DNA of 32,000 nt from Lachnospiraceae bacterium (GTDB lineage: Bacteria; Bacillota; Clostridia; Lachnospirales; Lachnospiraceae): the NCBI GenBank assembly GCA_036652735.1, contig JAVVVI010000014.1:19658-51657 (forward strand). The letters run 5' to 3'. Each line of letters opens with the position of its first letter. The first letter of the stretch is position 1. The notes beneath the pieces are model-generated. The model made no database searches, had not been told where the DNA came from, and worked only from the letters and a program-made list of their open reading frames with translations. The translations under genes were made by a program, and so were the position numbers. Shown in pieces: positions 1 through 32,000 of the stretch.

Positions 1-1847
1 ATGCAATCAGAGAATTAGGTGAGATGGCCTTGCTTTCTTTTCGGGATGAGCAGGGAACAATCTTACTGGAAGGAAAAAATGTAAAGTCTGCGGAAGCCGT
101 TCAGGATACTTCAGGAGTTACAAAGTCCTACGCGGTAGAATTGTTATTTGACAAAGAAGGGGCAAAATTATTTGAGGATGCAACCGGCAAACTAGTTGGA
201 AAAAATATGGGAATCTATATGGATGAAACATTAATTTCAAATCCAAATGTGGAACATAAGATTACCGGTGATCAGGCCGAGATTAATAATATGGAAAGCT
301 ATGAAGCAGCAAAATCTTTAGCTGAAAAAATCAATGCGGGTTCCCTTCCATTTTCCTTGTCCACAACGAATTTTAGTACCATTAGTCCAACAATGGGCAA
401 CAATGCATTACATATTATGGTAATTGCCGGATTTATTGCATTTGCAATTATTTGTGGATTTATGGTTATATATTATAAATTACCGGGAATTGTAGCCTGT
501 CTTACTTTAATATTGCAAATGTCCCTACAGTTACTTGCAATTTCAGTACCTCAGTATACCTTAACATTACCAGGAATTGCCGGTATTATTCTTTCCCTTG
601 GAATGGCGGTAGATGCAAATATTATTATTTCCGAACGAATATCGGAAGAACTTAAGAAGGGTCTTACGGTTGTAGAGGCAGTTAAAAAAGGCTATAAGAG
701 TGCATTTTCCTCTGTATTGGATGGCAATGTAACAACTGCCATTGTAGCTGTAATCCTGATGATTTTTGGTTCCGGATCCATGTTAAGCTTTGGCTATACT
801 CTGCTGATTGGTATGATTGTCAATGTACTTGTAGGAGTGAGTGTATCAAAAATGCTTCTTCTTTCCTTTTTACAATATCCAAACTTAAATGAAGCCAAGC
901 ATTTTCGTAAGAAAAAAGAAATCGTTGTGTTTAAATTCTTTCAAAAGAAAAAGATTTACGCGCTTATATCCGGAGTAGTATTCCTTGTGGGAATTGTCTG
1001 CTGTGTTACAAGGGGAGTTACATTGGATACCCAGTTTACCGGAGGAGCAGTCATTAGCTATATGGCGGAAGGTAAGATCAATACGGATCAATTGGAGGCA
1101 GCCATTGAAAAAGGAACCAATCGTCCGGTTACGGTTCAGGTAACAAAAAACAGTGTAGAGAAAACACAGAATATTGTGGTGACGCTTGCCGGAAATAAAG
1201 GTCTTTCCCCTGAAAATCAGAAAATGATAACAAAAGCTGTAAATTCCGTGCTATCGGAAAAAGCAGTGTTGGCGGAAACGTATGCTGTGGAGCCATATAT
1301 TGGCGCAAAGGCCTTACGTAATTCAGGAATTGCAATTATACTTTCTTCGATCTTTATTATTATTTATGTGTGGATACGGTTTGCAACACTTCATGGATTA
1401 GCAGCAGGCTTGACCGCTATGGTAGCATTGGTGCATGATGTAATCGTAGTATTTTTCACCTTTGCAATCTTTGGTATTCCATTGAATGATGCCTTTGTGG
1501 CAGTGGTACTTACGATTATTGGTTATTCCATTAATGATACGATTGTGCTTTATGATCGTATTCGGGAAAATAGGGAACGGGAACCCGGACAGTCTGTGAT
1601 TGAACTTGTAAACCAAAGCATTACCCAGACGCTTTCCAGAAGCATAAATACCTCCCTCACAACGGGATTGTGTGTGCTGGTAATTTTAGCTGCTTCGATT
1701 CTGTTCCAAATAGGATCCATTCGTGAATTTTCACTTCCAATGTTCTTTGGATTAATTAGTGGATGTTATTCATCGGTATGTATTGCAAGTATTTTATGGG
1801 CAATGATTGAGAAGAAAAAAGAGAAGAAATTAGAACTGAATTCCTAG
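1..1847 (+). CDS. secDF: Protein translocase subunit SecDF (fused SecD-SecF), 5'-truncated by the window edge
   Basis: The frame of ORF 24..1847 stays open back to nt 3 with no in-frame stop, so the ATG at 24 is probably internal. The translation shows a SecD periplasmic head, a 6-TM block (GIAGIILSLGMAVDANIIISERI), then a second SecF-like 6-TM block (VVLTIIGYSINDTIVLYDRIRE). Confidence 0.9.
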   Translation, partial: AIRELGEMALLSFRDEQGTILLEGKNVKSAEAVQDTSGVTKSYAVELLFDKEGAKLFEDATGKLVGKNMGIYMDETLISNPNVEHKITGDQAEINNMESYEAAKSLAEKINAGSLPFSLSTTNFSTISPTMGNNALHIMVIAGFIAFAIICGFMVIYYKLPGIVACLTLILQMSLQLLAISVPQYTLTLPGIAGIILSLGMAVDANIIISERISEELKKGLTVVEAVKKGYKSAFSSVLDGNVTTAIVAVILMIFGSGSMLSFGYTLLIGMIVNVLVGVSVSKMLLLSFLQYPNLNEAKHFRKKKEIVVFKFFQKKKIYALISGVVFLVGIVCCVTRGVTLDTQFTGGAVISYMAEGKINTDQLEAAIEKGTNRPVTVQVTKNSVEKTQNIVVTLAGNKGLSPENQKMITKAVNSVLSEKAVLAETYAVEPYIGAKALRNSGIAIILSSIFIIIYVWIRFATLHGLAAGLTAMVALVHDVIVVFFTFAIFGIPLNDAFVAVVLTIIGYSINDTIVLYDRIRENREREPGQSVIELVNQSITQTLSRSINTSLTTGLCVLVILAASILFQIGSIREFSLPMFFGLISGCYSSVCIASILWAMIEKKKEKKLELNS

Positions 1848-1856
1848 TGAAGAAAG

Positions 1857-1890
1857 AAGAAGGCGAGATTAAATCTCGCCTTCTTTCATT
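1857..1890. terminator. Bidirectional rho-independent terminator between convergent secDF and the KdpE-like gene
   Basis: Perfect palindrome GAAGGCGAGATT-A-AATCTCGCCTTC centred on nt 1871, extendable by A-T pairs to 1857..1885. T-rich runs follow on both strands. The right arm also encodes the last codons (..KEGEI*) of the - strand regulator. Confidence 0.75.
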
Positions 1891-2576
1891 CTATAGCCAA
1901 CGCCGACCTCGGTATAAATGTATTGCGGTTCCGCTGGATTGTATTCTATTTTTCTTCGGATATTAGCCATGTTAACACGGAGAATCTTATTATCCGTATC
2001 CGCATAGGGTCCCCATACATGAGTCATTAAAGAGGAGTATGTAATTACTTTTCCGGAGTTCTGAGCTAGAAAGGAGACAATCTTATATTCCACCGGTGTA
2101 AGATGAATCAGATGATTCTCTAATTGAACCAGACGCCGCTCAAAATCAATAGAAAGCATTCCACAGGTATAGGTATGCAAAAGACCATTGGAATCCCCGG
2201 TAAGCTTGTTACTGTGCCGTAAAGAGGTGCGAATTCTTGCAATCAGCTCAGGCGTACCAAAGGGTTTGGTGATATAATCGTCGGCACCTGCCTCCAGAGC
2301 AGCCACCTTTTCCCGTTCCTGACTTCGGGCGGAAACAACAATAATGGGGCTGTCGGACCATTCCCGTACTTTCTTTAAGATCGACATACCATCCATATCC
2401 GGAAGACCTAAATCAAGCAAAATAATATCCGGGCATTGGGAACTAATCAATGAGAGCCCCTCTGTGCCGGTAAAAGCCTGAACAACTTTATACTCATGGT
2501 TAATCAAAGTATTCCGAATAAAACTGGAGATATATTTTTCATCTTCTATAATTAAAATTGTTATTTTACCACTCAT
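1869..2576 (-). CDS. kdpE: OmpR-family response regulator, KdpE-like
   Basis: Receiver plus winged-helix domains. The motifs LLDLGLPDMDG, VVSARSQEREKVAALEAGADDYITKPFGTPELIARIR closely follow E. coli KdpE as I recall it. I set the start at ATG 2576 (MSGKITILIIEDE), 7 nt after AGGAGGA. The ORF-track start at 2615 has no RBS and lies inside the upstream kinase gene. Confidence 0.85.
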   Translation of the reverse strand: MSGKITILIIEDEKYISSFIRNTLINHEYKVVQAFTGTEGLSLISSQCPDIILLDLGLPDMDGMSILKKVREWSDSPIIVVSARSQEREKVAALEAGADDYITKPFGTPELIARIRTSLRHSNKLTGDSNGLLHTYTCGMLSIDFERRLVQLENHLIHLTPVEYKIVSFLAQNSGKVITYSSLMTHVWGPYADTDNKILRVNMANIRRKIEYNPAEPQYIYTEVGVGYRMKEGEI

Positions 2577-3648
2577 GATCTTCCTCCTTTGGAAGTGAAA
2601 ACTTAAATTCTGCACCTAGTTCTTTGTTTTTTGCAGAAATCGTTCCATTATGTGCTTCGATTATGGTTCTGCAGATGGATAGTCCAATACCCATTCCCCG
2701 GTGACCATCCAATAACCGGGCATCACAATCTTTGGTACCATCAAAGAGGGTGAGAAGCCGGGAGGGATCAATTCCCTTGCCAAAATCCCGAATGTGAAAA
2801 GTAATAGAATGAATGTCATCCGTAACAGTGACTTCTGTTGGATGACTGCTATTAGAATGAAGAAAAGCGTTTTCCAATAGATTTATAATTACTTGTTCAA
2901 TTAAGAGGGGGTCCATGGGAAGCAAAATAAATTCACTTGGTATTCGTACCTGTACCTGGGCATCCGGGTGGCGTTTTCGAAACCGCTGTACCGCTTCTGA
3001 TGTGACTTCCTCTACTGCTTCCTGTGATTTCGTTACCTTACTGGCTGTGTCGTGTATTCTGGTAACGGATAATAAATTTTCCACCATATTTAAAAGCCAA
3101 TTGGAATCTTCTGATATTTGGGAGACCAATTCATTCTTTTTATCTAAAGTCAGGGTTTCATCTTCAAGAAAAGAGGCACAGGCACCAATAATACTTGTTA
3201 AGGGAGTTCGCAAATCATGGGAAACTGCACGAAGAAGATTCGCACGCATTTTTTCTTTTTCTGCATCCCTTAGTTTTTCAGCGTGTTCCGCAAGAAGTTT
3301 AGACTGTATTTTCATATGTGAGGTGGTTGCACTGGCAATCAAGGAGATTGCAAGCATAAATAAAAAAGTGATGGGATAACCACTTAAGGTAAAATCTATT
3401 TGAAAATGGGGATAAGTAAAAAAATAATTAACGGAAATCACATATAATAAAGCGGAACAGATACCATACCAATATCCTTCGGTATATTTGGCAGTAAGCA
3501 TTAAGGCCAGAATATAAATCAAAGAAATATTGGTAGAACCATTGGGAACAAGTAAGCTGTAAATAAAAGCAATCAGGCTGGAAAACAGTATCACAAGACC
3601 TGTAAATAGAAGGTCATGCAGCCGTAATGAAGCAGGTTTTGATTTCAT
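2566..3648 (-). CDS. Sensor histidine kinase, KdpD C-terminal type (membrane DUF4118-like block + HisKA + HATPase), lacking the KdpD N-terminal/Usp sensor domains
   Basis: About four N-terminal TM helices, the H-box LLRAVSHDLRTPLTS, and G-boxes DFGKGI / GMGIGLSICRTIIEAHNG. GAGGAGG precedes ATG 3648. The stop overlaps the regulator start by 11 nt. Confidence 0.85.
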   Translation of the reverse strand: MKSKPASLRLHDLLFTGLVILFSSLIAFIYSLLVPNGSTNISLIYILALMLTAKYTEGYWYGICSALLYVISVNYFFTYPHFQIDFTLSGYPITFLFMLAISLIASATTSHMKIQSKLLAEHAEKLRDAEKEKMRANLLRAVSHDLRTPLTSIIGACASFLEDETLTLDKKNELVSQISEDSNWLLNMVENLLSVTRIHDTASKVTKSQEAVEEVTSEAVQRFRKRHPDAQVQVRIPSEFILLPMDPLLIEQVIINLLENAFLHSNSSHPTEVTVTDDIHSITFHIRDFGKGIDPSRLLTLFDGTKDCDARLLDGHRGMGIGLSICRTIIEAHNGTISAKNKELGAEFKFSLPKEEDHEW

Positions 3649-3723
3649 TTGTCCTCCTCAAAAGATAGAAAATATCATAAGTATTAGTGTTTATGCTGAC
3701 TATACCATTATCTCTTTTGAACT

Positions 3724-3760
3724 CTAAAATAGCAAGAGGAAAAATGCTAAAATCTTGCTA
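3724..3760 (-). terminator. Possible terminator after the ZIP transporter gene
   Basis: On the - strand, TAGCAAGA (15-nt loop) TCTTGCTA is followed by TTTTA. The stem is short and the loop is large. Confidence 0.35.
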
Positions 3761-3774
3761 AGATGTAGGAGTTA

Positions 3775-4575
3775 TCAGCCAAGCGAAAGGTCTAAAATCA
3801 TCATAATAGAAAAGCCAATCAGGGTAAATAGAGCCATTAATTCTTTTCGCTCATTGGACTGACTTTCGGGAATTAATTCATCGACTACTACGTATATCAT
3901 GGCACCGGCTGCAAAAGCCAAAAGAAATGGAAGTAAGTATCGTAGTTTAAGCACAAGTAAAGCACCAAGAACGCCTGCAATTGGTTCTACAATTCCACTT
4001 AACTGTCCCAGAAAAAAAGCTTTTTTTCGGGAAAGACCTTCACGGCGAAGAGGAACACTGACAGCCGTTCCTTCCGGAAAGTTCTGAATGCCGATTCCAA
4101 TGGCCAATAGCCATGCAGCAGGAAGGGTTGCACCATCCAGACCATAGGCAAGTGAGCCAAAGGCAACTCCAACAGCCATGCCCTCCGGAATGTTATGTAG
4201 CGTAATGGAAAAAATCAACATGAGACAGCGATGCATGGAAGAGGTGGGAGTCTTTGGACTGCTTTTTGTAAGAAGGCGTAAAAATAGTTTATCACCACAA
4301 AATAACAACAATCCACCACCGAAAAATCCAATAAAGGTAACAAGCCAGGGGATCATATGGAGGTTTTTTGCCATTTCAATCGCCGGGGACAACAGGGACC
4401 AAAAGGAAGAAGCAGTCATTACACCGGCTGCAATACCAAGCATGGCATCCATAATAGTTCCACTGGTGGATTTGAAAAAGAATACCAGAGCAGCACCCAA
4501 AGCAGTAATACTCCAGGTAAAAATTGTTGCAGCAAGCGCCTGAAGTGGAAAGGAAAGTTCATTTAAAGAAAGCAT
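3775..4575 (-). CDS. ZIP-family divalent metal (zinc) transporter
   Basis: Multi-TM protein with the ZIP signatures HNIPEGMAVGVAF and GIGIQNFPEGTAVSVPL. I set the start at ATG 4575 (MLSLNELSF..). The 38-codon ORF-track extension to 4689 runs through the divergent promoter. Confidence 0.85.
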   Translation of the reverse strand: MLSLNELSFPLQALAATIFTWSITALGAALVFFFKSTSGTIMDAMLGIAAGVMTASSFWSLLSPAIEMAKNLHMIPWLVTFIGFFGGGLLLFCGDKLFLRLLTKSSPKTPTSSMHRCLMLIFSITLHNIPEGMAVGVAFGSLAYGLDGATLPAAWLLAIGIGIQNFPEGTAVSVPLRREGLSRKKAFFLGQLSGIVEPIAGVLGALLVLKLRYLLPFLLAFAAGAMIYVVVDELIPESQSNERKELMALFTLIGFSIMMILDLSLG

Positions 4576-4630
4576 CCATTGTTTCCTTTTTTTTATAGAA
4601 TATGCAAATTTCAAAAAAAGGTAATACATA

Positions 4631-4659
4631 TTGATAATTTGAATGGAAAATAATATAAT
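4631..4659 (+). promoter_or_regulatory. Sigma-A type promoter for the bceR-like / deo operon
   Basis: TTGATA (4631..4636), a 17-nt spacer, then TATAAT (4654..4659), about 45 nt upstream of ATG 4704. Confidence 0.6.
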
Positions 4660-4703
4660 GAAATGGAACAAGAGCAGACACAACAACAATAAAGGAAAAA
4701 GGT

Positions 4704-5396
4704 ATGTATCGAATTTTAATTGTAGAGGACGATAATAACATTGCGGATTCTATCGAACACCAGTTATCAAAATGGGGATGGGAAGTAAAGGCAGTAAAGG
4801 ATTTTCAAAATGTAATGGCAGTTTTTTCCGAGTATGAACCCCAGTTGGTACTGCTGGACATTATGCTCCCCTTTTTTAATGGTTATCATTGGTGTACCCA
4901 GATACGCAAAGAATCAAAAGTACCAATTCTTTTTCTTTCATCCGTGGCAGACAATATGAATATTGTAATGGCAATGAATATGGGTGGAGATGATTTTATT
5001 GTGAAGCCCTTTGACATTCAGGTTTTAACAGCTAAGATTCAGGCAATTCTCAGAAGAACCTATGATTTTTCCGGACAGGCAAATTTAATTGAGCATCAGG
5101 GAGCAGTATTAAATTTAAACCGGCATTCTTTGACATTTCAGGGAGAAAAGATAGATTTAACCAAGAACGAGTTTGGAATTCTACAGCAGCTGATGGAAAA
5201 GAAAGGAACGATTGTATCAAGAGAGGTCATTATGGCGGCATTGTGGGAATCGGATAGTTTTATAGATGAAAATACACTTACGGTGAATATGAATCGTCTG
5301 AGAAAAAAATTAGAAGGTGCAGGTCTGAAGGAATTTATTTTAACAAAAAAAGGAATTGGCTATATGATTGGTTCATCCAGTGGAGGGAACAGATGA
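4704..5396 (+). CDS. OmpR-family response regulator, BceR-like (peptide-antibiotic resistance module)
   Basis: Long collinear similarity to B. subtilis BceR as I recall it: LP.F.G.HWC..IR..S.VPILFLSS, DDFI.KPF, AKIQA..RR, LTKNE, IVSRE, TLTVN.NRLRKKL. The C-terminal tail (..SSSGGNR) carries the GGAGGG RBS of deoB. Confidence 0.85.
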   Translation: MYRILIVEDDNNIADSIEHQLSKWGWEVKAVKDFQNVMAVFSEYEPQLVLLDIMLPFFNGYHWCTQIRKESKVPILFLSSVADNMNIVMAMNMGGDDFIVKPFDIQVLTAKIQAILRRTYDFSGQANLIEHQGAVLNLNRHSLTFQGEKIDLTKNEFGILQQLMEKKGTIVSREVIMAALWESDSFIDENTLTVNMNRLRKKLEGAGLKEFILTKKGIGYMIGSSSGGNR

Positions 5397-6568
5397 AAAT
5401 AAATAAAAGAGTATTTTTAGTGGTATTAGACAGCTTTGGAATTGGGGAAGCACTTGATGCGGCAGAATTTGGTGATGTAGGATGCAATACCTTAAAGAGT
5501 GTAGCGGGAGCAGATAATTTTTACACTCCAAATATGAAGAAATTGGGCTTTTTTAATATAGATGGAGTAGAGGGATTGGAAAAAGAGGCGTTTCCGCTGG
5601 GAAGTTATGCAAGACTTCGTGAGGCATCCCGTGGAAAAGACACAACCATTGGACATTGGGAGATTGCAGGAATTGTATCAAAGTCCCCATTGCCAACCTA
5701 TCCGGAGGGGTTTCCATCTGAGGTGATACAGGAATTTGAGATACAAACAGGCAGGAAAACATTATGCAATCGCCCCTATTCAGGAACAGAAGTGATTAAA
5801 GTCTATGGAGAAGAGCATAGAAAGACAGGAGCTTTAATTGTGTATACTTCTGCAGATAGTGTGTTTCAAATTGCGGCTCATGAGAAGGTAGTACCGGTGG
5901 AAGAGCTTTATCATTACTGTGAAATAGCCCGTAGGATTCTGGTTGGAAAGCATGGAGTTGGAAGAGTCATTGCAAGACCATTTGAAGGAACCGCACCGAA
6001 TTTTGTAAGAACATCCAATCGACATGATTTTTCACTTCTGCCGCCAAAGGTTACTATGCTGGACCAATTACAGCAAAGTGGATACGATACCTATGGAATT
6101 GGTAAAATTAATGATATTTTTGCAGGAAAAGGAATGGCACATAGTCAGAGAATTCAGAATAATCTGGATGGATGCAAAAAAATGATTCAAATGCAAACAG
6201 AAAGTTTTCAGGGACTGTGCTTTGTGAATCTGGTTGATTTTGATATGACCTATGGACATCGGCGTGATATCAGGGGGTATGCAGGAGCGGCCACGGAATT
6301 TGATCAGCAGTTAGGCGTCTTTATAAATGGTATGAAGCCGGAAGATATTCTAATGATTACAGCCGATCATGGCTGTGACCCGGGGTTTTTTGGAACAGAC
6401 CATACCCGGGAAGATGTTCCGCTTTTGATTTATGGTGACAGCATAAAAAAAGGATGGTCACTGGGAACCAGAGATAGTTTTGCCGATATTGCAGCCACGA
6501 TTCTGGATTTGTTTGAAATAAAACAAGAGATTGATGGTGAAAGCTTTAAAGAATTCATTATAAAATAA
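5393..6568 (+). CDS. deoB: Phosphopentomutase
   Basis: N-terminal VFLVVLDSFGIGE, plus TADHGCDP and the alkaline-phosphatase-superfamily layout typical of DeoB. The ATG overlaps the regulator stop as ATGA. Confidence 0.92.
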   Translation: MKINKRVFLVVLDSFGIGEALDAAEFGDVGCNTLKSVAGADNFYTPNMKKLGFFNIDGVEGLEKEAFPLGSYARLREASRGKDTTIGHWEIAGIVSKSPLPTYPEGFPSEVIQEFEIQTGRKTLCNRPYSGTEVIKVYGEEHRKTGALIVYTSADSVFQIAAHEKVVPVEELYHYCEIARRILVGKHGVGRVIARPFEGTAPNFVRTSNRHDFSLLPPKVTMLDQLQQSGYDTYGIGKINDIFAGKGMAHSQRIQNNLDGCKKMIQMQTESFQGLCFVNLVDFDMTYGHRRDIRGYAGAATEFDQQLGVFINGMKPEDILMITADHGCDPGFFGTDHTREDVPLLIYGDSIKKGWSLGTRDSFADIAATILDLFEIKQEIDGESFKEFIIK

Positions 6569-6588
6569 AGGTTCCGGAGGATTTGATT

Positions 6589-7938
6589 ATGAGAATGTAT
6601 GATCTCATTAAGAAAAAGCGCGATCATGGTGCCTTAACAGAGGCCGAAATGAAAGAGATGATCCAAAAGTATGTGTCAGGTGAGATTCCGGAGTATCAGA
6701 TGTCTGCTTTTTTAATGGCGGTTTATTTTCAGGGAATGACCAAACAGGAAACACTTGCGATGACAACAGCAGTGGCTTATTCAGGAGAGCGAATAGATTT
6801 GTCCGGTATAGCCGGAATCAAAGTGGATAAACATTCCACCGGTGGAGTAGGAGATAAAACGACCTTAATTATTGCACCTATGGTAGCAGCCTGTGGTGTA
6901 AAGGTGGCAAAAATGTCAGGTAGAGGTTTGGGGCATACCGGTGGAACAATAGATAAGCTGGAATCCATACCGGGTCTGCGCACCGATCTGTCCCGGGAGG
7001 AATTTTTTAAGGTTGTGAATCAGGTGGGATTAAGTGTGATTGGACAGACCGGAGACTTAACACCAGCAGATAAAAAATTATATGCACTTCGGGATGTGAC
7101 GGCTACAGTGGAGAGTATTCCCCTTATTGCAGTGTCCATAATGGGGAAAAAATTAGCAGCAGGAAGTGACTGCATTCTTTTGGATGTAAAAACAGGCAGT
7201 GGTGCCTTTATGAAGACGTTGGAGGATGCCATTTTGTTAGCAGAAGAAATGGTTGCAATTGGTGAAAATGCAGGAAAGCCAACGGTTGCTTTAATTACAA
7301 ACATGGATTTTCCATTGGGGCAGGCAATTGGCAACAGCTTAGAAGTTATTGAAGCGGTAAAGACGCTTCGGGGAGAAGGACCAAAGGATCTTACAGGTGA
7401 ATCCATTAGTTTAGCCGCCAATATGTTGTATCTGGCCGGAAAAGGGGAACTTAGCCAGTGCAAAAAAATGGCAGAAGAAGTTCTGTATGATGGAAAAGCA
7501 CTGGGGCGCCTGATTGAGATGGTGGAAGCACAAGGAGGCGATTCCAGTGTGATTCGTGACACGGATAATTTTGTAAAAGCACCTTTTGCAGTGGAAATTG
7601 CCGCATTAAAAAGTGGTTTTCTTACAAAAATGGATACCGAAAAATGTGGAATTGCTTCGGCACTTCTGGGGGCAGGAAGAGAGAGACTTGGAGACCCAAT
7701 AGACCCATCTGCCGGAATTATCATTCATGCTAAAACCGGTGATTTTGTAAAAAAAGGAGAGTCTTTGGCAACCCTTTATACTTCGGATAAAAAAAGGATT
7801 CCGGCGGCAGAGGAAGTGTATCGTCAAGGGGTGGAAATACATGGTGAGGCACCGGAATTACCTCCTTTGGTTTATGCCAGAGTCAGTAAAGATGGAATTG
7901 AGAGATATGATGAAGAAAATAAAAAGGGAGACAGATAA
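6589..7938 (+). CDS. pdp: Pyrimidine-nucleoside (thymidine) phosphorylase
   Basis: MRMYDLIKKKRDG..L, SAFLMAVYFQGMT, DKHSTGGVGDKT and SGRGLGHTGGTIDKLES motifs. I chose ATG 6589 (7 nt after GGAGGA at 6576..6581) over the track's TTG at 6583. Confidence 0.92.
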   Translation: MRMYDLIKKKRDHGALTEAEMKEMIQKYVSGEIPEYQMSAFLMAVYFQGMTKQETLAMTTAVAYSGERIDLSGIAGIKVDKHSTGGVGDKTTLIIAPMVAACGVKVAKMSGRGLGHTGGTIDKLESIPGLRTDLSREEFFKVVNQVGLSVIGQTGDLTPADKKLYALRDVTATVESIPLIAVSIMGKKLAAGSDCILLDVKTGSGAFMKTLEDAILLAEEMVAIGENAGKPTVALITNMDFPLGQAIGNSLEVIEAVKTLRGEGPKDLTGESISLAANMLYLAGKGELSQCKKMAEEVLYDGKALGRLIEMVEAQGGDSSVIRDTDNFVKAPFAVEIAALKSGFLTKMDTEKCGIASALLGAGRERLGDPIDPSAGIIIHAKTGDFVKKGESLATLYTSDKKRIPAAEEVYRQGVEIHGEAPELPPLVYARVSKDGIERYDEENKKGDR

Positions 7939-8592
7939 ATGATAGAAGAAGAACTTTTAAGCCATGTTGACCATACGCTTTTAAACGCAACGGCAACCTG
8001 GTCTCAGATACAGAAACTATGTGAAGAAATGATAGAATATGGGACCGCTTCTGTATGTGTTCCACCGTGCTATGTCAGACGCATTCATGATTGTTATGGA
8101 GCAAAGGTAACGATAGGTACGGTAGTTGGATTTCCACTTGGCTATAGCACAACTGAGACAAAAAAGCTGGAGACCAGACAGGCAGTTTTAGACGGTGCCG
8201 CAGAAATTGATATGGTAATTAATCTAACAGATGTAAAAAATGGCAGTTTCGATCAGGTTCGAAAAGAAATTGAGACCATAAGGCAGGAAGTGAAAACAGG
8301 TTGTTTAAAAGTGATTGTGGAGACCTGTTATCTTACAGAAGAAGAAAAGAAGATACTCTGTAACATTGTAAGGGATGCAGGGGCTGATTATATTAAGACC
8401 TCAACCGGATTTGGAACTTCCGGTGCCGATCTTAAGGATATTCAGCTTTTCAGAGAAACGATAGGAGATTCAATAAAGATAAAGGCTGCCGGAGGGATTA
8501 AAAAATTGGAAGATATGGAGCATTTTATTGAAGCCGGCTGTGAACGAATTGGATCCAGTTCTGCAATTATGCTTCTTAAGGAAAAAGAATGA
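7939..8592 (+). CDS. deoC: Deoxyribose-phosphate aldolase
   Basis: DHTLL.A.AT, VCV.P.YV and DYIKTSTGF (Schiff-base Lys) motifs. It starts directly after the pdp stop. Confidence 0.92.
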   Translation: MIEEELLSHVDHTLLNATATWSQIQKLCEEMIEYGTASVCVPPCYVRRIHDCYGAKVTIGTVVGFPLGYSTTETKKLETRQAVLDGAAEIDMVINLTDVKNGSFDQVRKEIETIRQEVKTGCLKVIVETCYLTEEEKKILCNIVRDAGADYIKTSTGFGTSGADLKDIQLFRETIGDSIKIKAAGGIKKLEDMEHFIEAGCERIGSSSAIMLLKEKE

Positions 8593-9698
8593 AGAAGAAA
8601 ATCGTTTGTATTAGTATGATTCTGTTTCTTTTATTACAACTAACAGGATGTAGTCTGATACAGAACACAAATCCGGAACCAAAGACAGAGTACAAGGATG
8701 AAGGAACGTACGAGCTGGCATTAATCAGCAGTTTTTCAAGCATAGATGGAAGAAGTTTTAATATCGAAGCCTGGAATGGAATTATGCAATATGCAGGGGA
8801 ACATTCTCTTAGTCATAAAGAATACCGTCCCAAGGAAAAAACAGAGCAGGCCTGTACAGATGCCATTCAACAGGCGGTTAGAAATGGAGCCAAGGTGATT
8901 CTGGTGCAGGGATATTTGTTTGAGGTTCCAATCTATAAGGCTCAAATAAAATACCCAAAGGTAAAATTTGTATTTTTTGATGGACAGCCAAGGAATAGTG
9001 AGCGCAGATATGTAATCAATAAAAATGTGTGCTGTGTTCATTTTGCAGAAGAACAGGCAGGATATTTAGCAGGATATATTGCGATTGCAGAGGGATATCG
9101 TCAAATTGGTTTTATAGGTGGAATTGCAATTCCTTCTATTATTCGTTATGGCTATGGATTTGTGCAGGGAGCGGATGCAGCGGTAAAAGATAAAAAAATT
9201 GAAAAAGAAGCGATTAATATTAAATATTCTTATACCGGTAATTTCAATGCGTCTTCCAAAAACAGAAAACTTGCTTCGTCCTGGTATGACAAAGGAACAC
9301 AAGTAATATTTGCCTGTGGACAGGGTGTGGAAAAAGTGGTACTGGATGCAGCAAAATTAGCAGAAAAAAAAGTGATTGGATCAGCAGTTGACCGCTGTGA
9401 GGAATCCGATCTGGTAATAATTTCCGCAATTAAAAATACCAAACAAGTAGTATATAAGGTTCTAAGCTCCTATTATGAAGGAACGTTTCAAGGGGGATCC
9501 TCCATTTGTGCAGATGCAAGAATCGATGGAATACAACTTACTATGACGACCTCTCGGTTGAAGCGTTTTACAATGGAAGAATATGAAACACTGTATGCCT
9601 CTTTATCCAGTGGGTTTGTTCGTGTGGGAAAAGAAGATGCAGCCTTTGATATTACAAAACTCAAAGTAAAACATGTTGCAGTTGAATATGTAAAGTGA
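8589..9698 (+). CDS. BMP-family (PnrA/Med-like) ABC substrate-binding lipoprotein, probably nucleoside-binding
   Basis: Signal peptide with the lipobox LQLTGC. The periplasmic-binding-protein fold pattern is typical of the BMP family (..VILVQGYLFE.., GFIGGIAIPSIIRYGYGF). ATGA overlap with the deoC stop. Confidence 0.75.
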   Translation: MKKKIVCISMILFLLLQLTGCSLIQNTNPEPKTEYKDEGTYELALISSFSSIDGRSFNIEAWNGIMQYAGEHSLSHKEYRPKEKTEQACTDAIQQAVRNGAKVILVQGYLFEVPIYKAQIKYPKVKFVFFDGQPRNSERRYVINKNVCCVHFAEEQAGYLAGYIAIAEGYRQIGFIGGIAIPSIIRYGYGFVQGADAAVKDKKIEKEAINIKYSYTGNFNASSKNRKLASSWYDKGTQVIFACGQGVEKVVLDAAKLAEKKVIGSAVDRCEESDLVIISAIKNTKQVVYKVLSSYYEGTFQGGSSICADARIDGIQLTMTTSRLKRFTMEEYETLYASLSSGFVRVGKEDAAFDITKLKVKHVAVEYVK

Positions 9699-9738
9699 TA
9701 CCACCAGAGGTGTTGCTTTCGGAAAGGTACTTTTATCC

Positions 9739-10728
9739 ATGAAAAAAACTTTATTCTCATATTTAAAGGAAAGAATGAAATTTTATATTTTGTTAGGATG
9801 CTTTCTTTTTATTTTTTTATTTATTTTTTATCTTGCAGAATTAGCATCGCCCATCGTATGGTATGCGTTCTTTTTATGTGGTATTTTATTTCTATTGGCC
9901 TCTCTCCTTGATTTTTATCATTTTTATAAAAAAAGGAACCTGATTAAGGCACTTTCCATCCATCCGGAAATTGCAAGTGACTTGGAATCCTTTCCCGGAA
10001 CCATGTGTGAAAAGGAGTTAATAGCCATCATTGAAGAACAGAGACAGGAGCAAATGAGAATACGTTCCAAAACAGATGCACAGTTTTCGGATATGGTTGA
10101 TTATTATACAATGTGGGCACATCAAATTAAGACACCCATATCCGCCATGCACCTTATGCTTCAGGAAAGTGAGAATGAACAATATCGGGAATTATTGCTG
10201 GAATTAATGAAAATTGATCAATATGTGGATATGGTATTGCAATATTTAAGACTGGATAGTGAAAGCAGTGATTTTGTGTTTCAAACATATTCACTGGATC
10301 AAATTATTTGTACTGCAATTAAAAAATATGCACCTTTATTTATTCGAAAGAAAATAACACTAAAGTACAAGACCATCGATCAAATGATTACAACAGATGA
10401 AAAGTGGTTTCAATTTATTCTAGAACAATTATTATCCAATGCTTTGAAATATACCGCAAAAGGAAGCATTTCCATTCAAATGAAATCTGAAAAATTAGTA
10501 ATTATGGATACCGGAATTGGAATTGCACCGGAAGATATTCCAAGGGTTTTTGACAAAGGATTTACCGGATTCAATGGAAGAATAGGAAAAAAATCTACCG
10601 GTATTGGATTATATTTATGCAAACGGGTATCCCAAAAGCTTGGATGTGAACTCTCAATATACAGTAAAATAGGGGAAGGAACTTCTGTGTCTTTCAGTTT
10701 ACCAAAAGAAAAACCGGAAATTGAGTAG
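9739..10728 (+). CDS. Intramembrane-sensing histidine kinase, BceS-like
   Basis: Two N-terminal TM helices are joined by a loop of about 5 residues (..YLAELASPIVWY..), with no extracellular sensor domain. H-box WAHQIKTPISAM and HATPase motifs DTGIGI / GIGLYLCKRV. Confidence 0.85.
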   Translation: MKKTLFSYLKERMKFYILLGCFLFIFLFIFYLAELASPIVWYAFFLCGILFLLASLLDFYHFYKKRNLIKALSIHPEIASDLESFPGTMCEKELIAIIEEQRQEQMRIRSKTDAQFSDMVDYYTMWAHQIKTPISAMHLMLQESENEQYRELLLELMKIDQYVDMVLQYLRLDSESSDFVFQTYSLDQIICTAIKKYAPLFIRKKITLKYKTIDQMITTDEKWFQFILEQLLSNALKYTAKGSISIQMKSEKLVIMDTGIGIAPEDIPRVFDKGFTGFNGRIGKKSTGIGLYLCKRVSQKLGCELSIYSKIGEGTSVSFSLPKEKPEIE

Positions 10729-10751
10729 CGGTCAGGAGCAATGACTGTATC

Positions 10752-10765
10752 TTACAGTAATGTAA
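10752..10765 (+). promoter_or_regulatory. BceR-type response-regulator binding box upstream of the ABC transporter genes
   Basis: TTACA-GTAA-TGTAA exactly fits the TNACA-N4-TGTAA consensus I recall for BceR-like regulators. An extra TGTAAG half-site lies at 10781..10786. The box sits 53 nt upstream of a TATAAT. Confidence 0.6.
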
Positions 10766-10795
10766 GAATATAGGAGAAAATGTAAGCTGAATCTA

Positions 10796-10824
10796 TGGCA
10801 GCCGTTTTTCTTTTCTTTTATAAT
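10796..10824 (+). promoter_or_regulatory. Activator-dependent promoter of the bceAB-like genes
   Basis: TATAAT at 10819..10824 with only a poor -35 (TGGCAG, 17-nt spacer). This is what I would expect for a regulator-activated promoter. Confidence 0.5.
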
Positions 10825-10855
10825 GGTTAAAGATAAAAGAAAAAGGAGAAAAGAT

Positions 10856-11623
10856 ATGACATTATTAGAAGTAAAAAACCTCAAAAAAATATATACTACA
10901 AGATTTGGTTCCAATCAGGTGCAAGCACTTTCCAATGTTAATTTTACTGTAGAAGAAGGAGAATATGTTGCAATTATGGGGGAAAGTGGCTCCGGTAAGA
11001 CAACGCTTTTAAATATTTTAGCAGCATTGGATAAACCAACCAGTGGTGAGGTCTGTTTAAAAGGAAACAATATGGCAGATATTAAAGATCGGGATATCTC
11101 TTCTTTTCGACGGGAGAATTTAGGATTTGTCTTTCAGGATTTTAATTTATTGGATAATTTTTCCGTAAAAGATAATATTCTGCTTCCACTTGTACTGTCC
11201 GGAATGCATTACAAACAAATGGAACAAAAGTTAGTACCAATTGTTAAAAAACTTGGAATTATGGATCTTTTGGAAAAATTTCCATATGAGATTTCCGGGG
11301 GACAAAAACAACGCGTCGCAGTAGCACGGGCAATTATTACACAGCCACAGCTCATCCTTGCAGATGAGCCAACGGGAGCATTGGACTCCAAAGCAACCGA
11401 TGGATTATTAAATCTTTTTTCCAAGGTGAATGAAGAAGGACAGACGATTTTAATGGTAACACATAGTACAAAGGCAGCAAGTCATGCAAAACGTGTACTG
11501 TTTATCAAAGATGGGGAAGTATTTCATCAGCTTTATCGTGGAAATATGAACAATGAAGAATTATTTGGAAAAATATCAGACACCCTTACGGTATTAATGG
11601 CAGGGGGTGAGGTCAATGAGTAA
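10856..11623 (+). CDS. ABC transporter ATP-binding protein, BceA-like
   Basis: Walker A GESGSGKTT, signature SGGQKQR, Walker B LILADEPTGALD. I set the start at ATG 10856 (MTLLEVKNL), 7 nt after AAGGAG. The track start at 10823 adds a KRKRRK tail with no RBS. Confidence 0.9.
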   Translation: MTLLEVKNLKKIYTTRFGSNQVQALSNVNFTVEEGEYVAIMGESGSGKTTLLNILAALDKPTSGEVCLKGNNMADIKDRDISSFRRENLGFVFQDFNLLDNFSVKDNILLPLVLSGMHYKQMEQKLVPIVKKLGIMDLLEKFPYEISGGQKQRVAVARAIITQPQLILADEPTGALDSKATDGLLNLFSKVNEEGQTILMVTHSTKAASHAKRVLFIKDGEVFHQLYRGNMNNEELFGKISDTLTVLMAGGEVNE

Positions 11624-13622
11624 ATTTTTTTATATAAAACTGTCCATTAGCAATCTTCGTAAAAATGGCAAATTATATTATCCTTATTTGTTAGCGACCA
11701 TAGTTAACGTGGCCATGTTTTATATTATGGTGGCATTAACATCGGATGAGGGCTTAAATACCATACCGGGAGCCACGTCCTTAAAAATGATTATGATGCT
11801 TGGATGTATTGTCATTGCCATTTTTTCAATTATTTTTTTATTTTATATCAATAGTTTTTTAATGAAGCATAGAAAAAAAGAGATGGGACTTTATAATATT
11901 TTAGGCATGGAGAAAAAACATATTGGCAGAATTTTATTTTTCGAAACGCTGGAGACTTCTATTATAGGTATCTTTGGTGGAATTCTGGGTGGATTTGTGT
12001 TCTATGAACTTGTATTATTGATTTTATATCGATTCATGGGTATTCATGCCTCGTTTTCTTTTCAACTGTCCGGAATGGGACTGAACATAACGTTGTTGTT
12101 ATTTTTTGGCATCTTTTTCATAATCTATATTGCAGATTATATACAATTGAAAGTATTAAAGCCCATTGAACTGCTTCATAGTGGATCGATTGGTGAAAAA
12201 GAACCAAGGAGCAAATGGCTCTTGGCATTAATGGGTTTTGTGTGTCTTGGAACCGGTTATTATATCGCAATTACCACAGAATCCCCACTTACAGCCATGG
12301 TTATTTTTTTTATTGCGGTACTGTTAGTGATTGTTGGAACCTACTGTTTGTTCACGGCAGGAAGCATTGTACTATTAAAGCTGCTGCGGAAACATAAATC
12401 GTATTATTATAAAACCAATCATTTTACATCGATCTCAGGTATGCTGTATCGCATGAAGCAAAATGCCGTAGGTCTTGCTAATATTTGTATTCTTTCAACT
12501 ATGGTATTAGTGATGGTGTCCTCTACGGTCAGTTTATATTTGGGAATTCAGGATTGCATGAATTACCGCTATCCATCAGATCTATTTATCGCTTCTTCCG
12601 CGCAGGAGGTAAATTCGGACTTTCATATCGAACTTCTGAATTCCATAAAGAAAACAGTTAAAGAGGAAGGGCGAGAGATCAAACAACTGAAAGAGCATGA
12701 ATATCTTAATTTTGCAGTGATACAAAAGGGCAGAGAATTTATGCTAAACAATGAGGACAATAGTAATGGTATGGCGGATTGTACGGTTTCGTTATGCACA
12801 TTAAATGTATATAACAAATTGACAGGAAAGAAACTGCCGGAATTAAAGAAAGATGAAATCTATCTGGAAACCGTTTCCGAGAAAATGGATCAGATAGTTT
12901 TAGCAGGAAAGCCACTGAAGGTAAAAGAGATGGTAAACTCAGGTCTGATTAAAGGGGAAGATTCCGCCTTTCTTGTTAATATGTATTATATTATTGTTAA
13001 GGATGCAACCGTAATGGAGGAGTTTTTCCAGATTCAAAAACAGGAATATAAGGAGGATGCAGGTGATTATATGTATTCTCTTTCCATGGATATTGATGGA
13101 ACAAAGGAAGAAAAAATTGCCTGTGGAGCAGCCCTTGAAGAGATGAAAGCACAAGAATTGCCAATGGAAAATGGTTATACAATTCGGCGAGTAGAGTGCA
13201 AGGAGAAAGAAGTAGATTCATTTTATGTGATTTTTGGTGGATTTTTATTTCTGGGAATCTTTTTAGGATTCTTATTCTTAGTGGTAACCGCATTGCTCAT
13301 TTATTATAAGCAGATATCCGAGGGATATGACGATAAAGAACGATTTACCATTATGCTGAATGTAGGGATGTCTCAAAAAGAAGTGAAAGCCTGTATACAT
13401 TCCCAAATTATAAAAATATTCTTTCTTCCGGTTCTTGTAGCGGTAATTCATGTTGCAGCAGCATTTCCATTAATAACGAAACTTCTTGGACTACTGCAGC
13501 TGCACAATATAGCATTAACGTTGGGATGTACCATAGCCACAATACTGGTATTTCTTCTTGCATACAGCGTGATGTATCTGGTTACCACAAGAACGTATTA
13601 TAAAATAATTCGACAAAATTAG
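11616..13622 (+). CDS. ABC transporter permease, BceB-like (FtsX-domain, 10 TM with a large extracellular loop)
   Basis: N-terminus MSKFFYIKLSISNLRKN.., two FtsX-type 4-TM blocks, and a soluble loop of about 220 aa between them. ATG 11616 overlaps the bceA-like stop by 8 nt. Confidence 0.88.
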   Translation: MSKFFYIKLSISNLRKNGKLYYPYLLATIVNVAMFYIMVALTSDEGLNTIPGATSLKMIMMLGCIVIAIFSIIFLFYINSFLMKHRKKEMGLYNILGMEKKHIGRILFFETLETSIIGIFGGILGGFVFYELVLLILYRFMGIHASFSFQLSGMGLNITLLLFFGIFFIIYIADYIQLKVLKPIELLHSGSIGEKEPRSKWLLALMGFVCLGTGYYIAITTESPLTAMVIFFIAVLLVIVGTYCLFTAGSIVLLKLLRKHKSYYYKTNHFTSISGMLYRMKQNAVGLANICILSTMVLVMVSSTVSLYLGIQDCMNYRYPSDLFIASSAQEVNSDFHIELLNSIKKTVKEEGREIKQLKEHEYLNFAVIQKGREFMLNNEDNSNGMADCTVSLCTLNVYNKLTGKKLPELKKDEIYLETVSEKMDQIVLAGKPLKVKEMVNSGLIKGEDSAFLVNMYYIIVKDATVMEEFFQIQKQEYKEDAGDYMYSLSMDIDGTKEEKIACGAALEEMKAQELPMENGYTIRRVECKEKEVDSFYVIFGGFLFLGIFLGFLFLVVTALLIYYKQISEGYDDKERFTIMLNVGMSQKEVKACIHSQIIKIFFLPVLVAVIHVAAAFPLITKLLGLLQLHNIALTLGCTIATILVFLLAYSVMYLVTTRTYYKIIRQN

Positions 13623-13713
13623 AATTCCATTACTTTTCTCTTGATTCAATTTGAAAAAAAGGGTAAAGTATAAAGTATACAAAGTGCAGAATTTAACAAA
13701 AAGAGGTGTGTCT

Positions 13714-14079
13714 ATGAAGGAACTGGTATGTATTGTATGTCCAAATGGATGCAGGCTTATCATTGATAAAAAAGGAGAAACCGTTGAGGTCAGTGGTAAT
13801 CAATGCAGCCGTGGAGAGGACTTTGCAATAAAAGAAATGACTCATCCAATGAGAAGTATTTCAAGTACGGTGAAGACGGTGTTTGATAAAATTCCAAGAG
13901 TACCGGTTAAGGTATCAAAGGAGATTCCAAAAGAGAAGATCTTCCCTGTAATGAGGGAACTAAACAAAGTGTGTATAAAAGAAAAATTAAAGTCCGGTGA
14001 TGCAGTGATAGAAAATGTTCTGGGATTAGGTGTAGACGTGGTAATTACCAGTGATATTATGTTAGAAGAGGACGAATAA
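13714..14079 (+). CDS. DUF1667 domain protein (small Cys-rich protein)
   Basis: MKELVCIVCPNGCRL....G..V.GN.C.RG..FA..E...P.R...STV pattern. I set the start at ATG 13714, 5 nt after AAGAGGTG. The track's TTG start at 13651 is unsupported. Confidence 0.7.
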   Translation: MKELVCIVCPNGCRLIIDKKGETVEVSGNQCSRGEDFAIKEMTHPMRSISSTVKTVFDKIPRVPVKVSKEIPKEKIFPVMRELNKVCIKEKLKSGDAVIENVLGLGVDVVITSDIMLEEDE

Positions 14080-14095
14080 GACAGGAGGAAACACC

Positions 14096-15454
14096 GTGCG
14101 GACAGTTATTGAAAAACAAAAAACATTTTTTCAATCAGATGCAACAAAATCGGTAGCATTTCGAAAAAAAATGTTAGAAAGATTGTATCGTTGTATAAAA
14201 GAATATGAACCAGAGATTTACCAGGCATTACGAGAAGATTTACATAAATCTGAGGCGGAAGGATATTTAACAGAAGTGCAGATTGTACTGAATGAACTGC
14301 GTGTTTCCATTCAGAATGTAGAAAAGTGGCAGAAAAAGAGAAAAGTTCCAACTCCAATTACCCATTTCCCGGAAACCAGCGTGATTTATCGTGAACCATA
14401 TGGACGTGTATTGATTCTTTCACCATGGAATTATCCATTTCAATTAGCAATGGTCCCTTTGATTGGTGCAATTACAGGGGGAAATTGTGCAATGCTTAAG
14501 GTATCCAAGAGTGCACCAAGAGTTGCTTCTGTAATTCGCAAGATATTAAAAAAAGCTTTTTCGGAAGAATTTGTGTATTGCATACCGGAAGAAGTCGTAT
14601 ATGATGAAATTTTAGAGCTTCCCTATGATTTTATATTTTTTACAGGAAGTGAACGTGTGGGCAAGGTCGTTATGAGTGCAGCCGCCCAACATTTAACACC
14701 GGTGGTACTGGAACTGGGCGGAAAGAGTCCCTGTATTATAGAACAATCGGCCAATTTATCTCTTGCAGCCAAAAGACTGGCATGGGGAAAGTTTTTAAAC
14801 TCAGGACAGACTTGTGTTGCACCGGATTATGTACTGATTCAGGATTGTGTGAAGGAAGAATTTATAGAAAAACTGCAAAAAGAAATTAAAAAAATGTATG
14901 GAGATGCCTTGACAAATTATGAATATCCACGTATTGTTAATTCACACCATTTTAAGCGTCTCACAAAACTGATTGCAGATGAACCGGAGAAGATTGGTGG
15001 ACGCAGTAATGAAAAAATGCTTATGATTGAACCAACGCTATTTCCCAATGCTTCTTATGAGGATCCGGTGATGCAGGAGGAAATATTTGGTCCAATTCTA
15101 CCCATTATTTCATTTCATGAAATGAAGGATGTGGTTGTACAATTAAAAAATCGTCCCAAACCCCTTGCATTCTACCTTTTTTCCCAAAATAAAACTATAG
15201 TGGAAGAAGTAATCTATAAGCTGCCGTTTGGGGGTGGTTGTGTCAATGATTGTATTATGCACCTGGCAAATCATCATCTCCCATTTGGAGGAGCAGGGAA
15301 TAGTGGAATGGGAGAATATCACGGGAAGTATACGTTTGATACATTCACAAGAAAAAAAGGTGTGTTAAAGGATCGTGGAGGAATTGATTTACCATTTCGA
15401 TATCCACCTTATAAAAAGAAGATGTTAGCGTTGATTCGAAAAATTTGCGGTTAA
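14096..15454 (+). CDS. NAD(P)-dependent aldehyde dehydrogenase, class-3 (YwdH-like) family
   Basis: ELGGKSP and the catalytic GQTCVAPDY motif, EEIFGPILP, and about 450 aa without the N-terminal extension of class 1/2 enzymes. GTG start 7 nt after AGGAGG. Confidence 0.88.
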   Translation: MRTVIEKQKTFFQSDATKSVAFRKKMLERLYRCIKEYEPEIYQALREDLHKSEAEGYLTEVQIVLNELRVSIQNVEKWQKKRKVPTPITHFPETSVIYREPYGRVLILSPWNYPFQLAMVPLIGAITGGNCAMLKVSKSAPRVASVIRKILKKAFSEEFVYCIPEEVVYDEILELPYDFIFFTGSERVGKVVMSAAAQHLTPVVLELGGKSPCIIEQSANLSLAAKRLAWGKFLNSGQTCVAPDYVLIQDCVKEEFIEKLQKEIKKMYGDALTNYEYPRIVNSHHFKRLTKLIADEPEKIGGRSNEKMLMIEPTLFPNASYEDPVMQEEIFGPILPIISFHEMKDVVVQLKNRPKPLAFYLFSQNKTIVEEVIYKLPFGGGCVNDCIMHLANHHLPFGGAGNSGMGEYHGKYTFDTFTRKKGVLKDRGGIDLPFRYPPYKKKMLALIRKICG

Positions 15455-15470
15455 ACCAGGAGGATTTTAT

Positions 15471-15860
15471 ATGTATGAAATGAAAGATGAATATTTAACG
15501 GGAATCGAACTAATTGACAGAGAACATAAAAAGTTATTTGAAATTGCAGAAAAGATTTATCAATTGCAAATAGAAGAGTTTGTTCCGGATAAGTATGATA
15601 ATATTCGGGAGATTCTAGGAGAGCTGAGAGATTATACCATGATGCATTTTTCCCATGAGGAAGAATATATGAAAAGTATTAGCTATAAGAAGATGTTCAA
15701 TCAGCTGGTTCAGCATGATGCATTTCGCAAACAGATTTTAGAGTGGGATATAGAGGCCATTGATGAAAATCAGGATGAAACGATTACCCGTATTCTCCAG
15801 ATTGTAACGGATTGGCTGGTGCACCATATTTTGGAAGAAGATAAGCAGATTGGTAAATAG
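15471..15860 (+). CDS. Hemerythrin-like metal-binding protein (bacteriohemerythrin)
   Basis: IDREHKKLF, HFSHEEEYM and DWLVHHILEEDKQ give the His/Glu ligand pattern of bacteriohemerythrins. AGGAGG lies 8 nt upstream. Confidence 0.85.
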   Translation: MYEMKDEYLTGIELIDREHKKLFEIAEKIYQLQIEEFVPDKYDNIREILGELRDYTMMHFSHEEEYMKSISYKKMFNQLVQHDAFRKQILEWDIEAIDENQDETITRILQIVTDWLVHHILEEDKQIGK

Positions 15861-15888
15861 TGCTAGTGTAAGAATCATGGATGCAAAA

Positions 15889-15930
15889 ATACACACAACC
15901 TTCTAGTAATAGATGGCTGTGTGTATTTTA
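15889..15930. terminator. Bidirectional terminator between convergent operons
   Basis: ATACACACAACC (14-nt loop) GGCTGTGTGTAT has one mismatch and is flanked by an A-run upstream and TTTTA downstream. Confidence 0.6.
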
Positions 15931-15946
15931 ATTGAGTGGAATATGC

Positions 15947-16849
15947 TTAGCCAATCAGTTGTTGTTCTACGTTATGAAATCCAAGCCGTTCAATGGTATC
16001 TGCAAATCGTTCGCCATCTATTCCCTGTTCCTTAAAGAGAAGAAGGGCTTTGTCTAAGACCTCATATAATTCTTCTTCCGAAGTAAAAATGCGATTGAGT
16101 GGTTTCCCCTGAGCTGTTTTTTTACCCCAGCGTCCACCAATGTAGACTTTAAAGCCAAGGATAGATTCATCATTGCCATGAAAGATACATTTAGTGACAC
16201 AACGGCCACAATTATTACAGAGGTCTTTTTGAATGGACAATACCCCATTCATAACTCTGGCAGCCCCCATTGGACAAGCCTGTTCCATGGCACAAACCTT
16301 ACAGTTTTTACATTTGGAAGCATCAAAGAGGGGAATCTTCTGACCAACAATACCAAAGTCGTTCAGGTTGGGTTTTGTGCAGTTATTTGGACAGCCCCCT
16401 ACGGCAATTTTAAACTTATGGGGCAGTGTAAGATCTTGATATTTTTTAAAGAAATGTTCATGAATATGATCGGATACCGCAAAAGTATCATATAATCCAT
16501 ATTGACAGGTAGTTCCTTTGCAAGAGACGATGGGACGAATCTTTTTACCTGTTCCACCGGTTTCAAGGTTACCATTTGCTAAAAAATCACGAATTTTATC
16601 AATATTTTCATAGGGAACTTGCTGAATCTCCAAGGTAAGTCTTGTAGTCATTGCAATTTCACCGGTTCCAAATTGTCTCGCAGCTTCAGTAATGCAAGTG
16701 CTTTCATCCGCAGTTATTTTACCATTGCGTGTAATGACACGACAGTTAAAATTGTTGGTTCCTTTACAGTTTAAAAATCCAAGTGCTTTTACCCTTGCAA
16801 TTTCTTCTTTGGGAATGGTACAGCAGGAAATCGGAGTATTTGTTTGCAT
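15947..16849 (-). CDS. Small nitrite/sulfite-reductase-domain protein with an inserted 2x[4Fe-4S] ferredoxin domain (AsrC/DsrA-like)
   Basis: A NIR_SIR ferredoxin-like half domain, the siroheme/cluster Cys motifs SCKGTTC and GGCPNNC, and ferredoxin motifs CKNCKVC....CP and CNNCGRCVTKC. GAGGAGGA RBS. Confidence 0.7.
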   Translation of the reverse strand: MQTNTPISCCTIPKEEIARVKALGFLNCKGTNNFNCRVITRNGKITADESTCITEAARQFGTGEIAMTTRLTLEIQQVPYENIDKIRDFLANGNLETGGTGKKIRPIVSCKGTTCQYGLYDTFAVSDHIHEHFFKKYQDLTLPHKFKIAVGGCPNNCTKPNLNDFGIVGQKIPLFDASKCKNCKVCAMEQACPMGAARVMNGVLSIQKDLCNNCGRCVTKCIFHGNDESILGFKVYIGGRWGKKTAQGKPLNRIFTSEEELYEVLDKALLLFKEQGIDGERFADTIERLGFHNVEQQLIG

Positions 16850-16881
16850 AAGTGAATCCTCCTCTTTATTTTATCTAGTTA

Positions 16882-16910
16882 ATTATAGAACACTTGTCGA
16901 AAAAAATCAA
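16882..16910 (-). promoter_or_regulatory. Sigma-A promoter for the sulfite-reductase-like gene
   Basis: On the - strand, TTGATT (16905..16910), an exact 17-nt spacer, then TATAAT (16882..16887). The -35 overlaps the stop codon of the upstream channel gene. Confidence 0.6.
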
Positions 16911-17548
16911 ATTCTTGGTAGATTCCATTTAAAGTAAGCAGCAAGCATACGTGTTGTAAACACAATTAAAGCACTGATAAACATTGCAGGAAGATCATCA
17001 ATATAATTTAATAAAATCACATATGCAACAGCACCTAGTATAGAGGCGCTGGCATAAATTTGTTTTACAAAGACAAAGGGGGTGGTGCCAGCCATAATAT
17101 CCCGAAGAACACCTCCACCAATTCCGGTTATAACACCAACAAAAAGGAGAAGAAAGGTGTTGTGTTCAAAGGAAAGCTCAATGGCAGTATTGATTCCAAT
17201 TACAGTAAATACACCAAGACCGACGGCATCAAACAAGGTCATAGCACGTTCGTATTGTTCAATAAACTGACTGGAAATAAATCGTTTGTTGGCATATACA
17301 ATTAAAAAAAGAATACAGGAGGTTAGAATTGCAAATGCTACATAGGCGTAGTTTTGAAACATTTTGGGAGGATGAATACCCAGAATCAGGTCACGTAGTA
17401 ATCCACCTCCAACAGCAGTTGTAATTCCCAGAACGTTAACACCAAGTAAATCCATATTTTTCCGAATACCAACAAGGGCACCGGAAGAGGCGAATGCAAT
17501 GGTTCCAATTATTTCAAAAATAAATATTACAGTATTCGTATAGTTCAA
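16907..17548 (-). CDS. Trimeric intracellular cation channel (TRIC/UPF0126, YadS-like) family membrane protein
   Basis: Two internal repeats each carry a glycine-rich motif (TAVGGGLLRDLILG and TGIGGGVLRDIMAG), and there are 7 TM helices. I set the start at TTG 17548, 7 nt after GGAGG. The track start at 17605 would overlap the protease gene. Confidence 0.8.
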   Translation of the reverse strand: MNYTNTVIFIFEIIGTIAFASSGALVGIRKNMDLLGVNVLGITTAVGGGLLRDLILGIHPPKMFQNYAYVAFAILTSCILFLIVYANKRFISSQFIEQYERAMTLFDAVGLGVFTVIGINTAIELSFEHNTFLLLFVGVITGIGGGVLRDIMAGTTPFVFVKQIYASASILGAVAYVILLNYIDDLPAMFISALIVFTTRMLAAYFKWNLPRI

Positions 17549-17564
17549 AGTTTGTACCTCCTGA

Positions 17565-18896
17565 TTAGTTAAGTGGCGCGATCCGTATTTTGTACCCGGT
17601 GGCAATGGTGGATAGAATCTTAATTTGAACCGGAAGTGCTTCAGCAGCAGGACATGAATTTGGAGTAATCACAGTACCATTCTTATAGAGACCACCTACA
17701 AATTCTATGAGTTTGGTTGCGGTTTTGGTAACATTGGAATCATAGGCAAACATTTTTTTGGATGCATCCCACCAATCGGGTGTTAGCTGGGCATTGATCC
17801 GCCAAATACGAATCCCCCCTTCTGAGACCGCGTTAAGATTGTTCTTTCGGCGTCCAATATTCTCAATCAGGTAATAGCTGCTGCAATAAGTTCCATCATA
17901 ATTAACGGTGGGAATTAAAATTGTATCCCCATGACTTTCAGCAGTTGGCAGAATACAGGTAACGCCTTCTCCAATTGTGGAGGGATTAATCTTTTGAATA
18001 TGAGAATCCGGAATCCAGCCACACATAATTTTGGAAAATATAGTATGATCTCCGGTCATTTCATCCATCATGTCAAAGCCACCGAGTCCCAGGAAGCCTT
18101 CATGAGTCTCATAGGGTTTGTTATCAACCGAGTAATAATCAGAGAGACCAAGGAGATGCCCGGTTTCATGAATCCATACCTGATTATAATATAATTTATT
18201 ATTACGTAAGGGCTGTGTATCTAAAATCACATATTTTTCCACATGGGTTTCATCAGCGGAATAGGGATTCGTTTCGTTCCATACCGATTGATTGCCCCAC
18301 CAGTCACGATCCCGAAGGGTATTATTTAGAGGAACATTAATGTATAGGGCATCAATTGCACCATCCTTATTCTGGTCATAATCACGATAGTCAAGCTGGG
18401 AATTATAATAGGTAAGGATTTCCTTAATTAATAGTTCGTATCCATCAGAAGAATTTTCAGACTGCCAGGCAGTATCATAGAAATCTCTGGTATTGTTGGT
18501 CTTATAATACAGTACATCCCCTGAAAAGCGAAGCTTCCCAAAGGAAGAACGGGAATAATAAGCGGCGCCACTTTCATAAGGATATTCAAAGGCGCTGGAA
18601 TTTTCCGGACCAAAGATCAGTTCCTGAATCTCATCTGTATTTAAAAGGGTAGCATTTGGGTTGGAATTGGAATTAGAAAAAGTGATATCCTGAAAATCAA
18701 CCACAAATACCAATGCTCTTACATTACCTTGGCGTGGAGCGCAAGGAGAAAATTCGTCCATTGGACAATGGAAGGTGGAACTGTGTCTGCTAACGGTTGG
18801 AACTGGGGTGTAGGAACGAATTTGAATGCATTCCAGGCTTATACAAAAAACAGCGAGTATGGCTAAAACACGTATGACTCTTTTTTTAAGATTCAT
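17565..18896 (-). CDS. Secreted M6-family (immune inhibitor A-like) zinc metalloprotease
   Basis: Signal peptide MNLKKRVIRVLAILAVFCISL, zinc site VWIHETGHLLGLSDYY, and a DQNKDGAIDAL calcium-type loop. I set the start at ATG 18896 after AGGAGA. The track start at 19040 runs through the promoter region. Confidence 0.75.
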   Translation of the reverse strand: MNLKKRVIRVLAILAVFCISLECIQIRSYTPVPTVSRHSSTFHCPMDEFSPCAPRQGNVRALVFVVDFQDITFSNSNSNPNATLLNTDEIQELIFGPENSSAFEYPYESGAAYYSRSSFGKLRFSGDVLYYKTNNTRDFYDTAWQSENSSDGYELLIKEILTYYNSQLDYRDYDQNKDGAIDALYINVPLNNTLRDRDWWGNQSVWNETNPYSADETHVEKYVILDTQPLRNNKLYYNQVWIHETGHLLGLSDYYSVDNKPYETHEGFLGLGGFDMMDEMTGDHTIFSKIMCGWIPDSHIQKINPSTIGEGVTCILPTAESHGDTILIPTVNYDGTYCSSYYLIENIGRRKNNLNAVSEGGIRIWRINAQLTPDWWDASKKMFAYDSNVTKTATKLIEFVGGLYKNGTVITPNSCPAAEALPVQIKILSTIATGYKIRIAPLN

Positions 18897-18938
18897 GGTA
18901 TCTCCTTTTAAAAAATCAATTGGTTTATTGTTAAGAAT

Positions 18939-18967
18939 ATAGTAGCAGAAATTAAGATAAAATTCAA
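18939..18967 (-). promoter_or_regulatory. Sigma-A promoter for the protease / TRIC genes
   Basis: On the - strand, TTGAAT (18962..18967), a 17-nt spacer, then TACTAT (18939..18944), about 40 nt upstream of ATG 18896. Confidence 0.5.
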
Positions 18968-19059
18968 GAAACACTGGCGAAAATAGGATAATTGTGGTAT
19001 TATTTTTAATTATGACATAAGAAGGATTCAGATAGCACAAGAATAAAGGAGATGCACAG

Positions 19060-21057
19060 ATGGTAAGCAGGAAAATTCAAAATGATGAAAGACCAATATT
19101 TCCCAAAAGAGCGGTTATTACCGGTGGAATGCCCTATGGCAATAAGGAATTGCATTTTGGTCATGTGGGAGGAATGTTTGTTCATGCTGACACCTTTGCC
19201 CGCTTTATGAGAGACCGAATCGGAGAGGATAATGTCATTTTTGTATCCGGTACAGACTGCTACGGCTCACCGATTGTTGAAGCATATCGAAAGCTTCAGG
19301 AAAACGGTTATGAAGGCAGCATGGAAGAATATGTAATGAAGAATCATGAGAAACAGAAGAAGACGCTGGAAGATTATGAGATTAGTTTAGATTTCTTTGG
19401 AGCATCTGCATTTGGAGATGCTGCGGACATACACGAAAAGGTATCAGAAGAAGTATTCCAGCAATTATATAAGAATGGATATCTAACCCAGATGTCCACA
19501 CCACAGTTTTTTGATCCGGTAAAAAAGGTGTTTATTAATGGGCGCCAGGTTATTGGTAAATGTCCAATTGAAGGTTGTCAGGCAGAAAAAGCATATGCAG
19601 ATGAATGTGATTTGGGACATCAGTATATGCCATCGGAATTAATTGATCCAATAAGTACATTATCCGGTGAGAAACCAGAGATAAAAAATGTGACAAACTG
19701 GTACTTTAATTTGGATGAATGGATGGAACAGTTACAGGAACGTGCTGAATTTTTAGCGGAGAGTTCCAATACAAGAAAATATGAGATCAAAGCAATTGAG
19801 GAATTCCTAAAGCCGGCATGTATTTATGTTCAGAAAAAACTAATAATTGATCAGAAAAAACTGGAAGAAGCACTTCCGGAACATGAGACAATTGATGAGG
19901 AGAAAAAACCATCGGTAACATTTATATTTCAGAATTTAAAACTAAGAGACGAAGCAAGAGAAATTCTTGATAACGAAGGAATTCATTATCGAACAGGAAA
20001 GACGCTTGTTCCATTCCGTCTATCCGGTAATACACAGTGGGGAGTAGCTGTTCCGGAAAAAGAAGGATTAAAGGATCTTACCTTTTGGGTTTGGCCGGAA
20101 TCTTTGTGGGCACCAATTTCCTTTACCAGAACTTATCTGGAGAAGATAGGACACAAACAGGAGGAATGGAAAGACTGGTGGCAGAATGAAGATGCCTGTG
20201 TTTATCAGTTTATTGGGCAGGACAACATATACTTTTATGGCATAGCAGAAATGGCGGTTTTTGCAGGATTGCAATATCCAAAGGGGGAGGCAATCAATAT
20301 GACCGATATTCAGCTTCCACATATTGTTGCCAATAATCATGTATTGTTTATGGACAAAAAAGCAAGCAGCAGCTCCCAATTGAAACCACCTTCAGCAGAT
20401 GAATTATTAGAACATTATTCAGCGGAACAACTAAGAATGCATTTTCTCAGCCTAGGGTTGTCCACAAAGAGCGTTGGATTCAAACCACAGGTTTATCAGC
20501 CGGAGGAAGAGAGACAGGGACAGGATCCGGTATTAAAAGAAGGAAATTTATTGACGAATGTATTCAACCGTTTAATTCGTTCTTGTTTTTATTCCACACA
20601 GACCTATTATGAAGGAATTCTTCCGGTTGGTACGGTAAGTACAGAGATTCTTGATTTGTCAAAAGAAGCCATTCTTTTATATGAGCGTCATATGTACAAT
20701 CATGAATTCCATAGAATTACCTATGTTCTGGATAGTTATATCAGAGAAATTAATAAGCATTGGGTAAATAACATTAAACAGGCTGAAAAGGATGAAAATG
20801 AACAATTGCGAAAACAAATCCTGGTGGATTGTTTTTACGGAGTAAAAATCATTACAACACTGTTACATCCCATAGCACCGGAAGGATGTGAGATGGTAAG
20901 CGATTACCTGGGAACAGATCAAAGAATTTTTCAATGGGACTATATTTTTGATTCCCTGTATGATATTCTAAATGATCCACAACATCATGTATTGAAATAT
21001 TTGGAACCGAAAATTGACTTTTTTAAAAAACCGGAGTGTCAGTTTTTGGATAAATAG
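19060..21057 (+). CDS. metG: Methionine--tRNA ligase-like class I aminoacyl-tRNA synthetase (MetRS1 type, atypical KMSKS loop, no C-terminal tRNA-binding domain)
   Basis: HIGH motif LHFGHVGG, GTDCYGSPI, the zinc knuckle CPIEGC...ECDLGH, and an anticodon-domain Trp (INKHWVNN). It is collinear with E. coli MetG as I recall it. The KMSKS position reads KASSS (20359..20373). Confidence 0.7.
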   Translation: MVSRKIQNDERPIFPKRAVITGGMPYGNKELHFGHVGGMFVHADTFARFMRDRIGEDNVIFVSGTDCYGSPIVEAYRKLQENGYEGSMEEYVMKNHEKQKKTLEDYEISLDFFGASAFGDAADIHEKVSEEVFQQLYKNGYLTQMSTPQFFDPVKKVFINGRQVIGKCPIEGCQAEKAYADECDLGHQYMPSELIDPISTLSGEKPEIKNVTNWYFNLDEWMEQLQERAEFLAESSNTRKYEIKAIEEFLKPACIYVQKKLIIDQKKLEEALPEHETIDEEKKPSVTFIFQNLKLRDEAREILDNEGIHYRTGKTLVPFRLSGNTQWGVAVPEKEGLKDLTFWVWPESLWAPISFTRTYLEKIGHKQEEWKDWWQNEDACVYQFIGQDNIYFYGIAEMAVFAGLQYPKGEAINMTDIQLPHIVANNHVLFMDKKASSSSQLKPPSADELLEHYSAEQLRMHFLSLGLSTKSVGFKPQVYQPEEERQGQDPVLKEGNLLTNVFNRLIRSCFYSTQTYYEGILPVGTVSTEILDLSKEAILLYERHMYNHEFHRITYVLDSYIREINKHWVNNIKQAEKDENEQLRKQILVDCFYGVKIITTLLHPIAPEGCEMVSDYLGTDQRIFQWDYIFDSLYDILNDPQHHVLKYLEPKIDFFKKPECQFLDK

Positions 21058-21068
21058 GAGTTTAATTT

Positions 21069-22442
21069 ATGAAAAAATTAGCAAGAATTATTGCGTTCGT
21101 ATTGATTGCAGCTCTATTGATAAAACCTCTTCCCACCTATGCGGAGGTAATGGCAGAATCCATTGTATTGAATTCAATGGATGTAAAAGAAATTACGCTC
21201 TCAGAGCTAATTCCGGAGGGAACAACAGAGGTCTATTGGAATATCGAAAATCAGATACCTGCCAAGGGGGAAGGTGAAGTTGTTCAACTATTAGATTCTG
21301 AGCAGCTTGTGGTGCCGGTACCGGCACTCTATCCCCTTGTTAATGGCGCGAGCAGTGTTACTTTAATGGGAATCAACCCGGGAAGTGCAGAACTTGTTTG
21401 TTATCGTCTAAAGGATGAGATTAAGGAAATAATCAAAACGTATAAAATTACTGTTGAGAATAAGTTTACAAGTATAGAATTTAAACAGAAGTCTTATTCG
21501 TTATATATGGGAGCGACTATGAACTTTGTACCAATTGTAAAGAGCAGCAACCCGTCGGTTCCATTAAGCTATTCCTCGTCAAATTCTAAAATTGCCAGAA
21601 TCGATCAAAATGGGACGATTACCGCATTAAAAAGCGGAGTAGTAACCATTACATGTAAAGCATTGGATGGAAGTGGCGCCATAGGAAAATGCAAATTAAA
21701 AGTACTCAAAGAAAAAAAGGGATGGCATGTTACAAAATCAGGAAAAAAATATTATGTGTATTCTTCCGGATACCGTGCAGCAGGGTATCATAAAATGGGA
21801 GATGCTTATTACTATTTTGATCCGAGCACAAGATATATGGAGAAAAATCAATGGGAATATGTAACCATTCAGGATCAAAAATATAAATTAAGATTTGGAC
21901 CAAAAGGGAAGCAGATGCAGGATGTATCAGAATTAATTGGCAAACAGCCTTCTTATCGTTTAAAGGTAAATACCACAACGAATATGGTTACCGTGTATGC
22001 AAAAGATGGTTCCAATGGATATATTCTTCCGGTTCGTGCAATTCTCTGTTCCACAGGAAAGACGGGAACACCAACCAAGGAGGGGACGTTTACATTGAAA
22101 AAGGTAGCACCTTGGCACACCTTGTTTGGAAATGTGTATGGTCAGTATTGTACCAGAATTACAGAGGGCTACCTGTTCCATTCTGTATTTTATTCCGTGC
22201 TTGGAAATCGGAATACCTTGTTTGTGAATGAATATCGAAAATTAGGTGAGAAAGCATCTCATGGCTGTGTGCGTGTAACGGTAGGAGATGCAAAGTGGAT
22301 TTACGATAACTGTATAGGCAGTAAGGTTACCGTTTATGCCAGTGAAAAAAGAGGACCATTGCTGAAACCAAAGGTACCGCCGGTTATTGTATTGCCCGGT
22401 GGTGGCGGCTGTGATCCCACAGATCCGGAGATTAAGAATTAA
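21069..22442 (+). CDS. L,D-transpeptidase (YkuD domain) with Big_2 and cell-wall-binding repeat domains
   Basis: Signal peptide, a Big_2 Ig-like domain (..IARIDQNGTITALKSGVVTITCKA..), Tyr/Gly-rich wall-binding repeats (GWHVTKSGKKYYVYSSG.., GDAYYYFD), and the C-terminal YkuD catalytic motif HSV....SHGCVRV. Confidence 0.85.
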   Translation: MKKLARIIAFVLIAALLIKPLPTYAEVMAESIVLNSMDVKEITLSELIPEGTTEVYWNIENQIPAKGEGEVVQLLDSEQLVVPVPALYPLVNGASSVTLMGINPGSAELVCYRLKDEIKEIIKTYKITVENKFTSIEFKQKSYSLYMGATMNFVPIVKSSNPSVPLSYSSSNSKIARIDQNGTITALKSGVVTITCKALDGSGAIGKCKLKVLKEKKGWHVTKSGKKYYVYSSGYRAAGYHKMGDAYYYFDPSTRYMEKNQWEYVTIQDQKYKLRFGPKGKQMQDVSELIGKQPSYRLKVNTTTNMVTVYAKDGSNGYILPVRAILCSTGKTGTPTKEGTFTLKKVAPWHTLFGNVYGQYCTRITEGYLFHSVFYSVLGNRNTLFVNEYRKLGEKASHGCVRVTVGDAKWIYDNCIGSKVTVYASEKRGPLLKPKVPPVIVLPGGGGCDPTDPEIKN

Positions 22443-23232
22443 GAGATGCTAAGTAGTTCAGGTAGTGGGTGGAAAGTTTGATGTTCGTATAGGTTTCCGC
22501 ATATTTTTTGGAACTATAATCAGGGATATAATTTATAGAATAATTTTTTTGAATACCGGCAGCCTTTGCAAGATCAACAGCTTTGTTGTATGCAATGGCT
22601 GCTGTTATTTCATCACGATAAGTACCAATCAGATAATTGCCATTAATATGAATTTTTACATTATAAAAAGTGTTTCCTTTTTTAGAGATTTTAGTAACAC
22701 CAAAATAGGAATTCAAAATTTGAATATTAGAATAACGAAAATCCGTAGAATCTCCATTCACAAAGCGGTAGTCTTTATTTTCCACACCGTAATTAAGAAT
22801 ACCATATCTGGAAAGAATGGTTACCTGCATTCCATAATCACTTACAAATAAATGTCCCTGTCTTCGCATGATCTTATGAGATGCATAATAAAAGAGATCA
22901 TCACGATCAAATTTCAGTTCATCCTGTTCGGAAATGAAGTATTGAAAAAAATTACGGCGTAAATAAATAGGGGTTTTAAAATACAAGGCATTGTCCCTAA
23001 AATTAAGTAAGGAAATGATTTTATCATGGGAAAGCTGAAAGGAGAGGGCGGTAAAATTTTCAATGGTAATGGAAGTATCAGATACTATTTTTTTTGCATC
23101 AAAATAAGCTTGCGAAGCTTCTTCTTCTGTGAAAAAACTTCCCAGGCTTATGTGTTTTTGATGATAAGTAATATTGGAACGATAGTATGTGGTTCCATCT
23201 TTTTTCTTTGCTAAATATACTCCGGCTAACAT
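22432..23232 (-). CDS. AP2-domain DNA-binding protein: AP2 / degenerate HNH_3-like core / AP2
   Basis: N-terminal AGVYLAKKKDGTTYYRSNITYHQKHISLGSFFTEEEASQAYFDA and C-terminal FGVTKISKKGNTFYNVKIHINGNYLIGTYRDEITAAIAYNKA both fit the AP2 pattern (GV..y.a.I...gk...LG.f.t.eeAa.AY). The middle TILSRYGILNYGVENKDYRFVNGDSTDFRYSNIQIL aligns to HNH_3 (hRLv..f......V.H.dG...NN...NL), with the catalytic His replaced by Phe. Confidence 0.6.
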   Translation of the reverse strand: MLAGVYLAKKKDGTTYYRSNITYHQKHISLGSFFTEEEASQAYFDAKKIVSDTSITIENFTALSFQLSHDKIISLLNFRDNALYFKTPIYLRRNFFQYFISEQDELKFDRDDLFYYASHKIMRRQGHLFVSDYGMQVTILSRYGILNYGVENKDYRFVNGDSTDFRYSNIQILNSYFGVTKISKKGNTFYNVKIHINGNYLIGTYRDEITAAIAYNKAVDLAKAAGIQKNYSINYIPDYSSKKYAETYTNIKLSTHYLNYLASLNS

Positions 23233-23240
23233 TTTTTTAC

Positions 23241-24122
23241 CTATATAGAAAGAATAAAGTTTACAGTGCCAAAGGAAAATGCAATGGGAAGGAGATAAGT
23301 GCTCGGTCCCGGAGAAAGAATCTCAATGCTGTGCATTTCCGGTGGTGCTAACGATAATTCAGTGGAGTAGGAATTGGACATATTTACATTGAACAGGCCA
23401 TTGTGCAGATTGAGAAAATCTTCCATGGAAGCTTCTACATAATCATCATAGGATTCAAAATTCTCACCAACATATCGGGAGGCAAAGGCAACAGCAGTTG
23501 CAACATCCATATCCAATGCAGAAAACAATGAAAATTCACCATTAATTTCTTGAATTGCACAATGATTGGTACGATATTCCTTTAGCGGAGTAATGGTAAT
23601 GGGGGTATAATCATCCCCAATAAACCGAATGAAATTATTAAATAATAATTGTAGATAGGCAACTATTTTATCTGCATTCTCTAAATCACCAAATTCACAG
23701 AATTTGCAAATCAGTTGATTAATAGAATCAAACTGGTCATTTCCATTGCTCAGATCATAAATCTCATTTTCTGTCTGATAATCCGAGAGCAGTTTTTGAA
23801 ACGCTTCATGGGATAGAATCTTTTCTTCCACAAGAATCTGACCCAGTAAAAGATAGTCGGGAGTCTGGCTTGCTAATAATTCAGATACCTGTTCAGCGGT
23901 GAGATATCCTTCTTCAATTGCAAGTTCACCAAACTTTTGATCCTGATGTGTTTGAAGTACAATAATACGATCAACCATACTGGCAGACATAAGACCCGCA
24001 TGTATTGCAAGTGTTCCCAGCTTAATGTGGGTATCGGACTGCTTTTTAAGTGCATTTACCAGTTGAGAAGTTGTAAGAACTCCTTTACTTAATAAGAAAT
24101 TGCCAAATAATTGAGTAAACAT
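23241..24122 (-). CDS. Hypothetical signalling protein: four tandem MshEN/T2SSE_N-like 29-aa repeats plus a CheX/CheC-like C-terminal domain
   Basis: Residues 5-116 form four repeats with an exact 29-aa period (Gly at positions 7, 36, 65 and 94). Each fits x-[LF]-G-xx-hh-xx-[GK]-hh-xxxx-h-xxx-h-xx-Q. The C-terminal half contains ..ATAVAFASRYVG.. and DFLNLHNG, comparable to the CheX E-xx-N-xxx-G motif. The GGGAGA RBS lies inside the end of the upstream receiver gene. Confidence 0.5.
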   Translation of the reverse strand: MFTQLFGNFLLSKGVLTTSQLVNALKKQSDTHIKLGTLAIHAGLMSASMVDRIIVLQTHQDQKFGELAIEEGYLTAEQVSELLASQTPDYLLLGQILVEEKILSHEAFQKLLSDYQTENEIYDLSNGNDQFDSINQLICKFCEFGDLENADKIVAYLQLLFNNFIRFIGDDYTPITITPLKEYRTNHCAIQEINGEFSLFSALDMDVATAVAFASRYVGENFESYDDYVEASMEDFLNLHNGLFNVNMSNSYSTELSLAPPEMHSIEILSPGPSTYLLPIAFSFGTVNFILSI

Positions 24123-24125
24123 GAA

Positions 24126-24503
24126 TTATCTCCCTTCGATTCTTGCATTAACAATTGCTTCTATCTGAGAAATGCTAAAAGGTTTCTGAACAAAATCCTT
24201 TGCACCTGATTCAATTGCGGATTTTAATTGTGATTTGGTACCGACAGAAGAAAGCATTACAATATAGGCAGTTGGGTCAAATTCAAAAATTTGTTTTATA
24301 ACAGCAATGCCATCTAATTTTGGCATTACAATATCTAAGAAAACAAGGTCAGGTTGGTGTTCTTTAAACAGTTCAACGGCACGCTGGCCATTATCAGCTT
24401 CAAAAAATATAGTACACCCCAAAGAAACAAGAACATCATGTATTTGTTTACGCGCTAAAATGGAGTCGTCACTAATTAAAACTTTCATTTCATTTAAGTT
24501 CAT
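24126..24503 (-). CDS. Single-domain CheY-like response regulator (receiver only)
   Basis: Intact receiver signature: DD (LISDDS), a phospho-acceptor Asp in LVFLDIVMP (position 57 counted from ATG 24503), MLSSVG, and Lys in VQKPF. ATG 24503 sits 6 nt after AGGAGG. The track's ATG at 24509 abuts the RBS. Confidence 0.85.
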   Translation of the reverse strand: MNLNEMKVLISDDSILARKQIHDVLVSLGCTIFFEADNGQRAVELFKEHQPDLVFLDIVMPKLDGIAVIKQIFEFDPTAYIVMLSSVGTKSQLKSAIESGAKDFVQKPFSISQIEAIVNARIEGR

Positions 24504-24549
24504 ATACATCCTCCTTATTTACAGTCAAAAGATGACAATAGTATATATT

Positions 24550-24578
24550 ATAGTACACCTTTTTCAGAGAAGATTCAA
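24550..24578 (-). promoter_or_regulatory. Candidate sigma-A promoter of the receiver / MshEN-CheX / AP2 operon
   Basis: On the - strand, TTGAAT (24573..24578), a 17-nt spacer, then TACTAT (24550..24555, embedded in TACTATAAT), about 45 nt upstream of ATG 24503. Confidence 0.45.
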
Positions 24579-24617
24579 TAAAAATATTGTTTTTTCTCTC
24601 TGATTTTTATAAATAGT

Positions 24618-24646
24618 TTGCAAAGTTAGGAAATAGATATTATAAT
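24618..24646 (+). promoter_or_regulatory. Sigma-A promoter of the divergent small membrane-protein gene
   Basis: TTGCAA (24618..24623), a 17-nt spacer, then TATAAT (24641..24646), about 30 nt upstream of ATG 24678. Confidence 0.55.
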
Positions 24647-24677
24647 TGCATTAATAAATAGAAAGGATAGGATAAAA

Positions 24678-25022
24678 ATGACATTATATGTATTGCTTCA
24701 CATTGTTGTTATATTTTTAGGAGGTTACACTGTGTTCTCCGCAATTAACATGAAAAAAGGGAAACTGGCAAAATGGCTGACAAAGGGTGTTACGCTTACA
24801 CCGGAAAGTGACATACAGGGATTTGGAAAAAAGATGTTTGGAATGACGATCTATATTGGTATTATTGTAATTCTGTATGGCGTATTTGGAATTTTAACGA
24901 ACATCTTCCTTAAAAATTTCCAAATGTCATCGGTAATTACCGTATGTTTTGTTATTCTTGGATTAGCTTATATGGTAGTTCTTTCTTCTGCAAAGAGAAA
25001 ATATTTGCAGCTTTTAGGATAA
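24678..25022 (+). CDS. Small hypothetical membrane protein (3 predicted TM helices)
   Basis: A 114-aa ORF with three hydrophobic helices, AGGATAGGA upstream, its own promoter and a strong terminator. I recognise no family. Confidence 0.55.
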   Translation: MTLYVLLHIVVIFLGGYTVFSAINMKKGKLAKWLTKGVTLTPESDIQGFGKKMFGMTIYIGIIVILYGVFGILTNIFLKNFQMSSVITVCFVILGLAYMVVLSSAKRKYLQLLG

Positions 25023-25085
25023 AGAGTCTGCATTGCAGATTCTCGTACCAAAGTGTGGTCAAGTTATGGACTGGTTGCACTTAGT

Positions 25086-25115
25086 AAAAGAGCGCTCCTA
25101 GTGGAGCGCTCTTTT
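25086..25115. terminator. Bidirectional rho-independent terminator
   Basis: Perfect 13-bp hairpin AAAAGAGCGCTCC-TAGT-GGAGCGCTCTTTT with A and T tracts on both sides. It overlaps the citrate synthase stop codon. Confidence 0.85.
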
Positions 25116-26469
25116 ATCGGTCTTCAATTGGGAGATATGACCGTTGTTCTGTGACTGCCATATAAGCAGGCCGCATAATTTTTCCATTATAGAGAAGTTC
25201 TTCTAATCGGTGGGCACTCCAGCCGGAAATTCTGGATATGGCAAAGAGTGGCGTATATAGTTGTGGTGGTAAGTCCAACAGCTCATAAACGAATCCGCTG
25301 AAGAAATCAACATTTGGACTTACACCTTTGAAAATCTTGCATTCTTCTGAGATTACTTTTGGAGCAAGACGTGATACAAGGGCATATAAGTTATACTCAC
25401 GGTCACGATTTTTTTCTCTAGAAACATCCTTGGCAAAACGTCTTAAAATTTCAGCACGAGGATCGGACAAGGAGTAGACAGCATGTCCCATGCCATAAAT
25501 TAAACCGGTATGGTCAAATCCTGTTTTATTAAGAAGGGTTCTTAAATAGTCTGAAATAGCATCTTCGTCGGTCCAGTCTTTTACATGTTCTTTTAAATCA
25601 CTCATCATAAGAACGACCTTATTATTTGCACCACCATGTTTATTACCCTTTAGGGAACCCAAAGCAGCAGCAATAGCAGAGTAGGTATCCGTTCCGGAAG
25701 AAGTGACCATTCGAGTAGTAAAGGTGGAATTATTACCACCACCATGTTCCATATGCAGAACCAGACAAATATCCAGTAATTTGGCTTCCATTTGTGTGTA
25801 GGTTCCATCCATACGCAGAAGACTTAAAATGGTCTCAGCAGTTGAGAGCTGTTTTTGCGGAGAATGAATAACAAGGCTGTAACCATCATGATAATGGCGG
25901 TAAATCTGGTATCCATATACAGAAAGCATAGGAAACACACTTGTTAACTGGAGACATTGCCGCAACACATTTGGAACAGTGATATCATCTGCAAAGCTGT
26001 CATAGGAATATAAGGTCAATACGCTTCTTGCCAGCATATTCATTAAATCTTTACTTGGAGCCATCATTAGGATGTCTCTTAGAAAAGTAGCAGGTAATTC
26101 ACGGTAACCTGCAAGAATATGTAGGAAAGACGCTAATTGTTCTTTGTTTGGTAAATCACCAAATAGAAGAAGATAGAGACTTTCTTCATATCCAAAATTG
26201 GATTCCGGTGGGATACCGGTGATAATATCATGTATATCATAGCCTCGATAAAAAAGTTCACCTGGGGCAGGTACCGATTTGCCATTTACTAATTTTGTGG
26301 CATTTACTTCAGATACTTCCGTGATTCCCACAAGTACACCGCGTCCATTCTCATCCCTTAATCCACGTTTTACATTGTATTCGGTATAGAGTTCGGATTT
26401 TATATGAGCGGATTGTTTGCATAAGTTTGAAAGTGATTGTATTTCTGGAGTAATGGTTCTGTTTATCAT
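25114..26469 (-). CDS. Citrate synthase
   Basis: Citrate-synthase family motifs: LVLHMEHGGGNNSTF, GSLKGNKHGGANNKV, GMGHAVY, and SGWSAH near the C-terminus. I set the start at ATG 26469 (MINRTITPEIQ), 8 nt after AGGAGG. The track start at 26529 is unsupported. Confidence 0.88.
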   Translation of the reverse strand: MINRTITPEIQSLSNLCKQSAHIKSELYTEYNVKRGLRDENGRGVLVGITEVSEVNATKLVNGKSVPAPGELFYRGYDIHDIITGIPPESNFGYEESLYLLLFGDLPNKEQLASFLHILAGYRELPATFLRDILMMAPSKDLMNMLARSVLTLYSYDSFADDITVPNVLRQCLQLTSVFPMLSVYGYQIYRHYHDGYSLVIHSPQKQLSTAETILSLLRMDGTYTQMEAKLLDICLVLHMEHGGGNNSTFTTRMVTSSGTDTYSAIAAALGSLKGNKHGGANNKVVLMMSDLKEHVKDWTDEDAISDYLRTLLNKTGFDHTGLIYGMGHAVYSLSDPRAEILRRFAKDVSREKNRDREYNLYALVSRLAPKVISEECKIFKGVSPNVDFFSGFVYELLDLPPQLYTPLFAISRISGWSAHRLEELLYNGKIMRPAYMAVTEQRSYLPIEDR

Positions 26470-26561
26470 GTTGTGTACCTCCTTTACAAGCAGCGATAGA
26501 AAGCAGCCAATTCTACTTTCCAACGTCATAATAAAATTAGGGATTCATTAATTAATAACTA

Positions 26562-26591
26562 ATAATACCATATATCTTATCGCTTTTTCAA
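26562..26591 (-). promoter_or_regulatory. Candidate promoter of citrate synthase (extended -10)
   Basis: On the - strand, TTGAAA (26586..26591), an 18-nt spacer, then TGgTATTAT (-10 at 26562..26567 with the TG extension). Confidence 0.4.
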
Positions 26592-26771
26592 GTTAATATT
26601 CTGAGTTTATTGAAAATTCATAGAAATTTTTCAAAAAAGTCATAATTACAGTTTTAAAAAAAGTATCAAATAGGATTGCAGGTAGATTTTTTGAAAAAAA
26701 TGCGTTAAAATAAGGAAAAGAGAAACGCAGAAAAGACTCTTTTTAATTGTACTTGAAAAAGGGGGTATTAT

Positions 26772-27170
26772 ATGTTAAATTATGAAGAGTTGATTCAAGA
26801 GGCTGTCAAAGCAAGGAACTTTGCCTATGCACCGTATTCAAATTTTCATGTAGGAGCGGCATTACTAACAAAGTCGGGAACTGTCTACACGGGATGTAAT
26901 ATAGAGAATGCGGCATATACACCAACGAACTGTGCAGAGAGAACTGCATTTTTTAAGGCAATTTCTCAAGGAGAACGTGACTTTCAGGCAATTGCTATTA
27001 TTGGAGAAAAAAATGATTATCTTGCACCATGCGGGGTATGCAGACAGGTAATGATGGAATTTGTAGATCCGGTATCTTTTTATATTATTCTTGCCAGAAA
27101 TGAAAAAGATTACCAGGTGATGACCCTTGATGAATTATTCCCATATGCATTTGGGAAAGAAAATTTATAG
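26772..27170 (+). CDS. cdd: Cytidine deaminase (homotetrameric type)
   Basis: The zinc-ligand motifs CAERTA and PCGVCRQ at typical spacing in a protein of about 130 aa. A GGGGGT RBS is present. Confidence 0.9.
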   Translation: MLNYEELIQEAVKARNFAYAPYSNFHVGAALLTKSGTVYTGCNIENAAYTPTNCAERTAFFKAISQGERDFQAIAIIGEKNDYLAPCGVCRQVMMEFVDPVSFYIILARNEKDYQVMTLDELFPYAFGKENL

Positions 27171-27191
27171 AGGATACGAGGAGGATATGTA

Positions 27192-28871
27192 ATGGCTACA
27201 AAAGCGTATTACCAAAGAACAGATATCGGACCGGGGAAAGTGGGATTTTCAAAGACACGTTCCATTATTGAGGCTGCTTTTTATGGCAATAACGTAAAAA
27301 AAGTGAATACTCTAAAAGAAGCATATAAACTGGCAGTGGCATCACCGGGGACAATTGTTACAGATATGCCTGTTTACAGAGGGGAAGAATTTGGATTAGA
27401 ACCGGATGCAAAGGTATTGCTATTTAACGATGGTTCCATTACCGGACGTTATGCACCGGCAAGAAGAATTACCGGAGAACCGGGAGTTGCCTGTGATAAA
27501 CTGGATAAACTTCTGATGGATGCGGTTTATGACACCAGATGGAAAACGATGTATCATGCAGAAGTATTTATTGGTTTGGATCCGGAATTTATGGTAAAGG
27601 CACATTTGTTGATCCCGGAAGGGGAAGAAAACCTAATGTATTCTTGGATGCTTAACTTCCAGTACCAGTCAGATGAATATGTTAAGATGTACAAAGAATC
27701 CAAACTCTACGATAAAGAAGCGGATATTTATATTTTTTCGGATCCTCAATGGAAAGGTACAACGCAGACAGATATTTCGGATCCAAACTGTTTGTGTTAT
27801 TTTAATACAGAGCAGAACTGTGCTTCTATTTTAGGAATGAGATATTTTGGAGAACATAAAAAGGGTACGTTAACCCTTGCTTGGGCAATTGCAAATAGAA
27901 ATGGCTATGCTTCCTGTCATGGGGGACAGAAAGAATATACATTAAAGGATAATTCCAAGTTTGTTGCAGCTGTATTTGGATTATCCGGCTCAGGAAAATC
28001 AACATTGACACATGCAAAGCATGATGGAAAATATCCATCCATTAAAGTACTTCATGATGATGCGTTTGTAATCAATGCAGAAAGCTGTGCATCGATTGCA
28101 CTGGAGCCAACTTATTTTGATAAAACCGCAGATTATCCAACTGCCTGTGAAGATAATAAATTCTTATTGACCGCACAAAACTGTTCCGCAACCTTAGATG
28201 AAGAGGGAAAAGTCGTTCTGGTAACAGAAGATATTCGCAATGGCAATGGTCGAGCAATTAAATCTAAATTATGGTCACCAAACCGGGTAGACAAAATAGA
28301 AGCGCCGGTAAACGCTATTTTCTGGATTATGAAGGACCCAACCATTCCACCAATTGTAAAATTAAAAGGAGCATCTCTTGCATCTGTTATGGGAGCGACC
28401 TTAGCAACGAAACGTTCCACAGCAGAGCGCTTAAAAGAGGGCGTTGATCCGAACAAACTTGTAGTGGAACCTTATGCAAATCCGTTTAGAACTTATCCAC
28501 TGGTAAATGATTATGAAAAATTCAAAAAATTAGTGGAAGAGAAGAATGTGGATTGTTATATTATTAATACCGGTGAATTTATGGGTAAAAAAGTAAAGAA
28601 GGAAGATACGCTTGGTGTATTAGAAGCGATTGTAGATGGAACCGCAGTATTTAAGCAGTGGGGACCATTTTCCGATATTGAACTATATGAATGGGATGGC
28701 TTTGTACCGAACTTAAAAGATGAGGCATATCTCTCACAAATGAAACAAAGAATGCAGGAACGATTGGATTATGTGCAGTCTTTGGATACGGTAAAAGAAG
28801 GATATAATAAACTTCCAAAGGACGCTGCTTTAGCATTAAAGAAAGTAGTGGATGAAGCAAATACTTTATAA
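27192..28871 (+). CDS. pckA: Phosphoenolpyruvate carboxykinase (ATP)
   Basis: Kinase-1a loop GLSGSGKSTL, HDDAF, and GNGRA-type motifs, in a protein of about 560 aa typical of clostridial PckA. Confidence 0.85.
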   Translation: MATKAYYQRTDIGPGKVGFSKTRSIIEAAFYGNNVKKVNTLKEAYKLAVASPGTIVTDMPVYRGEEFGLEPDAKVLLFNDGSITGRYAPARRITGEPGVACDKLDKLLMDAVYDTRWKTMYHAEVFIGLDPEFMVKAHLLIPEGEENLMYSWMLNFQYQSDEYVKMYKESKLYDKEADIYIFSDPQWKGTTQTDISDPNCLCYFNTEQNCASILGMRYFGEHKKGTLTLAWAIANRNGYASCHGGQKEYTLKDNSKFVAAVFGLSGSGKSTLTHAKHDGKYPSIKVLHDDAFVINAESCASIALEPTYFDKTADYPTACEDNKFLLTAQNCSATLDEEGKVVLVTEDIRNGNGRAIKSKLWSPNRVDKIEAPVNAIFWIMKDPTIPPIVKLKGASLASVMGATLATKRSTAERLKEGVDPNKLVVEPYANPFRTYPLVNDYEKFKKLVEEKNVDCYIINTGEFMGKKVKKEDTLGVLEAIVDGTAVFKQWGPFSDIELYEWDGFVPNLKDEAYLSQMKQRMQERLDYVQSLDTVKEGYNKLPKDAALALKKVVDEANTL

Positions 28872-28875
28872 AGTC

Positions 28876-28904
28876 TTGCAAATAACTTAGATTCATTGTA
28901 TAAT
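28876..28904 (+). promoter_or_regulatory. Sigma-A promoter driving the non-coding region downstream of pckA
   Basis: TTGCAA (28876..28881), an exact 17-nt spacer, then TATAAT (28899..28904), starting 5 nt after the pckA stop. Confidence 0.65.
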
Positions 28905-28911
28905 ATGCAAT

Positions 28912-29100
28912 AGAAAAAGAATTCCTGGGATGTTCGAGCACCTACTATTTTGAACCTACGTCTATTTTTATGGGAGTCCTAAATTGCTCATTGGATGTCA
29001 AGCCGTAGTAACTGGCGGAAGGCAGAAGATAAAGCTGCGGATACCCACCTAGCTTTGCTAGGAGTCAAAATTGTTAGGAACGGCATTTTGGGTTTTCAAA
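28912..29100 (+). ncRNA. ssrS: Candidate 6S RNA (SsrS-like structured RNA of about 190 nt)
   Basis: There is no credible ORF or RBS here. The 5' and 3' segments pair into a long interrupted rod: 28924..28932 CCTGGGATG with 29084..29092 CATTTTGGG; 28941..28953 with 29065..29078; and 28971..28979 TGGGAGTCC with 29039..29047 GGATACCCA. Internal loops separate these helices. The 5' GAUGUUCG (28929..28936) and 3' CGGCAU (29081..29086) resemble the E. coli 6S termini as I recall them. The ends given are approximate. Confidence 0.55.
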
Positions 29101-29179
29101 AGAAAAAAGAAGTACAAAAGAATTTTATAGAGATGCAAAAGAGAATAAATGAACATAAGTTACGAATGAGAGTTACGAA

Positions 29180-29220
29180 GGAAAGAAGCTGCATTTTGAG
29201 ATGCAGCTTCTTTCCGTATT
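29180..29220 (+). terminator. Hairpin terminator downstream of the 6S-like RNA and upstream of the SpoIID-family gene
   Basis: Perfect 15-bp stem GGAAAGAAGCTGCAT-TTTGAG-ATGCAGCTTCTTTCC. The U-tract is weak (the TTTCC is part of the stem, then GTATT). Confidence 0.55.
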
Positions 29221-29258
29221 CAGGAAGGGCCATATAAAAGTATCTGAGAGGACTAAGA

Positions 29259-31139
29259 ATGAAAAAAACCACCTTATTTTACATAAAATCATCGATTTTA
29301 ATTCTGGGAACAGTAGTGCTGACTATTGCAATGATTCATCAATGGGGGAAAAAAGAACTACCGGAAAAAAGTAATCCGGTATTTTCAGAACAGTATGTAA
29401 CTGCAGAGGAAATTCCGTCCCTTTTATCTTTTGTGTATCACACCAAAGAGGAATGGCAGGAAAAATTCAAAGGACAATTATCGAAAAAAATCACCTATCA
29501 GGATCTGAGCTTTATTATAAAAAGCTTAGGGCTTACAAATCATGTAACGTATTCCAAAGAAAAGAAGGAGATGCTTGTGACCCGGGGAGTCTTTAATCAT
29601 GTCTATGAGCAGGTACTGGAACTATTGGATAGTAGTCATACTGTGACAAAGTCTCAGACAAAATTTTTAAAGATTACCCAGGGAGCAAACGGACACGTTG
29701 TGGTAATGACGACAGACGACTTCTTTGAATTGGAGTTGAAAGAAGGATTTGTACAGGAAAATCAAATCTATGGAATCTATTCCTACCAGGGGAAAATTAT
29801 TGGAGTAAATTGCCATATGATAGATGATATTATTGGTGAAAACCATTACAAAGAGCAAACGCTTCCCTGTAAAAATAAAATAATTCGTGTGGTAATTAAA
29901 AATCAAACCAGTGTTTATCGAAGGAAAGTATATATTACAGCAGATACGGATTTTTATATTACCAATCATGGGGATGTTAAGAAGTATCAAAAGGGAACCA
30001 TAGTTTCAGTTGGAAAATTAAATCTTAAAAAAGACGGCGATTATATTATTGCAAAAAATAAATCGAAATCCAATGATTTTTTCTTAACCAATGAAAAGGG
30101 GGAAAAAATATCAAAAGGGTATAGAGGAACGTTTTATATTTATCGATATAAGGAAGGTTATGTTGTTGTAAATCATCTGGGAATTGAAGACTATTTATGT
30201 GGTGTGGTAACCAGCGAGATGCCGGAATGCTTTCATATTGAGGCATTAAAGGCACAGGCGGTTTGCGCCAGAAGTTATGTATATAGTCAGATTACAGCCG
30301 GAGATTATGCGAATTTAAAGGCGCATATTGATGACAGCACCCGATATCAGGCTTATAATATTCAGAATGAGAATCAAAAATCATGTGAAGCAATTGCGGC
30401 AACCAAAGGAGAAGTCCTTACCTATAACAATAAAATAGCAACGGCATATTATTTTTCCACCTCTTGTGGAGTGACTTCTGATTATAAATTCTGGGAATTG
30501 CCAAAAAAGAAGTTTGGCTATTTACAGGAAGCGTCACTTGGCAGAAACAAGAATCTATCAAAGAATAAAAAATTTGAAGAATTTATTCAAAGAAGAGCAA
30601 ACGCATATGATCAAGATGCCCCTTACTATCGGTGGAAGGGTGTATGGAAACCGAATACCTATCGTTTTGTTATAAAAGCGGCCATTGCAGAGCGAAAACT
30701 GGCGGCACCGGATACCGTGGAGATTCATTGGAACAAGAAAGAAAATGCAACGGCAGATTTATCAAGTATTGGGAACTTTGTGGGAATTAAAAATATTAAA
30801 AGAGAAAAAAGTGGTGGAATTCATTCACTGACGCTGGTGTATGAAAATGGAAAAGTAGAATTAAAGTCTGAATATACCATTCGCTTTGTTATTGGTACCG
30901 GAGTTCCAACGGTAACACTTAAGAATCATACCAAGCAGGCATCCTCTCTTTTACCAAGTGCGTATTGTATGTTTCGAAAAAAACAAGATGGTTCCTATGA
31001 AATACGTGGCGGCGGATTTGGCCATGGTATTGGAATGAGCCAGTATGGTGCAGATCAAATGGGAAAAGAGGGATTTTCTTATAAAGAGATTTTACATTTT
31101 TATTATGATGGAGTAAAATTAGAACAATATGAAGAATAA
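29259..31139 (+). CDS. SpoIID/LytB domain-containing protein (membrane-anchored, long N-terminal extension)
   Basis: An N-terminal TM anchor. The C-terminal ~320 aa carry SpoIID signatures: EDYLCGVVTSEMP, EALKAQAVCARSY, ATAYYFSTSCG and GHGIGMSQYGA. Confidence 0.85.
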   Translation: MKKTTLFYIKSSILILGTVVLTIAMIHQWGKKELPEKSNPVFSEQYVTAEEIPSLLSFVYHTKEEWQEKFKGQLSKKITYQDLSFIIKSLGLTNHVTYSKEKKEMLVTRGVFNHVYEQVLELLDSSHTVTKSQTKFLKITQGANGHVVVMTTDDFFELELKEGFVQENQIYGIYSYQGKIIGVNCHMIDDIIGENHYKEQTLPCKNKIIRVVIKNQTSVYRRKVYITADTDFYITNHGDVKKYQKGTIVSVGKLNLKKDGDYIIAKNKSKSNDFFLTNEKGEKISKGYRGTFYIYRYKEGYVVVNHLGIEDYLCGVVTSEMPECFHIEALKAQAVCARSYVYSQITAGDYANLKAHIDDSTRYQAYNIQNENQKSCEAIAATKGEVLTYNNKIATAYYFSTSCGVTSDYKFWELPKKKFGYLQEASLGRNKNLSKNKKFEEFIQRRANAYDQDAPYYRWKGVWKPNTYRFVIKAAIAERKLAAPDTVEIHWNKKENATADLSSIGNFVGIKNIKREKSGGIHSLTLVYENGKVELKSEYTIRFVIGTGVPTVTLKNHTKQASSLLPSAYCMFRKKQDGSYEIRGGGFGHGIGMSQYGADQMGKEGFSYKEILHFYYDGVKLEQYEE

Positions 31140-31154
31140 AGCGAGGTGCTTTTT

Positions 31155-32000
31155 ATGTTTTGGAAGATTGCTGCACTCATAAAAGGATTTTTTGATGAAA
31201 TGAAAGAAGACAATGTGGGGGCGTTTGCCTGTCAATCCGCCTTTTTTGTAATATTATCCTTTATTCCATTTACCATTTTATTTATTTCATTAATTCAATA
31301 TACACCAATTACAGAAGCGACCGTGTTGCAGTTGGTTCAAAAAATGCTTCCCAGCTACGTATCACCATTATTGGTGTCTGTAATATCAGAAGTTTTTACA
31401 AAGTCGGTTGGAATTGTATCAGTAGCAGCGGTTGCAGCAATTTGGTCTTCTGCGAAAGGCTTTCAGTATTTGTCCACCGGTTTAAATGTGATTTATGATT
31501 TAAAAGAAACCAGAAATTTTCTTGTTCTTCGTATCCGTGCCATTGGATACACCTTGTTATTATTAGTTGCGATTGTGTTTACTTTGGTTCTATTGGTATT
31601 TGGCAATCGTATTCAAAAAAAAATATCACTGGATCTTCCGATTTTAGGTCAGATTATGAATGGAATGATTAATTTGCGTATGGTGATTATGCTTATTGGT
31701 CTGGTTATTTTTTTCCTTGTTTTATTAAAAGCACTTCCAAATCGAAGAGCATCCATGCTAAGCCAGATTCCGGGGGCGGTATTAGCAGCCCTGGGGTGGT
31801 ATGGATTGTCCGCAGCAATGTCCATCTATGTAGATTATTTTAATGGATTCTCCATGTATGGAAGTTTGACAACCGTAGTATTGTTAATGCTCTGGGTATA
31901 TTTTTGTATGTATATTCTTCTTATTTGTGCGGAAATTAATTCATTGATTGGAGAATGGTTCGCCTATAAGATACGTAATAGAAAGAAATTTACAAGATAG
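31155..32000 (+). CDS. YihY/BrkB (virulence factor BrkB / former 'RNase BN') family membrane protein
   Basis: About six TM helices with the family N-terminal motif (..ACQSAFFVILSFIPF..). ATG 31155 lies 6 nt after GAGGTG. The TAG stop falls exactly at 31998..32000, so the CDS is complete. Confidence 0.8.
   Translation: MFWKIAALIKGFFDEMKEDNVGAFACQSAFFVILSFIPFTILFISLIQYTPITEATVLQLVQKMLPSYVSPLLVSVISEVFTKSVGIVSVAAVAAIWSSAKGFQYLSTGLNVIYDLKETRNFLVLRIRAIGYTLLLLVAIVFTLVLLVFGNRIQKKISLDLPILGQIMNGMINLRMVIMLIGLVIFFLVLLKALPNRRASMLSQIPGAVLAALGWYGLSAAMSIYVDYFNGFSMYGSLTTVVLLMLWVYFCMYILLICAEINSLIGEWFAYKIRNRKKFTR

Follow-up and report, generated by a model that had tools for sequence, protein, structure and literature searches.

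The closest described relative of this locus is a domain architecture, (MshEN_N)2-CheX, which Wang et al. 2016 (Nat Commun 7:12481, Suppl. Table 4) tabulated as a predicted c-di-GMP receptor, with Geobacter lovleyi Glov_2742 as the example, "Deltaproteobacteria, Firmicutes" as the distribution, and a predicted role in bringing c-di-GMP into chemotaxis. The entry is one table line, without binding, activity, partner, or genomic context, and no biochemical or experimental work on any member of the family was found in the literature searched. Canonical CheX phosphatases (T. maritima 1SQU/1XKO; B. burgdorferi CheX-CheY3 3HZH) are single domains of ~150 aa without a sensor, and the ExxN catalytic motif of CheX/CheC is described in PMC12799141. 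MshEN domains (V. cholerae MshE 5HTL; T. thermophilus PilF GSPII-B 8PDK) are built of 24-residue motifs with 5-residue spacers. In Vibrio, the tuning of motility by c-di-GMP runs through a CheX-type CheY-P phosphatase: the V. cholerae PilZ effector PlzC acts on CheX (PMC12799141), and suppressors of V. vulnificus PlzD map in cheX (PMC12887009). AP2-HNH homing endonucleases occur in phages and giant viruses (PHROG 99; BFVD A0A7D3QV96).

The window (the whole 32,000-nucleotide stretch of Lachnospiraceae DNA analysed here) contains a locus related to these systems, with the following features:

24678..25022, plus strand: g4, divergent gene for a small 3-TM protein
24550..24578, minus strand: candidate sigma-A-type promoter of the g1-g2 unit, TTGAAT (24578-24573), 17 nt, TACTAT (24555-24550)
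24126..24503, minus strand: g1, predicted CheY-family receiver; translation from the second ATG gives 125 aa, and the listed ORF reaches 24509
23241..24122, minus strand: g2, four MshEN-type repeats and a predicted CheX phosphatase domain, 293 aa
23865..24023, minus strand: central motif pair of g2, residues 34-86 (KLG...Q57, spacer THQDQ, KFG...Q86)
23409..23420, minus strand: g2 residues 235-238 (D-F-L-N), corresponding to the catalytic ExxN motif of CheX/CheC
23233..23240, minus strand: g2-g3 junction, 8 nt, terminator absent
22432..23232, minus strand: g3, AP2 domain, degenerate HNH_3-like core, AP2 domain, 266 aa

Our main reading, to which we assign a probability of roughly 0.55, is that g2 would be a CheY-P phosphatase gated by c-di-GMP, that g1 would be its own CheY, and that g3 is a neighbouring gene which joined the operon secondarily.

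The ORF coordinates bore out the tight packing of the three minus-strand genes noted in the preliminary description, with gaps of 3 nt (g1-g2) and 8 nt (g2-g3), and inspection of the junctions likewise placed ribosome-binding sites in or beside the preceding stop codons (GGGAG immediately 5' of the g1 stop; AGG overlapping the g2 stop, 7-8 nt 5' of the g3 ATG). The start of g1 is better set at 24503, since AGGAGG (24515-24510) runs straight into the first ATG and has a 6-nt spacing to the second; NCBI MEG0805002.1 corresponds to this 125-aa form. The candidate promoter matches the consensus at 8/12 positions, is weak by itself, and was absent from the promoter scan listing. Its proposed position is supported by conservation, because 72 of 86 related loci, as against 6.9 in shuffles, had TTGAAA-N17-TAnAAT at the same relative position 5' of the receiver gene; the median distance from the -10 element to the receiver start codon was 38 nt. 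Sigma-D-type promoters were found upstream of the receiver gene in 0/86 loci.

Analysis of g1 agreed with its first description as a receiver-only regulator with intact phosphorylation residues: Response_reg (PF00072) matched with an E-value of 1.4e-26, and D14, D15, D59, S87, F106, and K109 were all present. The best PDB matches were all chemotaxis CheY proteins (87-95 bits; the best natural non-CheY response regulator scored ~65), and the top matches included B. burgdorferi CheY3, a substrate of CheX. As far as its sequence tells, g1 is a stand-alone CheY-family receiver.

The AlphaFold model of g2 (pLDDT 76.5) confirmed that the C-terminal half is CheX-like. Foldseek assigned the C-terminal 145 residues the same fold as CheX 1squ, 1xko, and 3hzh_B (TM 0.75-0.82, E about 1e-8 to 1e-9), although identity to these structures was 12-16%. 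Pfam CheX scored 24.1 bits, under the gathering score of 27, and the NCBI (PGAP) name is "chemotaxis protein CheX". Both the ExxN motif and the downstream Pro of CheX phosphatases aligned with g2: in the C-terminal domain profile, "EeFLN" was aligned with "TEVGN" of 3hzh_B, and Pro261 lies 22 residues past D-F-L-N. Position 235 was D or E in 38/40 members and N238 was present in 38/40; P261 was kept in 27/27 of the close members and 21/40 of the distant ones. Within the window's clade, Asp takes the place of Glu as the acidic catalytic residue. The near-invariance of this acidic residue, N238, F236, N241, and G242 argues for a preserved active site.

Unlike canonical CheX, g2 adds a 145-aa N-terminal putative sensor and linker. 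This part comprises four 24-aa motifs, which begin at residues 5, 34, 63, and 92 and each have a 5-aa spacer behind them (29-aa repeats), and it matched NCBIfam NF053729 ("c-di-GMP_motif, MshE-related") over two stretches with 67.9 bits against a cut-off of 38. The four repeats first described are thus present; however, the basic first residue and terminal Gln that mark the c-di-GMP type are retained in repeats 2 and 3 only. Among 40 members at 27-54% identity, motifs 2 and 3 had K/R at position 1 in 32/40 and 30/40, respectively (most homologues have Arg in place of K63), and Gln at position 24 in 35/40 each, with Gly10 of both also conserved, whereas repeats 1 (residues 5-28) and 4 (residues 92-115) had a basic first residue in 0/40. 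Both central motifs fit the 24-residue motif of Wang et al. 2016 in its relaxed form, and the family profile aligned g2 residues 32-86 with V. cholerae MshE residues 7-61. In the AlphaFold model, a 54-residue N-terminal stretch, in which motifs 2 and 3 lie over their counterparts, superposed on c-di-GMP-bound MshE and PilF with an rmsd of 0.8-1.0 Å (Foldseek). Repeats 2 and 3 are therefore a probable candidate site for c-di-GMP. Unlike MshE and PilF, g2 has no secretion or pilus ATPase attached and carries four motifs in a row, the outer two without the basic residue; its binding is predicted. In the broad g2 family, motif 2 has His where canonical MshEN is hydrophobic, which together with the missing basic residue of repeats 1 and 4 makes the affinity or specificity of c-di-GMP binding uncertain.

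Taken together, the data support g2 as a fusion of MshEN-type repeats and CheX with an intact [D/E]xxN motif. Its two MshEN_N units followed by CheX match the entry of Wang et al. 2016 at the level of the listed domain architecture. As proposed for g2, the Vibrio pathways act through a CheX-type phosphatase, but there c-di-GMP is received by a PilZ protein that is distinct from CheX and linked to it genetically or in trans, whereas in g2 the predicted receptor module is fused to the phosphatase.

The deviations in g2 would also fit an alternative that we consider unlikely, namely that its repeats serve dimerisation, localisation, or binding of a partner or another ligand instead of c-di-GMP sensing, or that the CheX domain is a non-catalytic binder or sequesterer of CheY-P. 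Binding of c-di-GMP has been lost in some MshEN homologues, such as XpsE (PMC5013675), and CheC-fold relatives such as FliM, whose type appears among the weaker Foldseek matches of g2, are non-catalytic; the degenerate repeats 1 and 4, the hydrophobic position altered in motif 2, the Asp for Glu, and the sub-threshold Pfam score all point the same way. This alternative is opposed by the conservation of K/R-h-G, Gly10, and Gln24 in motifs 2 and 3 across 27-54% identity, the close superposition on ligand-bound structures, the above-cut-off NCBIfam score, and the near-invariant residues around the catalytic motif.

The g1-g2 pair is a widely and strictly conserved, tightly spaced unit. Relatives of g2 fell into >130 clusters (50% identity) at E<=1e-30 and, among the matches listed, full-length relatives kept the 290-300 aa layout down to 27-30% identity. 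In a survey of 80 species-level genome loci, a receiver gene lay directly 5' of the g2 homologue in all 79 that had upstream sequence. Six more distant loci kept the pairing with gaps of 0-8 nt or overlaps; three of these six, outside Lachnospiraceae, had unrelated contexts (Calidifontibacillus, by glg genes; Paludicola; a Clostridia MAG, by secA). The natural reading, as first suggested, would be that g2 dephosphorylates the neighbouring receiver under nucleotide control.

A domain search of all window ORFs of at least 100 aa detected no che, flagellar, GGDEF, or EAL domains, in line with what had been reported for the window. Since no sigma-D promoter was found either, homology is the only link to motility. 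A c-di-GMP-responsive pair with a non-flagellar output (type IV pili, biofilm, or development) through a non-chemotaxis CheY paralogue would accord with the sigma-A promoter, with the typical occurrence of MshEN domains in pilus and secretion ATPases, and with the fact that the pair was never beside che or fla genes in the examined loci, except for an MCP gene 6 kb off in one of them (L166). We nevertheless judge this output improbable: g1 is nearest to bona fide chemotaxis CheY, with other receivers about 20 bits or more lower, and characterised CheX proteins all work in chemotaxis. Moreover, named hosts of the pair include Roseburia, Agathobacter, and Pseudobutyrivibrio, which are flagellated genera.

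The description of g3 as two AP2 domains flanking a dead HNH core was consistent with profile and structure tools, with AP2 recognised at the family and structure level and a weak HNH_3 remnant. NCBI names g3 a hypothetical protein, and the window protein itself had no Pfam match; in its family, Pfam AP2 was found below threshold in 18/28 members (best E=1e-5), and the family profile matched the WRI1 AP2 domain (E=8.5e-5). The g3 model (pLDDT 82) matched the TEM1/WRI1 AP2 domain in Foldseek with probability 1.0. The AP2 domains also match the AP2 module of the AP2-HNH homing endonucleases: PHROG phrog_99 "HNH endonuclease" was hit via the AP2 part (E=5e-9), the BFVD matches were viral HNH endonucleases with AP2, and the whole g3 model aligned to such enzymes with probability 1.0. 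HNH_3 matches were weak (12.6-15 bits versus a GA of 24.8) at about residues 157-175, where hand alignment would put an invariant Phe157 at the place of the catalytic His. Unlike these endonucleases, g3 has no detectable intact HNH motif, no close phage relatives were found, and it occurs in single copy at a constant place in the chromosome, with about 55-66% identity across Lachnospiraceae. It looks domesticated rather than mobile.

Synteny separated g3 from the pair. The preliminary description had proposed the three genes as a signalling-to-transcription module whose conservation across Clostridia could be checked; the pair was kept in all loci with upstream sequence, but g3 was found solely in Lachnospiraceae. 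Opposite-strand thrC and 1.7-3.7 kb lay between g2 and g3 in 52/64 genome loci carrying g3, and thrC intervened in 39/39 metagenome loci holding both. The adjacent state formed a single clade of 12 genomes, with the more distant Pseudobutyrivibrio and Bovifimicola in the separated state. In 10/12 of these genomes, the 58-74 nt g2-g3 spacer contained a GC-rich hairpin with a T-run, which was missing only in the window (8 nt, no terminator predicted) and in L062 (7 nt). Judged from these sequence comparisons, the tight junction in the window is apparently a derived, lineage-specific fusion. The trio is not a conserved system, and g3 is a Lachnospiraceae neighbour joined in this lineage only.

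The proposed module, in which a c-di-GMP-gated CheX sets CheY-P lifetime and g3 is the DNA-binding output of a receiver that lacks an output domain, nonetheless draws on several observations. The window and L062 are packed with gaps of 3 and 7-8 nt without a terminator; in all 64 of 64 genome loci with both genes, g3 shared the strand of g2 and lay <=4 kb downstream of it, and g2 was upstream in 39/42 g3-centred loci with enough flank. Moreover, g3 stayed beside the pair when thrC was lost and its downstream flank changed from leuDC to metG; with both flanks rearranged, this persistence may reflect a functional link. In the adjacent clade, the g3 RBS directly follows the terminator with no promoter space, so that g3 there would need read-through from the pair. 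Against this stand the loci in which each occurs without the other: the pair lacked g3 in Bacilli, Oscillospirales, Anaerobium, and seven Lachnospiraceae loci with 6 kb of downstream flank, and g3 lacked the pair in three. The housekeeping genes thrC, leuD, citrate synthase, and 6S RNA are equally conserved nearby, so conserved backbone would explain the proximity. In the ancestral order, an opposite-strand gene intervenes and g3 has its own promoter-like sequence; such elements, many with an extended -10, were judged by eye in the thrC-separated clade, and a simple regex found them in 12/54 loci, as against 4.7 in shuffles. Moreover, no CheY is known to target an AP2 protein, and we regard the module as a poor prospect, slightly less probable even than the non-flagellar output.

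Acquisition of the locus, which had been suggested from its A/T-richness, was not borne out. The trio block does have a lower GC content (0.343 versus 0.377 for the whole window, in the lowest 4% among same-size windows), but the difference is small and another region of the window is lower (0.335). The locus is chromosomal backbone conserved across Lachnospiraceae, in the common order 6S RNA, PEPCK, citrate synthase, small TM protein, and then the g1-g2 pair. The small TM protein gene g4 encodes three hydrophobic segments and had no significant Pfam match; weak homologues (24-38% identity) are divergent from the receiver gene in many loci, with a conserved position within Lachnospiraceae. No comparable divergent gene was called at the Calidifontibacillus or Clostridia-MAG loci, and Paludicola has a 50-aa opposite-strand gene at this place without detectable similarity to g4.

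In the reading we favour, a gated phosphatase with its own CheY, g1 would be phosphorylated by an unlinked kinase, most plausibly CheA, and g2 would dephosphorylate its partner CheY-P, with g1 as the substrate. The helical N-terminal repeats of g2 would sense c-di-GMP in the manner of MshEN, probably at repeats 2 and 3, so that the cellular c-di-GMP level would set the rate of CheY-P dephosphorylation and, through it, the output of CheY, which would probably concern flagellar switching or motility behaviour. g3 would be a separate DNA-binding protein, a domesticated relative of AP2/HNH homing endonucleases, ancestrally near the pair and transcribed independently. A rearrangement in the window's clade would have removed thrC and put g3 directly behind g2, and additional loss of the g2-g3 terminator in the window would have given the compact three-gene order.

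The earlier statement that no characterised system has this architecture holds for the trio and, in the literature searched, for experiments, but the g2 architecture was already listed in 2016 and PGAP names the protein CheX. The g1-g2 pair is a member of a catalogued family with a predicted function, to which the present analysis adds two features: strict association with a CheY gene on the upstream side, and retention of ligand residues in motifs 2 and 3 only.

Translation of the window recovered the three minus-strand ORFs of the preliminary description, separated by 3-nt and 8-nt gaps:

24126-24509, minus strand: g1, a CheY-family receiver
23241-24122, minus strand: g2, four MshEN-type repeats followed by a CheX domain
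22432-23232, minus strand: g3, an AP2 protein with an HNH_3-like core between two AP2 units

For g1, 24503 is the better start, with AGGAGG at 24515-24510 touching the first ATG and lying 6 nt from the second; the NCBI protein MEG0805002.1 ('response regulator', 125 aa) is exactly the product from 24503. g1 is a stand-alone receiver (PF00072, 93.3 bits, E=1.4e-26, cut-off 30.2) and, as had been described, its phosphorylation residues are intact: D14 and D15 (acidic pocket), D59 (phospho-Asp), S87 (Thr/Ser), F106 (aromatic switch), and K109 (Lys). A PDB sequence search revealed that the best nine matches were all CheY proteins (77.7-95.5 bits, eight of them at 87 bits or more), including B. burgdorferi CheY3 (77.7 bits), the substrate of B. 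burgdorferi CheX, and that the top natural non-CheY response regulator scored about 65 bits. By these sequence scores, g1 is closer to chemotaxis CheY than to other receivers. It scored 97.9 bits against the NCBIfam CheY_Halo equivalog, under the cut-off of 200, and so is not an equivalog of CheY_Halo.

The g2 product is already called 'chemotaxis protein CheX' by NCBI. Its N-terminal 115 residues comprise four motifs of 24 residues with a 5-residue spacer after each, from which the 29-aa repeat period noted earlier follows, and NCBIfam NF053729 ('cyclic di-GMP-binding domain, MshE-related') matched it in two stretches with 67.9 bits against a cut-off of 38. We applied the relaxed MshEN motif of Wang et al. 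2016, [RKPN]hGxxhhxx[GAS]hhxxxxhxxxhxx[Q...], as a pair with a 5-residue spacer. Motif 2 (residues 34-57, K34-L-G...Q57) and motif 3 (residues 63-86, K63-F-G...Q86) passed, with the spacer THQDQ between them; K63 is Arg in most homologues. Motifs 1 (residues 5-28) and 4 (residues 92-115) failed at position 1, which is always hydrophobic instead of basic, and motif 4 of the window also failed at Gly10. The proposal of four c-di-GMP-type repeats therefore holds for the two central motifs and fails for the outer two, which lack the basic residue. Only 4 of 40 distant members passed the relaxed motif at motif 2. Reading the alignment by eye, many distant members carry His at position 21 of motif 2 (window residue 54; 'VHxxQ'), a conserved hydrophobic site in MshEN, and the window's clade carries Ile; the His may be a family-specific change of the ligand pocket.

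In the g2 family profile, residues 32-86 aligned to residues 7-61 of V. cholerae MshE, its c-di-GMP site. The AlphaFold model of g2 had a pLDDT of 76.5 (80-94 across residues 180-293), and Foldseek superposed a 54-residue N-terminal stretch on MshE and PilF in their c-di-GMP-bound forms with an rmsd of 0.8-1.0 Å. This likeness to ligand-bound MshE and PilF predicts c-di-GMP binding by g2. Pfam matches to FumaraseC_C, DUF4388, and EpsG/NfrB were rejected as separate domains, since they reflect the same helical MshEN-like motif.

The C-terminal half of g2 was resolved by structure comparison, with Foldseek retrieving 13 CheX or CheC-like chains (E 1e-9 to 1e-7, target-normalised TM 0.68-0.82), among which T. 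maritima and B. burgdorferi CheX gave TM values of 0.75-0.82 (E ~1e-8 to 1e-9). Pfam CheX (PF13690) scored 24.1 bits on the window protein, short of its gathering score of 27, and several homologues carry a precomputed PF13690 match. ExxN is the catalytic motif of the CheC/CheX family (PMC12799141), and in a profile of the C-terminal domain D235-F-L-N238 aligned to E-V-G-N of B. burgdorferi CheX (3hzh_B). The alignment of 40 members (27-54% identity) has an acidic residue, E or D, at position 235 in 38 and N238 likewise in 38. Asp for Glu is a conservative deviation. P261, 22 residues past the Asn, is retained in all 27 close members. The CheX-like character proposed for this half was thus upheld, although at a sub-threshold Pfam score: fold and [D/E]xxN motif point to a CheC/CheX/FliY-family domain with predicted phosphatase activity.

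To place these genes in a wider context, we scanned one genome per species and found g2 relatives at 80 loci. Upstream sequence is available for 79 of these genome loci, and in all 79 the gene directly before g2 is a g1 homologue. Among 50%-identity representatives, the g2 family comprises more than 130 clusters at E<=1e-30, and its full-length architecture of 290-300 aa is kept down to ~27-30% identity. Distant members, some of them from other taxa, were retrieved with a broad g2 alignment and their contexts inspected. At 6/6 distant loci a receiver gene sits directly upstream, overlapping the g2 homologue or separated from it by 0-8 nt. Three of the six are outside Lachnospiraceae: Calidifontibacillus oryziterrae (Bacilli, beside glycogen genes), Paludicola sp. 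(Oscillospirales), and a Clostridia MAG (beside secA), in each of which the receiver gene overlaps the g2 homologue or lies within 8 nt of it and g3 is absent. Because the receiver pairing persists outside the family without g3, the conserved, portable unit is g1-g2. Named hosts of the pair include Roseburia, Agathobacter, and Pseudobutyrivibrio, all of them flagellated genera. One locus with a planctomycete label (JBQKHF010000019.1, 'Thermoguttaceae bacterium LCP21S3_D1') is a typical Lachnospiraceae locus, with genes for citrate synthase, the receiver, and a g2 that is 56% identical to that of the window, and is probably contamination or a mislabelled assembly.

No cognate kinase is conserved in cis beside the pair. 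The window's two histidine kinases lie far from it, one by an OmpR-type regulator and the other by ABC-transporter genes. Window ORFs of at least 100 aa encode no che, flagellar, GGDEF, or EAL domains, as had been stated from inspection.

Analysis of upstream regions revealed a TTGAAA-17-TAnAAT element before the receiver gene in 72/86 loci, against 6.9 in shuffled sequences; its copy in the window, at 24578-24550, coincides with the candidate promoter proposed before, which is thereby strengthened. A flagellar sigma-D promoter was found upstream of g1 in 0/86 loci. An Rfam scan of the window and nine related loci for a riboswitch or other RNA element tying g3 or the pair to c-di-GMP returned only 6S RNA and T-boxes elsewhere.

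The preliminary description had joined g1, g2, and g3 in a signalling-to-transcription module, with a phosphorylated receiver controlled by the CheX-like protein and the AP2 protein as the DNA-binding output. The position of g3 across the 80 genome loci bears directly on this module:

Position of g3 relative to g2 in the genome loci
1.7-3.7 kb downstream of g2, same strand, with an opposite-strand thrC between: 52/80
adjacent to g2 (7-74 nt): 12/80
not within 6 kb of g2: 7/80
downstream flank of g2 too short to tell: 9/80

In some of the 52 separated loci a cell-wall hydrolase gene also lies between g2 and g3; Roseburia hominis is one species with thrC in between. Of 80 g3-centred metagenome loci, 42 extend far enough upstream: the pair precedes g3 in 39 of them, always with thrC between, and g3 occurs without the pair in three. 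The tight g2-g3 junction is present in only 2 of the ~77 loci that hold both genes or enough flank, and g3 was not seen in the loci examined outside Lachnospiraceae. The gene neighbourhood thus speaks against a conserved trio, thrC intervening in 52 genome and 39 metagenome loci.

To polarize the adjacent and separated states, we built a neighbour-joining tree of concatenated g1 and g2, rooted at the midpoint. All adjacent cases, the window included, formed one clade with metG downstream, and the separated cases with leuDC downstream formed its sister clade. The tree by itself did not polarize the two states, and more distant Lachnospiraceae were brought in: Pseudobutyrivibrio and Bovifimicola show the separated state, and Anaerobium has thrC without g3. 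By parsimony, on sequence distance and a midpoint-rooted tree in place of a rooted phylogeny, the separated state appears ancestral. Conservation of the housekeeping neighbours (citrate synthase, thrC, leuD, PEPCK, 6S RNA, SpoIID/BrkB) is comparable, and a stable chromosomal backbone would be expected to keep g3 this close to the pair.

The g2-g3 spacer of the adjacent clade has a structure of its own. In 10/12 adjacent genomes, a GC-rich hairpin followed by a T-run lies within a spacer of 58-74 nt with the g3 RBS directly behind; only the window (8 nt) and locus L062 (7 nt) are without it. The hairpin and T-run were recorded at L004, L007, L012, L026, L028-L030, L038, L055, L058, and L080; L029 is Lachnospiraceae bacterium XBB1006. 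The element may act as a terminator, leaky or regulated, through which the CheY-CheX promoter controls g3 expression, and because the hairpin-then-RBS layout leaves no space for a g3 promoter, g3 in this clade probably depends on read-through from the pair. In the separated clade, promoter-like elements, many with an extended -10, were seen by eye upstream of g3, and a simple regex found them in 12/54 separated loci against 4.7 in shuffles. Two lineage-specific events account for the compact operon of the window: thrC was lost first, the terminator afterwards.

The hairpin-then-RBS layout is the sole observation keeping a functional link between g3 and the pair alive. Set against it, the terminator in 10/12 adjacent cases and the absence of g3 outside Lachnospiraceae disfavour the proposed co-transcription of the trio, and we consider the three-component module unlikely and mostly an accident of local gene order. 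A narrower version confines the link to the window's sub-lineage, where the successive losses of thrC and the g2 terminator would have put a domesticated AP2/dead-HNH g3 under the pair's promoter and made it a downstream partner reading a c-di-GMP-tuned CheY signal on DNA. It draws on the sister g3 genes, which sit behind the g2 terminator with no promoter space, so that g3 may be a real partner of the pair; we hold this version to be quite improbable.

At most separated loci (including L027, 8456-8668, and L168, 10458-10631), g3 is divergent from thrC or from a Hydrolase_2 cell-wall hydrolase gene. The shared region of 170-500 nt has a regulator-target layout, and leuDC is convergent on the other side. 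In the window, the g3 3' end overlaps a convergent L,D-transpeptidase gene (21069-22442, plus strand) by 11 nt (22432-22442), and terminator prediction found none for either gene.

NCBI names g3 'hypothetical', and Pfam gave no match on the window protein, AP2 (PF00847) included. Sub-threshold AP2 matches were present in 18/28 homologues (best E=1e-5), and ten rescanned homologues scored at most 18 bits against a gathering score of 33.3. The g3 family profile matched the AP2 domain of WRI1 (E=8.5e-5), and the structural model (pLDDT 82) placed a beta-beta-beta-alpha unit at residues 5-51 and 179-224, at pLDDT ~90, which Foldseek matched to the AP2 domains of TEM1 and WRI1 with probability 1.0. 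Residues ~1-52 and ~175-225 are thus predicted to adopt an AP2/ERF-like fold. The core is less distinct: HNH_3 matched weakly in 3/28 members (12.6-15 bits against 24.8, residues ~157-175), its pLDDT is 45-67, and Phe157 occupies the catalytic-His position in a hand alignment. The AP2-HNH-AP2 architecture proposed previously is accordingly reasonable, with the AP2 units standing on model and profile and the HNH_3 core, together with its lost catalytic His, being tentative. A PDB sequence search for an HNH structure returned only AP2 (WRI1) as significant, and matches to de novo TIM barrels were spurious.

The viral structures closest to the g3 model are HNH endonucleases with AP2 domains, and g3 matched PHROG 99 ('HNH endonuclease') via its AP2 part. 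A phage origin by direct similarity was not supported, as only three unannotated 'Bacteriophage sp.' contigs of 6.7-8.5 kb from human faeces matched (MT837267.1, MT836856.1, MT837534.1). Full-length g3 homologues (56-58% identity) are encoded on two of them and a 31-residue fragment on the third; all three look bacterial and are likely chromosomal fragments rather than phage genes. The most likely reading of g3 is a DNA-binding protein, independent of the pair, that descends from an AP2/HNH homing endonuclease and has apparently been domesticated into a conserved gene of the chromosome.

An uncultured Lachnospiraceae MAG is the source of the window, whose further genes include metG, L,D-transpeptidase, citrate synthase, cdd, PEPCK, SpoIID, and BrkB; three signalling proteins of OmpR/histidine-kinase type and transporters are also encoded. 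Acquisition of the block, suggested from its A/T richness, was rejected: the GC dip is small (0.343 vs 0.377), a lower value occurs elsewhere in the window, and synteny kept across the family argues against recent acquisition. A 6S RNA (RF00013, 28919-29098, plus strand, 72.3 bits) lies a short distance downstream of the PEPCK gene and recurs in this neighbourhood in six related loci, in line with a stable backbone. Genes for a histidine kinase (HATPase_c only), an ABC ATPase, and a large FtsX-type permease stand in a row at 9739-13622 (plus strand), ~4 kb downstream of an OmpR-type regulator gene (4704-5396, plus strand), a layout that resembles Bce-type peptide-sensing/detoxification modules. 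The small three-TM protein gene g4 (24678-25022, plus strand; NCBI 'hypothetical') keeps its divergent position by the receiver gene across Lachnospiraceae at only 24-38% identity, and no such gene was called at the Calidifontibacillus and Clostridia-MAG loci.

Taken as a whole, we favour, at a probability of roughly 55%, a c-di-GMP-gated CheY/CheX pair with a probable flagellar output and an independent g3. g1 would be phosphorylated by an unlinked kinase, most plausibly CheA, and g2 would dephosphorylate g1-P through D235 and N238, a step proposed because of the fold, the motif, and the CheX-CheY3 precedent. Binding of c-di-GMP to motifs 2 and 3 of g2 would alter the phosphatase activity, and the output would be whatever g1-P binds, probably the flagellar switch. 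Apart from the small share left to the three-component module, the remaining probability goes to variants with g2 repeats insensitive to c-di-GMP or with a non-flagellar output.

The architecture '(MshEN_N)2 - CheX' is listed by Wang et al. 2016 (Suppl. Table 4; example Geobacter lovleyi Glov_2742; range 'Deltaproteobacteria, Firmicutes'), whose text also counts CheX as an MshEN partner. The literature searched yielded no experiments on MshEN-CheX fusions, and g2 is thus a member of a family known there from its 2016 catalogue entry. The closest functional precedents are the Vibrio PilZ proteins PlzC and PlzD, which act on CheX in trans (PMC12799141, PMC12887009). In Vibrio a separate PilZ protein acts on CheX, whereas the g2 phosphatase is predicted to carry its own c-di-GMP sensor. 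Other PilZ routes of c-di-GMP to the chemotaxis machinery are YcgR-type brakes and MapZ acting on CheR. The present analysis adds that g2 has an obligate CheY partner, that its central motifs differ from its outer ones, and how the g3 junction came about.

As a homing-endonuclease-type AP2 protein that is apparently domesticated, g3 is a separate curiosity. g1 and g2 are two small soluble proteins, which makes the question directly testable. The family is widespread in gut Lachnospiraceae (Roseburia, Agathobacter, Pseudobutyrivibrio), and the motility and flagellins of gut Lachnospiraceae such as Roseburia matter for host interaction. If the proposed reading is true, a sensor-bearing phosphatase encoded beside its own CheY would couple c-di-GMP to chemotaxis in the most direct way.

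Follow-up and report, generated by a model that had tools for sequence, protein, structure and literature searches.

We consider it probable that the gene described here, which lies within a 32,000-nt stretch of Lachnospiraceae DNA (hereafter the window), is chromosomal and vertically inherited and descends from a phage-type HNH_3–AP2 homing endonuclease, that its product is unable to cut DNA, and that this product would act as a sequence-specific DNA-binding regulator. The catalytic residues have been lost and two AP2 modules kept; the protein, therefore, most likely binds DNA without cleaving it. Lachnospiraceae are among the most abundant butyrate producers in the human gut. Members of the protein family are recorded as 'hypothetical protein' in every source that names one, and literature searches found no paper devoted to them; the analysis offers an identity for this conserved protein, namely, a nuclease-dead HNH–AP2 descendant with two predicted DNA-binding modules.

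Domain organization and the AP2 modules

The first-pass annotation had proposed a protein of 266 residues with an AP2/inactivated HNH_3/AP2 layout. The reading frame exists and opens with ATG (Table 1), and the layout is borne out by Pfam hits in relatives, hhalign, BLASTP, a profile search of the PDB and Foldseek: from the N- to the C-terminus, an AP2 module is followed by a family-specific subdomain, an HNH_3-like relic, a second AP2 module and a helical tail. As a lone query, the window protein gave zero Pfam hits at E ≤ 1, and lone-sequence searches of Pfam, NCBIfam and the PDB returned nothing meaningful; only family-level profiles worked. Moreover, neither Pfam nor NCBIfam contains a model that covers the family.

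Table 1. Features of the AP2-protein gene and its upstream neighbours (window coordinates)
Feature	Position	Strand	Residues	Remarks
Whole coding sequence	22432..23232	(-)	1-266	ATG start; 266 aa; pI 9.15; net charge +7
N-terminal AP2 module	23077..23232	(-)	1-52	strands 5-9, 15-23, 26-33; helix 36-51
Variable linker	23035..23076	(-)	53-66	least conserved part of the protein
Family-specific conserved subdomain	22924..23034	(-)	67-103	helix 69-81; strands 89-91 and 95-101
HNH_3-like relic	22705..22923	(-)	104-176	from hhalign, BLASTP, weak Pfam HNH_3 hits, conservation and model
Motif RFVNGDSTDFRYSNIQIL	22714..22767	(-)	156-173	within the HNH_3-like relic
C-terminal AP2 module	22555..22704	(-)	177-226	strands 179-184, 187-195, 199-205; helix 208-224
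Helical tail and stop codon	22432..22554	(-)	227-266	
Upstream gene	23241..24122	(-)		293 aa; MshEN-type c-di-GMP-binding motifs and CheX-like C-terminal domain; 8 nt from the AP2 gene
CheY-like single-domain receiver	24126..24509	(-)		first gene of the local three-gene unit
Promoter-like site	~24540-24567	(-)		for the three-gene unit

The presence of two AP2-like modules, as claimed at the outset, is supported by profile comparison, by relatives and by the predicted structure. When compared with the AP2 region of phage HNH–AP2 proteins, residues 14–52 align with an hhalign probability of 97.8 (E 1e-12) and residues 175–221 with one of 98.2 (E 3.6e-14), and the AP2 modules are all mutually related (probability 96–98.7). 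Among 30 close relatives, 19 match AP2 (PF00847) at E ≤ 0.1 in Pfam, the best at 4.3e-6, and the form found in Cellulosilyticaceae has a third AP2 module that scores 39.1 bits, against a gathering score for PF00847 of 33.3. Additionally, PHROG 99 matches residues 4–49 (E 5e-9), and the family profile, searched against the PDB, finds the crystal structure of the WRI1 AP2 domain (E = 1.1e-4) over residues 173–242. The C-terminal module holds an invariant AAIAYNKA motif and has a net charge of +4.

In the AlphaFold model of the 266-residue protein (pLDDT 94.2, pTM 0.77), both modules show the AP2 fold, comprising a three-stranded antiparallel β-sheet and one α-helix, and Foldseek places the plant AP2 domains of TEM1 and WRI1 at the top of its PDB matches (probability ~1). 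An earlier model, for which 30 close relatives served as input, left residues 110–168 at pLDDT <50; the region was resolved when the Cellulosilyticaceae clade was added. Alignment to WRI1 reveals that the positions that contact DNA in AP2 domains, usually Arg or Trp, are Lys or Tyr here; DNA binding and its specificity are, therefore, not to be assumed.

The linker that follows the N-terminal module has a mean top-residue frequency of 0.38 in alignment A1 and 0.23 in alignment A3. In the subdomain spanning residues 67–103, Asn77, Tyr90, Phe96 and Tyr98 are invariant among relatives, and a comparison of this subdomain with known families gave no match. At its 3′ end, the gene shares 11 bp with the convergent gene for a YkuD-type L,D-transpeptidase.

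The HNH_3-like middle domain

There is good evidence, at the level of sequence, that the middle domain shares descent with HNH_3 (PF13392), although it falls short of membership by the Pfam threshold. Taken alone (residues ~99–176), the domain aligns with the HNH_3 region of phage HNH–AP2 endonucleases with an hhalign score of 25.6 (P 5e-4, probability 30.6), whereas 200 column shuffles gave a mean of 11.3 (sd 2.2) and a maximum of 19.8. The middle domain and the C-terminal AP2 module are also colinear with full HNH_3–AP2 proteins over 119 columns (hhalign probability 97.8), and an intact phage HNH_3–AP2 protein matches residues 85–221 of the window protein, the AP2 module included, with a BLASTP E of 4e-8. 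With whole alignments, hhalign gave only a match to the third AP2 module; the alignments were trimmed locally for the comparisons reported here. These results favour the HNH_3-like core that had been proposed from the sequence. In Pfam, HNH_3 is matched at E ≤ 0.1 by three of the 30 close relatives (best 0.019) and by one of 10 distant relatives, P0122 (E 0.071), and a second distant relative, P0133, matches at E 0.14; all of these hits are below the gathering score. The hits of P0122 and P0133, the two with returned coordinates, fall on the motif RFVNGDSTDFRYSNIQIL, which the first-pass annotation had singled out and which is present in the window protein.

Within the domain, the FDxDD sequence (residues 108–112) is aligned with the VDDxD of HNH_3 proteins, and Arg142 with their 'HR' motif. 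The modelled β-hairpin (155–157/170–172) is the counterpart of the HNH ββ element, and no α-helix follows it. When Foldseek was run with the AlphaFold model against the PDB, it returned AP2 domains only, the middle domain recovering zero solved HNH structures. Against viral models, it gave 33 hits at E ≤ 1e-3 (best 1.3e-10; 130–330 aligned columns), many of which carry HNH, homing-endonuclease or AP2-protein names, the remainder being unnamed.

The phage HNH_3–AP2 homing endonucleases (PF13392 plus PF00847), represented by Bacillus phage Staley gp77, Escherichia phage phiEcoM-GJ1 gp36 and IMG/VR L102:8001-8486, have much of their architecture in common with the window family: a VDDxD-type N-terminal subdomain, an 'HR' helix and a hairpin (xDHxxGxxxNNxxxNL in the phage proteins), and then an AP2 module with an AAxAY(N/D)K helix. 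However, in the window family the D-H dyad has become x-F and the NN pair D-F, the helix with the metal-binding Asn has been deleted, and an N-terminal AP2 module and the 67–103 subdomain have been added. Moreover, the phage genes are inserted among phage replication genes, whereas the window family is chromosomal, syntenic and vertically inherited.

The profile alignment shows the same replacements as were read at first pass, His to Phe157 and Asn-Asn to Asp164-Phe165, and in it Asn169-Ile170 are the counterparts of the conserved Asn-Leu. Relatives keep the His-to-Phe change: Phe occupies the position of the catalytic general-base His in 52 of 57 (the others have Thr, Met, Cys, Leu and His, once each). 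The preceding residue is variable, being Arg in the sole His-bearing relative, and the D-H dyad is present in none of the 57. At position 165, that of the structural Asn, the relatives have Phe (38), Tyr (9), Leu (9) or Met (1), and where the upstream 'MHR' motif would have its invariant His, this family has Ser or Arg. Furthermore, the helix of the ββα-metal finger that carries the metal-binding Asn is missing: just eight residues (170–177), with no helix modelled, separate Asn169 from the Gly178-Val179 pair that opens the AP2 module, and residues 173–178 lead straight from the hairpin into that module in both the alignment and the AlphaFold model, whereas in true HNH_3–AP2 proteins about 25 residues, among them an invariant Asn85, connect the N-L motif to the AP2 G-V. 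Nuclease activity had been called unlikely at first pass, and the predicted loss is fuller than was then claimed, extending to the metal-Asn helix and the 'MHR' His.

Distribution and chromosomal setting

At E ≤ 1e-3, the window protein has 6007 relatives, and at least 592 species genomes carry one; nearly every one of the best 80 bears the label Lachnospiraceae or that of one of its genera, and all named genomes with a relative belong to Lachnospirales. Across Lachnospiraceae loci, identity to the window protein is 53–65%, against 59–69% for the neighbouring citrate synthase, and alignment conservation identifies the HNH-like relic as the most conserved region of the protein. The flanking genes are housekeeping in every locus inspected and never phage, synteny is kept with citrate synthase, thrC and leuCD-like genes, and the window itself contains housekeeping genes only.

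A tblastn search of phage genomes at E ≤ 1e-3 gave three hits, all of them short 'UNVERIFIED Bacteriophage sp.' records; the two that were inspected are both bacterial chromosome. Among 2.9 million viral contigs (IMG/VR), there is a single family member, located at the edge of its contig and next to a host gene. The family is, thus, essentially absent from phage collections. The early observation that the gene sits outside any phage, intron or intein held for the inspected loci, none of which placed a homologue in a prophage. Domestication of a former endonuclease is supported by the conservation, the synteny and the lack of a phage setting; this part of the proposed exaptation as a transcription factor stands, whereas the role in transcription is a prediction.

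Proposed function and relation to other AP2 proteins

The best inference from these comparisons is that the protein would function as a sequence-specific DNA-binding regulator, most probably of transcription. The rigid, highly conserved middle domain would fix the relative placement of the two AP2 modules, which would recognize a bipartite DNA site, much as do double-AP2 plant factors such as WRI1, and the ex-nuclease domain may have been kept as a scaffold or to offer a further surface for contacts with DNA or protein. Most orthologues are predicted to have their own extended −10 promoter and a strong ribosome-binding site upstream of the AP2 gene, which in most relatives would be monocistronic and transcribed from that σA-type promoter; in this genome, a secondary gene rearrangement may have tied its expression to that of a CheY-like receiver and an MshEN/CheX-like protein. 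An autoregulatory operator was sought upstream of orthologues: 7-mer counts yielded only promoter elements of the divergent gene, and the sole shared motif in an EM search of the orthologous upstream regions was the extended −10 element of the promoter. A 20-nt leader motif is restricted to about 11 of 82 orthologues and is not counted as evidence of autoregulation. No DNA target, operator or regulon was found. The lack of an operator in the family, the Lys/Tyr AP2 contacts, the absence of a Pfam hit for the window protein itself, the sub-threshold HNH_3 hits and the lack of an HNH structure among the Foldseek matches count against the preferred reading.

That the ex-HNH domain is so highly conserved points to a function beyond that of a scaffold. 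We think it unlikely, nevertheless, that the inactivated module has been repurposed as a sensor of a ligand or partner, or as a structure-specific DNA reader, within a lineage-defining master regulator of Lachnospirales. Programmes that such a regulator might control include, for example, sporulation, motility and those linked to c-di-GMP/CheY. If it were true, a homing endonuclease would have been turned, in bacteria and independently of plants and apicomplexans, into a core transcription factor whose ex-catalytic domain is still at work.

We are similarly doubtful that the protein binds DNA without being a gene-specific factor, either as a nucleoid-associated or chromosome-organizing protein or through action at a particular chromosomal site during replication, segregation or sporulation-linked DNA handling. 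Several properties would suit such a role: the family is near-universal, uniform in length, highly conserved and housekeeping-like, the promoter and ribosome-binding site of the orthologues are strong and look constitutive, their upstream regions yielded no conserved operator, the ex-nuclease domain is under the strongest constraint, and the protein is basic (pI 9.15). However, the AP2 domains that have been characterized, in plant ERF and WRI1 and in phage CasPR, bind sequence-specifically. Were the protein of this kind, the hairpin of the dead HNH domain would provide structure-specific or minor-groove contacts.

There is only a slim chance, in our estimation, that the AP2 protein is the DNA-binding output of the CheY-like and MshEN/CheX-like pair, through which phosphorylation or c-di-GMP state would be converted into transcription. 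The three genes are tightly packed in the window, with 8-nt and 3-nt gaps, one promoter-like site and no terminator, and co-transcription of the MshEN/CheX-like gene with the AP2 gene is likely, in this genome only. The first-pass annotation had made the AP2 gene the distal member of a signalling operon, which is apt for this genome and for locus L086, the only two loci in which the gene directly adjoins the pair, but not elsewhere. In about 60 of 80 Lachnospiraceae loci, the pair is no more than 5 kb away, usually on the upstream side and in the same orientation, but in most of these loci thrC, on the opposite strand and sometimes accompanied by a hydrolase gene, separates it from the AP2 gene, which then has its own promoter. 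Several other Lachnospiraceae loci lack the pair, as do two Cellulosilyticaceae loci, where the AP2 gene is beside transketolase and the pair is nowhere nearby. Moreover, the block is syntenic housekeeping DNA (citrate synthase, PEPCK, thrC and leuCD), and the proximity of the pair may, therefore, reflect inherited gene order rather than function. A conserved signalling operon with the CheY/CheX-type pair was rejected on the grounds of the intervening opposite-strand genes, the absence of the pair elsewhere and the separate promoters. A PADLOC defence search gave zero hits for the AP2 protein and the MshEN/CheX-like gene.

It is very unlikely that the protein is still a nuclease, with a non-canonical site drawn from Asp109, Asp112, Arg124, Gln136, Asp154, Asn159, Asp164, Arg166 and Asn169. 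The middle domain is the most conserved region, and many of its acidic and polar residues are invariant or nearly so, but Phe108-Asp109, Asp112, Asn159-Gly160 and Asn169 match positions that are conserved in true HNH_3 domains outside the dyad; these residues, therefore, look like inherited structural features. Furthermore, the domain has no invariant His (both His119 and His127 are Tyr in the sister clade), and it has lost its general base, its structural Asn and its metal-binding helix. An active nuclease was rejected as a candidate, given the absence of the D-H dyad, the structural Asn and that helix.

That the gene is what is left of a decaying prophage or mobile homing-endonuclease gene, devoid of host function, is so improbable that we regard it as already refuted by conservation and synteny: the closest characterized relatives are phage and giant-virus HNH–AP2 endonucleases, but the reading frame is intact and uniform in length in thousands of relatives, the identity of 53–65% across genera is comparable to that of citrate synthase, the chromosomal position is conserved, phage genomes are without the family and the window holds housekeeping genes only.

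The preferred reading, a domesticated HNH_3–AP2 descendant that would regulate genes, has a parallel in plants, whose AP2 domains were proposed to originate from HNH–AP2 endonucleases (Magnani et al. 2004, as relayed in PMC3022922 and PMC5318435). The best PDB matches of the window family, by both sequence and structure, are to the plant WRI1-type AP2 group, and the plant double-AP2 factors (WRI1, PDB code 7wq5; AP2/ANT group) likewise have two AP2 modules per polypeptide. In the plant factors, however, the HNH domain has been discarded, whereas in the window family it is retained, inactivated, and is better conserved than any other part; a folded domain of ~125 residues, rather than a short linker, lies between the modules, and the plant Arg/Trp contacts are replaced by Lys/Tyr. 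The comparison implies that the same route, from endonuclease to DNA-binding protein, was followed in an independent bacterial event, and the family would provide a clean bacterial example of the route proposed for the plant and apicomplexan AP2 factors. It is unusual for the dead nuclease domain to be both retained and strongly constrained, which raises the question of what role an ex-catalytic HNH fold plays.

Among phage proteins, experiments have identified AP2-domain proteins of Bacillota phages as repressors of transcription with sequence specificity (bioRxiv 10.64898/2026.02.23.707548). The phage CasPR anti-CRISPR repressors (CapR plus AP2) and other, AP2-only proteins of Bacillota prophages use AP2 for sequence-specific DNA binding without a nuclease; CasPRs, however, join AP2 to a zinc-binding CapR domain and are accessory genes carried by phages, whereas the window family combines two AP2 modules with a dead HNH domain in a host core gene. 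Finally, CDS0037 of Staphylococcus phage vB_Sau_JK1 (253 residues; 'HNH endonuclease / AP2 domain-containing protein') has an HNH_3-like N-terminus, two AP2 modules and no D-H dyad, and so nuclease-dead HNH–AP2 proteins already exist in phages. This protein is not among the phage tblastn hits at E ≤ 1e-3 and, unlike the window family, it is encoded in a phage replication module, has the order HNH-like/AP2/AP2 and keeps a helix after the hairpin.

The HNH_3-like relic and its flanking AP2 modules

As a single query, the target protein had no match in any of Pfam, NCBIfam and the PDB. The two AP2-like modules proposed in the first-pass annotation are recovered at the level of the family: Pfam AP2 matches 19 of 30 close relatives at E ≤ 0.1 (best 4.3e-6), and the family profile aligns both modules with the Arabidopsis WRI1 double-AP2 crystal structure in the PDB (E 1.1e-4). 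Against the AP2 part of a reference alignment of genuine HNH_3-AP2 endonucleases, seeded with gp77 of Bacillus phage Staley, the N- and C-terminal modules give hhalign probabilities of 97.8 (E 1e-12) and 98.2 (E 3.6e-14), respectively. Additionally, the family's AP2 modules are mutually related (probability 96–98.7), and PHROG 99 ('HNH endonuclease') is matched via its AP2 part (E 5e-9). The AlphaFold model, built with 57 diverse relatives, is confident (pLDDT 94.2, pTM 0.77) and presents the three-strand-plus-helix fold twice, its best PDB matches being the AP2 domains of TEM1 and WRI1 (probability ~1.0).

The middle domain is most likely a relic, descended from an HNH_3 domain. Pfam HNH_3 matches are weak and all below the gathering score: they occur in 3 of the 30 close relatives at E ≤ 0.1 (best 0.019) and in 2 of 10 distant relatives (E 0.071 and 0.14), and both of those with known coordinates fall on the motif singled out in the first-pass annotation. 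Residues 56–235 form a single colinear alignment of 119 columns with full HNH_3-AP2 proteins (hhalign probability 97.8), and the middle domain alone scores 25.6 against the HNH part alone (P 5e-4, 78 columns). As an empirical control, 200 column shuffles of the HNH alignment yielded scores that averaged 11.3 (sd 2.2) and never exceeded 19.8; the reversed alignment scored 12.9. Moreover, an intact phage HNH_3-AP2 protein from IMG/VR, which lies above the Pfam HNH_3 gathering score (34.9 bits), aligns with residues 85–221 of the target by plain BLASTP (E 4e-8). Foldseek gave 33 matches to viral models at E ≤ 1e-3 (best 1.3e-10), many of them giant-virus or phage proteins named as HNH, homing endonuclease or AP2, the remainder being without a name; because the alignment spans nearly the whole of the 140–170-aa phage enzymes, the HNH part is necessarily included.

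Features of the target protein, its window and related loci (residue correspondences from the hhalign profile alignment of the target family with HNH_3-AP2 proteins)
Feature	Location	Strand	Remarks
Target ORF	22432–23232	–	ATG start, 266 aa
Motif RFVNGDSTDFRYSNIQIL	residues 156–173, nt 22714–22767	–	in target protein
Target–YkuD/Big_2 gene overlap	22432–22442		11 bp, convergent 3' ends
Receiver pair	23241–24509	–	genes for the CheY-like receiver and the 293-aa protein
6S (SsrS) RNA gene	28919–29098	+	full length, between PEPCK and SpoIID genes; Rfam RF00013, 72.3 bits, E 1.3e-12
F108-D109-x-x-D112	residues 108–112		aligned to V18-D19-D20-x-D22; conserved on both sides
R142	residue 142		aligned to 'M-H-R' motif; invariant His not kept
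R156-F157	residues 156–157		aligned to D63-H64; catalytic dyad lost
N159-G160-D161	residues 159–161		aligned to D-G-N
D164-F165	residues 164–165		aligned to N71-N72; structural Asn lost
N169-I170	residues 169–170		aligned to N76-L77; conserved
Cellulosilyticaceae orthologues	L092 8001–9074; L093 8001–9038		three AP2 modules
IMG/VR contig with family member	L101 1–8517		IMGVR_UViG_3300003472_000044
Staphylococcus phage vB_Sau_JK1 CDS0037	L089 697–1458	+	HNH_3-like N-terminus and two AP2 modules

Past the last of these correspondences, the alignment requires a 17-residue gap: at this position the true enzymes carry an α-helix with the invariant N85, whereas the target family passes directly into G178-V179 of the AP2 module. 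The AlphaFold model agrees, with hairpin strands at 155–157 and 170–172 and no helix after them. With the catalytic dyad, the structural Asn and this helix gone, all three hallmarks of the ββα-metal active site are missing. The first-pass reading of a dead HNH is borne out, and the loss goes further than the point substitutions on which that reading was based. The substitution of His by Phe is kept among relatives, as position 157 is Phe in 52 of 57, and a D-H dyad was found in none of the 57.

The relic is not decaying; it is under purifying selection. The HNH-like segment (residues 104–176) ranks first in per-domain conservation, its mean top-residue frequency being 0.83 when only Lachnospiraceae are compared and 0.65 for the whole order, against 0.72–0.74 and 0.51–0.58, respectively, for the AP2 modules. 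The family-specific subdomain 67–103, which matched no known family, is conserved nearly as well.

A vertically inherited chromosomal family

Relatives of the target number 6007 at E ≤ 1e-3 in a 90%-clustered database; among the best 120, almost all are 263–280 aa long and the sole name given by any source is 'hypothetical protein'. With each species represented by one genome, a scan recovered a relative in at least 592 genomes; of the best 80, nearly all bear the label Lachnospiraceae or that of one of its genera (Roseburia, Agathobacter, Lachnobacterium, Pseudobutyrivibrio, Blautia and Petralouisia). The nearest relatives among the matches listed are all Lachnospiraceae, and two NCBI assemblies contain an identical copy. 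In a sister clade (343–372 aa), whose named members are Cellulosilyticaceae (Cellulosilyticum and Sporanaerobium), a third AP2 module follows at the C-terminus. This module is more canonical than the other two (hhalign probability 98.7 versus phage AP2), and in the relative P0161 it scores above the Pfam AP2 gathering score.

The window, low in GC (about 37%), is a piece of housekeeping chromosome, with genes for MetRS, a YkuD L,D-transpeptidase, citrate synthase, cytidine deaminase, PEPCK, SpoIID and 6S RNA. That the gene lies outside any phage context, as first proposed, is borne out by the searches: tblastn against 50,697 phage records gave three matches, each to a short record titled 'UNVERIFIED Bacteriophage sp.' and derived from a faecal metagenome. 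Two of the records were inspected, and their aconitase-family, LysR, LeuRS, citrate synthase, thrC and MCP genes identify them as bacterial chromosome. One of 2.9 million IMG/VR contigs (L101) carries a family member, where the AP2 gene and a host leuD-like gene at the contig edge are followed by ERF-family recombinase and helicase genes; it appears to be a prophage flank or junction, a hint that some Lachnospiraceae have an integration site close to leuD. The wider region is a block of housekeeping genes kept in synteny (SpoIID, PEPCK, citrate synthase, receiver pair, thrC, AP2 gene, leuCD-like genes and LysR gene). Cross-genus identity to the window protein is 53–65%, similar to the 59–69% of the neighbouring citrate synthase. 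Taken together, the nearly empty phage searches, these identities and the synteny exclude a decaying mobile element. This large family is inherited vertically and conserved throughout Lachnospirales as part of the chromosomal core; no curated model covers it, and no source that labels it gives a functional name. The present reading is a solid and testable annotation of an abundant protein of gut bacteria.

The two inspected phage-labelled records, MT837267.1 (L099) and MT836856.1 (L100), are Lachnospiraceae chromosomal fragments, and their labels could mislead phage-association analyses.

Genomic neighbourhood and expression

In the window, the target lies 8 nt downstream of the gene for a 293-aa protein, which a CheY-like receiver gene precedes by 3 nt; a single promoter-like site precedes the receiver gene and no terminator was found between the three. 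These features make a local three-gene operon likely, and to this extent the target is, as the first-pass annotation had it, the distal gene of a signalling operon. The description does not hold in general: among 80 Lachnospiraceae loci, direct adjacency outside the window is seen only in L086. The receiver pair lies within 5 kb of the target in about 60 of the 80, mostly upstream on the same strand, with thrC on the opposite strand usually lying between, at times together with a SleB-like hydrolase gene; the pair is downstream on the other strand in four and absent from several. In Cellulosilyticaceae the gene is monocistronic and divergent from transketolase, with GGDEF-domain genes within 8 kb (L092 and L093). 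A functional link of the target to the receiver pair is a serious rival to the function proposed below; the closeness may simply be inherited gene order.

The receiver pair is conserved in non-motile genera such as Blautia. Its 293-aa protein combines two MshEN-type c-di-GMP-binding motifs (NF053729, 4.6e-19) with a CheX-like C-terminal phosphatase domain and could be a c-di-GMP-controlled CheY-P phosphatase; MshEN-CheX fusions are listed in PMC5013675, without characterization in that listing.

The window target has no recognizable Shine-Dalgarno sequence; in orthologues, a strong AGGAGG ribosome-binding site is typical, together with an extended -10 promoter, TATGATATACT, the only common motif in an EM search of orthologue upstream regions, which found no target site. 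At the 3' end of the target, the overlap with the convergent L,D-transpeptidase gene leaves no terminator space for either gene. A lineage-specific 20-nt motif, CACATNNNTGYAWAGTAAYC, occurs in the 5' leader, shortly after the -10 element and 30–90 nt upstream of the orthologous gene, at loci L015, L016, L018, L020, L027, L030, L031, L048, L059, L065 and L082. It includes a short palindrome with compensatory changes (GCAC/GTGC vs ACAT/ATGT), and no further copies with ≤2 mismatches occur in about 0.96 Mb of loci. Loci of a different clade (L009, L010, L012, L019 and L022) have a GTAT(7)...A(7)TAC palindrome at the same position. These leader palindromes are candidate operators or candidate RNA hairpins.

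Proposed function and known relatives

By analogy with plant double-AP2 factors (WRI1) and the phage CapR-AP2 CasPR repressors, the target protein is most probably a transcription regulator. For the CasPR repressors, experiments in Bacillota have demonstrated binding to specific DNA sites and gene silencing (bioRxiv 10.64898/2026.02.23.707548). The two AP2 modules would bind a bipartite DNA site, with the rigid middle domain holding them at a fixed geometry. The protein is basic (pI 9.15, net charge +7, of which +4 in the C-terminal AP2 module). A serious rival reading is an architectural role, either nucleoid-associated or site-specific. Cryptic nuclease activity is unlikely with the active site lost.

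Phage HNH_3-AP2 homing endonucleases are the closest known relatives of the target family, which most likely descends from them but is not a functional member; functionally, AP2 DNA-binding factors are closest. In CDS0037 of vB_Sau_JK1, whose annotation is 'HNH endonuclease', the D-H dyad is likewise absent, with L-K-K in its place, and so a precedent exists for nuclease-dead HNH-AP2 proteins. Staphylococcus phage genes related to it carry the annotation 'AP2 domain-containing protein' or 'pathogenesis-related transcriptional factor'. The target family is not a new kind of system; what is new is its size, vertical inheritance and conservation in Lachnospirales without a curated model, that the dead nuclease domain is kept as the most constrained part of the protein, and that the N-terminal AP2 module and subdomain 67–103 have been gained as extras. 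Among bacteria, the family offers a tidy counterpart to the proposed origin of plant AP2 factors (Magnani et al. 2004, as cited in PMC3022922).
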